Part shown: piece by piece, positions 1-46,717 of the stretch
Numbering within the stretch: the first letter of the stretch is position 1
Layout: every line of letters begins with the position of its first letter
Assembly (NCBI GenBank): GCA_052168235.1
Contig: JBQLZK010000038.1
Location: 1 to 46,717 of the forward strand
Source of the DNA: Thainema sp.
Lineage (GTDB): Bacteria > Cyanobacteriota > Cyanobacteriia > Phormidesmidales > Phormidesmidaceae
Length of the DNA stretch: 46,717 bases
Direction of reading: 5' to 3'
Made by a program: the position numbers and the translations under genes
The notes under the pieces: generated by a model
What the model saw: only the letters and a program-made list of their open reading frames with translations
Database searches by the model: none
Told to the model about the DNA's origin: nothing

Positions 1-47
1 GACGTAATTGACCTCCTTTCGACTTGACTTTTAAGATAATCGCTCTC

Positions 48-77
48 GCCTCACTCCTCACTCCTCACTCCTCACCC
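48..77. repeat. Heptamer short tandem repeat (CCTCACT)n, STRR-like
   Basis: cctcact x3 followed by cctcacc; typical intergenic repeat of filamentous cyanobacteria. Confidence 0.8.
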
Positions 78-123
78 TTCCACCAGCTTCTGCAAAACCA
101 GATAACACCCAAGGACAAAACCC

Positions 124-1239
124 ATGAATATCGGACTACCCAAAGAAATTAAAGATCAAGAATTCCGGGTTGGCTTGACTCCGGCTAGCGTTCAGGCGCT
201 TTGTCGGCAGGGTCATCAGGTCGTGGTTGAGCGTGGTGCGGGTGTCGGTTCTGGTTTTACCGATCAGGAATACACCCAAGCTGGGGCAACGCTCGTGACT
301 GATCCTGCGATCGCATGGAGTCAGGCAATGGTCGTCAAGGTAAAGGAACCGCAGCCATCGGAATATCAGTACTTCCGTAAAGATTTAATTCTATTTACTT
401 ATCTACACCTAGCGGCTGAGCCGGAGCTGACTAAAGCTTTAATTGACAGCGGTGTAAGTGCGATCGCATATGAAACGGTGATGACCGCTGATGGCAAGCT
501 GCCGCTGCTGACGCCGATGAGTATTATTGCTGGCCGCTTGTCCGTTCAGTTTGGTGCGCGTTACTTAGAACGCCAGCAGGGTGGTCGCGGTGTGCTGCTA
601 GGCGGCGTTCCCGGTGTGGCTCCCGGTCGCGTGGTCATCCTGGGTGGCGGCGTGGTCGGCGCGGAAGCGGCTAGAATTGCCGTTGGCATGGGCGCTCAGG
701 TACAAATTATTGATTTGAATGTCGAGCGCCTATCTTATCTAGAAACGATATTTGGTTCTCGGATTGAACTGCTCTACAGCACGCAGGCTCAAATTGAGGC
801 ATCGGTGCCAAATGCGGATCTGCTGATTGGTGCGGTGCTCGTACCGGGACGCAAAGCTCCGACGCTGGTGAGTAAGGAACTGGTCGCGAAAATGAAGCCC
901 GGTTCTGTGATCATTGACGTAGCGGTGGATCAGGGTGGCTGTATCGAAACCCTGCGGCCCACGTCTCACAGCCAGCCGACCTATATTGAATCCGGTGTGG
1001 TTCACTTTGGCGTTCCCAACATGCCCGGAGCGGCACCCTGGACAGCAACGCAAGCGTTAAACAACGCCACGCTGCCCTACACGCTGAAGCTTGCCAATAG
1101 CGGTTTAGATGCGCTAGTCACTGACAGCGCACTACGCCAGGGACTCAATATTTCCAAAGGAGAAATTGTCCATCCAGCAATCCAAGCTGCTTTTCCCGAC
1201 TTAGCAGACCGCAAAGTAACGCAAAGTGCTCTGAATTAA
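124..1239 (+). CDS. ald: Alanine dehydrogenase
   Basis: N-terminal IGLPKEIKDQEFRVGLTP, KVKEP, FTYLHLA, GGGVVG Rossmann motif, DVAVDQGGCIET, VPNMPGA. Confidence 0.97.
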   Translation: MNIGLPKEIKDQEFRVGLTPASVQALCRQGHQVVVERGAGVGSGFTDQEYTQAGATLVTDPAIAWSQAMVVKVKEPQPSEYQYFRKDLILFTYLHLAAEPELTKALIDSGVSAIAYETVMTADGKLPLLTPMSIIAGRLSVQFGARYLERQQGGRGVLLGGVPGVAPGRVVILGGGVVGAEAARIAVGMGAQVQIIDLNVERLSYLETIFGSRIELLYSTQAQIEASVPNADLLIGAVLVPGRKAPTLVSKELVAKMKPGSVIIDVAVDQGGCIETLRPTSHSQPTYIESGVVHFGVPNMPGAAPWTATQALNNATLPYTLKLANSGLDALVTDSALRQGLNISKGEIVHPAIQAAFPDLADRKVTQSALN

Positions 1240-1343
1240 AGCTTTACACTAGCTAGCAACATCTCGTTTAACCCTTATATGACTATGCATGCGGCGGCAG
1301 GTCAGCCTTCTGCCGCATAGTTTTTCCAATAACAGCGGTTCAA

Positions 1344-1745
1344 CTAATCCCCACTGCTCGGTTCCCGCTGCACAACCGTCCCACTGTCGAACAATTCACC
1401 ATTGCGGGTTAGGGAGCATTGCGATGTTGTGTTGTTTGGCACAAACAGCGCCCATTGGTTTTCACCCCGCTCATTGCTGTAAGTATAGCCCTCTGGATTT
1501 GGTTCCCGGATAGCAGATGTGTCTAGGAACACTACATTGTCTGAGCGGTCATAGAGCCTAAGTTTGAGCGTACTATCTGGAGCCTCTGGATCACCACTGC
1601 GATAGACATTCATCGCCAGTTGGTCACCATCACAGTAGGCAATGGTGAAATCTGCATTGGCGCGATGAACAATCAGTACGCTGCCTGCCACTATTCCAGT
1701 TGCAGCAACTCCCAGACCAATAAAGCGTTTAGATAAATTGAACAT
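1344..1745 (-). CDS. Secreted hypothetical protein
   Basis: 133 aa; signal-peptide-like N-terminus ending ANA-D; two Cys. Confidence 0.75.
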   Translation of the reverse strand: MFNLSKRFIGLGVAATGIVAGSVLIVHRANADFTIAYCDGDQLAMNVYRSGDPEAPDSTLKLRLYDRSDNVVFLDTSAIREPNPEGYTYSNERGENQWALFVPNNTTSQCSLTRNGELFDSGTVVQREPSSGD

Positions 1746-2102
1746 AAAACTAACTGAATTCTGATGTGAAACAGGTATCTAAACCTCAGAATTGTTTAAG
1801 CCTGATGTTTGGATGAATCTACACATTACCTATTTTTCCGCCTAAAAATATTAAAAAAAGTAAATATGTTCGGATGAATCTATTTTTGTTGATGATGACG
1901 CAAATGGCTTGTCTGGAGAGGGTTTCAGCGTCCTTGTTAACTCCTCAGTTATCTTCTCGCTTAATAACCTAAACGTCGGTGGTTTAGTCCTAAACAAGTT
2001 GGCACACTGAGCATGTTCGAACAGATGGGTCGGTGATCAAGGTGTATTGTGCACCGACTCATTTTCCTAGCCCCCACTATGTTCGTTTAGGAGCTTAAAA
2101 TC

Positions 2103-2327
2103 ATGACTTTAACGTATCGCGGTTGTCGTTATCAGCCTCAAGTAGCCCCCCTGCCGATGGTTAAAAGCGAAACCGAAGTTGCGATCGCCTATCGCGGCAT
2201 CCCCTCTACTGTGAAGCAGTACGAGTTCCAAACGTCCAAGCTAACCAATCCAAACTGGCGCACTATGCGCTTTTTGGGCAAAGTATATCTGGCAGCACCA
2301 ACACAGATTATGGCGATCGCGCAGTAG
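2103..2327 (+). CDS. DUF4278-like small cyanobacterial protein
   Basis: Repeated LTYRG..Y / IAYRG / MRFLG..Y motifs; SD AGGAG upstream. Confidence 0.8.
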   Translation: MTLTYRGCRYQPQVAPLPMVKSETEVAIAYRGIPSTVKQYEFQTSKLTNPNWRTMRFLGKVYLAAPTQIMAIAQ

Positions 2328-2437
2328 CTGTTTTGGCATAAAAGATAGATAAGGTAAATCAGGTAAATCAGGTAGATAAAGAAGGTGCGATCGCGGCTTC
2401 TTTACCTGTTTACACAAAAACACCAAATCCAGAGTAG

Positions 2438-2471
2438 GCATGATGCCGCCGCAATTGCGGCGGCATCATGC
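2438..2471. terminator. GC-rich perfect inverted repeat between convergent genes
   Basis: GCATGATGCCGCCGCAATTGCGGCGGCATCATGC. Confidence 0.6.
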
Positions 2472-2516
2472 TCTGCCTGAGCTTTACCTAGAGGATAGCC
2501 GTTTTACAACTAGCGC

Positions 2517-3791
2517 TTAAGCAACTAATTGCATACCAGCATCAGCCATTGAGGGCGTCAGATCTCCAGCCTGGCCGACTGAAGGCTGACCAAGAATCGG
2601 ATCGGTGAGTTGGTCTCCTGTACCATTGCCATTGAAGCCACCTGTAGAGCCCAGATCCACATCAGGCACTGGAGTAGTAGGCGTAGTGGGTACAATATCC
2701 GGATCTAGATCAACTGAAGGCTGAGTAGGATCTTGACCGCCGATGATATCGCCACCAATATCGCCACCAACGTCAGGGTTAGTGATGATGTCGATATCTC
2801 CACCAACCACAGGCTGATTCGGATCTTGACCGCCGATGATGTCGCCACCAATGTCACCACCGTTATCACCACCGATGACACCGCCATCACCGTCGCCGCC
2901 CATATCAGGGTCAGTTACACCGGAAGCAAGCCCTTGATTCTCGTACCAAATCAAGGAATTATTACCAGCAACCAGCAGATCGGCATCGGTATCACCATCT
3001 ACATCGGCTGAAATGATGGAGGTTGCACCTGTAATCCCTGTCGAGAGCAAGTTTGCTTCAGAAAAGGTTCCAGTGCCGTCTTGATTTTCGTACCAGCTAA
3101 TCTCACCTGTGGTCGTGGATGCTGACAGCACATCTGCATCACCGTCGCCATCGATATCCGAAGTGAAAACGGTTTCAGGATTAACAGCCGTATTTGTAAT
3201 GACATTGGCAGTCCAGGTCGTACCATCGCCATTGGCATTTTCATACCAAGTAATGGTGTTGTTAGTTGGTGACGAAGAGAGGGCATCGGCATCACCATCA
3301 CCATCGATATCAGCAGCAAGAATAGAACTTGCACCAAAAGCGGTATCGGAAATCGTGGTTTGAGCGTCGGAGCTGAAGAAAACGTTTGCCATATCGTCGT
3401 TCAGAATGATTCCAGTTTGTTGTTCAGTTGCGATGATTGCTTCACTTGAAGAAGCGTTGGAAAGAGTGACGTTAAACAAATCCGCGTTTTGCAGTCCGGG
3501 TTGCTCAACTTCTGGGATTTCATCACCCGCCACCTCGACCGTAATTGTCTGGACTGCTTCTCCCGCAGCAAAGGTAACTGTTCCACTCGGAAATGTACCG
3601 CCAAAGTCGCTTTCATCTGCAGGCAGTTCCCCATCTACAACTGCCGTTAGCACCGGGCTATTGACCGTGTAGTCTACTGTTAACTCATTTGTCGTATCGC
3701 CAGTGCGTACAACCTGAAATGTAAACGGTGTAGTGCCGCTATCGCCTTCTAGTTGTACAGCGTTTTGGGCGAAAAGGTACACGTTAGACAT
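2517..3791 (-). CDS. Calx-beta plus FG-GAP-repeat Ca-binding protein with Gly/Asp-rich repetitive C-terminus
   Basis: EGDSGTT..F.V.R.G and G.I.NDD Calx-beta signature; three D[IV]DGDxDADxL FG-GAP repeats; GGDIGGDIIGGQDP repeated twice. Confidence 0.85.
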   Translation of the reverse strand: MSNVYLFAQNAVQLEGDSGTTPFTFQVVRTGDTTNELTVDYTVNSPVLTAVVDGELPADESDFGGTFPSGTVTFAAGEAVQTITVEVAGDEIPEVEQPGLQNADLFNVTLSNASSSEAIIATEQQTGIILNDDMANVFFSSDAQTTISDTAFGASSILAADIDGDGDADALSSSPTNNTITWYENANGDGTTWTANVITNTAVNPETVFTSDIDGDGDADVLSASTTTGEISWYENQDGTGTFSEANLLSTGITGATSIISADVDGDTDADLLVAGNNSLIWYENQGLASGVTDPDMGGDGDGGVIGGDNGGDIGGDIIGGQDPNQPVVGGDIDIITNPDVGGDIGGDIIGGQDPTQPSVDLDPDIVPTTPTTPVPDVDLGSTGGFNGNGTGDQLTDPILGQPSVGQAGDLTPSMADAGMQLVA

Positions 3792-4501
3792 TGCTTTTTT
3801 CCTTAATTAAGACAAATTTTGACAGCAATAATTTGACAGCCTGAAACAGGAGAAATAAGCGCTATTCCTCTGCGTTCAACCAATTCAAATTGGTTGAATC
3901 AAAATATTCCATGCTTGAAAAATACTGATTCTGGAAGCCAAATTAATTCAAGAAGATCACTTTCAGAATTTGGGACAGAGCGCAAGTGCCAAAGCAAAGA
4001 TTATGCAAAGGTTATTAGATTGATTTGAAACACCTGCAAAATTATCTGAAAGAGCGTTTTGGCTTTTAATTGTCATTCCGACATTGAAAACTGTTCATCA
4101 TGAGCACCCTAATGTCACTGGGGAAAAACTAACAGGTTGCTCCTGAGCCGTTCCTCTACCCAAAGGAGTAACGTAATCTTTATCGCGGCTGTCATGGTTC
4201 TACAGTGATGATGATTGAAATCGCCTGTAGAAACAGGGATTTAACAACACTAAGTATCATAGGCAATCTAACCAAAGTGACATATTGCAAATAAAAAATT
4301 AGGAGGAGTATTTCAGTCTTGAGACTGTAATTACTCCTCCTAATCTCTACACCCCAAAAGTGAAGAATTCGATTATAGCGCTCACGAAATTAGCTCTTAC
4401 ATATCAAAAGTAAAAAAGTCGATAATAGAGTTCTCAACTAATTTGCAAGACAAGCAATGAGAAACAAAGTATACACATCTACTTCATCTATCACTAAATT
4501 T

Positions 4502-4750
4502 TTAATGCTTTTCCTCCCAATCAATTACCAATTTGCCTTGCTGTATCTGATTCGTGATCAACTCGCGCACCAGACCCAGCTCTTCTACAGAGATTTGGTG
4601 ATCAGCACGGATCAGTTTCTGGATCGTTTCCGACTCAGCAGAGGTCAGCTTGCCATCAGCAGTTGCGCGTTCAATTACGGCCTTTAACTTATCAAGCTGT
4701 TCCTGTTCCTGTACCGTCAAAGCTGGAGCATTCGGATGTTCAATTTGCAT
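4502..4750 (-). CDS. Small hypothetical protein (TerB-like ADG.L/IS.EE motifs)
   Basis: 82 aa helical; ADGKLTSAE and ADHQISVEE duplicated motif. Confidence 0.7.
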   Translation of the reverse strand: MQIEHPNAPALTVQEQEQLDKLKAVIERATADGKLTSAESETIQKLIRADHQISVEELGLVRELITNQIQQGKLVIDWEEKH

Positions 4751-5047
4751 AAGACAACCTACCTTCAGTTATGGCTATCACACTGGTGATGATTACAATT
4801 TGTCAATTTGGCTTAATTGGTTCCGAAATGTTGGTCGTGATGGGTGAAGTGTATTGATGTATGACTGGTGTAATTGAGCACTCATTCAGTTGGGAACTCA
4901 TTGCGATCGCAGATTTTTATTTTTGACAAATCTCCAAGAGGCGTTCTCTACGTGGTATTGTCATCAACATAAGCACTGCATCATAAGCACTGCATCAATC
5001 AGTCATTGATCACGAATTAATCACCAAGTCAAGTATCAGGAGGACAT

Positions 5048-5095
5048 ATGGCTGAGTCGGTTTATATAGCTCAAATTTTCACGAGCAGGTCATAA
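5048..5095 (+). CDS. Putative 15-aa leader peptide MAESVYIAQIFTSRS upstream of rsgA
   Basis: Perfect SD AGGAGG followed after 4 nt by ATG; ORF too short for the supplied track. Confidence 0.35.
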   Translation: MAESVYIAQIFTSRS

Positions 5096-5496
5096 GCACA
5101 TTGACGGTATTAAAAGCTGTGGCAGCACCTCCTCTACTGAATGGACTGTGAAGCAGAATTCAATTCAGGGACGAAGCTGCAACGCGGTACGCTACAGGCT
5201 TTAGTACAGGGCACGTTTTAGTTGATCGACAGACAATCAAAGTCATCTACCACATTGTAGGAAAATTGGTATTTGGCTCTGTTTCTAGTGTCCTACTATC
5301 GTCTGTTAATGCAGCATTTTTAAGAGACTTCTTAACGATGTGTGTGTTCTCTCACATCTTGTACTCAAACTCAGAAGGGTTAAGTTTGCCGCTTCAGGTT
5401 TTGAAGTTACAAGATGAAAGGTATGTGTTCTATGACCTGCTGCACTTCAACATTTAGGTCAATTTTTAGAACATATTGCACAGGACACATCAAGTC

Positions 5497-6576
5497 ATGA
5501 ATTTATACCAGTTAGGCTGGAGCAAAACATTTGCTGCTGCTTTTGAATCCTTTAATGGTAAGGGATTTACCGTTGGGCGCGTTGCGTCCGAACACCGCGA
5601 TCGCTATCAGCTTTATACCGAACAGGGCGAGCTACCAGCGGAAATTACGGGCAAACTCCGCTATCAAGCCGAGGAATATCTGATCAGTGATGAACCTATG
5701 CGGCCTGCAGTCGGTGATTGGGTGGTGATTGAACTGCTCGATCAGGCGACTCACGCCATGATTCATCACGTTTTGCCGCGCCGCAGCCAGTTTTCTCGCA
5801 AAGCTGCCGGGCAGCGCACTGAAGAACAGGTGATTGCCGCTAATGTCGATACCATATTTCTAGTATCGGGATTAGACCATGACTTTAACCTGCGGCGAAT
5901 TGAGCGCTATCTGGTACTAACCTGGGAAAGCGGCGCAAATCCGGTGATTGTGCTGAATAAAGCCGATCTCTGTGTAGATCTACCCGCTCAGTTGCAGGCT
6001 GTATCTGCGATCGCACCTGGCGTCGAAATCATTACCCTGAGCGCCTTGACTTCCGAGGGACTTGAGGCGTTACAGCCCTACCTGCGACCCGGTCAAACCG
6101 TTGCCCTGCTTGGCTCATCGGGCGTTGGCAAGTCAACTCTGACTAATCAGCTCATGGGGCAAGTAACGCAAGAAACGCAAGCGGTGCGGTCAAGCGATAG
6201 TCGCGGGCGTCATACAACGACTCATCGGCAATTACTCTGCCTGCCGTCAGGCGGTTTGCTGATTGACACACCGGGAATGCGAGAGCTACAGATCTGGAGC
6301 GACGAGTCCAGCGTGCAGCAAACCTTCGAGGATATCGAGGAACTGGCAACGCAGTGTCGTTTTCGGAACTGTCAGCATCAGGATGAACCCGGTTGTGCTA
6401 TACAGGCAGCAATTTCAGAGGGCTGGCTAGACTGCGATCGCGTTGCGAGCTACCAAAAGCTAAGCCGTGAGCAAGCGTACCTCGAACGCAAGCAAGATCA
6501 ACGACTACGGGCCAACACCAAAGCCCGCTGGAAAAAGATCACCAAGCAAATGCGACAGCATTACAAGCAACGGTAA
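5497..6576 (+). CDS. rsgA: Ribosome small subunit-dependent GTPase RsgA (probably a secondary paralog)
   Basis: OB-fold [35 protein letters not shown], [14 protein letters not shown] Zn finger; ATG at 5497 preferred over TTG at 5476. Confidence 0.95.
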
Positions 6577-6587
6577 CTATCTAGAAA

Positions 6588-6626
6588 AAGTCATTAAGCT
6601 GCCGCATCGCGGCGGCTTAATGACTT
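6588..6626 (+). terminator. Inverted repeat after rsgA
   Basis: AAGTCATTAAGCTGCCGC-ATC-GCGGCGGCTTAATGACTT. Confidence 0.55.
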
Positions 6627-6823
6627 CCTTGAGTTTCGATACAAGATAAAACAAGGTAGAACCAGCGCAAAATCCCTGAACCATATCTAGTCCTCAGCCC
6701 TCATACTCATAACCCAACACCCAACACCCAACACCTAAAGCCTAAAACCCAATCCTCATTCCACCAATTCCTGCTAATTGCTCCCAAAATCGGCTAGATT
6801 TAATCTCATCACCGTTTCTTAAG

Positions 6824-7498
6824 GTGACAAAGGAGTGTTGTTATTCGTTGAATCATGATGTCAGTGCTTCTCTAACCCAGCTTTACCAGGACGTAAATGC
6901 TCAGATTGCTTCATTTCAGGCGGCAACTGGGCTGCAGTGTCCCCCCGGTTGTGGCCAATGTTGTGAAAATCCAGAGGTTGAATCCTCTCCCTTGGAGATG
7001 GTGCCGATGGCGCTAGAACTCATTCGGCGAGGTGACGCGGCGGCTTGGCTCGAACAGGCTGATATCGCAGGAGTTCCTAGCCGATGCGTGTTCTATCAGC
7101 CGGATGAACATGTGGCCGGTAACGGTCGCTGCCAGATGTATATGTGGCGACCCTCTATCTGTCGGTTGTTTGGCTTTGCAGCCGTCACCGACAAACTAGG
7201 TACGCCGAAATTAGCGGCCTGTTTCAAGCACAAGCAGGTGTATCCCGATCAGGTAGCAATGGCCCAGGTTGCGATCGCAAATGGTCTGCCAGTACCTCAG
7301 TTTGCCGACTGGCAAACGCAGATTGCCAATGTAGATCCGCACTGGGGCTATCAGCGGATGCCGATTAACCAAGCGCTGAAGATCGCGATTGAGCGGGTCA
7401 GCTTGAGCTTGGCCTACGAAACCCAAAGTCCGGCAAATGCCATGCCGTCAACTGAGTCAGAATCGGCTCCAGAATCGGCTTATGAAACCCTAGAATGA
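6824..7498 (+). CDS. YkgJ/UPF0153-family cysteine-cluster protein
   Basis: CxxGCxxCC ... CxF ... CxxYxxRPxICRxF; exact start uncertain. Confidence 0.85.
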   Translation: MTKECCYSLNHDVSASLTQLYQDVNAQIASFQAATGLQCPPGCGQCCENPEVESSPLEMVPMALELIRRGDAAAWLEQADIAGVPSRCVFYQPDEHVAGNGRCQMYMWRPSICRLFGFAAVTDKLGTPKLAACFKHKQVYPDQVAMAQVAIANGLPVPQFADWQTQIANVDPHWGYQRMPINQALKIAIERVSLSLAYETQSPANAMPSTESESAPESAYETLE

Positions 7499-7702
7499 GT
7501 GGTGTGAAAACTTACATAGGGGCTGGCCACTTGCCCCTACTAGGCTGATTGGACTGAGGGTAAACTGATTCCGTTATTTCGCTTCACTTCAAACGTACAG
7601 CGAAGTTCTTTGCGGTTGCCCTATTCACCTGCAAAGCGTTTGATTCGGCACAGGCTGTTATATCCAAGCCTGGTTGAAAACCCATAATTTAATGCCAATA
7701 GT

Positions 7703-8386
7703 ATGGAGAGCAACTTAATGCCGGATACTCAGCCGCCAGTTTTAGAAGATTTAAATGCGATCGCAACTCTCATCCACCAAAAACGCTCAGAAATACTCCC
7801 TTCTCAAAGCGTACTTGTGGCGATCAGCGGCATTGACGGTTCCGGCAAAGGCTACGTTACCGCACAATTAGTAGAAACTTTACAGGGTCAAGGAATCAAT
7901 GCTGTATCTATCAATCTGGATGCATGGCACACTCCTCTAAACATTCGCCACAATCCTGATGATCCAGCCGAGCACTTCTACCGTAACGCCTTCCAGTTGA
8001 ACGAGCTATTTGACTCTTTAGTCGAACCCCTGCGACAGCAGCGCTCCATTCAGCTCACCCAAACCCTGCATGGCGTTTCTGGTATTCCCTCTGAACAGAC
8101 CTATGAATTCCACAATGTCGATGTCGTGATTTTAGAAGGCATTTTCTTGCTAAAGCGGGAACTGCGTCACCACTACGACCTTGCCTTCTGGATCGACTGC
8201 ACCTTTGAAACCGCTCTAGAGCGAGCTTTACAGCGTAATCAAGAAGGTCTACCCCCAGATGGCATTATCCACGATTACCACACCATCTATTTTCCTGCTG
8301 AACAAATTCACCTTGCTCTAGACGCTCCCAATTTGACTGTCAACGGCATCTACACCAATGATCATCGACTAGCGACGAGAGGATAG
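7703..8386 (+). CDS. Uridine kinase-like P-loop kinase
   Basis: VAISGIDGSGKG Walker A; ILEGIFL; ALERALQRN. Confidence 0.8.
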   Translation: MESNLMPDTQPPVLEDLNAIATLIHQKRSEILPSQSVLVAISGIDGSGKGYVTAQLVETLQGQGINAVSINLDAWHTPLNIRHNPDDPAEHFYRNAFQLNELFDSLVEPLRQQRSIQLTQTLHGVSGIPSEQTYEFHNVDVVILEGIFLLKRELRHHYDLAFWIDCTFETALERALQRNQEGLPPDGIIHDYHTIYFPAEQIHLALDAPNLTVNGIYTNDHRLATRG

Positions 8387-8425
8387 AGTCCACACTATTC
8401 CTCACAATTCACCCACATGAGTCCT

Positions 8426-9199
8426 CTAATCGGTGCGCTCTAGAAACTGTTTGCCACAATCTTTGCATAAATAGCGTTGTCGATTGTAGCGATGCCCATT
8501 CTTCGACAAGCGGTCAGATTGGCAGTAATGACATTTCATTACTTTTGTTGCTTTTTCATCCATTGATGTTGGCTCTACATGGGGAGTCAAATAGGCAATT
8601 AGCAAAGCCTTAAGTTCTTCGCAGCGCAATCGCCGTTTATCCTCCTCTCCCCTCAAAGCTTGCAGCAGTAGGGCGTTGTAGCACTGATGAACCGTTTCGG
8701 CGAGGCGTTCACTCTTCTCAATCGGCAAGGCCGGATTCCACTGCCGTAAGAAGGTTGCATATTGCTCAATCAACTGATGATTGAAGGTCTCGTCAAACAG
8801 CATAAATAGCTGAGGTGCCACAAAATATTGAATATAGACGACCTGCGGAATCGGGTCTTGAAAATAGGCAACATGAGCTTCCACCATGCGATCGACAAAC
8901 TCAGCAAACGGTCGCTTTAGATCCGCAGACTGCAATAGTTCTCTATTTAGGGCCGTCACGTTTTCCATGTGACGGGCTTCTAAGGCATAGAAGATGGCGA
9001 GTTTATCAGGAAAAAATTGGTACAGTGAGCCGATCGCCGTTTTTGCCCTAGCCGCAATCATGTGAGTGGTTGCGGCTTCGTAGCCAACTTCCACAAACAC
9101 CTCGGCTGCGGAGCGCAGGATTTGCTCAACCCGCTGCTGGCTGCGTTTCTGCTTAGGTTGTCGTCTCAGAGGCATAGAGTGTGGTTGTGATTTGACCAT
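8426..9199 (-). CDS. TetR/AcrR regulator with C-terminal IS1 InsA-like Zn ribbon
   Basis: N-terminal HTH (IAARAKTAIGSLYQFF); C-terminal CxxC...KNG....QRYLCKDCGKQF. Confidence 0.9.
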   Translation of the reverse strand: MVKSQPHSMPLRRQPKQKRSQQRVEQILRSAAEVFVEVGYEAATTHMIAARAKTAIGSLYQFFPDKLAIFYALEARHMENVTALNRELLQSADLKRPFAEFVDRMVEAHVAYFQDPIPQVVYIQYFVAPQLFMLFDETFNHQLIEQYATFLRQWNPALPIEKSERLAETVHQCYNALLLQALRGEEDKRRLRCEELKALLIAYLTPHVEPTSMDEKATKVMKCHYCQSDRLSKNGHRYNRQRYLCKDCGKQFLERTD

Positions 9200-9281
9200 T
9201 GACTAAAAAACTTTCTTGACAAAAATGAATGATCCGTCGTATTTTTAGGATCAAACATGAAAGATTTGTCACAATTTTACT

Positions 9282-10235
9282 ATGTCACCTATCCTTGCTG
9301 GCGCACCCTGGCTGGTTGCTCATCGATCAATGTTGGGCACTAACCAGCCCTACAAAATTTCCTTGAATGGACAGGATTATGTCCTCTGGCAAAATGCTCA
9401 GGGAGAGGTTTTTGCCCTCAATAATGTGTGTCCCCATATGCAGGCTCCGCTATCGGATGGTTGGGTCTGTCAGGAACGAAATACCATTACTTGTCCGTTT
9501 CATGCGCTAGAGTTTGACGGGCAGGGACGGCTGCATCAAGCCGGAAAAGTGGGAGCGCAGCCGCTCATCACCCCACTGGAATTAGTAATCCAGGGTGATT
9601 GCATCTGGACGTACGGTGGCATGAGCGCCAAAATTCCGGTTCCTGACTTAATTGAACGAGTGAGTCAGGACATGACCTTTGTCGGCGTTGCTGGAGAAAA
9701 AAGCATCCGGGGCACCTTTCTACACAATCTGCTAATTAACTACGATTACAACCATCAGAACGGGACGCACCGAGAGCTATTTGGCATTAAAGCCAACCGC
9801 ATTCCTGTCTTTGAGCAAGATGGCTACTGGGCCAAGGTTGTCCAGGAACTGGAGCGCACTGATCCAACCTTTGCAGACATTTGCCGCAACCCGGTCATTC
9901 TCCTGGCACCTAAGACCTACACGGGCACACTGGAATATGCGTTTCCAGCGCTGACTACCTTTAAAACTCGCTTTCCATTGGGCGAAATTTTGCAGGTGCA
10001 TGTGCTGTATCCTGAAACCTCAACCCACACCAAAACCTTTGTCCTGGTTTTTGCTAAGTTCAATCATCCCCTACTGAAACCGCTGTTAAAACGATCGATG
10101 TTGAGTGCAGTGGCAAGCGTTGTGGAACAGGATACGCGAGCAATCGAAACATCCTATCCGCGTCAGCCTGCGAAGATTCGCCTACCCAACGAGGAGATCA
10201 TGGTTCATGCGGAAAAACTTTACCGAGAATGGTGA
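9282..10235 (+). CDS. Rieske 2Fe-2S non-heme iron oxygenase subunit
   Basis: CPH...CPFH Rieske ligands; DYNHQNGTH mononuclear Fe motif; divergent from TetR gene. Confidence 0.9.
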   Translation: MSPILAGAPWLVAHRSMLGTNQPYKISLNGQDYVLWQNAQGEVFALNNVCPHMQAPLSDGWVCQERNTITCPFHALEFDGQGRLHQAGKVGAQPLITPLELVIQGDCIWTYGGMSAKIPVPDLIERVSQDMTFVGVAGEKSIRGTFLHNLLINYDYNHQNGTHRELFGIKANRIPVFEQDGYWAKVVQELERTDPTFADICRNPVILLAPKTYTGTLEYAFPALTTFKTRFPLGEILQVHVLYPETSTHTKTFVLVFAKFNHPLLKPLLKRSMLSAVASVVEQDTRAIETSYPRQPAKIRLPNEEIMVHAEKLYREW

Positions 10236-10313
10236 GGTTAGGCATTGGGTAGCCGATTAGCCTAAATTATGTACGAAAAGTGAATAAAGATAGAGAAAAG
10301 AGCTTAAAACGCT

Positions 10314-10419
10314 TATATCAAGTTTGGCTGAAAACCCATGATTTATTTTTTGTGAAACGTTTGCGGAGCAAACGTTTCACAAAAAATAAATCGGGTTCTT
10401 ACACACAGGCTTGATATTA
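10314..10419. repeat. Palindromic MITE-like element (family copy 1)
   Basis: ATTTATTTTTTGTGAAACGTTTGC-GGA-GCAAACGTTTCACAAAAAATAAAT with TATATCAAG/CTTGATATT ends; related copies at 26172-26277, 14091-14133 (half) and 20172-20255. Confidence 0.75.
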
Positions 10420-10492
10420 GAATTAGGCTCTTTCAGCAGTAAGTTGTTCTAATTTGGCAAGGACAGAGCGCGAAAATGGAGTTGATATCCGA

Positions 10493-11014
10493 TTATGGAA
10501 AGCCCTCAAAAGAGGCTTCAAAGCCATTGCCGTCTGGGGACGCGCACATGATACCCGCTTGAATTGTATCGCCGAGTAGATAGGTTAACCGAAACAGCCT
10601 GTACTCTGACGTGCCGTCTTGGTAAGAGATATGGATGGCTTCCTGGCGACGTTCGACGCGCAGGTGGAGGACATCGGGCGGGTTGGGTAGCGGCATGATC
10701 GACCAGTCAGAGTAGTCGTGGGTAACGACAGCGCTCAGATTTTGCATCCCATCGACAAACTCAATGCCGGTTTTGATCCAATGGTTTTCGTCAGTCCGGA
10801 GCATGATCCCGGCCTGATCATAGAGATCTGTGTAGTTCCCGCGAATGCCAAACTCCAGCACAAAATCAGTGCTAAAGGTATCGAAGTAAAAATGGCCTGA
10901 GTCGCGAATGAAGCCATAGTGGGTTGTACGCCAAAAGTCCGTTTTGGAAGCGGTTTTAACGATTAGCCGATCACCTGAATAAGACCATTCAGGCGGTTCA
11001 TTGAGCCATTGCAT
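10493..11014 (-). CDS. DUF1349 family protein
   Basis: MQWLNEPPEW...TDFWRxTHYGF.RDSGHF...YDQAG...WIKTGIE...SDWS...CASP; likely start ATG at 11014. Confidence 0.88.
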   Translation of the reverse strand: MQWLNEPPEWSYSGDRLIVKTASKTDFWRTTHYGFIRDSGHFYFDTFSTDFVLEFGIRGNYTDLYDQAGIMLRTDENHWIKTGIEFVDGMQNLSAVVTHDYSDWSIMPLPNPPDVLHLRVERRQEAIHISYQDGTSEYRLFRLTYLLGDTIQAGIMCASPDGNGFEASFEGFP

Positions 11015-11199
11015 AGGGTATCTCAGATGTATTAAGTGTAATTGACTGTTCTCGTGAGCAATGCTGGCTGCCAATGTCCCAACTGCCGCCAGATGCTCTT
11101 TTTCGGCAAGCTGCCGTTGCAGAGATCGCACTTCCTTTGCATAACGAGCCACTTCCGCAGAGAGGGCCTGTTCACGTCGAGTCATCCATTGCACCGTCA

Positions 11200-11823
11200 C
11201 TACCAGATCTCCGCTAGCTCCATCAAACGTGCGATCGCAGTTTCGGTGGCCTGTTGCTGCATCTCGCCCCCCATGCCCTGGTAGGGAACCTCAACATAGT
11301 CCACAGCCTGAATGCCCAGAAAATTTAGGATGAACTGGAGATAGGGTACACAAAAATCCATTGCACCTGCTGGAGTGTCAGGAGCATAGCTGCCAGCCCG
11401 AGAACTAATAATGAGAGCTTTCTTGCCAGTGAGCAAACCCTGAAAGGTGACCGTATCGCGGTTGTACTCTACCGTATGACCGACGCGAATAACATTGTCA
11501 AAGTAGGCTTTCAAATGGGCGGGAATGCCAAAGTTATACATGGGTACCCCAAGCACAATGCGATCGCAATCAAACAGTTCTGCAATCAAGGCATCAGATT
11601 CCGCTAACTGTGCCTGGGTTTTGCCCGTTTGGTCTTGTGGTGGAGTCAGATTGGCGACAACCCAATCCGCCGTAATCAGCGCAGGAGGTTGTTGTCCTAG
11701 ATCGCGCAGTTGGTGTTGAGCGTCGGGATGAATCAACTGCCACTGATAAATGAACTTAGAAGCAAGGGTGCGAGAAACGGATCGATCGTGGCGAACACTA
11801 GTTTGAATTTCTAACAGTTTCAT
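11200..11823 (-). CDS. azoR: FMN-dependent NADH-azoreductase
   Basis: S.R...S.SR, PMYNFGIPAHLKAYFD, SSRAG, YL..IL.FLGI. Confidence 0.9.
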   Translation of the reverse strand: MKLLEIQTSVRHDRSVSRTLASKFIYQWQLIHPDAQHQLRDLGQQPPALITADWVVANLTPPQDQTGKTQAQLAESDALIAELFDCDRIVLGVPMYNFGIPAHLKAYFDNVIRVGHTVEYNRDTVTFQGLLTGKKALIISSRAGSYAPDTPAGAMDFCVPYLQFILNFLGIQAVDYVEVPYQGMGGEMQQQATETAIARLMELAEIW

Positions 11824-11875
11824 GCGGGTTTCTCCAATGACGTTAAGTGAACATAAACTGGCGAAGATTTGCGGT

Positions 11876-12337
11876 CTAATTAGAATGCTGTCGATCTAAC
11901 TGGGTAAGCGCAATCGCCACCATTAGCAGTGCGATCGCAACGACTCTAGAGACATTGAGCGGATGCGTCGGCACCCCCAACCAGCCAAATTGATCTACCA
12001 GCAAAGACATGATCATTTGGCTACAAACGACTGCTAAAGTCGCTGTTGTTAAGCCTAATTTTGGCACCGTTAATGTACTTAAACTGACAAACGTTGCGCC
12101 TAATAATCCACCTAAAAATGCCCACCAGGGAACGTCGGCAAACTGTTGAAAATTAGGCGATTTGAACAGCCCTGAGGCAATTAAAAGGGCCAAAATACTA
12201 AACCCAACCAGAAAATTAATGGCAGCCGCTGCGATCGCAGACTGCAACGTTTGCTTGAGGCGAGCATTGGCAGCCGAACCGATGGCTAAAAAGCTACCCG
12301 CTGAACCAGCCCCGACAATGGCGAATAAAAGATCCAT
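11876..12337 (-). CDS. DMT family transporter (YdcZ/DUF606-like)
   Basis: NARL, PWWAFLGGLLGA, SQ..MSLLVDQFGWLG; start at ATG 12337. Confidence 0.85.
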   Translation of the reverse strand: MDLLFAIVGAGSAGSFLAIGSAANARLKQTLQSAIAAAAINFLVGFSILALLIASGLFKSPNFQQFADVPWWAFLGGLLGATFVSLSTLTVPKLGLTTATLAVVCSQMIMSLLVDQFGWLGVPTHPLNVSRVVAIALLMVAIALTQLDRQHSN

Positions 12338-12354
12338 ATTGCATCCGGAATGAA

Positions 12355-12843
12355 CTACTGGATAAGAAAGAAAAGCGCGACCAGAAACAGGCCAATGGCA
12401 ACGCGACGATAGGTCGTGAGCCGATGCTGGGGCAGTCCCAGCCAACCAAAGTGATCGGCAATAATGCCTGCGATCGCTTGGCCAAACACAACAAATCCCA
12501 GCGTTAGCGTCGCACCCAGAGTTGAGATGAAATAAGCGCTGGAGGCAATGTACCAGGCCCCAAACACCCCTCCCGTCAAACTCCAGTGAGGCGCTTTCGG
12601 TAGCGCCAACCAATTGGGATGCTCAAACCGCCGCGTAAGCAGCAAAATCGCTAAAGCTAAGAAACCAACTAGATAAGAAACGTTAGCCGCCACAGGAGCA
12701 GAGGCCAGCGATCGCGCTAACTGAGCATTCATGCTGGCCTGAATCGGCAACAAAGCGCCGCTCAGCAGCGACAACAACAGATAAAGGCAAATTTGACAGC
12801 GGAACCAGAGACTCCGCGATCTCAACAGAGATAAGAAGCTCAT
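12355..12843 (-). CDS. DMT family transporter (YdcZ/DUF606-like), paired subunit
   Basis: QASMNAQL, W..TGGVFGA, GQ.....DHFGWLG; start uncertain. Confidence 0.85.
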   Translation of the reverse strand: MSFLSLLRSRSLWFRCQICLYLLLSLLSGALLPIQASMNAQLARSLASAPVAANVSYLVGFLALAILLLTRRFEHPNWLALPKAPHWSLTGGVFGAWYIASSAYFISTLGATLTLGFVVFGQAIAGIIADHFGWLGLPQHRLTTYRRVAIGLFLVALFFLIQ

Positions 12844-12998
12844 ACCTAAAAACCTTGGGTGAATGAGTTGTAGCGAGGAAAATCCTGAGATCTGTAGCGC
12901 TAACAAGCAGAAGATGTAGAACCAAATTCATCTTGACATCAAGATATTCGACATAAAGATAAAAGTCAAGAATCTCGACGTCAAGATATAATGACGAC

Positions 12999-13499
12999 AT
13001 GAACCCTGATCGCATCGATGACATTTTGGAACAGTGGCAGCACGAGTCGCCGCAGTTAGATCTCTCGGCTCTGGCGGTGACCGGGCGAGTCATGCGGACT
13101 GCTCGTTTACTGGAAAAGCACCGCGAATCTGTCCTGGCAGACTACGGCTTAGCCGTCTGGTCATTTGATATGTTGGCGACGCTGAGGCGGCAAGGGCCGC
13201 CCTATCAACTGAAGCCAACCGAGCTCTATGACTTATTAATGCTCTCATCGGGGGCGATGACCAACCGGATTGATCGCCTGGAGAAAGATGGCCTAGTTGC
13301 TCGCATCCGTGATCCCAATGATCGGCGCAGCGTCAGCGTGCAGCTAACCCCCAAAGGCATTGAGCTGATGGATGTCGTCATGCCAGCTTTGTTCGAACGG
13401 GAAAACCAGTTTCTGGAGCAGTTTACCCAGACGGAGACTCAAACGCTTACGAAATTACTGCGTCGATTTTTGTTAGTGTTTGACGCGAATGGTAAGTGA
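12999..13499 (+). CDS. MarR family transcriptional regulator
   Basis: PTEL...SSGAMTNRIDRLE..GLV.R..DPNDRRS..V.LT..G; divergent from the DMT/azoR operon. Confidence 0.93.
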   Translation: MNPDRIDDILEQWQHESPQLDLSALAVTGRVMRTARLLEKHRESVLADYGLAVWSFDMLATLRRQGPPYQLKPTELYDLLMLSSGAMTNRIDRLEKDGLVARIRDPNDRRSVSVQLTPKGIELMDVVMPALFERENQFLEQFTQTETQTLTKLLRRFLLVFDANGK

Positions 13500-13570
13500 C
13501 ACAATTCCTGGCTCTCGCTATTTTGCAGGGATGCACTCACACCAATCTTGTTCCAGCCGACTCGTCATGC

Positions 13571-14090
13571 TTAGGCCGAGATTGGCAAGCTTGACGCAAA
13601 ATGAGTCCACAGGACGGGGAGATAGGCTTGGCAGATCGCTTCTATGTGTCGATGATCAGTCCCGCAGCAACCACCTAGCAGATTCAAGTTCTTGAGTTTA
13701 CGTTTTAGGGCACGATACTGACGACCCAGTTCAATCGGCATTCCCATTATCTAAAGTCTCGGCTTCGTCTAACTCAGCATGACTCTTAGTAAAAACATTG
13801 GCTTGCACTCCCCGAATTCGCTTCCAACCAGGGTTCGCCTTCAGTGAACACGCTAGCAAAATGAGTGGGATGGGCGCAGTTAATCATGTAGTAAGCCGGA
13901 TAATTGTCTGTCGCTTGATCAACTTGTGCGATCGCAGATTTTAAACTTTGCCCGGTCGGCAAGTGGCCATCGGTTTCGACTGTGAATGAAATCACTACAG
14001 GCATATCTAACTGGTGTGCGGCACGGGTGATGCCAATCGCCTCTTCGGTATAGTTAATCGTAATCGCTGTAACGAAGTCAGCATCAGCAC
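13571..14090 (-). pseudogene. Homocysteine S-methyltransferase family pseudogene (3' half, frameshifted)
   Basis: Fragments ISFTVETDG, YMINCAHPTHF, SHAELDEAETLD and LLGGCCGTDHRHI are not in one continuous frame; 5' end cut at a MITE half-copy at 14091. Confidence 0.8.
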
Positions 14091-14198
14091 CACAAAAAAT
14101 AAATTGGCTTCTTATACACAGACTTGATATTAGCTACACCACCGACTATTTCAGCTCATCAGAGGTTAAGTATCGGGAATTCTAGCGCTCGTTCAGGC

Positions 14199-14510
14199 CT
14201 AAAGCTCTTGCGCGTCTGGCGGCTGAAACAGTTCAATCAGGGCTACCGTACCGACAAAAAAGGTATAAATGCTGTATTTCAGCGGCGACTGATTCCGGGG
14301 AGCCGCATAGAAAACTGCGATCGCAGCTTCAATACCGTGGCTAATTAGGGCAAATCGCTCAATGTAGAAGAGAATCGTCAGTCCCTGAATTGGAGCATAC
14401 AGATTCCACAGCTCTAGCCCCAAAGCGCTGGTAATCAGCACCGTTGAGAGCACTTTGATTAGGCTGCTAAAATTTTTATCGAGTTTAAACAGTGTCGGCA
14501 TCAGGGTCAC
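14199..14510 (-). CDS. Small membrane protein
   Basis: 103 aa with hydrophobic segments; HGIEA and FFVG...L.EL motifs. Confidence 0.7.
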   Translation of the reverse strand: MTLMPTLFKLDKNFSSLIKVLSTVLITSALGLELWNLYAPIQGLTILFYIERFALISHGIEAAIAVFYAAPRNQSPLKYSIYTFFVGTVALIELFQPPDAQEL

Positions 14511-14557
14511 ATTCCTTAGACTCTGTATTGGCTAACGCTTTCTACCTTACGTGTTTC

Positions 14558-15334
14558 ATGAATCAATGGCTACTGAAAAAACTGCTAGGCATTTGGCTGG
14601 GCTACGATAGGTTGGCTTGGTATAACCAGCTTGATTGGCATCAAGCCATTTCAACGTTTCAGCAGCCAGAGCTGAGTTATCCAGACTACTACAGTTCCCA
14701 GAACTTTCACGGTATTCGCGAGGGATATCTAAATCCAATCGCCGCCATTACCTACGATCCGGTGACGAAACTGGCCTCTCCTCCCCATGAAGGTTGGCTG
14801 CGGCGTCAGCTCCTCACTATGATTAAAGGTCAACCCCAGCAGATTCTAGATCTGGGCTGCGGCACAGGATCTTCAACGCTGTTGCTAAAGCAGGCTTTTC
14901 CAAATGCAGCGGTTGTGGGCCTTGACCTGTCTCCTTACATGCTGGTCATGGCAGACTATAAAGCGCAGCAAGCGGGGCTGGAGATTCAGTGGCAGCAGGG
15001 TTTGGCCGAAGCGAGTGGCTGGGAATCGACTCGGTTTGATCTGGTAACGGCTTCGTTCCTGTTTCACGAGATGCCGCCTGCTGCCAGTCAGGCCGTTTTG
15101 CGGGAGAGCTGGCGGTTGCTCAAACCGGGGGGACAAATCCTGATTCTAGATGGCAGTCAGCGGATACTGCGGCATCTAGGCTGGCTAATTGATTTATTTC
15201 GTGAACCTTATTCACGAGTGTACGCAGCGGAATGCGTACAGGGCTGGTTAAACGCAGCGGGATTTGCGACCGTGAGATCGCACCACCGAGGACTGATTCA
15301 CCAAATTACAACCGGCCATCGTCCACATCATTAG
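14558..15334 (+). CDS. Class I SAM-dependent methyltransferase
   Basis: ILDLGCGTG, GLDLSPYML, FDLV...FLFHE, LLKPGG; ATG at 14558. Confidence 0.9.
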   Translation: MNQWLLKKLLGIWLGYDRLAWYNQLDWHQAISTFQQPELSYPDYYSSQNFHGIREGYLNPIAAITYDPVTKLASPPHEGWLRRQLLTMIKGQPQQILDLGCGTGSSTLLLKQAFPNAAVVGLDLSPYMLVMADYKAQQAGLEIQWQQGLAEASGWESTRFDLVTASFLFHEMPPAASQAVLRESWRLLKPGGQILILDGSQRILRHLGWLIDLFREPYSRVYAAECVQGWLNAAGFATVRSHHRGLIHQITTGHRPHH

Positions 15335-15401
15335 TAGTGATATTCAGGTAATGATTTTGAGGACTACCCACATCATTAGCTGGCAAATAGTTGTAGTCCT
15401 T

Positions 15402-15503
15402 AGGAGCGTGAATTAAATAGCCTGTCAATCATTCCATCCGTAGGGACACGGCAATGCCGTGTCCCTACCCCAAATATTTCACCTTATTAAATTCACGCTC
15501 CTT
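15402..15503. repeat. GTAG-type REP hairpin nested in an outer inverted repeat
   Basis: GTAGGGACACGGCA-A-TGCCGTGTCCCTAC flanked by AGGAGCGTGAATT / AATTCACGCTCCT. Confidence 0.7.
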
Positions 15504-15718
15504 CGAGAGCCGTTATTGCAAATTATTATATTGCCACCGGACACGGTGCTAGCATACTCCCTGCAAGGGTTTCGTGCTTCAGATCACAGACCTGAGATTT
15601 CCTGAGTTTCCTCCCAAAAGCCTCGACAAAGACCATAGTTTTTCCGTAGTGACGGCTACAAAATCGATTGTTAGTTTGGAATCGTCCGATGTTAAAGCCC
15701 CCAACGGAGAAACAATCT

Positions 15719-17701
15719 ATGAACGGTAATCTCGAATTCTTGCTTAATCTCATTATCAGCAATCTGTTCCCTGATGCGCCCCCGATCGATAATTTAGGCG
15801 ACGTTTTCTTTGGTGATGACGGCAACGACCAGTTTGTTGGAGGAGATAAACAAGATATCTTCTTCGGAGGAAAAGGAAACGACAAAATTGAAGGCGGTGA
15901 CGAAACTGACGTAGCCTTCGGTGGTGCAGGTGACGACACTATCGTTGGTCAGCGCGGTGACGACGTTGTTGCAGCCGGTGCAGGTGATGACCGCGTGATC
16001 TGGAACAACGGCGACGGTAGCGACCTAATTGATGGTGGTTCTGGTTACGATGTCTCTGAAGTCAACGGTTCCAACAATAGTGGTGATGAATTCACTCTTC
16101 AGCAAAACGACAAGGGACAAGCCATTTTCGACCGCGTCAACCTCGGCCCCTTCACCCTGACTCAAGACAGCATTGAGCAGATGGAAGTCAATGGTCTAGG
16201 CGGTGACGATTCCTTTACCATCGGTGATTTGTCTAACACAACTATCAAACGCATTCTATTCTCGGGTGGAGACGGTAACGACGTCTTAGATGCACGGGAA
16301 AGTGCAACGCTGATTGAAGCCGATGGTGGTGCGGGTGATGACCTGCTGCAAAGCGGTTCCGCTGCTGACAACCTCAAAGGTGGAGACGGTAACGACACCA
16401 TCGTTGCTCAGCGGGGCGATGATGTGATTGATGCTGGTGACGGTGACGATCGCGTGATTTGGAACAATGGCGACGGTAGCGACCTGATTAATGGTGGCAT
16501 GGGCTTTGATGTCTCTGAAGTCAACGGTTCCAACAACAGCGGTGATGAATTCACCCTCCAGCAAAATGACCAGGGACAAGCCATTTTCGACCGCGTTAAT
16601 CTCGGCCCCTTCACATTAACTCAAGACAACATTGAGCAGATGGAAGTCAACGGCCAAGGTGGCGACGATTCCTTCACTATTGGTGACCTGTCGAAAACCA
16701 CGATTGAAAAGGTCGTATTCTCGGGTGGAGACGGGAACGACGTCTTAGATGCACGAGAAAGTGCAACACCGATTGAAGCCGATGGTGGTGCCGGGGATGA
16801 CCTGCTGCAAAGCGGTTCCGGTGCTGACAACCTCAAAGGTGGAGACGGTAATGACACCATCGTTGCTCAGCGGGGCGATGATGTGATTGATGCGGGTGAC
16901 GGTGACGATCGCGTGATTTGGAACAATGGCGACGGTAGCGACCTGATTAATGGTGGCATGGGCTTTGATGTCTCTGAAGTCAATGGTTCCAACGCTAGCG
17001 GTGATGAGTTCACCCTCCAGCAAAATGACCAAGGACAAGCCATTTTCGATCGCGTCAACCTCGGCCCCTTCACCCTGACTCAAGACAACATTGAGCAGAT
17101 GGAAGTCAACGGCCAAGGTGGTGACGATTCCTTCACCATTGATGACCTGTCGAATACTACGATTCAGAGCATCTTGTTCTCGGGTGGAGATGGCAACGAC
17201 ATCTTGGATGCCGGGAACACCGCAACGCCCATTGTAGCCGATGGTGGCGCGGGCGATGACATCCTGATCGGTGGTTCCGGTGACGATATTCTGATCGGTG
17301 GCGACGGTAGCGACCTGCTGATCGGTGGAGCTGGTAACGACATCCTGATTGGTGGCAACGGGCCGGACAGCTTCGGCTTTGACAGCGGAGCACTGTTCAA
17401 TCCTAGCGATATCGGTACTAACCAGATTCAAAACTTTGATGCGGCTACCGATAGCATCATCCTGGATCAGACGGTCTTCGCCGCCATTACTGGAGATAGC
17501 TTTAGCTCAGACTACTGTGGCATGGTTGCTACCGATGCTGAGGCTGCTTCGAGTGATGCGTTGATTGTCTACAGCATGGGTTCGGGTAACCTGTACTACA
17601 ACCCTAATGGTGCTGAAGATAGCTACGGTAACGGCGGACAGTTTGCCGTGCTTGAAGGTGCGCCAACTCTAACGGCTGATAACTTTGTTGTTCAACCGTA
17701 G
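15719..17701 (+). CDS. Hemolysin-type (RTX) Ca-binding repeat protein
   Basis: Many GGxGxDxL nonapeptides; three near-identical 153-aa (459-bp) modules; no N-terminal signal, consistent with type I secretion; ATG at 15719 with GGAG SD. Confidence 0.9.
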   Translation: MNGNLEFLLNLIISNLFPDAPPIDNLGDVFFGDDGNDQFVGGDKQDIFFGGKGNDKIEGGDETDVAFGGAGDDTIVGQRGDDVVAAGAGDDRVIWNNGDGSDLIDGGSGYDVSEVNGSNNSGDEFTLQQNDKGQAIFDRVNLGPFTLTQDSIEQMEVNGLGGDDSFTIGDLSNTTIKRILFSGGDGNDVLDARESATLIEADGGAGDDLLQSGSAADNLKGGDGNDTIVAQRGDDVIDAGDGDDRVIWNNGDGSDLINGGMGFDVSEVNGSNNSGDEFTLQQNDQGQAIFDRVNLGPFTLTQDNIEQMEVNGQGGDDSFTIGDLSKTTIEKVVFSGGDGNDVLDARESATPIEADGGAGDDLLQSGSGADNLKGGDGNDTIVAQRGDDVIDAGDGDDRVIWNNGDGSDLINGGMGFDVSEVNGSNASGDEFTLQQNDQGQAIFDRVNLGPFTLTQDNIEQMEVNGQGGDDSFTIDDLSNTTIQSILFSGGDGNDILDAGNTATPIVADGGAGDDILIGGSGDDILIGGDGSDLLIGGAGNDILIGGNGPDSFGFDSGALFNPSDIGTNQIQNFDAATDSIILDQTVFAAITGDSFSSDYCGMVATDAEAASSDALIVYSMGSGNLYYNPNGAEDSYGNGGQFAVLEGAPTLTADNFVVQP

Positions 17702-17772
17702 ATATCTAGCGATAAGTGTCTAACGAATCACTGTTTGCATGACTAATTTCCAAACTTCATCATGATGCAAGT

Positions 17773-17803
17773 GTGGACGACAGCAAAGCTGCCGTCCACT
17801 TTT
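17773..17803 (+). terminator. Intrinsic terminator after RTX gene
   Basis: GTGGACGACAGC-AAA-GCTGCCGTCCAC followed by TTTT. Confidence 0.65.
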
Positions 17804-18229
17804 CTATAGCTATAGCGGTTCTAGATAAGAACGAGAGAGGAGAGTGCCTCATCTTGATGCACTCTCCTCTCTCGTTTTCTCACTCTTAACTGGAATTACT
17901 ATGTAGCTATGTTGGTTGGACGTTTGTGTCCTAACAGAACTGACTACATCAAAACCTCGCGAAACGGTGCGTTACGGCTCCGCCTAACACACCCTACAGC
18001 TACAGCATCGTGTAATTTCAGTCATTTACTGACTCACAGATTGCACCTAATCAATGAGAAATCAAGTACACCGAAAGGTTATTTTGTTACCATCATACGG
18101 CAGCGAAATAACCTTTTGGGGTTCTAGTACAAGCTATGAGTTGACTTAATGAAAAATGCGATCGCACTTCTCCTAATAGGATTCGTAGGTGCGATCGCAC
18201 ATGGTCAACACTAAAGCCAGAGCGCCACT

Positions 18230-18868
18230 CTACAAATTGAGCGGTTGAACATTCAGATCCTTCAGCGTGATTGAAAAATGGCGCTGTTCACCTGTTGCAA
18301 TGAAGGAAACAATCACCTCACAGGCCACCGCAACCGTTAGCATCACCAAATTGCGAGCTAGCGGATAATCACAAATATCATCATTCACGTCCGAAGGTAC
18401 TCGGTAATCATCATTCCAAACCACTTCCGCGTAATCAGCCGCAAGTCCCGCGTGGAGACAAGAAATTCCAGCTTGATCGACGTAATTTTTCACTGCTCGA
18501 CGAGAAATGCTGTTATCAAAAACATCAATGATCAACTTGCTCCCATTAAGGAGTTGGGCAGCATTATCTACAGTTAATTTTTTAGTTTCAATTTCGACCT
18601 TTGTGCCAATTGCTCGATACAGATTATTTGCCAAAATTTTGGCCTTAAATGCACCGACATCGGAACGATAATACGGCTGAGTTGAAAGATTCCGTTCTTC
18701 AATGCGATCGCAGTCAATTACCTTGAGTTTGCCGAACCCAGCCCGAGCCAAATTCTCAGCTAGATTGGCACCCAAAGCCCCCACGCCACAAAGAGTTACG
18801 GGATAGTCCTTCAGCTTTGCCATCACCGCATCGGTTCGGTAAAGTTGTTCATGGAGAAAGATAGTCAT
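18230..18868 (-). CDS. ThiF/E1-like adenylyltransferase (ubiquitin-like activating enzyme)
   Basis: GVGALG nucleotide loop, DxDRIEERNLSTQ, GAFKA, IIDVFDN; no CxxC Zn pairs; Cys in DDICDYP; ATGA overlap with upstream gene. Confidence 0.9.
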   Translation of the reverse strand: MTIFLHEQLYRTDAVMAKLKDYPVTLCGVGALGANLAENLARAGFGKLKVIDCDRIEERNLSTQPYYRSDVGAFKAKILANNLYRAIGTKVEIETKKLTVDNAAQLLNGSKLIIDVFDNSISRRAVKNYVDQAGISCLHAGLAADYAEVVWNDDYRVPSDVNDDICDYPLARNLVMLTVAVACEVIVSFIATGEQRHFSITLKDLNVQPLNL

Positions 18869-19692
18869 AGTCCTTCCATCACACCCACTAAGGATTGCAG
18901 GTCAAAATCGCGATCGCGCCCGCTCAAGCAAATACCAGAGCTGACTACCGTTAAGTCATTTTTTGTGATCGCACTGGTATGGCGAGTGCCGTCAGCCATT
19001 GTCCAATCAACTGTCCAGTACTCACCCCGATCCCGGAACTGGTGCAGTTCGCCGCCGCCAAGTTTGAGCGCCTGCCGCAGTCGGCGCTCGTCGCGCTGCG
19101 GTTGGGCAAATCCGGCTGTGCGCTGCGTGACTAACTCATATAGCGATCGCATTTCGGGCGTCATGTCCTTAAACTGCAAGTCTTCAACCGGAGTGAGCTG
19201 CTTGAGATTAGCTTGCAGGGTTTCTGCGATCTCAGGATCAGCCCGCCGATCAACCTCTTCAAACCAGCAGGACTGACCGTTCCAGCGAGCTGTGATTTGC
19301 TCAAATGCTACGCCTTCGGTTATCAGATGCACCAGCACGGGCTTAACAACTTTGAACCGCTGTCGCATATCCGCTTCATTGACTGGATAAGCTAGCCAGG
19401 TTCGATTCTGTAAGCGATAGGCTAACCGCAAGCGAATCGATTGAAACTGCTGCAAGTATGCAGCAATCTGGAATAGATCAGCTTCTTCTACTAGCGTTAC
19501 GGTCTGCGCATCCACAGGCTGAAAAATCCCCCATCCCTCAAACTGCTCGGGTTTCGGAATAAAGGTGTAAACCATGCCTGCAACCCGCGTGCGGACTCGC
19601 CCAGCCTTGACGCAGGGGGCGAGGAATTGAGTTGTTTGCAGGTGTGCTTCAGCACTGGCAATCTGATTCAAAAGCTGGCGGATGTCAGTCAT
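18865..19692 (-). CDS. Hypothetical protein with candidate E2-like C-terminal domain (SSGICLSG)
   Basis: 275 aa; translationally coupled between NADAR and ThiF; E2 assignment is inferred from G-I-C-L followed by an aromatic residue and an amphipathic helix. Confidence 0.8.
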   Translation of the reverse strand: MTDIRQLLNQIASAEAHLQTTQFLAPCVKAGRVRTRVAGMVYTFIPKPEQFEGWGIFQPVDAQTVTLVEEADLFQIAAYLQQFQSIRLRLAYRLQNRTWLAYPVNEADMRQRFKVVKPVLVHLITEGVAFEQITARWNGQSCWFEEVDRRADPEIAETLQANLKQLTPVEDLQFKDMTPEMRSLYELVTQRTAGFAQPQRDERRLRQALKLGGGELHQFRDRGEYWTVDWTMADGTRHTSAITKNDLTVVSSGICLSGRDRDFDLQSLVGVMEGL

Positions 19693-20125
19693 AGCGCAAA
19701 ATTTCGCGAACTTCCATTAGAATTTGTCCCAGTTTGTTCTTGCCGCTGCCGTCTTTGCCACAGCCCCAGTAGTAGTCAATAGGGGAATTTTCGACGATTA
19801 GTTCATTCCCAGTACTGAGTAAAATTTCTTGAATATTGGCATGGGTGCTAAACTTTTGCAGCACAGCTTTATGCATCACTTCATCCTTGACTTGTTCCCA
19901 GTCGGAACGAAGTGGCAATGTGCGATCGCGCCCCATGTTGGCAGCCTGTTTTGGCGTTTTGGTTTGCCGTACCTTTTCTAGATAAGAAGTGCCGACAAAC
20001 TTTTGTGCCTGAAAGTAATGTTCACTGGTTGCCCAATACAGCTCATCGAGCATGAAGCCATGCGCTGAGAAATTGGAGAAGCAACCGTAGGGTTTCTCTC
20101 GTTCAACGTAGAAATAAATGGTCAT
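19685..20125 (-). CDS. NADAR (YbiA-like) family protein
   Basis: FSNF, TSEHYFQAQKF, R.DWE.VK..VM, KF, LL.TG...IVE.SP.D.YWG.G..G.G.N.LG.ILM.VR. Confidence 0.95.
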   Translation of the reverse strand: MTIYFYVEREKPYGCFSNFSAHGFMLDELYWATSEHYFQAQKFVGTSYLEKVRQTKTPKQAANMGRDRTLPLRSDWEQVKDEVMHKAVLQKFSTHANIQEILLSTGNELIVENSPIDYYWGCGKDGSGKNKLGQILMEVREILRYD

Positions 20126-20171
20126 GGTTGCTCCCTATCCTTATCTCTAGCTAAAACGGAATCTTATTAAA

Positions 20172-20255
20172 ACCCGACAATTGATTGTTTGAGAAGCTTG
20201 GCTTAGCCAAGCTTCTCAAACAATCAATTGGGTTCTTATACATGGACTCAAATCA
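20172..20255. repeat. Palindromic MITE-like element between RNA unit U1 and NADAR
   Basis: CAATTGATTGTTTGAGAAGCTTGGCT-T-AGCCAAGCTTCTCAAACAATCAATTG followed by GGGTTCTTATAC, as in the 10.3 kb and 26.2 kb elements. Confidence 0.7.
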
Positions 20256-20257
20256 TA

Positions 20258-20463
20258 CCTGCGTGCAAGTTTTTAGAGCATTGCGCGTTCTCAGTTACTT
20301 GGGGGACTCCGCTGGTGAGTTCTTACACACTCTTTCAAGGATGGCTACTTCTAAGCCCACCTCCCAGGTTCTTCGCACTCCCCGTTTACAAGCGCCCACT
20401 GCATGGCAGCGTCACGTTTCCTCTCGTACTCGTATGTAGGCTCCACAGTTTAGGGCACGCAGG
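20258..20463 (-). ncRNA. Y-RNA-like unit U1 carrying 23S sarcin-ricin loop and H42-H44 GTPase-associated-centre mimics
   Basis: Terminal stem CCUGCGUGC/GCACGCAGG; AGUACGAGAGGA at 20430-20419; CUGG-GAGGUGGGCUUAGAAGUAGCCAUCCUUGAAAGAGUGUGUAAGAACUCA-CCAG at 20367-20312. Confidence 0.85.
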
Positions 20464-20467
20464 ATAT

Positions 20468-20484
20468 ATACTACAAATACTACA
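20468..20484 (-). promoter_or_regulatory. Tandem TGTAGTAT boxes overlapping the predicted -10 of the U1-NADAR-E2like-ThiF unit
   Basis: ATACTACA at 20468-20475 and 20477-20484, 4 nt from the U1 5' end. Confidence 0.65.
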
Positions 20485-20698
20485 AGCAAAATAATCGCTT
20501 TCCGGATGATTGTTCAAGGGGATTTTGGTAAATGTTCAGTCCCAAATAGGACATGCGCCCTAATAAAGATTACTGGAGTCATTCCCGCCCCAAAGAGACT
20601 GTATAGCAGAAATACACGCGTACTAATCCTGTCTAGAGAGAGACGGCAACGCCCAATCAGATGCGTTACAAGGGAAATGGAAAGATGGGAGATTAAAC

Positions 20699-21082
20699 AT
20701 GCCTGTAAAAGAGCTACGTAAGAGCACCATGATGGCACATTTGCTAGATGCGTTGGATGCCGACCAGGATATTCAACATTATGGAAGACTTGTTTTTGCG
20801 ATGGTCGCGCACCATTTTATGGACGAGGAGGAACTAGTAAGCTATCTACAAAAAGGTGGCCATATCAGTGAAGCAGAGGCTCGATCGCTTTATCAGCAGG
20901 TGCAAGCAAAAGACTACAACCCACCCAAACGCGATCGCATTTTGGAGTGGCAGCAGCAGCAAGAGTTTACCATCTGTCCCAATGCCGATGATCCAGATGC
21001 GTGTAATGTTTACAAGGATCTACAGTTTCCAGATCAAGTGTATGAGCACATTTCAGAATATTATGAGCAGAAAGCAACCTAG
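20699..21082 (+). CDS. Hypothetical protein
   Basis: 127 aa with GGGAG SD; HYGRLVF, YNPP and ICP....D.CNVY motifs. Confidence 0.8.
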   Translation: MPVKELRKSTMMAHLLDALDADQDIQHYGRLVFAMVAHHFMDEEELVSYLQKGGHISEAEARSLYQQVQAKDYNPPKRDRILEWQQQQEFTICPNADDPDACNVYKDLQFPDQVYEHISEYYEQKAT

Positions 21083-21110
21083 TAAAAGCAGCTTGTTTGA
21101 TAGTTTGCCG

Positions 21111-21446
21111 TCATGAGAGAGAGGAGAGTTGCTGTAGGGGATACCTGGCTCTAGTTTTGAGGATATTCAAATTATCCACTTGTGCCAGTAAGCGGTCGAG
21201 TGTTGCAGTTTCGCTAGCGGACAACTGATCTTCTGTATTCTGAGCTAGTAGCGCGCCAAGTTGAGTTTGTTCAGCCGAAGCAAGCTGACTGTTGGCTAAT
21301 GCCTGTAATTCCTCCAAGCTTAAGCCTGTCAAAAGCTCCTCGTCAGATGTAGCAGGACTCACAAGACGGTGATGGGTTTCCAAATCAAGCAAAACCCCGA
21401 CTCGCTCTCCTTGTTGATTTGTTATGTACTGCACAGCTTCAGACAT
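21111..21446 (-). CDS. Hypothetical protein with antitoxin-like N-terminus
   Basis: VQYITNQQGERVGVLLDLE resembles N-termini of small antitoxin-like proteins; no adjacent toxin recognised. Confidence 0.65.
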   Translation of the reverse strand: MSEAVQYITNQQGERVGVLLDLETHHRLVSPATSDEELLTGLSLEELQALANSQLASAEQTQLGALLAQNTEDQLSASETATLDRLLAQVDNLNILKTRARYPLQQLSSLS

Positions 21447-21619
21447 GACTCTCTCTATTCAAGTTAGATTAATTCTGACAGGGTTGAGTAAAAATCACTG
21501 TCACTTCATGGACTTTCTTCATGTCGATTATTTACACAGTTTTTGAAGTGTGGTCGAATTTAGCGTCCCGTGCCAAAATAATACAGATGAATAATTTAGT
21601 TATTGTAAGAGGCTAAGGT

Positions 21620-22627
21620 ATGCGATATGCAGTTTGGAATAATAAAGGTGGAGTTGGTAAAACCTTTCTTTCATTTGTATTAAGCACAGAATTTTCTCAT
21701 GCCTTTCCCAGTAGAAATGTAATTTTAGTAGATATGTGTCCACAAGCCAATGTTTCAGAGATTATTCTCGGTGGCAATGGATCGGGTGGTGCTGAAAAGC
21801 TTAATCAGCTTATTGAAGATAGGAAAACAGTGGGAGGGTATTTTGATGAACGTATTAATTCACCACAAAAGCCTACTGAGACGGAAACAAACTATTTACT
21901 AAAAGTACAAGATTACAACTCTAATGTGCCTCCCAATTTGTGGTTGCTTGCTGGTGATCCAAGCCTCGAAATTCAAGCCCAAGTTATTAGCCAGATTAGT
22001 GCACAAACTTTGCCTGTAGAATCATGGAAGAATGTTCATAACTGGTTAAAAGATCTTGTATTAAGCTGTTCAGACAAATTAGGAGAAGATGTAACAGTTT
22101 TTATTGATTGCAATCCTAGTTTTTCAGCATATACGGAGCTTGCGCTTGCAGCAGCAGAACGAATTATTGTACCTTGTACAAGCGATGATTCTTCAGCTAG
22201 AGCTATCAATAATATCGGTGCACTAATATATGGAGTTGGTGTTGATTCCGCTTATAGTACCGTGAATTTTTCTGGTAAGGCAAAAGTATTTGATATGCCT
22301 TTGCCAGAGCTACATTGCGTTGTTTTAAATCGCTCAACTCAATACAATCAAAAAGCAAGTAAGGCTTTTGCTGCTATGTTTAAGGCTATTCAGGAAAGAG
22401 TGAATGATTTGGGGGAAAAAGAAACATTTGTTGCTTCAGGTGAAGAGGTTAGCTTTCAAGAGATCCCAGATAGTCATTCTGTTACGATTGTTTGTTCCCA
22501 TTTAGGAAAGCCTTTGTACAGTATTACACCAGGTAAATACGAGGTTTACGATACAAATCCTCAAGTGAATTCAGAGCCTATAGATCGATATAAAGAAGCA
22601 GTAGCTGCTTTGCTCTCAAAGATTTAA
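21620..22627 (+). CDS. ParA/Soj-family ATPase (orphan, AT-rich)
   Basis: NNKGGVGKT deviant Walker A, VDMCPQAN, FIDCNPS; no parB nearby. Confidence 0.88.
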   Translation: MRYAVWNNKGGVGKTFLSFVLSTEFSHAFPSRNVILVDMCPQANVSEIILGGNGSGGAEKLNQLIEDRKTVGGYFDERINSPQKPTETETNYLLKVQDYNSNVPPNLWLLAGDPSLEIQAQVISQISAQTLPVESWKNVHNWLKDLVLSCSDKLGEDVTVFIDCNPSFSAYTELALAAAERIIVPCTSDDSSARAINNIGALIYGVGVDSAYSTVNFSGKAKVFDMPLPELHCVVLNRSTQYNQKASKAFAAMFKAIQERVNDLGEKETFVASGEEVSFQEIPDSHSVTIVCSHLGKPLYSITPGKYEVYDTNPQVNSEPIDRYKEAVAALLSKI

Positions 22628-22637
22628 GTATATTCTA

Positions 22638-22676
22638 ATCAAGAGTGCGCTAAGGCAAATATTAGGCACTCTTGAT
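22638..22676. terminator. Hairpin between convergent parA-like and Ro-like genes
   Basis: ATCAAGAGTGC...GCACTCTTGAT. Confidence 0.55.
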
Positions 22677-22680
22677 ATAT

Positions 22681-24150
<1,470 letters not shown>

Positions 24151-24245
24151 CTAAGTTTTGAGTTAAAAATCAATTCAAGACTCAAAATTCATCATTCAAA
24201 ACCCTTAATAAGGAGGCAGATGCTGCACGCAGCGGTGATGAGTCA

Positions 24246-24433
24246 CCGCGCAAGTTACAGAAGCTAAGTCAGTACTGAGTTACAAGTGCTGAGCTGCTTG
24301 CTCAGTCCTCAGTCCTCATCCCTCAGTCCTAACCTTTTGCCTGCTATGGGTCTCAGGCTTGCAGCGTACACCCCAGTGTACGCACCAGTTTGTGTTTTGG
24401 TAGGGTATGTAAGCTTCTGCGATCGGGGCGCGG
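24246..24433 (-). ncRNA. Y-RNA-like unit U2 (three-hairpin cargo, unidentified; contains a heptamer-repeat insertion)
   Basis: 5' CCGCGC-CCCGAUCGCAGAAGCUUACAUAC ... AGCUUCUGUAACUU-GCGCGG 3'; same scaffold as U1, U3, U4 and U5. Confidence 0.75.
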
Positions 24434-24457
24434 CAACAACTGCCAGTACTAAAAGAT

Positions 24458-24604
24458 CACTTCGTGCAAGTCGAAAAAGCTGTTGTTTCATACACAGGAT
24501 TCGTAGCTTGCTTCCGCGAAGCGGTACCTATGACTGATCGATCCAAAATCGATTGCTCTACCACTGAGCCAGTATGTAAGCTTTTGGGGTTAGGGCACGA
24601 AGTG
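24458..24604 (-). ncRNA. Y-RNA-like unit U3 with embedded tRNA-like cloverleaf (anticodon UUG), T-loop interrupted
   Basis: Stem CACUUCGUGC/GCACGAAGUG; D arm UGGCUCAGUGGUAGAGC; anticodon arm AUCGA-UUUUGGA-UCGAU; T arm AUAGGU[22-nt insert]CGAAUCCUGU. Confidence 0.8.
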
Positions 24605-24608
24605 GGAA

Positions 24609-25340
24609 TTAATTAATTTGATTCAGTTTTTCTTGAATTATTTTGATTTCGCGCTTGTTGCACTGTCGCTTATGGGCAGCATAGAGTTGATTACTAGAAT
24701 GTTTAGATTCTGGTGTAACCGTAGCTCGATGTAGTACATCAAACACAATTTCAGTTGTTGGTACATCTTGATAGGTAATCAAGTACCAAATATCATCAAT
24801 TTTGCGATACTGATGATATGCATCTAGATTCAAACAATCCAACTGCCGATTTGGCTTGGAAGTTGAATCTACAAAAGATGTTGGATCAATATCCTTTACA
24901 TCACAGAGAATACCTGTTTCAGAATGAACATAGAGCTGTAATTGATAACTCCGTGTTAGCCGATATCCTCCATCTGATTTCCGATAAGGAATACCATCAA
25001 TTAGTTCAACATGTCGCTCAACGTAATGCCACACATGGCTCAGGATATGCTGTCCCGATAATGTACTGGTGTCTAGCTGCTGACATAGTTTGCTGTAGAC
25101 ATCGTTCCACGGTTGTCCAACCTGCGATCGCAAATATCGACGTAGGGGAGCAAGATGATCCGAGAAATACTTCGACTTATTTCTAGGTTTAATCAAATAA
25201 GGTCGGAGTAAACCATCTTCGCTTGCTTCTTCGGTTAGTTTATGTAATTGTTTCTTAAAGCCTTTCACTTTTCTCAGGCTTATTCGCATCCCATATCGAG
25301 GACGCTCAATCACAATTTCACTTAAACGATGTTCGCTCAT
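24609..25340 (-). CDS. Basic hypothetical protein (243 aa) within the RNA array
   Basis: MSEHRLSEIVIERPR...DHLAPLRRYLRSQVGQPWNDVYS...LYVH..TGIL; start at 25340 because the longer ORF runs into RNA U4. Confidence 0.8.
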   Translation of the reverse strand: MSEHRLSEIVIERPRYGMRISLRKVKGFKKQLHKLTEEASEDGLLRPYLIKPRNKSKYFSDHLAPLRRYLRSQVGQPWNDVYSKLCQQLDTSTLSGQHILSHVWHYVERHVELIDGIPYRKSDGGYRLTRSYQLQLYVHSETGILCDVKDIDPTSFVDSTSKPNRQLDCLNLDAYHQYRKIDDIWYLITYQDVPTTEIVFDVLHRATVTPESKHSSNQLYAAHKRQCNKREIKIIQEKLNQIN

Positions 25341-25427
25341 GGTTTGAAGTTTCCAACCTACAGACTGGTTTCCCAGTAGTGTGCAAGCTTTGCAAGTCAG
25401 AGTACGGAAATGATTAGTGATAAACGA

Positions 25428-25609
25428 TTTCATGCAAGTCAGCAAAAGCGATTGACAGCTTACGGTCGCTCTTACCAACAAAGTTGGCAGCGGGCACGTA
25501 TGCTAGATCTGCGAGAGACCTAGAATCACACTTCGCTGGTTCGATCGCTCGAACTTCGCTACCTTAGGACCGTTATTCGTGTGTATGCTTCTGCGGTCGG
25601 GGCACGAAA
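25428..25609 (-). ncRNA. Y-RNA-like unit U4 carrying a circularly permuted 23S domain IV (H67-H71) mimic
   Basis: Stem UUUCGUGC/GCAUGAAA; AUAACGGUCCUAAGGUAGCGAA at 25576-25555; UGCCCGCUGCC...GGUAAGAGCGACCGUAA at 25496-25460. Confidence 0.85.
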
Positions 25610-25618
25610 GAAATCTTC

Positions 25619-25834
<216 letters not shown>

Positions 25835-25845
25835 TCATCGAATAG

Positions 25846-25916
25846 GTGAGGCGTGAGGAGCGAGGCGTGAGGCGAGTTTCAGTAACTCAGCATTCAGCAC
25901 TTTCTACTCAGCACTA
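25846..25916. repeat. Heptamer-repeat (STRR-like) tract
   Basis: GTGAGGC-type x4 followed by ACTCAGC-type x4. Confidence 0.65.
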
Positions 25917-26008
25917 AATTTCTGGGTTGCTTCATCTGGGGATGAATTTGGATATAGGAGTGGTGCCCCTAAATCTCAGTTCATCCCTAAAATCAGCAAT
26001 GCCAAGTT

Positions 26009-26085
26009 TGGGGTGACTGACGAGAGTCGAACTCGCTAACACTGGTGTCACAAACCAGCCCCTCCACCGCTTCGGGTTCAGTCAC
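26009..26085 (-). tRNA. trnH: tRNA-His (GUG), CCA encoded, no genomic G-1
   Basis: GTGACTG/CAGTCAC acceptor, C73, CCA; CTGGT-TTGTGAC-ACCAG anticodon arm; GCGAG-TTCGACT-CTCGT T arm. Confidence 0.9.
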
Positions 26086-26087
26086 AG

Positions 26088-26161
26088 TGGATTCTGGTCG
26101 GATTTGAACCGACATCTTTCTGCTTGCAAGGCAGATGCTTTCCCAATTAAGCTACAGACCC
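26088..26161 (-). tRNA. trnA: tRNA-Ala (UGC) with 1-nt bulge in acceptor stem
   Basis: GGGTCTG...TAGCTTAATTGGGAAAGC; TCTGC-CTTGCAA-GCAGA; GTCGG-TTCAAAT-CCGAC; 3' CAGA(A)TCCA. Confidence 0.85.
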
Positions 26162-26171
26162 AAGATGAGGG

Positions 26172-26277
26172 TAATATCAATTCCGTGTATAAGAACCCTG
26201 TTTATTTTTTGTGAAATGCTTACTAAGCAAGCATTTCACAAAAAATAAACAATGGGTTTTTAACCGGATTTTATATA
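26172..26277. repeat. Palindromic MITE-like element (family copy 2, inverted relative to the 10314 copy)
   Basis: GTTTATTTTTTGTGAAATGCTT...AAGCATTTCACAAAAAATAAAC. Confidence 0.75.
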
Positions 26278-26280
26278 AAT

Positions 26281-26400
26281 GTCGTGCAAGTTGAAAAAGC
26301 TGTTGATTCATACACAGGACTTGAACCTGCAATCGACTGTTCTAGAGACAGTTGCCCTACCATTAGGCGAGTATGTAAGCTTTTTCGATCAGGGCACGAC
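26281..26400 (-). ncRNA. Y-RNA-like unit U5 with embedded tRNA-like cloverleaf (anticodon CUA)
   Basis: Stem GUCGUGC/GCACGAC and AAAAAGCU/AGCUUUUU; D arm GCCU-AAUGGU-AGGGC; ACUGU-CUCUAGA-ACAGU; GCAGG-UUCAAGU-CCUGU; acceptor CAUAC/GUAUG continues into the scaffold with no CCA. Confidence 0.85.
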
Positions 26401-26402
26401 AA

Positions 26403-26473
26403 CGCACAGACGAGGATTTGAACCTCGAACTACGGTTTTGGAGACCGTTGTGTTGCCGTTACACTATCCGTGC
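26403..26473 (-). tRNA. trnW: tRNA-Trp (CCA)
   Basis: GCACGGA/TCTGTGC acceptor, G73; ACGGT-CTCCAAA-ACCGT; CGAGG-TTCAAAT-CCTCG. Confidence 0.93.
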
Positions 26474-26556
26474 AAGAGAGGATTAAGTGCTGAGGGCTGA
26501 ACGCTGAGGGCCAAGTAAGAATTGTGAAATTGGCTTAGCTCCTTTGCGCTGTGTTG

Positions 26557-26603
26557 ATACTACAATAATACGTATACTACAAAACGTCAAGGGATATACT
26601 ACA
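26557..26603 (-). promoter_or_regulatory. Sigma70-type promoter of the tRNA/ncRNA/Ubl/Ro operon overlapped by three TGTAGTAT boxes
   Basis: -35 TTGACG (26590-26585), 17-nt spacer, -10 TATTGT (26567-26562); ATACTACA at 26557, 26574 and 26596. Confidence 0.75.
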
Positions 26604-26879
26604 ACTTTTTTGGAAGACGACCAGATCCTTATGAGGCAAGGATTTGAAGGTAGCATCTTGAGCTGATTATGATCTACTACAAATGTTTTTGTACAAATTT
26701 CTGCTGTGAGTAAAAAGTGCGATCGCACTATGCATCACACCTCGTAGAGGCAAGCAGCCATTTACCCAGTGCAGCATTGCCCCCATTTTTGCCCGCTTTG
26801 CAATCTCTATCTGCCATTTGATACGGTTAACTCAACCAAACCAAAGTAGTATGGTCGCAAGCAAGTACGGTGGTGAACA

Positions 26880-27341
26880 ATGGCAGACGAACTCAGGACA
26901 TTCAAGATTGATTCTGAGCAGTGGCAGGCGTTCGAAGAGAAGGCAACTGCTAACGGCACTACTGCATCAGAGCTGCTAGAGAGCTATGTACAGCAGTACA
27001 TAAGCGATGATCCAGATAGTAAGTCAGATAGGGTTGATCAGCGCATCAATGCCATTCTGGAACAGCGTTTGGAAGGCTTTGGCGCTCGCTTGTCACAGGT
27101 CGAACAACGCCTAAATGATGATGCAGCTCATCCAAGACAACACATCGGTGAAGGTCTGGGCAATATAGACAAGCATTTGGATCAGCATTTAGGTGATATA
27201 GATGAACACCTGGTCGCCTATCTCGATAATCCAAACGAAACAGAAAAGAAATCTCACCTGCCAAGACAGGCTGTAGAGATTCTAAAAGATCGCCAAGGCG
27301 AGCAGCGACCATCTCAACGCCAACGAGATAGTAACCGTTGA
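26880..27341 (+). CDS. Ribbon-helix-helix (CopG/Arc-like) protein with coiled-coil C-terminus
   Basis: LRTFKID strand, SEQWQAFEEKATANG helix, TASELLESYVQQYI helix. Confidence 0.7.
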   Translation: MADELRTFKIDSEQWQAFEEKATANGTTASELLESYVQQYISDDPDSKSDRVDQRINAILEQRLEGFGARLSQVEQRLNDDAAHPRQHIGEGLGNIDKHLDQHLGDIDEHLVAYLDNPNETEKKSHLPRQAVEILKDRQGEQRPSQRQRDSNR

Positions 27342-27523
27342 TCTCAATCAGCTTGAGTGACTGATATTTGTGCGATCGCGCTTCTCTACATGAAATTTCT
27401 CGATAGAGCTGCGGGTGCGATCGCACCCTATCAAACCTTGTAGGGGCAAATGGCCATTTGCCCAATGCAGCACCCACAACACAGAATAATCTAGCTAAAT
27501 TTCCAACCTTTCCGGAATCGCCG

Positions 27524-27553
27524 TTGACGCTATGTAGTACAAGAATGTAGTAT
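27524..27553 (+). promoter_or_regulatory. Promoter of the DIP1984-ncRNA-rtcB unit overlapped by two TGTAGTA(T/C) boxes
   Basis: -35 TTGACG 27524-27529, 18-nt spacer, -10 TAGTAT 27548-27553; TGTAGTAC at 27533 and TGTAGTAT at 27546. Confidence 0.75.
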
Positions 27554-27583
27554 AAACTCATCCGTAGAGAAGCGGTAAAGAAA

Positions 27584-28042
27584 ATGAAGCTAGCAGAAGC
27601 CCTGATTGTGCGGGCAGATTGTCAAAAGCGGATTGCTCAACTTCAGCAGCGCCTCATGCGGAGCGCCAAAGTGCAAGAAGGCGAGCAAGCGCCCGAAAAC
27701 CCACAGGAACTGCTGGCTGAGCTAGATGCAGCAATTGTTGAACTGACTCAACTCATCCAGCAAATTAATAAAACCAACGCTATTACCTCCTTGCAGGATC
27801 AGACTCTGTCTGAAGCCCTCGCCCAGCGGGACACCCTGCAAACGAAGCGCAATATTTACAGTCGCTTAATTGAAGCAGCAGCGATTCAGCCAACTCGCTA
27901 TAGTCAATCTGAAGTCCGCTTTGTCAGCACCGTCAACATCGCCGAACTTCAGCGCCAAGTGGATACACTGGCTCGCGACTATCGCGTTCTGGATTCTGCG
28001 ATTCAGGAGATCAACTGGCAAGTTGATTTACTCGATAATTAA
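27584..28042 (+). CDS. DIP1984-family coiled-coil protein
   Basis: MKLAEAL..RAD.QKRI.QL..R......VQEG..P.E.P..L...IN.TN...RYS.SE....S......LD..IQ..NW..DL. Confidence 0.88.
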   Translation: MKLAEALIVRADCQKRIAQLQQRLMRSAKVQEGEQAPENPQELLAELDAAIVELTQLIQQINKTNAITSLQDQTLSEALAQRDTLQTKRNIYSRLIEAAAIQPTRYSQSEVRFVSTVNIAELQRQVDTLARDYRVLDSAIQEINWQVDLLDN

Positions 28043-28574
28043 CGGAAACTGTATCGCCTCATACTAACCACATCCGGCTCTCCTCGCTCTATGGGCTACT
28101 GTTTATACATAAGTCTCCTAGACTTCGTTTCGACATTGAGATCCCCCCTAGCCCCCCTTAAAAAGGGGGGAATTGGCTCAAAGTTCCCCCTTTTTAAGGG
28201 GGATTTAGGGGGATCAGTCCGGGGTTTATAAAGACTATTCAGAAGTATATAAGCAGTAGCCCTATGGGCGAGGGGCTGGGGGTGAGAGCAACAGCAGGTA
28301 GCTCATTCATCACGAAGCGAACACAACCCGCCAACGGGGTTCAGTTGGAACTTACCAATCTAGAAAATTGGTCTTTGGTTGCACCGGGGCAGTGCGGTGG
28401 GTTCGATTCCCCTTACAACTGATGCCCAGCATTGTTACAGGCGTACTGTGCATTGTTATCGCGTACTACCACGTGTTGATCGAGATGAATGAGTGAGGGT
28501 GGGTTCGGGGTTTACGCTGTTGATCCGGTGAGCATCAACTCAAAATATTAGGTGGGGGCAGGTTGAGCCGTTAA
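28039..28574 (+). ncRNA. Candidate large structured RNA between the DIP1984 gene and rtcB with a tRNA-like subdomain
   Basis: Long-range pairs TTAACGG/CCGTTAA, CTCATTCATC/GATGAATGAG and TCAGTTG/CAACTGA; T-loop GGGTTCGATTCCC; anticodon-like ACCAAT-CTAGAAA-ATTGGT. Confidence 0.6.
28078..28288. repeat. Nested cyanobacterial palindromic repeats inserted in the DIP1984-rtcB spacer
   Basis: Inner ATCCCCCCTAGCCCCCCTTAAAAAGGGGGGA...TCCCCCTTTTTAAGGGGGATTTAGGGGGAT inside GGGCTACTG/CAGTAGCCC and CCTCGC/GCGAGG arms. Confidence 0.75.
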
Positions 28575-28655
28575 ATAATTGGTTTAGATCACAATTGATC
28601 AACGAAACCTGCTTCTACAGAAGGCACATCTTTCAATGGTTCAAGGAGAATCAAC

Positions 28656-29837
28656 ATGTCCTATCAACAACTCAAAATCTCTACACCAGCGCCTGTGTTC
28701 TCCTGGGCCAATCACGACCTGGGACACGCCGAAATCAGCATGGCGAAAAACGTTGCGTCCCTTCCCTTCGTGTTTAAGCATGTGGCGCTGATGCCCGATG
28801 TGCATCTGGGTAAAGGTGCGCTAGTTGGCTCCGTCATTGCTACCAAAGACGCCATTATTCCGGCAGCAGTCGGCGTAGACATCGGCTGCGGCATGTGCGC
28901 CATTCAAACGCCGTTTCAGGCCGACCAGCTTGACGGCAAGCTGAAGAAAATCCGCTCGGATATTGAAGCGGCGATTCCGACGGGCTTTGACCAGAATAAG
29001 GAGTCCGATAAGCAAGTCGATAACTGGCAGGGCTGGCAGCAGTTCAAAGAGCTGCATTCCGGCGTGCAGCACCTAGCGGGCAAAGCCCAAAAGCAAATGG
29101 GTTCGCTGGGTGGCGGCAACCACTTCATTGAGGTGTGTCTGGATACCAACGATCAGGTGTGGCTGATGCTGCATTCTGGTTCGCGCAATATCGGCAACAT
29201 GCTGGCTCAGAACCACATCAAGACGGCCAAAGAAGTGGCGAAGCTGGCCGAAATGAAGCTACCTGATCCCGATCTGTCCTACTTCGTAGCCGGAACGCCG
29301 GAGTTTGCCGCTTACTGGCGCGATTTGCAGTGGGCGCAGGACTATGCTCGGTTCAACCGTGAGGTGATGATGACTCGCTTCAAGCGAATTGTCGAAAAAC
29401 ACCTGGCAGGCGGCAAGCCAATCAAGCCACTGCTGTCGGTAAACTGCCACCACAACTACGCCGAGCAGGAAACTCACTTTGGCGAAGCGGTGTATGTCAC
29501 CCGCAAGGGAGCCGTGCGCGCTCAAACCAATGACTACGGGATTATTCCCGGTTCAATGGGCACCAAGTCCTACATTGTCAAGGGCAAGGGCCATGCCGAT
29601 AGCTACTGCTCATGCAGCCACGGTGCTGGCCGCACGATGTCCCGTAACCAAGCTAAGAAGCGCTTTTCACTGGATGATCTACTCCAGCAAACCGAAGGCG
29701 TGGAATGTCGTAAGGACAAGGGTGTCTTGGATGAAATTCCAGGTGCCTACAAGCCAATCGATGAGGTGATGGCTAGCCAGTCTGACCTGGTTGAGATCGT
29801 GGCAACCCTAAAGCAGGTCGTCTGCGTGAAAGGCTAG
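28656..29837 (+). CDS. rtcB: RNA-splicing/repair ligase RtcB
   Basis: MPDVH.G, VGVDIGCG, GSLGGGNHF.E, LHSGSR, NCHHNY, RKGA, IPGSMG, HGAGR, DEIP.AYK, KG. Confidence 0.98.
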   Translation: MSYQQLKISTPAPVFSWANHDLGHAEISMAKNVASLPFVFKHVALMPDVHLGKGALVGSVIATKDAIIPAAVGVDIGCGMCAIQTPFQADQLDGKLKKIRSDIEAAIPTGFDQNKESDKQVDNWQGWQQFKELHSGVQHLAGKAQKQMGSLGGGNHFIEVCLDTNDQVWLMLHSGSRNIGNMLAQNHIKTAKEVAKLAEMKLPDPDLSYFVAGTPEFAAYWRDLQWAQDYARFNREVMMTRFKRIVEKHLAGGKPIKPLLSVNCHHNYAEQETHFGEAVYVTRKGAVRAQTNDYGIIPGSMGTKSYIVKGKGHADSYCSCSHGAGRTMSRNQAKKRFSLDDLLQQTEGVECRKDKGVLDEIPGAYKPIDEVMASQSDLVEIVATLKQVVCVKG

Positions 29838-30482
29838 AACAGCTAGCTCTACTAAAGCTCGGATCTGCGATCGCACATCTCACTCCCCATATCCTGTACC
29901 GAAATAACCCGCATGGGTTCTAGCTTTGCTAGGTGCAAGATGTGAAACTTGCCACTGTGAGTGATTTGGGGAACATGTGCGATCGCGGATTATTGCTTTC
30001 CAAATCTCAATTGTTTTTATTTCGCAACATTCTCACTGTCCATTCTGGAATTCTACAGTCAAAAGCCGTATCCCTATCCAGGGAAATGCACTCTACATTT
30101 AAAAAGGATTAGCCCCCATGTTGATTCTCTACATTCGTTTACCTAGACCTCCGAAAAATTTATTTGCTCCGCCTCTGAACGATCAATCAGATAACCGTGA
30201 GGTTAAACCGCTTGATCGCCCGACCGAGGACGAAACGGATCATGAAATTGCTGAACATCCACGCAAGATCCACGTTGATAATTACAAGCGCAACGCTCAA
30301 TCGAACTATTCACTTGAGCGACGGATGTTCTGGTAACACGGTGCTAAAACTTAGTCAGTCATGCGATCGCACTTTCCTAAATAACTTCAGAAAAGTGCGA
30401 TCGCAGCAACAACGTTTAAAGTAAAGAAAGATTTTACTCATAAAAATCAAGCCCGTAATGATGCTGCACCCAATCGGCAAGC

Positions 30483-31160
30483 ATGAAGATTTTGTTGGTT
30501 GAAGATGATTCCCGAATTTCTAAGGCGATCGCAGAAGCGCTAACCGATCAGCGGCATATTGTGGAAACAGCAGACGATGGTGAATTGGGTTTGGCATTTG
30601 CTGAAACCAACACCTTTGACTTAATTGTGCTGGATTTGATGTTGCCGAAGCTTGATGGTATTACGCTCTGTCGTCAGATCCGGGAAGCCGGAGTAACAAC
30701 ACCAATTTTGATGCTGACGGCTCGCGACACCAGCAACGATAAAGTATTAGGGCTAGATGTGGGTGCGGATGACTATGTGGTGAAACCGTTTGACCTACCC
30801 GAACTGTTAGCCCGCATTCGTGCCCTCCTCCGGCGGAGCAGAGTTGCCGCCACCACCATTCTAGAATGGGAACAGCTTAGTCTCGATCCAGATCAGTGTC
30901 AGGTACAGTACTGCGATCGCAGCTTAAACCTAACGCCCAAAGAATATGCGCTCCTAGAGCTATTTCTGCGCAACGGCAGTCGAGTGCTGAGCCGCAGCGC
31001 TATTTTAGAGCGGGTTTGGGCTTTCGAAGATATGCCTGCGGAAGAAACCGTCAAAGTGCATTTACGCAGCCTTCGCCAAAAGCTGAAAGCAGCGGGTGCA
31101 CCCCCTAATTTTATTGAAAACGTCTATGGCTTGGGATATCGGCTCAACCCCAATCTCTAA
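30483..31160 (+). CDS. OmpR-family response regulator
   Basis: REC (LLVEDD, LDLMLP, KPF) plus winged helix (LTPKE, V.G.GY). Confidence 0.96.
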   Translation: MKILLVEDDSRISKAIAEALTDQRHIVETADDGELGLAFAETNTFDLIVLDLMLPKLDGITLCRQIREAGVTTPILMLTARDTSNDKVLGLDVGADDYVVKPFDLPELLARIRALLRRSRVAATTILEWEQLSLDPDQCQVQYCDRSLNLTPKEYALLELFLRNGSRVLSRSAILERVWAFEDMPAEETVKVHLRSLRQKLKAAGAPPNFIENVYGLGYRLNPNL

Positions 31161-32715
31161 TCAGCGGTTTGGTCAACTGCGCAATCGGCTGCTGCTGTCC
31201 TACCTAGCGGTGATTATGCTGATTGTCGGGGCGTTTTCAATAGCCGTGTATCTGCTCGTCGCCCGCGATCGCAATCAGCAGTTGGACATGCAACTACGCC
31301 AAGTTGCCAGTACAGCAGCCAGTAGTCTGGACATTCTGCGCCATGAACAGGCAGAATGGCAGGCCAGAAATCGGGCAGACGAAACCCACAACTCAAGCCA
31401 AGCAGGCAAAACACAATCCACCAATCCCTATCTAGAGCACAGGGATGCTGACGATGGTTGGGATGTAGACGACGAATACGCGGAGTTTCGATCTAGCAGC
31501 TCCAATCAACAGCAGCGGGACGAAGACCTAGACCATCAATCTTTCAACCCAGAGCAAAACCGACTGGCGAATGAGGATAGTCGAGTAGCGGATCGCTCTG
31601 CTCCAGCTCCGTTCTCTGACTCAATTGAGAACGACAGGGTTCACTCAATCACGAATCTGGCTGCTGATCCGCACATCCTGAATCATCAAGGGGTTGAGTG
31701 GTTTGATGATCGGCAACAATTGATTGTGCGGGAGGGTGATCTCTTTCCCTCCCAGTCTCTGCTATCTGACGATCTATCCACAGCGCAATGGATACAGCAG
31801 GGCGATATTCGCAGCTTTATCCTGCCTGTTTATCGCGATGCACCCTCGGGTCAATCCTATCTGCTGGGCTATGTGCGAGCGAGTGAATCAACTCGCCATC
31901 TTGATCGGGAACTAGCTCAGTTGCGGGAGGGGTTAGCGCTGGGCGCTTTCATTATTTCGGGACTCGTTACGCTGGGCGGAGTTTGGTTAACTCGCGAGGC
32001 GCTAAAACCTGTGTTGATCAGTTTTGATCAGCTCAAGCAGTTTACGGCAGATGCGTCCCACGAATTGCGCAATCCACTGACGGCTATTCGTGCCTCGATT
32101 GCCGTCATGCAAACCCATCCGGAACGGATTCATCCAGCCGATGCGGACAAGCTAAGTGCGATCGCAAGCGCCTCTGTTCAAATGAGCCAGTTAATCGATG
32201 ATTTATTGCTGCTGGCCCGCATGGATCGGCAAGCCCCAGATCGGCAGGCATGGCACCCGATTCCCCTGGATGAGCTACTAGAGGATCTGGTGAATGTGTA
32301 TCATGACCAGGCAGAACAGGCCAACATTGGGTTGAAGCTTCAGCTCACTGATGCCTTAGAAGTGGTAGGAGATGCGGCTCAGCTCCAGCGCTTATTTACC
32401 AATCTGCTCACCAATGCTCTACGCTATACGCCCACAGGTGGCACCGTCACGGTTTCACTCCAGCGCAGCGGTGGTCAAGCCGTAATCAATATTCAAGATA
32501 CTGGTATTGGTATCGCACCAGAACAACTGCCTCATATTTTTGATCGCTTCTGGCGAGCCGACTCCGCCCGTAGCCAGCATGATGGTGGCATCGGACTCGG
32601 ACTTGCGATCGCAAAAGCTGTCGTTCAGCGGCATGACGGCAGTATCACGGTACAAAGCAAACTGGGGGCTGGCAGTTGCTTCCAAGTCAAACTGCCATTA
32701 GCCGCAAAGACATGA
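31126..32715 (+). CDS. Sensor histidine kinase (two TM segments, HisKA, HATPase)
   Basis: FTADASHELRNPL, NLLTNALRY, DTGIGI, F.RF.R, G.GLGL; start overlaps the regulator and is uncertain. Confidence 0.93.
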   Translation: MAWDIGSTPISNQRFGQLRNRLLLSYLAVIMLIVGAFSIAVYLLVARDRNQQLDMQLRQVASTAASSLDILRHEQAEWQARNRADETHNSSQAGKTQSTNPYLEHRDADDGWDVDDEYAEFRSSSSNQQQRDEDLDHQSFNPEQNRLANEDSRVADRSAPAPFSDSIENDRVHSITNLAADPHILNHQGVEWFDDRQQLIVREGDLFPSQSLLSDDLSTAQWIQQGDIRSFILPVYRDAPSGQSYLLGYVRASESTRHLDRELAQLREGLALGAFIISGLVTLGGVWLTREALKPVLISFDQLKQFTADASHELRNPLTAIRASIAVMQTHPERIHPADADKLSAIASASVQMSQLIDDLLLLARMDRQAPDRQAWHPIPLDELLEDLVNVYHDQAEQANIGLKLQLTDALEVVGDAAQLQRLFTNLLTNALRYTPTGGTVTVSLQRSGGQAVINIQDTGIGIAPEQLPHIFDRFWRADSARSQHDGGIGLGLAIAKAVVQRHDGSITVQSKLGAGSCFQVKLPLAAKT

Positions 32716-32785
32716 GGTTAATCAATCTGATCTTTCCCGGATCTTTACTTTTTCAGCATTACCATCGCCTCAACTGATATGAGGT

Positions 32786-33367
32786 ATGTTGATGAACTTT
32801 CGCAAACTGCACCGCAAAATAGCGCCCATTCTCTTCCTTCCCCTACTGCTCACTGCTCTGACCGGAGTTGTTTATCGGCTTGGAAGAAACTGGTTTGGTC
32901 TACCCAATGCAGCAGCGGAATTCATGATGACAATCCATGAAGGTCGTTTTTTAGGGCAGGCACTTGTACCGATTTATGTCTTACTAATGGGTTTGGGCTT
33001 ACTTGGGCTGCTTGCAACGGGACTGGTGATGATCATCAAGCGTAAACCCAGCAAGGCCAAAGCCAGTTCTAAAAGAGATTGGCGATGGTATCATCGCTTC
33101 GTTGCACCAATTGCTTTACTACCTTTACTTGTCAGTGCGATAACCGGGATTGGTTATCGTTTGGGCAAAGCATGGTTTGGATTGTCGAACGAGCAAGCTG
33201 CAATCCTGTTAAGGCTACATCAGGGTTCATATTTAGGTGATGCACTTAAACCTGTTTATGTGCTGCTCGTTGGCATTGGATTAATTGTTCTTCTGGTTTC
33301 CGGTATTCAAATGACAGGCATTGTTCGCAAACGTCCTAGCTCTTTAGTTACTCGAAAAGGGAACTAA
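32786..33367 (+). CDS. PepSY-associated TM (His-containing) membrane protein, internally duplicated
   Basis: Two repeats of R..HR..AP...LPLL..A.TG..YRLG..WFG.......L..H.G..LG. Confidence 0.8.
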   Translation: MLMNFRKLHRKIAPILFLPLLLTALTGVVYRLGRNWFGLPNAAAEFMMTIHEGRFLGQALVPIYVLLMGLGLLGLLATGLVMIIKRKPSKAKASSKRDWRWYHRFVAPIALLPLLVSAITGIGYRLGKAWFGLSNEQAAILLRLHQGSYLGDALKPVYVLLVGIGLIVLLVSGIQMTGIVRKRPSSLVTRKGN

Positions 33368-33402
33368 CACTAAGCCCAGCTTAAACTCGTAGATTGTTAT
33401 TT

Positions 33403-33456
33403 AGACGTTATGATTTATAAGATCCGACAGGTAGGATCTCATAAATCATAACGTCT
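33403..33456. terminator. Long inverted repeat between convergent genes
   Basis: AGACGTTATGATTTAT.AGATCC...GGATCT.ATAAATCATAACGTCT. Confidence 0.6.
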
Positions 33457-33498
33457 TGTTTTAGTAGCAAATGTAAGAAATGTTGGACAAAATCCCTA

Positions 33499-34791
33499 CT
33501 ACTGGGCGATGGGCAATTGAATAATAAACTCCGTCCCGTGGCCCAGTTCAGATTTCACCTCTAGGGTGCCATTATGTTTTTCGGTGACAATTTGATGTGC
33601 GATCGCAAGTCCTAATCCAGTTCCTTTACCTACATCTTTTGTTGTAAACAGCTGATCGAAAATTCGAGCCTTCACATCTTCAGTCATGCCTTTGCCGTTG
33701 TCACGGATGCGAATTTCAACTAGCTTTCGTTCTGATACCGATCTGGTTTGAATCTCAATTTTTTGAGGCTTTGATTTCAACTCATCAAATGAATAGCTCT
33801 GAGCCGCTTCATCAAAAACATCGATTGCATTGGCCAGAATATTCATAAACACTTGGTTTATCTGTCCAGGGAAACATTCTACTTGAGGCAATTCACCGTA
33901 CTCTTGAATAATATCAATCGCAGGACGATGCTCATCCGCTTTAATCCGATATTTAAGCATCAGTAATGTACTATCAATTCCTTCATGAATGTCGGTACAG
34001 ACCTTGTATTCTGTATCAGCCCGCGAGAAAGTTCGTAGACTCGTGCTGATTGACTTGATACGGTCAGTTGCGCCCTGCATGGAGTCAAGCAGCTTGGGCA
34101 GATCTTCAGCTAAAAATTCAATATCAATCTCTTCAGCTTTTTTAACCACAGGATCAGCCTCATCCTGATGATGCTGTTGGCAGAGTTCAATATAGTCTAA
34201 TAAGTCTTGAACATACTCTTTAGCGTTGTTGATACTACCATTGAGAAAGCCAATAGGATTATTAACTTCATGGGCTACACCCGCAACTAAGCTACCCAAA
34301 GAAGCCATCTTTTCGCCTTGAATAAGCTGGAGCTGATAGCGAGAGAGCTGATCCAAAGCCGCTTGCAGCTCAGCCGTTCGTTCTGCAACTCGTTGTTCCA
34401 GCCGCTTTGTGAAAGAGTTTAACTGTAAATGGGTTTGTACCCGCATTAACAGCTCTGCCTCTTGAAACGGCTTTGTAATATAGTCAACTGCCCCCAACGA
34501 AAACCCCTTGATTTTACTATCTGCATCGGCAAGAGCCGTCATGAAAATAATCGGGATATCGGCAGTTTCTGCATCTAATTTAAGCTGTTGACAAGTTTCA
34601 AATCCATCCATCCCTGGCATTTGAATATCGAGCAAAATCAAATCTGGCCGACAGGTTTGAATGCGCTTTAACGCCCGATCGCCGCTGATAGAAGTTGAAA
34701 CTGTATATCCTGCTTGAGATAAGGTTTCTGTGGCTATTTCTAGGTTTGCAGGTTTGTCATCCACCACTAGGATCGTCGCGCTATTCGACAT
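33499..34791 (-). CDS. Hybrid receiver-histidine kinase
   Basis: N-terminal [36 protein letters not shown]. Confidence 0.95.
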
Positions 34792-37399
34792 GCGTTAGTC
34801 CTCCCTCTAAATACTGTTGCAGTAGCTCCTCAATTTCTTCGGCTTGAAACTGCTTGGCTAGCGAAAGAATCGGTTCAACAAAAGGGGCGTACTTCTGATC
34901 AGTATTCACAAGTTGCTCTAGCTGATTGCGCAGAGCGAAAAGATTAGCCTGCTGGGTAAGTTCTAGTAATTCTTTTAGGGTTTGATTTGGTGGTACAACT
35001 AATTCAGTCGGTGCCATAGTCTGCGCTAAATCTGTTTCTAAAGGCTCATAGAGCCAGTGAATGTTCAAATGATCAGACAGCAACTGAAATAGAACTTTGG
35101 CATCGACAGGTTTAGACAGGAAATCATCACCGCCGCTATCAAGTGCCATCTGTTGATCTAGTTGAGCAACCGAGGCAGAGGACACAATGACCTTACTTTG
35201 CTTGAGATCATAGCTGGTTCGAATGTGTTTCAAAAATTCAAACCCATCCATAACGGGCATTGCTAAATCCGTAATCACCAGATCAGGTTGCTCAGACCGC
35301 AGGCGCTCTAAACCCTCTTGACCGTTCTCAGCTTCGATAATTGTAAAGCCAAGGGGAGCGAGGAGATTCAGCAATACGGTGCGATTTTCCCAGCGATCAT
35401 CCACAACCAAAATAGTTTGTCGGTCTCCGGTATAGCCAATAATGCGATCGCACTTGTCAGAGTCATCTTGATGTCGTACCCAGTCCTCAACCAGCGGCAA
35501 ATTAATCGTAAAAAAGAACTCACTACCAGTCCCCAACTGACTTCTGACCTGGATTTCGCCGCCCATCAGTTGCACAATCCGCTGACTGATCGCGAGGCCA
35601 AGCCCTGTTCCTTCTGCCTGCTTTTTGCGATCGCCCACCTGCTCAAACGCTTGGAACAGCTTGGTACAGTCTGCCTCGGCAATTCCGACTCCCGTATCGA
35701 TCACCTGAAACAGCAACGATGCTTCCGTCTTGGAACAATCGAGCACGTCAACTCGTAGGGTCACGGAACCCTGATCGGTAAACTTAATTGCGTTGCCCAG
35801 TAAATTAATCAGAACCTGCCGCAGCCGCTTCTCATCAGCTTTGACCCCTTCCGGCAAACGAGAGCTGATCTGATAGACAAACTCAATCCCTTTTTGCTCT
35901 GCCCGAATTCGGCAAATTTCCACCACGCTTTGCAGCAGAGCAGGCAAATAGAGCGCTTTTGAGGTCAGTTCTAACTTGCGGGCTTCAATTTTAGACAGAT
36001 CCAAAATGTCGTTAATCAGCATCAGCAAATGGGAGCCACACTGGTGGATTACGTTTACTCCGTGCAGTTCCTTCTCGGGCAAGATTTTTGAGCGTTGCAA
36101 AATCTGGGCGTAGCCCAAAATTCCGTTGAGCGGTGTGCGTAACTCATGGCTCATATTGGCCAAGAAGTCGCTTTTTGCTTGGTTGGCCGCATCGGCCTGC
36201 TCTTTCGCCTGCGCCAGTTCAGCCGTCCGTTCGGCCACCCGATGCTCCAGGTTGGTGAATGAAGCCTTGAGCTGACTAGCCATCTGATTGAAGGTTTGGG
36301 CCAGCTTACCCACTTCATCCTCAGTTAGGACTGGCACGGTTTGCGTCAGATCACCTTCAGCCAACCGACTAGCGGCTATGCCAATCGCCACGATTGGCCG
36401 TGTAATCCGCCGGGAGAGAACATACACTCCAATCAGCAGCACACCCGATGACAGAAACCCAATCACAAGAATATTGCGAGCCAACTGTTGGGCGGGCAAA
36501 AAGGCTTGAGCCTGACTGATCTCTGCGATTAAGGCCAGGTTTTGTTCCGGAAGCCAGCGGTAGATGCCAACAACAGGAACTCCTTGATAGTTGTCGTAAT
36601 AGCCAAATCCACTTTGCTGAGCGATGGCTCGCTCAATGCCTTCGCTGCTAATGCTTTCGGTCGTAGAGTCGGTCTCATCAGCCTGATCCTGGTCAGTTTC
36701 CTGCTTAGAAACAAAGATAGTCTTGCCCTTGGCCCGACCCACTAAATAGGTTTCTGCCGTTTTGCCCAAGCCTGTATTGTCCCGAATGAGCGTATCCACT
36801 TCATCCAGGTCGAAATCGGCAACCAGAGCGGCCATTCGCTCATTCTGATCGTCCATAATTGGCGTGGCTACGGTAATTGCAGCTTTCTGAGTGGCAGGCG
36901 AAATATAGAAATTCGGCACCACCACATCAACGCGATCGCGAGTAAAATAGGTGGCCGGATCACCCAAAGGACGATATTGGCCTTCTAGATTCGGATCATC
37001 GGACGCAAAAACCACAAAGCCGCTATTCCGGGTAATCCGAATACTGCGTAGGTTGGGTTTAATTTCAGTCAGTTCAGCCACGTGCTGAGTGAGAGCAGCG
37101 TGAGCCGCTTGATAGGCTGGCTGAGCGGGATCGGTTGTGAGCAGAGTTGCAACAGTGGCTTGAATTTCGCCTTCCTGGCTGACGATCAGGATGTCGCGCA
37201 GTTGGTCTTCGACCCACTTATCGAGCTGATAGCCCTTGAGCTGAGCGGCAACCGTGAGTCGGTTAATCACCTCGGTTTCTAACGAACTGCGAGCCTGAAA
37301 ATAGGAGCCAACGGCAACGGCACTGACGGTAATAATAGAAAGTACCGAAAAATAGCTGACCAATTGAGTCAGCAAGCTTTTATTCAACCAACTTTTCAT
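34781..37399 (-). CDS. Hybrid sensor kinase (Cache-like, HAMP, HisKA, HATPase, REC)
   Basis: Two TM segments, [42 protein letters not shown] at 37399 overlaps the upstream stop (ATGA). Confidence 0.95.
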
Positions 37400-38844
37400 G
37401 CGGTTTGCTCCCATTCCGTCCAGATATTCTTCATTTGCTCGATGCCCCAATCCGTAGCTTCTGTAGCAGAGGCTTTATCTTTCAAAACCTTGAGTACGGT
37501 TTTGGCCCAAAGCTGCTGGCTTTGCACTTCGCTAAACGCCGAATGCGTTACCTCGTAAGGCGTCAGGCTGGGCAGGTCGTAAATCTTGAGGGCAGTGGCC
37601 AGATGCGGATCGGTCGTGTCGCTCCACAGCGAGTTCTCCAAAAGCTGCGGCATTACTGGCATCACCCGCCCCTTAAAGCCGGTAATCAACTGATTCAAGT
37701 TTTGCGGCTCGATCAGATAAGCTAGAAAATCCTTAGCGGCATCAGGATGGGGACAAGCTTTGGGCACAATAGCCTGCTTAATTCCTTTGCGAGTAAATAA
37801 ATCAGTACCGTCGGGCTTTTGCGGTCGCCCTATCGTGACCATCTGCTTATAGCGCGTATCCGCATCTTGGTTGTACTGATTGAGCGGCAGTTTCTGTGTC
37901 AGCGGAATCGATAAGGTAAGGTTCTGCGTCATCAAGATGCCGCCATCAATGAAGCTGCTGTTGTTGCCGCCGCCCGTCCAGTCCAATGCTGCAGGCGGCA
38001 CATAGCCATCCAAGAAGAAGCGAGTATATTCGTCAACTGCGATCGCCATCCGCTGCCGATTTTCCGGTGTTTCCAGCAAAAAGTCACCCTCGGCATTTAC
38101 CACTTCCACGTTGTAGGCATCAAGGAACATCATCAGGCAGGTGTAGGTGTCAAAGCCAATGTCCGACATGCATAAGCCCACGCTATAGATATCGGGATGG
38201 TCTTGCGATCGCAACTTTGCCTGCGCATCCCGCCAAAACGCCCAAAAGGGTTCCCAAGCCATCGGCACGTCAGGCCCCAGGTCAATGGCTTCCAGCAGAT
38301 TGCCCCAATAGTGAATGTAATCTTCTGCCTGCCACAGCGGTAAAGCGTAGTAGCTGCGTTCTCCCTGCACCTTGTTTTGATAGTTCACTTGGGCAAGAGC
38401 AACGTCAGTGTAGCGATTTTTAATTGGTGAAATAACATCTGACAAATCCAGTAGCTGATCCCGCCAAGCCAGTCTGGGGGCCAGTCCTGCATCCACGCCA
38501 ACCGAGTAAACAATATCCGGCATTTGGGAATTATCCGGTTCCATGACTAACCGAGAAAGCTGCTGATCAATCAAGTCAATGGGAAGCAGCTTTAAGTTCA
38601 CGGTCATGCCCGTCTGTTGTTCCCAAGCCCGCACAACTTGGGCCACCTGCTCATTTTCTTCCGGTAGGAATCCTTGCTCCCACCAAATGGTTAAATCGGT
38701 ATCCGAACTTGAGTTGGACGCATAGATTGTAGACGTTGAACTAGAGGTTGAACTAAGTGGAGTTTGAGACTGTGCTGTGCAGTTAGCTAATCCAAGTCCT
38801 AAGCTAAACAGGGACAGCCGCGTAAAGTTGCGCCGGGTGAGCAT
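37396..38844 (-). CDS. ABC-type extracellular solute-binding lipoprotein (Tat signal)
   Basis: TRRNF Tat motif, LANC lipobox, LTIWW..G..PEE, sugar-binding-family features. Confidence 0.85.
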
Positions 38845-38994
38845 AGTAGTTAGTCGTAAATGTAGCCAATAGGATCACTATATGGTTATGCAGAATTGTC
38901 ATAACATTACATATAGTATTCACTCTTTCTAGAGAGAAATAACATTTGATGCCCTAGTCAGGCAAGAAAATAATGCTCGATGCCTTTTCCCCCC

Positions 38995-39025
38995 TTGCAC
39001 CTCACGTAGCGTCAGGTTCTAGGAT
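38995..39025 (+). promoter_or_regulatory. MerR/TipA-type promoter with 19-bp spacer and dyad
   Basis: TTGCAC-N19-TAGGAT; dyad ACCTCACG-TAG-CGTCAGGT. Confidence 0.8.
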
Positions 39026-39071
39026 GCAGATATCAACCGCATTCATTCGGTCATCAGCGACCGAAGCAATC

Positions 39072-40274
39072 ATGTCAAACCTGATGAAAATTGGTGAACT
39101 GGCCCAGCAGACCGGACTCACTATCCGCACCCTGCATCACTATGACGATATTGGCTTACTCTCTCCGTCCCGTCGCAGTGAGGCTGGCCATCGGCTTTAC
39201 AGCGATCAGGACATCATGCGTCTACAGCAAATTTTGTCGCTGCGACAGCTTGGTTTTTCACTGGATGAAATCCGCCAGTGTCTCGAAAACCCAGACTATG
39301 CCCTGCCGCAGGTGATTGATCTGCATTGCGATCGCATTCGCCAGCAGATCCAACTGTCTCATACCTTACTGGAACGGTTGAACAGCATTGCTCAAGAGCT
39401 GGAAACTACCAAATCGGTTGCGGTTGAAAACCTGATTCAAGCAATGGAGACGATTACTATGTCTGAGCACTATTTTACGCCGGAGCAACAAGTTGTTCTC
39501 GATCATCGCTTTCAGGCAATACAAGCCAACTGGCAGGAAATGCTCGGTTTGGCTCACGATGTCATGCGGGACGGTACAAAGCTGAGCAGTGTTAAGGTTC
39601 ATGCCCTGGCTGGCTACTGGCAGCAGATGATGAAGTCGCTGATTGGTGGCAATGCTCAACTGTACGAGTCGTTCACCAAGCTCTATCAGCACGAGGGAGC
39701 AGAAGCGATTAGTCGGGGCGATTTAGACGCAGCGACATTCGAATATATTCTCAAAGCGGTTGCCTTTGCATCGCTAACGGAAGATCTAAAGCTGCACTTT
39801 TCGGAGCAAAACTATACGCCCGAAGCACTACAGGTGATGCAATTGGGAGATGAGGCTGTCTTCGCACTGAATCTTGATGTGTTGGGCACAGAAGGAATAC
39901 TGCTCGGTCTGCTGGCAGAGGGTGCTAATCTTGCTGCACAGGTGCTTACAGCCGCAGGTGTGACTTTTGATGCTGCTCAGCATGAGATTGTACAGCTCCT
40001 GGGAGAACGCCCCGATCCACCGTCCGATATGCCTAGACCGGATCAGCTACCGTTAGCACCCAGAGCGAAACGGGTGCTGGAGCTGGCTCGTGAGCAGGCA
40101 GAGGTATACCATCAATCACATATCGCTCCAGAGCATTTATTACTGGGCATTTTGCAAGAAGATGCAGAAACGCCTGAGCAGTATACGGGAGTGGCTGTTC
40201 GAATCCTTAAAGATCGATTTGCGATTAATCTGGCCCAGATGGAGCAGCAGATCAAAGCCGCAATCATGCAGTAG
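39072..40274 (+). CDS. MerR (TipA-like) regulator fused to a C-terminal Clp N-terminal repeat domain
   Basis: IGELA...GLTIRTLHHYD..GLL.P.R...G.R.Y; middle TipAS-like region; two Clp_N repeats (GTEGILLGLL, PRAKRVLELA..EHLLLGIL). Confidence 0.88.
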   Translation: MSNLMKIGELAQQTGLTIRTLHHYDDIGLLSPSRRSEAGHRLYSDQDIMRLQQILSLRQLGFSLDEIRQCLENPDYALPQVIDLHCDRIRQQIQLSHTLLERLNSIAQELETTKSVAVENLIQAMETITMSEHYFTPEQQVVLDHRFQAIQANWQEMLGLAHDVMRDGTKLSSVKVHALAGYWQQMMKSLIGGNAQLYESFTKLYQHEGAEAISRGDLDAATFEYILKAVAFASLTEDLKLHFSEQNYTPEALQVMQLGDEAVFALNLDVLGTEGILLGLLAEGANLAAQVLTAAGVTFDAAQHEIVQLLGERPDPPSDMPRPDQLPLAPRAKRVLELAREQAEVYHQSHIAPEHLLLGILQEDAETPEQYTGVAVRILKDRFAINLAQMEQQIKAAIMQ

Positions 40275-40674
40275 GGCTATGCTAAACACGTTTTGATGGT
40301 TGGTGTGTTGTGCGAAGCACAACACACCAACCATCGAAATTCATATCAAAACTTATTGCAGCAAACGAGATGGTTGAGTAGGAGGCCATTCTTGAAACCC
40401 CTGCACAGCAAGAATTTCAAAAATAGCTGATGTCCTAACTAACCCTTCCAGCGCAATATATCAAAACTCAGCAGAATAAAGGTGGTAGACGAGTAGCAAT
40501 TCAGCCCTAAGCCAGAGTATAAAATGAGTTCAGCATATTGAACGAAACGCCACTAACACGATTTATGGTTTCGCTGCCCGCCACTTTAACAAAGCCCATC
40601 CGCTGATAGAGATTGAGCGCTGGATTTATCGGCTGCGATTAAGGCGCGTACAGTGTAATTCATCATTCAGCTCG

Positions 40675-41493
40675 CTACCAGCCTAAAACCACGCCCCAGA
40701 AGGCATCTTCGAATGGGCCTTCGTCGGCCTCAATAGTGACACGCTTGGCCCAGGTAAACACATCGAAGCTGACATGACCGCTGTCGTGGCGGCCAAAGGT
40801 GCCCTTTTGAATGTTGATATTGCCCACAATCGTAATCCAGTGATCCGGAGCCGTAATTCGAGGTGGATCATCGCTGAGCAAGGCGCGAGCCGTAATCAAG
40901 CCAAATGCTACACCGCCCTGATCAAGGACGGTCTGGGCTTTTTTTAACGCCGTTAAATCTCGCAGCACATAGGTGTGCATGTAGTCCACATGGTCATACC
41001 CTAGGATTTCTCGAACCCAGCCTTTCATCTCCCAGGATTTGGTCATACCTGCCAAGTTGCGAACTACCGTCGGCGCGTTTGGCTCAACCGGAAAGATCAG
41101 ATTCTCCGATTCCCGTAGAGTTGCCAATACCATCCAGTCCGCTGGCCCCATCCGCAAGTTGCCTTGGCTGGCATCTCGCAGTTTTGCGGATGTTTGAATT
41201 CGACGGCTCTGGGCCTGAAACCCTCCAGTTTCCAACAGATCCCGGCACAGTTCAACATAGCGTAGCGGAAATTTGTCAATCAGCTCGAACAAAATGGACG
41301 CGGGGCCGCAGAACGGCTGCTGTCCCTGGTTGACGCTGAAGGGATTCTGCAACCGAGCGCGCATGTCCTTAATAATTTTGTCTTTGTTGAGGTGGGGCCA
41401 AACTCCCGGCTGATCAGAGGCTTGAAACTGATTTAGCGCCAGTATGGCCTGCTGCTGGGTTTCTTCAGAAGCAACGTGATTGGGGGCAGACAT
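40675..41493 (-). CDS. Hypothetical protein, possible papain-like cysteine peptidase
   Basis: NQG...FCGPAS ... DHWI ... FTW; SD AGGAG. Confidence 0.7.
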   Translation of the reverse strand: MSAPNHVASEETQQQAILALNQFQASDQPGVWPHLNKDKIIKDMRARLQNPFSVNQGQQPFCGPASILFELIDKFPLRYVELCRDLLETGGFQAQSRRIQTSAKLRDASQGNLRMGPADWMVLATLRESENLIFPVEPNAPTVVRNLAGMTKSWEMKGWVREILGYDHVDYMHTYVLRDLTALKKAQTVLDQGGVAFGLITARALLSDDPPRITAPDHWITIVGNINIQKGTFGRHDSGHVSFDVFTWAKRVTIEADEGPFEDAFWGVVLGW

Positions 41494-41643
41494 GGTGAGA
41501 CTCCTAAATAAAAAGCGCTAGTCAAAAGCGCGATCGCATTTATTGCACTTATTGCACTTTTACTGCATTTTCTAGTATGCAGTAAAGATCCGAAAAAGAT
41601 ACGTTGATGAGAACAGGATTAAGCAGTAGCTTAGTCCAACTCA

Positions 41644-41679
41644 AGCTAAAAGCCTGGAGAGACTTCCAGGCTTTTGCTT
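41644..41679 (-). terminator. Intrinsic terminator downstream of the DUF1353 gene
   Basis: AAAAGCCTGGA...TCCAGGCTTTT. Confidence 0.6.
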
Positions 41680-41684
41680 TAGAT

Positions 41685-42527
41685 TTAACTCTGCTCAGCT
41701 TTAGGAGCTGTTAGTTTTAGCAATAAGAAGATAAATGCATAGAAAGGAAAGACCGCGACATAAAGTCCGAAAACGATATAAGCAGTCATCTTAAATCCTA
41801 GAGTAGCAACCGAAGTGGCTAGCAATGCAAATAACGTAGCAATCACAGCAACCAATATGGAAAAAGCTCGAAGTGGAAACTTTCCTGTCCGATATTGACC
41901 GTTGTATTTTACTCCAAACCAACCCAGCCTAACGGCTAGCCAAGCAATTATTGCTGTACGAGGCATTTTGTTGACGGTTTTAATAATATCGTAGAAGAGC
42001 TGATCTGCATGATGCCTTTCTACTGGACGAAACTCTGTCTTTCCAGACTCATCACGATATAGCAATCCACCATACTCGAAGGCAAAATCATGGACTAGAG
42101 ATGCAGTTAACATCACGCCAATGGGTCGCAGGATACCAAAGCTCAAAAAGCTAATCAACCAAGGATAAGGAACAGATGCGCCATCAAACTGAGTTTTTTG
42201 ACCAGATTTTTCTGGATGATTAGTAGGGATGATAACCGTTCCAGAAAAGTCTTGGCCATCATAGTTATCTGTTTCGTACGTGTCGATTCTTATTTCCCAA
42301 TCGCGATCAAGATTGAACAGTCGGGGAGCACTAGCACCTCTAAAAGCCTCAAGTAACCCACCAATATCTGTCTTTAACGGTACGGGAATGAGGCAGGGAA
42401 AATCATTCAACTTTACGGAAAATGGGGCAAAAGAATCTGGCCCTTTTGGGTATTGATACTTGTATTCTTTCTGTAGATGGATCTCGGCAGAGATTTTATT
42501 GGAAATCAGTGGTTTCTGAACATTCAT
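41685..42527 (-). CDS. DUF1353 family protein with C-terminal TM helices
   Basis: FDGASVP, ASLVHD..F, ADQLF, AVRLG. Confidence 0.8.
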   Translation of the reverse strand: MNVQKPLISNKISAEIHLQKEYKYQYPKGPDSFAPFSVKLNDFPCLIPVPLKTDIGGLLEAFRGASAPRLFNLDRDWEIRIDTYETDNYDGQDFSGTVIIPTNHPEKSGQKTQFDGASVPYPWLISFLSFGILRPIGVMLTASLVHDFAFEYGGLLYRDESGKTEFRPVERHHADQLFYDIIKTVNKMPRTAIIAWLAVRLGWFGVKYNGQYRTGKFPLRAFSILVAVIATLFALLATSVATLGFKMTAYIVFGLYVAVFPFYAFIFLLLKLTAPKAEQS

Positions 42528-42761
42528 GGTGTTTGACTCTATTTCAATTAAGCCACCTTAATTGTTGATGCCTTCGCTCATTTCCAAGGCACCCTAGAGG
42601 GTGATTTTGCTCTTTGATTCAACTGTATAGCAGTTGTCACATTGGTGAGGACGTTGGGAAACTCTAAAAACGTTTGAATGTTTAAACGGTTAGACTTCGT
42701 AAATGTTTCGACCAAAGTGGCAACGGCTACAATATCAGTTCTACGAATTCTACAAAGTCGC

Positions 42762-45700
42762 TTAAGACACTGCTACAACGCGATCGCGGCCTGCGGCTTT
42801 GGCTTGATAGAGCGCGAGGTCAGCCGACTGCAGCAACAGTTCGCTGGTTGATCCATGATCGGGAAAACAGGCGATCCCAACTGAAACCGTGATGGAACCC
42901 AGTTGCTGTTGATATTCAATCGCTAAATGCTTGACTCCCTGCCGGATTTGCTCCGCCCGCTGGTGTGCAATGTCCAACGATACTTCCGGTAAAATCAGCA
43001 CCATTTCTTCACCGCCATAGCGACAGGCAATATCTGAACCCCGCACCTGCGCTTGCAAAAACTGGCTGAGGTGGCGCAGTACAGCGTCGCCTGCATCGTG
43101 GCCGTAGGTGTCATTAAACTGCTTAAAGTGATCGACATCCAGCAGCAGCACGCTGAGGGGATGCTGATTGCGCTCTGCTCGCCGCAGCTCTCGTTCTAAA
43201 AATTCACCCAGATAGCGGCGATTAAATAGGCCCGTCAGCGGATCGCGCGTGCTTTGATTTTGCAGCGTGGCGTAAAGCTTGAGGTTTGCGATCGCAAGGG
43301 CAACCTGGCGGGCTACGGTGGTGGCTAACTGCTGCTTGGCTTGGGTGAGGGGCTGATCAGGGGAACTGATGTATAACACGCCAGAGGCTGTACCCTGTGC
43401 CACCATTGGCACACAGAAGTAGGATTGGGGCAAGGGGGCAAGTAAGTGCGGGCAGCACAACCCCCGATGCGTGTCCTCCACGTAGTGCGGTTGCCCCCGC
43501 CGCAGCGCCAAGCACTGATCCGACGTAAATAGAAACTGACTTGCGATCGCGGCTTCGCCATCCCCATCCGCTTGCTCACCCCAAATCGTCGCGGCTTCAA
43601 CGAGCTGCTTCGACTCACTAATGGCGTATACCGCGCCACCACAGCCAGGAAACAGGTGCGGCATTAGTTGAGCAATCACAATGTAAGCCTCATCCACCGT
43701 CAAGCAAGCCTGCATCAGGTCGCTCATTTCGTTCAGCAGGGTGATTTCTTGGTGCCGCTGTTCCAAATCATCAACCCACTGAGTCAGCTTGGCGTGGGCA
43801 TCTTGCAGCGCCGCTTCGGTTTGCTGACGCTGTAGGATCTCTTGCTGGAGCTGTGCGATCGCGTGGTTCAGTTCGGCTGTACGTTCAGCCACCTTAATAT
43901 CCAGTTCTTCATTGGCCTGCTGCAAAAAGGCTTCAAACTGCTTGCGATCGGTAATATCAATGGAAATACCCAGAATTCGAACCGCGCTCCCGTCCTCGTC
44001 ATAGAAGATCTGCCCTCGTTCTAGTACCCAATGAACGCTGCCATCTGGATGAACGATCCGAAATTCATGGCTGAGTTCCGTATCCTGCTGAGTCACCTGG
44101 GCCAAGTACTGCTGCACAAATTCCAGATCGTCCGGATGAACCTGGCGGAGAAATGCAGCCTGTGTACCCTCAAAGCTACCCGGTGCTAAGCCATAGAGAA
44201 CTTCACAACTTTCCGACCAGGTCGATTGCTTGGTCAAGAGGTCGAGTTCCCAAATGCCCATTTGGGTGGCATCCAGTGCTAACTTTAAGCGCCCCTCACT
44301 TTCCCGCAGCGAAATCTCTGCCTGTTTGCGATCGCTAATCAAGGCCAGGTAGTTCGCTAAGCTCGACAGCCACTGGAGACTGCGCTCGTCGGTCGGTACG
44401 TCCTCCGGATGCCCCAGGCTCAATGCCCCAATCGTTTTTTGATTGACGGTCATCGGCAGACAAATAAAGGTTTGAATGCCCAAGCGCTTCAATATGTCAT
44501 TTGCACCGCAGAGCTTCGCTTCTTGCTGCACCAGATGCCGAATCACCGCCTGTCCCGTTAGCGCTACCTGTCCCGACAGCGTTTGGTCAATTGGCACTTC
44601 TAAGCGATCGCAACCGGGCGGCAGCGCGATGCCTTGCATCCCTTCAAAAACCATTAACTGACGAATGGGGTCGTACAGTTCAATCGCCACAATCGGAAAA
44701 CCAGTAGCGCTGCTAATTTCTTCGACAATGCCCTGAAACGCAGCCTTCAGCGATTGGCTTCTGAGCGTGATTTCAGAAATGTTGTGCAGGGTTAGCAACT
44801 CTTGATTACGGGAGCGCAGCGATTCCTCTGCCAGCTTACTGGCCGTAATGTCTTCAATTGTGCCCAGAATGCCAATCACATTGCCCTGCTCATCGGGAAT
44901 CGGCACCTTGTTGACGCGAGTCCACAGCCACTGACCATTGGCGTGCTGCTTATATTCAACTGCTTGAATGACAGGCTGCTCCGTTTCAATAATCGTGCGG
45001 TCTTCTTGCCTGTAGTCATCTGCAAAGCCAGGATTCCACGGCAGATCATAGTCAGTTTTCCCCACGACATCCTCGGTGCTGTCCAAGCCTACCATCTCGG
45101 CCCAGAGCTGATTGCCGCCCAAATAGGTGGACTCTCGATCTTTCCAGAAGATTTGCTCAGGAATATTGTCTAAAACGAGCTGTAAAAACTGCTCTTTTTG
45201 CTGTAGCGCGCGCTCGGCCTGTTTGCGATCGCTAATGTCGGTGATGCGCACCCAAATCAGCGATTTATTCGCAATCGAGAATAGTTTGTTTGAAATGCTG
45301 CCCCAAAACACGTTGTCCTTGCAGGTGCAATATTCAATTTCGCTGTTCCAGACGCCGTTGGCCTGTAGCTCTTGATTAACCGCCGCCATTATTTCTGGAG
45401 TCCAGGGCGTCTTATGAAAGGAGGTTCCCTGTTTGCCCAGCAGTTCTTCTTTATGATCCGCCTCAAACAGTTCCAGTGACCGCTGATTGCAGTCCAGAAT
45501 CAGACCAGTTTGACCATCGACGACAAAAATGGCATCAGTGGACTCATTAAACGTGGCGCTGAACAAATCGCGACTTTCCTGAAGGGCTAGTTCGGCGCGT
45601 TGACGTTCGGCATCTAGCCTGGCCCGTTCACTCACATCGCGCACGATGGCAACCACCTCATCTTCTCCACATACGACGATACGGGCCTCATGGGTGCGAA

Positions 45701-46508
45701 TTTTGCCTTCAATTGGCAGCTGTAGCTCATAAACTTGCGTCGTTTCCGTTTGCAGGGCGCGTTCGATATACATCATCCGTTCCTGAGCCAGATTGGGCGG
45801 AAAGACTTCATAGAGCGACTTACCGATGGCTGCTTGGGTTAAATACGCCTTGAAATCTGGCGATGGCTTGTAGTCCAAAATGGTGCCATCACGATGCAGG
45901 CGAATCATCAAGTCGGGGATAGCATTCAATACCGCTCGGTGTTGAATTTCGCTCTGGCGCAGGGCTGCTTCTGCCTTCTTTTGCTCCGTGATATCAATAC
46001 TGACCCCCACATAGCCCTGTACCACTCCATCTCGGCGAGTGGGAGCCAAAATCGTGAAAAAGGTTTGCTGGATTTCGTCTATTTTGTGGTGAGTTTCAGC
46101 TTGAACCACCTCGCCTGCCAAGACTTGCTGTCGATAAGGAATCCACTCCGACACGATACTAGCGGGCAGATCGCTGTCTTCGTACCGTAACCCGATTAAA
46201 TTGCCCCACCGCTGAGCATCGACGGCATTTTGCAAGAGGTGTCTGCCCTCAGCATCACAAATCCAGCAGCTAAAGGGTAGATTATTTACCAAGGTATTGA
46301 GCCGAGCTTCATTTTCAAAGGCTCGTTTGGCTGCCTGAGCATCATCGAGTAATGTTCGGATGCGTCGCCGATTTAGGCGCTCTCGATAGATCAAAATCGC
46401 GATCGCAATCAGCGCGATCGCAATTCCTCCCCATGACTGAACTAAGTTCCAACCAGCAGTATCATTTGCCCCGGTGAGCACGTTGGCAACCCAGTCCATA
46501 CCCTGCAT
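42762..46508 (-). CDS. Diguanylate cyclase with multiple PAS/PAC and GAF domains
   Basis: DPLTGLFNRRY, DVDHFK..NDTYGH..GD, RxxD I-site, RYGGEEM, ADLALY.AK..GRD. Confidence 0.95.
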   Translation of the reverse strand: MQGMDWVANVLTGANDTAGWNLVQSWGGIAIALIAIAILIYRERLNRRRIRTLLDDAQAAKRAFENEARLNTLVNNLPFSCWICDAEGRHLLQNAVDAQRWGNLIGLRYEDSDLPASIVSEWIPYRQQVLAGEVVQAETHHKIDEIQQTFFTILAPTRRDGVVQGYVGVSIDITEQKKAEAALRQSEIQHRAVLNAIPDLMIRLHRDGTILDYKPSPDFKAYLTQAAIGKSLYEVFPPNLAQERMMYIERALQTETTQVYELQLPIEGKIRTHEARIVVCGEDEVVAIVRDVSERARLDAERQRAELALQESRDLFSATFNESTDAIFVVDGQTGLILDCNQRSLELFEADHKEELLGKQGTSFHKTPWTPEIMAAVNQELQANGVWNSEIEYCTCKDNVFWGSISNKLFSIANKSLIWVRITDISDRKQAERALQQKEQFLQLVLDNIPEQIFWKDRESTYLGGNQLWAEMVGLDSTEDVVGKTDYDLPWNPGFADDYRQEDRTIIETEQPVIQAVEYKQHANGQWLWTRVNKVPIPDEQGNVIGILGTIEDITASKLAEESLRSRNQELLTLHNISEITLRSQSLKAAFQGIVEEISSATGFPIVAIELYDPIRQLMVFEGMQGIALPPGCDRLEVPIDQTLSGQVALTGQAVIRHLVQQEAKLCGANDILKRLGIQTFICLPMTVNQKTIGALSLGHPEDVPTDERSLQWLSSLANYLALISDRKQAEISLRESEGRLKLALDATQMGIWELDLLTKQSTWSESCEVLYGLAPGSFEGTQAAFLRQVHPDDLEFVQQYLAQVTQQDTELSHEFRIVHPDGSVHWVLERGQIFYDEDGSAVRILGISIDITDRKQFEAFLQQANEELDIKVAERTAELNHAIAQLQQEILQRQQTEAALQDAHAKLTQWVDDLEQRHQEITLLNEMSDLMQACLTVDEAYIVIAQLMPHLFPGCGGAVYAISESKQLVEAATIWGEQADGDGEAAIASQFLFTSDQCLALRRGQPHYVEDTHRGLCCPHLLAPLPQSYFCVPMVAQGTASGVLYISSPDQPLTQAKQQLATTVARQVALAIANLKLYATLQNQSTRDPLTGLFNRRYLGEFLERELRRAERNQHPLSVLLLDVDHFKQFNDTYGHDAGDAVLRHLSQFLQAQVRGSDIACRYGGEEMVLILPEVSLDIAHQRAEQIRQGVKHLAIEYQQQLGSITVSVGIACFPDHGSTSELLLQSADLALYQAKAAGRDRVVAVS

Positions 46509-46650
46509 AGTCGATTTCTTAGAATGCTTTATTTGATTTAACCCAATTTTAGGGGTTCATGCATCAGGGGAATGGGCCTTAATTTCTGCAACTTGTAGCG
46601 ATAGTCATCTTGATTTGGAGGTTTTTGTGCGTCGCCGCATTACAAAAACC

Positions 46651-46717
46651 TCCAAATCTCAATCCAAATCTCAATCCAAATCTCAATCCAAATCTCAATC
46701 CAAATCTCAATCCAAAT
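46651..46717. repeat. 12-bp tandem repeat (TCCAAATCTCAA)n running off the window end
   Basis: At least 5.5 perfect copies. Confidence 0.9.

What the first reader, a model, noticed from the sequence alone, without database searches (positions are those of the whole stretch)
28039..28574. Large structured RNA between the DIP1984 gene and rtcB with a D-armless tRNA-Ser-like domain
Seen: after removing nested repeats (28078-28288), about 320 nt remain, closed by TTAACGG(28039)/CCGTTAA(28574) and CTCATTCATC(28302)/GATGAATGAG(28493). Inside, TCAGTTG/CAACTGA (28341-28422) encloses an anticodon-like arm with loop CU-AGA-AA, a long variable-arm-like hairpin TGCAC-CGGGGCA-GTGCG and a T-loop GGGTTCGATTCCC, with no D arm. 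A tandem motif GCATTGTTA-N2/3-GCGTACT occurs twice (28429-28467), and AACCCGCC could pair with GGTGGGTT (28498) as a pseudoknot. It lacks the U1-U5 scaffold, so it is a separate RNA class, possibly the partner of the DIP1984 protein or an RtcB substrate (inference).
Basis: partly seen in the sequence, partly recalled or inferred. Interest (0 to 1): 0.7.

Follow-up and report, generated by a model that had tools for sequence, protein, structure and literature searches.

The report
New folded RNA with partner protein
A roughly 230-base knotted RNA that is in no RNA catalogue sits directly behind a small protein gene of unknown function in bacteria of many phyla, and the two probably form an undescribed RNA-protein particle used when protein synthesis is under stress.

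Summary
A real, conserved RNA is here, but shorter than proposed: 28289-28522. The 7-bp outer closure is chance, with repeats on both sides. The RNA follows DIP1984/DUF6847 in 70 of 73 gene loci; 94 of 99 RNAs found first have the gene upstream. The core is a bulged-G helix, ACNACC, and eight adenines about 7 nt apart (122 of 184; 1.1% in shuffles). A T-arm, a UGG linker and an anticodon-like arm of unfixed anticodon are optional, so 'tRNA-Ser' is wrong. Twelve near-invariant Gs close the ends in a G-quadruplex-like pattern (inferred). Metatranscriptome contigs hint at very high abundance (one study). No Rfam family or paper found. Best reading: a DIP1984 oligomer wraps the eight motifs in a stable particle with a tRNA-like decoy or sensor, acting in translation stress; binding and function are not shown. 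This scan found the same family before on other DNA (e1-5621310, e1-6833788, e1-7760260).

The parts
27533..27554 (+). Two 9-base direct repeats (TGTAGTACA, 4-base spacer, TGTAGTATA) upstream of DIP1984, resembling the repeats that control the Anabaena tRNA operon and rtcB under translation stress
   Evidence: 3 such pairs in the genome by my pattern; both 9-mers fit the motif in PMC8421152 section 15 but the spacer is 4, not 2-3; similar repeats upstream in L011 and L032
27584..28042 (+). DIP1984 / DUF6847 gene, 152 aa, helical; proposed protein partner
   Evidence: PF20935 E 1e-52, NF038048 E 2e-55; 3KDQ is the only clear solved relative
28079..28288 (.). Nested multi-copy inverted repeats inserted between gene and RNA; not part of the RNA
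   Evidence: absent in relatives
28289..28522 (+). The conserved RNA, single copy in the genome; ends joined by P1 (28289-28295 with 28516-28522)
   Evidence: P1 of 6 or more pairs in 137 of 175 RNAs vs 25% for mismatched partners
28297..28300 (+). 5' GGUA, opposite the 3' G tracts; gained or lost together with them
   Evidence: both present 177, both absent 5, discordant 2 of 184
28301..28324 (+). 5' strand of P2 (28301-28315 with 28480-28494), bulged-G loop AGCG/GA (C28318-G28478, invariant G28319) and P3 (28320-28324 with 28473-28477): the core helix
   Evidence: 15 of 18 pairs change on both sides, about 95% paired; kept in minimal copies L221, L225, L255, L256
28327..28348 (+). Pseudoknot 1 (H-type): CCC 28327-28329 with GGG in 28336-28339; CCAAC 28331-28335 with GUUGG 28344-28348
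   Evidence: 88-89% paired, 6 of 8 pairs change on both sides; found in 159 of 184
28355..28371 (+). Optional anticodon-like arm, 5 bp with loop CU-AGA-AA; middle triplet not conserved
   Evidence: extra hairpin in 64 of 159, 25 with a 7-base loop, mostly CU..AA
28376..28396 (+). UGG linker (28376-28378), then a hairpin (28380-28384 with 28392-28396) whose G-rich loop pairs with UGCCC 28423-28427 (pseudoknot 2)
   Evidence: pseudoknot 2: 90% paired, 4 of 4 pairs change on both sides; hairpin plus 4 or more loop pairs in 178 of 184
28399..28411 (+). Optional T-arm with UUCGAUU loop
   Evidence: 138 of 184; YGG linker in 114 of 138 with it and 8 of 46 without
28412..28470 (+). Single-stranded array of eight adenine motifs about 7 nt apart (A28415, 28422, 28431, 28439, 28445, 28452, 28458, 28465), ending in ACUACC; proposed protein-binding track
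   Evidence: 8-unit chain in 122 of 184 vs 1.1% of shuffles. The script traced six units in the window; A28422 and A28415 were read by eye
28495..28510 (+). GA-GGG-U-GGG-UUC-GGGG: three G tracts with free loops; with the 5' GG they give 12 Gs, a candidate three-tier G-quadruplex
   Evidence: each tract G 97-100% in 179 RNAs, loop bases variable; tracts redistributed to the 5' side in L222; folding not shown
28552..28622 (.). Separate dispersed repeat that holds the CCGTTAA arm; not part of the RNA
   Evidence: about 10 copies in the genome
28656..29837 (+). rtcB RNA ligase gene, same strand; a frequent but not fixed neighbour
   Evidence: PF01139; 8 of 73 loci

Best explanation
The DIP1984 gene and the RNA are a two-part module. 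They are transcribed together (here probably with rtcB, from a promoter opened by translation stress); the RNA is cut out and accumulates as a stable, closed molecule, its ends sealed by P1 and a G-tract knot. DIP1984 dimers assemble on it, each protomer reading one of the eight adenine motifs, with the bulged-G helix and ACNACC as anchor. The particle displays a tRNA-like surface (T-loop plus UGG as an elbow, an anticodon-like loop of any triplet) that serves as a decoy or sensor for tRNA-directed enzymes such as anticodon nucleases, beside RNA-repair enzymes. SHOWN: conservation, linkage both ways, covarying helices and pseudoknots, periodic motifs. INFERRED: co-transcription, processing, abundance, protein binding, 8:1 stoichiometry, G-quadruplex, decoy or sensor role. 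My odds: real structured RNA 0.97; binds DIP1984 0.8; abundant free-standing RNA 0.75; G-quadruplex 0.5; decoy or sensor role 0.35.
For: Linkage 70 of 73 gene-first and 94 of 99 RNA-first; in 160 genomes scanned with the RNA model, hits of 35 bits or more fall in exactly the 10 genomes that have the gene (two of the 10 were in the model). Covariation 0.394 vs 0.179, 38 of 45 pairs change on both sides. Eight-unit array 122 of 184, kept in shortened copies on plasmids. HutP is a precedent for an oligomer reading short motifs with 4-base spacers (PMC2425495, passages). Four copies of the protein: score 0.67, best control 0.00; mark reached by 20 of 30 solved pairs and 1 of 23 single chains; runs agree in at least 84% of contacts, pLDDT at least 83; the interface is a symmetric dimer and may be recalled from 3KDQ. 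In run X2, contigs of 52-57 nt confined to the RNA have depth 17,818-25,000 against 145-152 for contigs over DIP1984 and rtcB; X1 and X3 show the same step. A tRNA array, RtcB, another RNA ligase or a TROVE-like gene lies in 23 of 73 loci; in L012-L016 the module sits inside tRNA arrays. Stress-type promoter repeats.
Against: No binding or function was measured. 50 of 73 loci show none of the RNA-repair or tRNA neighbours in the fetched flank. T-arm and anticodon-like arm are missing in 46 of 184 and most RNAs respectively, so tRNA mimicry cannot be the core function; the T-arm/YGG link rests on only 4 independent pairs on supported branches (sign test p 0.25). The complex model shows a dimer, not an eight-unit ring. 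The depth data are contigs from one study of a relative about 95% alike, summed over organisms, without strand, ends or a silent control; the tool warns that they cannot rank parts of a gene; run X6 of a second study, from a more distant relative, shows no step. The promoter spacer is one base longer than the published motif.
Confidence: 0.5

Rival explanations
1. A guarded-effector or type III toxin-antitoxin-like module: DIP1984 is harmful to its own cell when free, the RNA holds it inactive, and cleavage of the tRNA-like loops or loss of the element releases it.
For: Asymmetry: all 73 full genes have an RNA by profile or by eye, while two intact RNAs have only the last ten or so codons of the gene (L098, L160). 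The one gene with a deleted RNA (L055) shares a genome bin with an intact copy (L044). Patchy distribution (10 of 301, 16 of 301, 2 of 221, 5 of 301 genomes), 370 plasmid records, toxin-antitoxin neighbours in L223.
Against: No nuclease or known toxin fold; no PADLOC match better than E 0.018; RNA is downstream and single, not an upstream tandem array; placement inside stress-induced tRNA operons fits a helper role.
Confidence: 0.2
2. A cis-acting element: DIP1984 binds the array in its own transcript, HutP- or TRAP-like, to control termination, stability or read-through into the next gene.
For: Always directly behind the gene on the same strand; periodic motifs as in the HutP target; rtcB or an RNA ligase follows in some loci.
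Against: Next gene is not fixed: of 134 RNAs with enough flank, 26 have only an opposite-strand ORF next and 28 none by my crude ORF test; annotated L221, L222, L225 have convergent neighbours; ends are paired; depth step suggests a free RNA far above the mRNA.
Confidence: 0.1
3. A new Y RNA that tethers a Ro60/TROVE protein.
For: T-arm; a GNCGA-like bulge (76 of 184); TROVE-like VWA gene in the window (weak match to TROVE structures, E 0.018) and in 6 plus 3 of 73 loci.
Against: GNCGAAN0-1G in 9 of 184; PF05731 found in 3 of 15 genomes that carry the module; no Rfam Y or YrlA hit; arm order differs from YrlA.
Confidence: 0.05
4. One reading: a D-armless tRNA-Ser-like RNA that is a dedicated RtcB substrate.
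For: rtcB is next door here and in 8 of 73 loci; anticodon-like loops could be cut and re-joined.
Against: Acceptor-like stem not conserved; AGA in 1 of 25 seven-base loops; 65 of 73 loci lack rtcB nearby.
Confidence: 0.05
5. The particle is a scaffold or small-molecule sensor unrelated to tRNA: the G-tract knot or the bulged-G core binds a nucleotide or ion and the tRNA-like arms only stabilise the RNA.
For: tRNA-like arms are optional, while core, array and (in 177 of 184) the G module are fixed.
Against: The G module is itself lost in five copies that keep the gene; no metabolic gene context.
Confidence: 0.1

Closest known systems
DIP1984 family / DUF6847 (NF038048, PF20935; PDB 3KDQ)
   Same: The protein is a plain member; model matches 3KDQ at Z 16.4, rmsd 1.5, 150 aligned.
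   Different: No function or RNA partner was found in print. Some plasmid records call it 'septicolysin'.
Bacterial Y RNAs (YrlA, Yrn1) with Rsr
   Same: Paired ends, T-arm, association with RNA-repair loci.
   Different: Twice as long, two pseudoknots, motif array, G tracts; linked to DIP1984, not Rsr; Ro-binding motif mostly absent.
HutP and the hut terminator (and TRAP, recalled)
   Same: Short motifs at 7-base period suited to an oligomer (XAG with 4-base spacers, PMC2425495 passages).
   Different: Unrelated fold; the RNA lies behind the protein's own gene, is closed and pseudoknotted, with no terminator switch seen.
tmRNA tRNA-like domain
   Same: T-loop with unpaired GG in place of a D stem (tmRNA feature recalled); 13-base match to the tmRNA T-arm at 10.9 bits.
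   Different: No acceptor stem, CCA end or tag frame.
Type III toxin-antitoxin (ToxIN, recalled)
   Same: One small protein gene with a pseudoknotted RNA, mobile and patchy.
   Different: Single downstream RNA, no nuclease fold.
OLE, raiA/ModT, GOLLD, ROOL RNAs
   Same: Conserved, structured bacterial RNAs of unclear function, some with partner proteins or in tRNA arrays (search listings; GOLLD context recalled).
   Different: No Rfam match to any; different size and partner.

Membership tests
DIP1984 / DUF6847 protein family | Profile score above curated cut-off | tested here: met
   186.9 bits vs 70; 177.8 vs 27
Any Rfam 15 family | Match at gathering score | tested here: not met
   none over the RNA in the window or in six other loci; only weak chance hits at E up to 10
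tRNA (Ser) | 7-bp acceptor stem with 3' CCA | tested here: not met
   67% paired, no covariation; not called by ARAGORN
tRNA (Ser) | Conserved Ser anticodon | tested here: not met
   AGA in 1 of 25 seven-base loops
tRNA-like elbow | T-loop contacted by a GG | tested here: inconclusive
   114 of 138 vs 8 of 46 but only 4 independent pairs, p 0.25
Bacterial Y RNA | GNCGAAN0-1G near the 5' end (PMC4201824) | tested here: not met
   9 of 184
Bacterial Y RNA | Ro60 ortholog within 4 kb on the same strand | tested here: not met
   Ro60-like in 3 and VWA/TROVE-like in 6 of 73 loci; opposite strand in the window; PF05731 in 3 of 15 genomes
Bacterial Y RNA | Bound by Rsr | not testable with these tools
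   needs pull-down
tmRNA | Acceptor stem, tag reading frame | tested here: not met
Type III toxin-antitoxin | Upstream tandem RNA repeats | tested here: not met
   single downstream RNA in all loci read
Type III toxin-antitoxin | Endoribonuclease toxin fold | tested here: inconclusive
   no such fold listed; only 3KDQ stands out
Type III toxin-antitoxin | Protein toxic without the RNA | not testable with these tools
   needs expression test
HutP/TRAP-type attenuation | Periodic short motifs | tested here: met
   8 units at 6-8 nt in 122 of 184
HutP/TRAP-type attenuation | Leader position before a fixed regulated gene | tested here: not met
RNA G-quadruplex | Four G tracts with variable loops and no covarying C partner | tested here: met
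   2+3+3+4 Gs at 97-100% for the 3' tracts; alternative pairings show no covariation
RNA G-quadruplex | Potassium-dependent fold | not testable with these tools
   ViennaRNA's contiguous G4 option predicted none, but it cannot join tracts 200 nt apart

The most novel reading that the evidence does not exclude
A widespread, previously undescribed bacterial ribonucleoprotein: a very abundant RNA sealed by a natural three-tier G-quadruplex, wound round eight DIP1984 protomers, presents a tRNA elbow and an anticodon-like bait loop; cleavage of the bait by toxin or phage nucleases switches the protein, and RNA ligases reset it, so the particle senses tRNA damage.
Probability: 0.15. Interest if true: 0.93.

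Novelty: categorically new. Interest (0 to 1): 0.8.

Why it matters
Conserved structured bacterial RNAs of 200 nt or more with a dedicated protein are rare, and this one comes with a partner whose crystal structure (3KDQ) has lacked a function since 2009. It occurs in cyanobacteria, Chloroflexota, Bacillota, Acidobacteriota, Pseudomonadota and Bacteroidota and on hundreds of plasmid records, so it gives the DUF6847 family, sometimes labelled 'septicolysin', a testable role. It may hold a conserved natural RNA G-quadruplex (thought to be depleted in bacteria; recalled, paper not retrieved) and a modular tRNA mimic linked to the tRNA-array and RNA-repair stress response. Binding, stoichiometry and structure are directly testable with one small protein and one transcript.

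Tried and rejected
Rfam at gathering and E-value thresholds: nothing over the RNA. Single-sequence folding was uninformative. Viral contigs: no pattern match and no protein relative; 5 phage records match the protein, not followed up. GGUAG with CUACC: GGU/ACC fits in 50-52 of 52 but never covaries, one pair is broken in 18 of 52, and ACUACC is kept where GGUA is lost; not excluded as a short contact. CUACC with GGUGG: no covariation. D. radiodurans has the gene (control line); its Rsr-linked RNAs a, b and d were considered, but the figure text of PMC4201824 supplement 1 (garbled) gives about 143, 143 and 95 nt with no G-tract end; the Deinococcus locus itself could not be fetched, so this stays open. 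Fold searches gave only generic helical matches beyond 3KDQ; PADLOC and PHROGs nothing firm. Run X6 and the low cover at 28480-28533 say nothing firm about ends. Weak model hits of 19-24 bits in G014, G333, G362 and a second site in G380 were treated as fragments and not examined. 29 loci with profile hits failed my core parser and were left out of the 184 (duplicates, fragments and divergent copies such as L234, L236-L239). Literature searches found no description; subscription papers and the supplementary motif tables of large RNA-discovery surveys were not searched and could hold it as an unnamed candidate.

Full report
Setting. The window is part of a cyanobacterial genome (relatives). Around the finding lie a NADAR gene, a VWA protein with a weak TROVE likeness, a small tRNA array, an Arc-like repressor candidate, DIP1984/DUF6847 (27584-28042) and rtcB (28656-29837). 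Rfam has nothing between the two genes.

Check of the observation. The quoted letters are all present, but the limits are wrong. 28079-28288 is a nest of multi-copy repeats and 28552-28622 another repeat of about ten copies. The proposed outer closure joins the DIP1984 stop codon to that second repeat and is found in 1 of 184 RNAs, the window's own. The nearest genome (L011, protein 98% identical) and the strains lack the insertion. What is conserved is 28289-28522, single copy in the genome.

Linkage. Gene first: of 80 loci examined, 7 were dropped for a missing gene end or short flank; 70 of 73 have the RNA by profile and the other three show divergent copies by eye. RNA first: a 3' pattern scan of metagenomes stopped at 120 rows; 115 are true RNAs, 99 have their 5' end and 120 nt upstream, and 94 of these follow the gene; two misses keep only the last codons and three have 151 nt or less upstream. 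In 80 cyanobacterial-phylum and 80 Bacillota genomes, covariance-model hits of 35 bits or more occur in exactly the 4 and 6 genomes that have the gene (G315 and G327 were in the model). The gene is patchy: over cut-off in 10 of 301, 16 of 301, 2 of 221 and 5 of 301 genomes of four phyla (each including its centre) and in 370 plasmid records, 341 of them Acinetobacter. Of five plasmid regions fetched, all five carry a recognisable RNA, three of them shortened or rearranged.

Structure. On 52 sequences, a 45-pair model (P2, P3, pseudoknot 1, anticodon-like arm, G-loop hairpin, pseudoknot 2, T-arm) is 87.6% paired against 73.4% shuffled, 38 pairs change on both sides, covariation 0.394 against 0.179, 0 of 500 shuffles, and slid controls give 33-41%. 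The model was drawn from these sequences and kin share changes, so the numbers lean towards it; RNAalifold found P2, P3 and the pseudoknot 2 pairs unprompted. P1 joins the ends in 137 of 175 RNAs. RNAs are 164-225 nt between the G modules.

Core and options. All 184 parsed RNAs have, by construction of the parser, P3 with the bulged G and ACC. The strand before ACNACC carries adenines at about 7-nt period; a chain of eight is found in 122 of 184 against 1.1% of shuffles. The T-arm is in 138 of 184; an unpaired YGG before the G-loop hairpin is in 114 of those and in 8 of the 46 without, as expected if it stands in for the D-loop GG, but only 4 independent pairs lie on supported branches (p 0.25). 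An extra hairpin sits at the anticodon position in 64 of 159; 25 have 7-base loops, mostly CU-NNN-AA with many triplets and AGA once. So there is modular tRNA mimicry, with no acceptor and no amino-acid identity.

G tracts. The 3' end reads Y-GA-GGG-N-GGG-NNN-GGGG with each tract G at 97-100% and free loop bases; the last tract is GGGG in 166 of 178 and G-N-GGG in 8. With the 5' GG this makes 12 Gs. The 5' and 3' modules are both present in 177, both absent in 5 and discordant in 2 of 184 (my 5' pattern is loose). An Enterococcus copy has GGG-U-GGG on the 5' side and GG-U-GGG on the 3' side. No covarying C partner was found. This is the pattern of a G-quadruplex between P1 and P2; it is an inference.

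Expression. Three metatranscriptome runs of one study hold a relative about 95% alike. In X2, contigs of 52-57 nt within 28310-28462 have depth 17,818-25,000, against 151.5 and 145.1 for contigs over DIP1984 and rtcB; summed bins in X1 and X3 reach 118,000 and 364,000 against 64-320; adapter ends cluster at 28302-28309 and 28473. These are contigs, without strand or a silent control, and the tool warns against ranking parts by depth; X6 of another study shows no step. I take it as a hint of a very abundant free RNA.

Protein. The model has pLDDT 93.4 and matches only 3KDQ clearly (Z 16.4; next 9.1). Invariant residues include R23, Q31, N62, T64, N65, E110, R134, Q141, N144. Four copies score 0.67 against a best control of 0.00 (mark reached by 20 of 30 solved pairs, 1 of 23 single chains; agreement at least 84%, pLDDT at least 83); the interface is a symmetric dimer and may be remembered from 3KDQ. 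Four dimers would match eight motifs; that is not shown.

Context. Of 73 genome loci, 13 have three or more tRNAs, 8 RtcB, 4 another RNA ligase, 6 the VWA protein, 3 a Ro60-like gene; 23 have at least one and 50 none. In L012 and L014-L015 a tRNA gene begins right at the RNA's 3' end, which would release it during tRNA processing (inference). The promoter has two 9-mers that fit the repeats controlling the Anabaena tRNA operon and rtcB under translation stress (PMC8421152, passages and sections 15 and 22 read; repressor TrcR in PMC10272220, passages read), with a spacer one base longer.

Mechanism and rivals. Most likely DIP1984 assembles on the eight motifs of a processed, end-sealed RNA, and the particle acts in the translation-stress response as a tRNA-like decoy or sensor (0.5 for particle plus stress role; 0.35 for the decoy or sensor step). 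A guarded-effector reading (0.2) is favoured by the asymmetry that genes are not seen without RNA while RNAs can outlive the gene. A cis element (0.1), a ligand-sensing scaffold (0.1), a Y RNA (0.05) and a dedicated RtcB substrate (0.05) fit less well.

Known systems and novelty. It is not a tRNA, tmRNA or Y RNA by the features tested (Y RNA criteria from PMC4201824: passages, section 9, supplement 1). It works most like HutP in its 7-base motif period (PMC2425495, passages) and like Y RNA in its tRNA mimicry and neighbourhood. Nine full-text searches found no description (listings only unless stated); survey supplements were not searched. This scan reported the family three times on other DNA and a phage relative once; those notes are not independent support. 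Verdict: real, categorically new RNA-protein module of unproven function; interest 0.8.

Noticed in passing
window 26305-26377 (-): tRNA gene with a CUA (amber) anticodon, loop CU-CUA-GA; the same gene in L011 has CCU (Arg), differing at three loop bases. Possible amber-reading tRNA or a decaying gene.
   Followed up: partly
window 24485-24578 (-): tRNA-Gln(UUG) called at 94 nt, against 73 nt in L011; may carry an insertion.
   Followed up: no
window 20312-20367 (-): Isolated 56-nt match to 23S rRNA positions 1093-1148 of the Rfam model, upstream of the NADAR gene; a stray rRNA-like domain near RNA-repair genes.
   Followed up: no
window 22681-24114 (-): 477-aa VWA protein with weak likeness to TROVE structures 9L5Y/9KOP (E 0.018) and phrog_850 RNA-binding protein; recurs near the module in 6 of 73 loci.
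   Followed up: partly
window 26880-27341 (+): 153-aa protein with an Arc-like repressor N-terminus (E 0.0027); candidate TrcR-like regulator of the repeats at 27533; not compared with TrcR itself.
   Followed up: partly
window 24609-25481 (-): Protein of no Pfam family that recurs beside tRNA arrays and the module in 5 of 73 loci.
   Followed up: no
L221 1201-1880; L225: The Acinetobacter plasmid gene that some records name 'septicolysin' is a DIP1984 homolog followed by a shortened copy of the RNA that lacks both G modules.
   Followed up: partly
L229/L248 and L230/L247: Two Bacillota genomes carry tandem DIP1984 paralogs 2 kb apart, each with its own RNA; the second RNA is shorter and lacks the 3' G tracts.
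   Followed up: partly
L055 2964-3100: RNA with an internal deletion from the T-stem GGG to the G tracts, behind an intact gene; an intact module lies in the same genome bin (L044).
   Followed up: partly
control line: Deinococcus radiodurans has a DIP1984 gene over the cut-off; a tractable host in which to look for the RNA.
   Followed up: no
ESM Atlas: A 97-member, 88% viral cluster of 157-aa proteins without Pfam family scores 0.92 to DIP1984; may be the phage relative of note e1-7888683.
   Followed up: no
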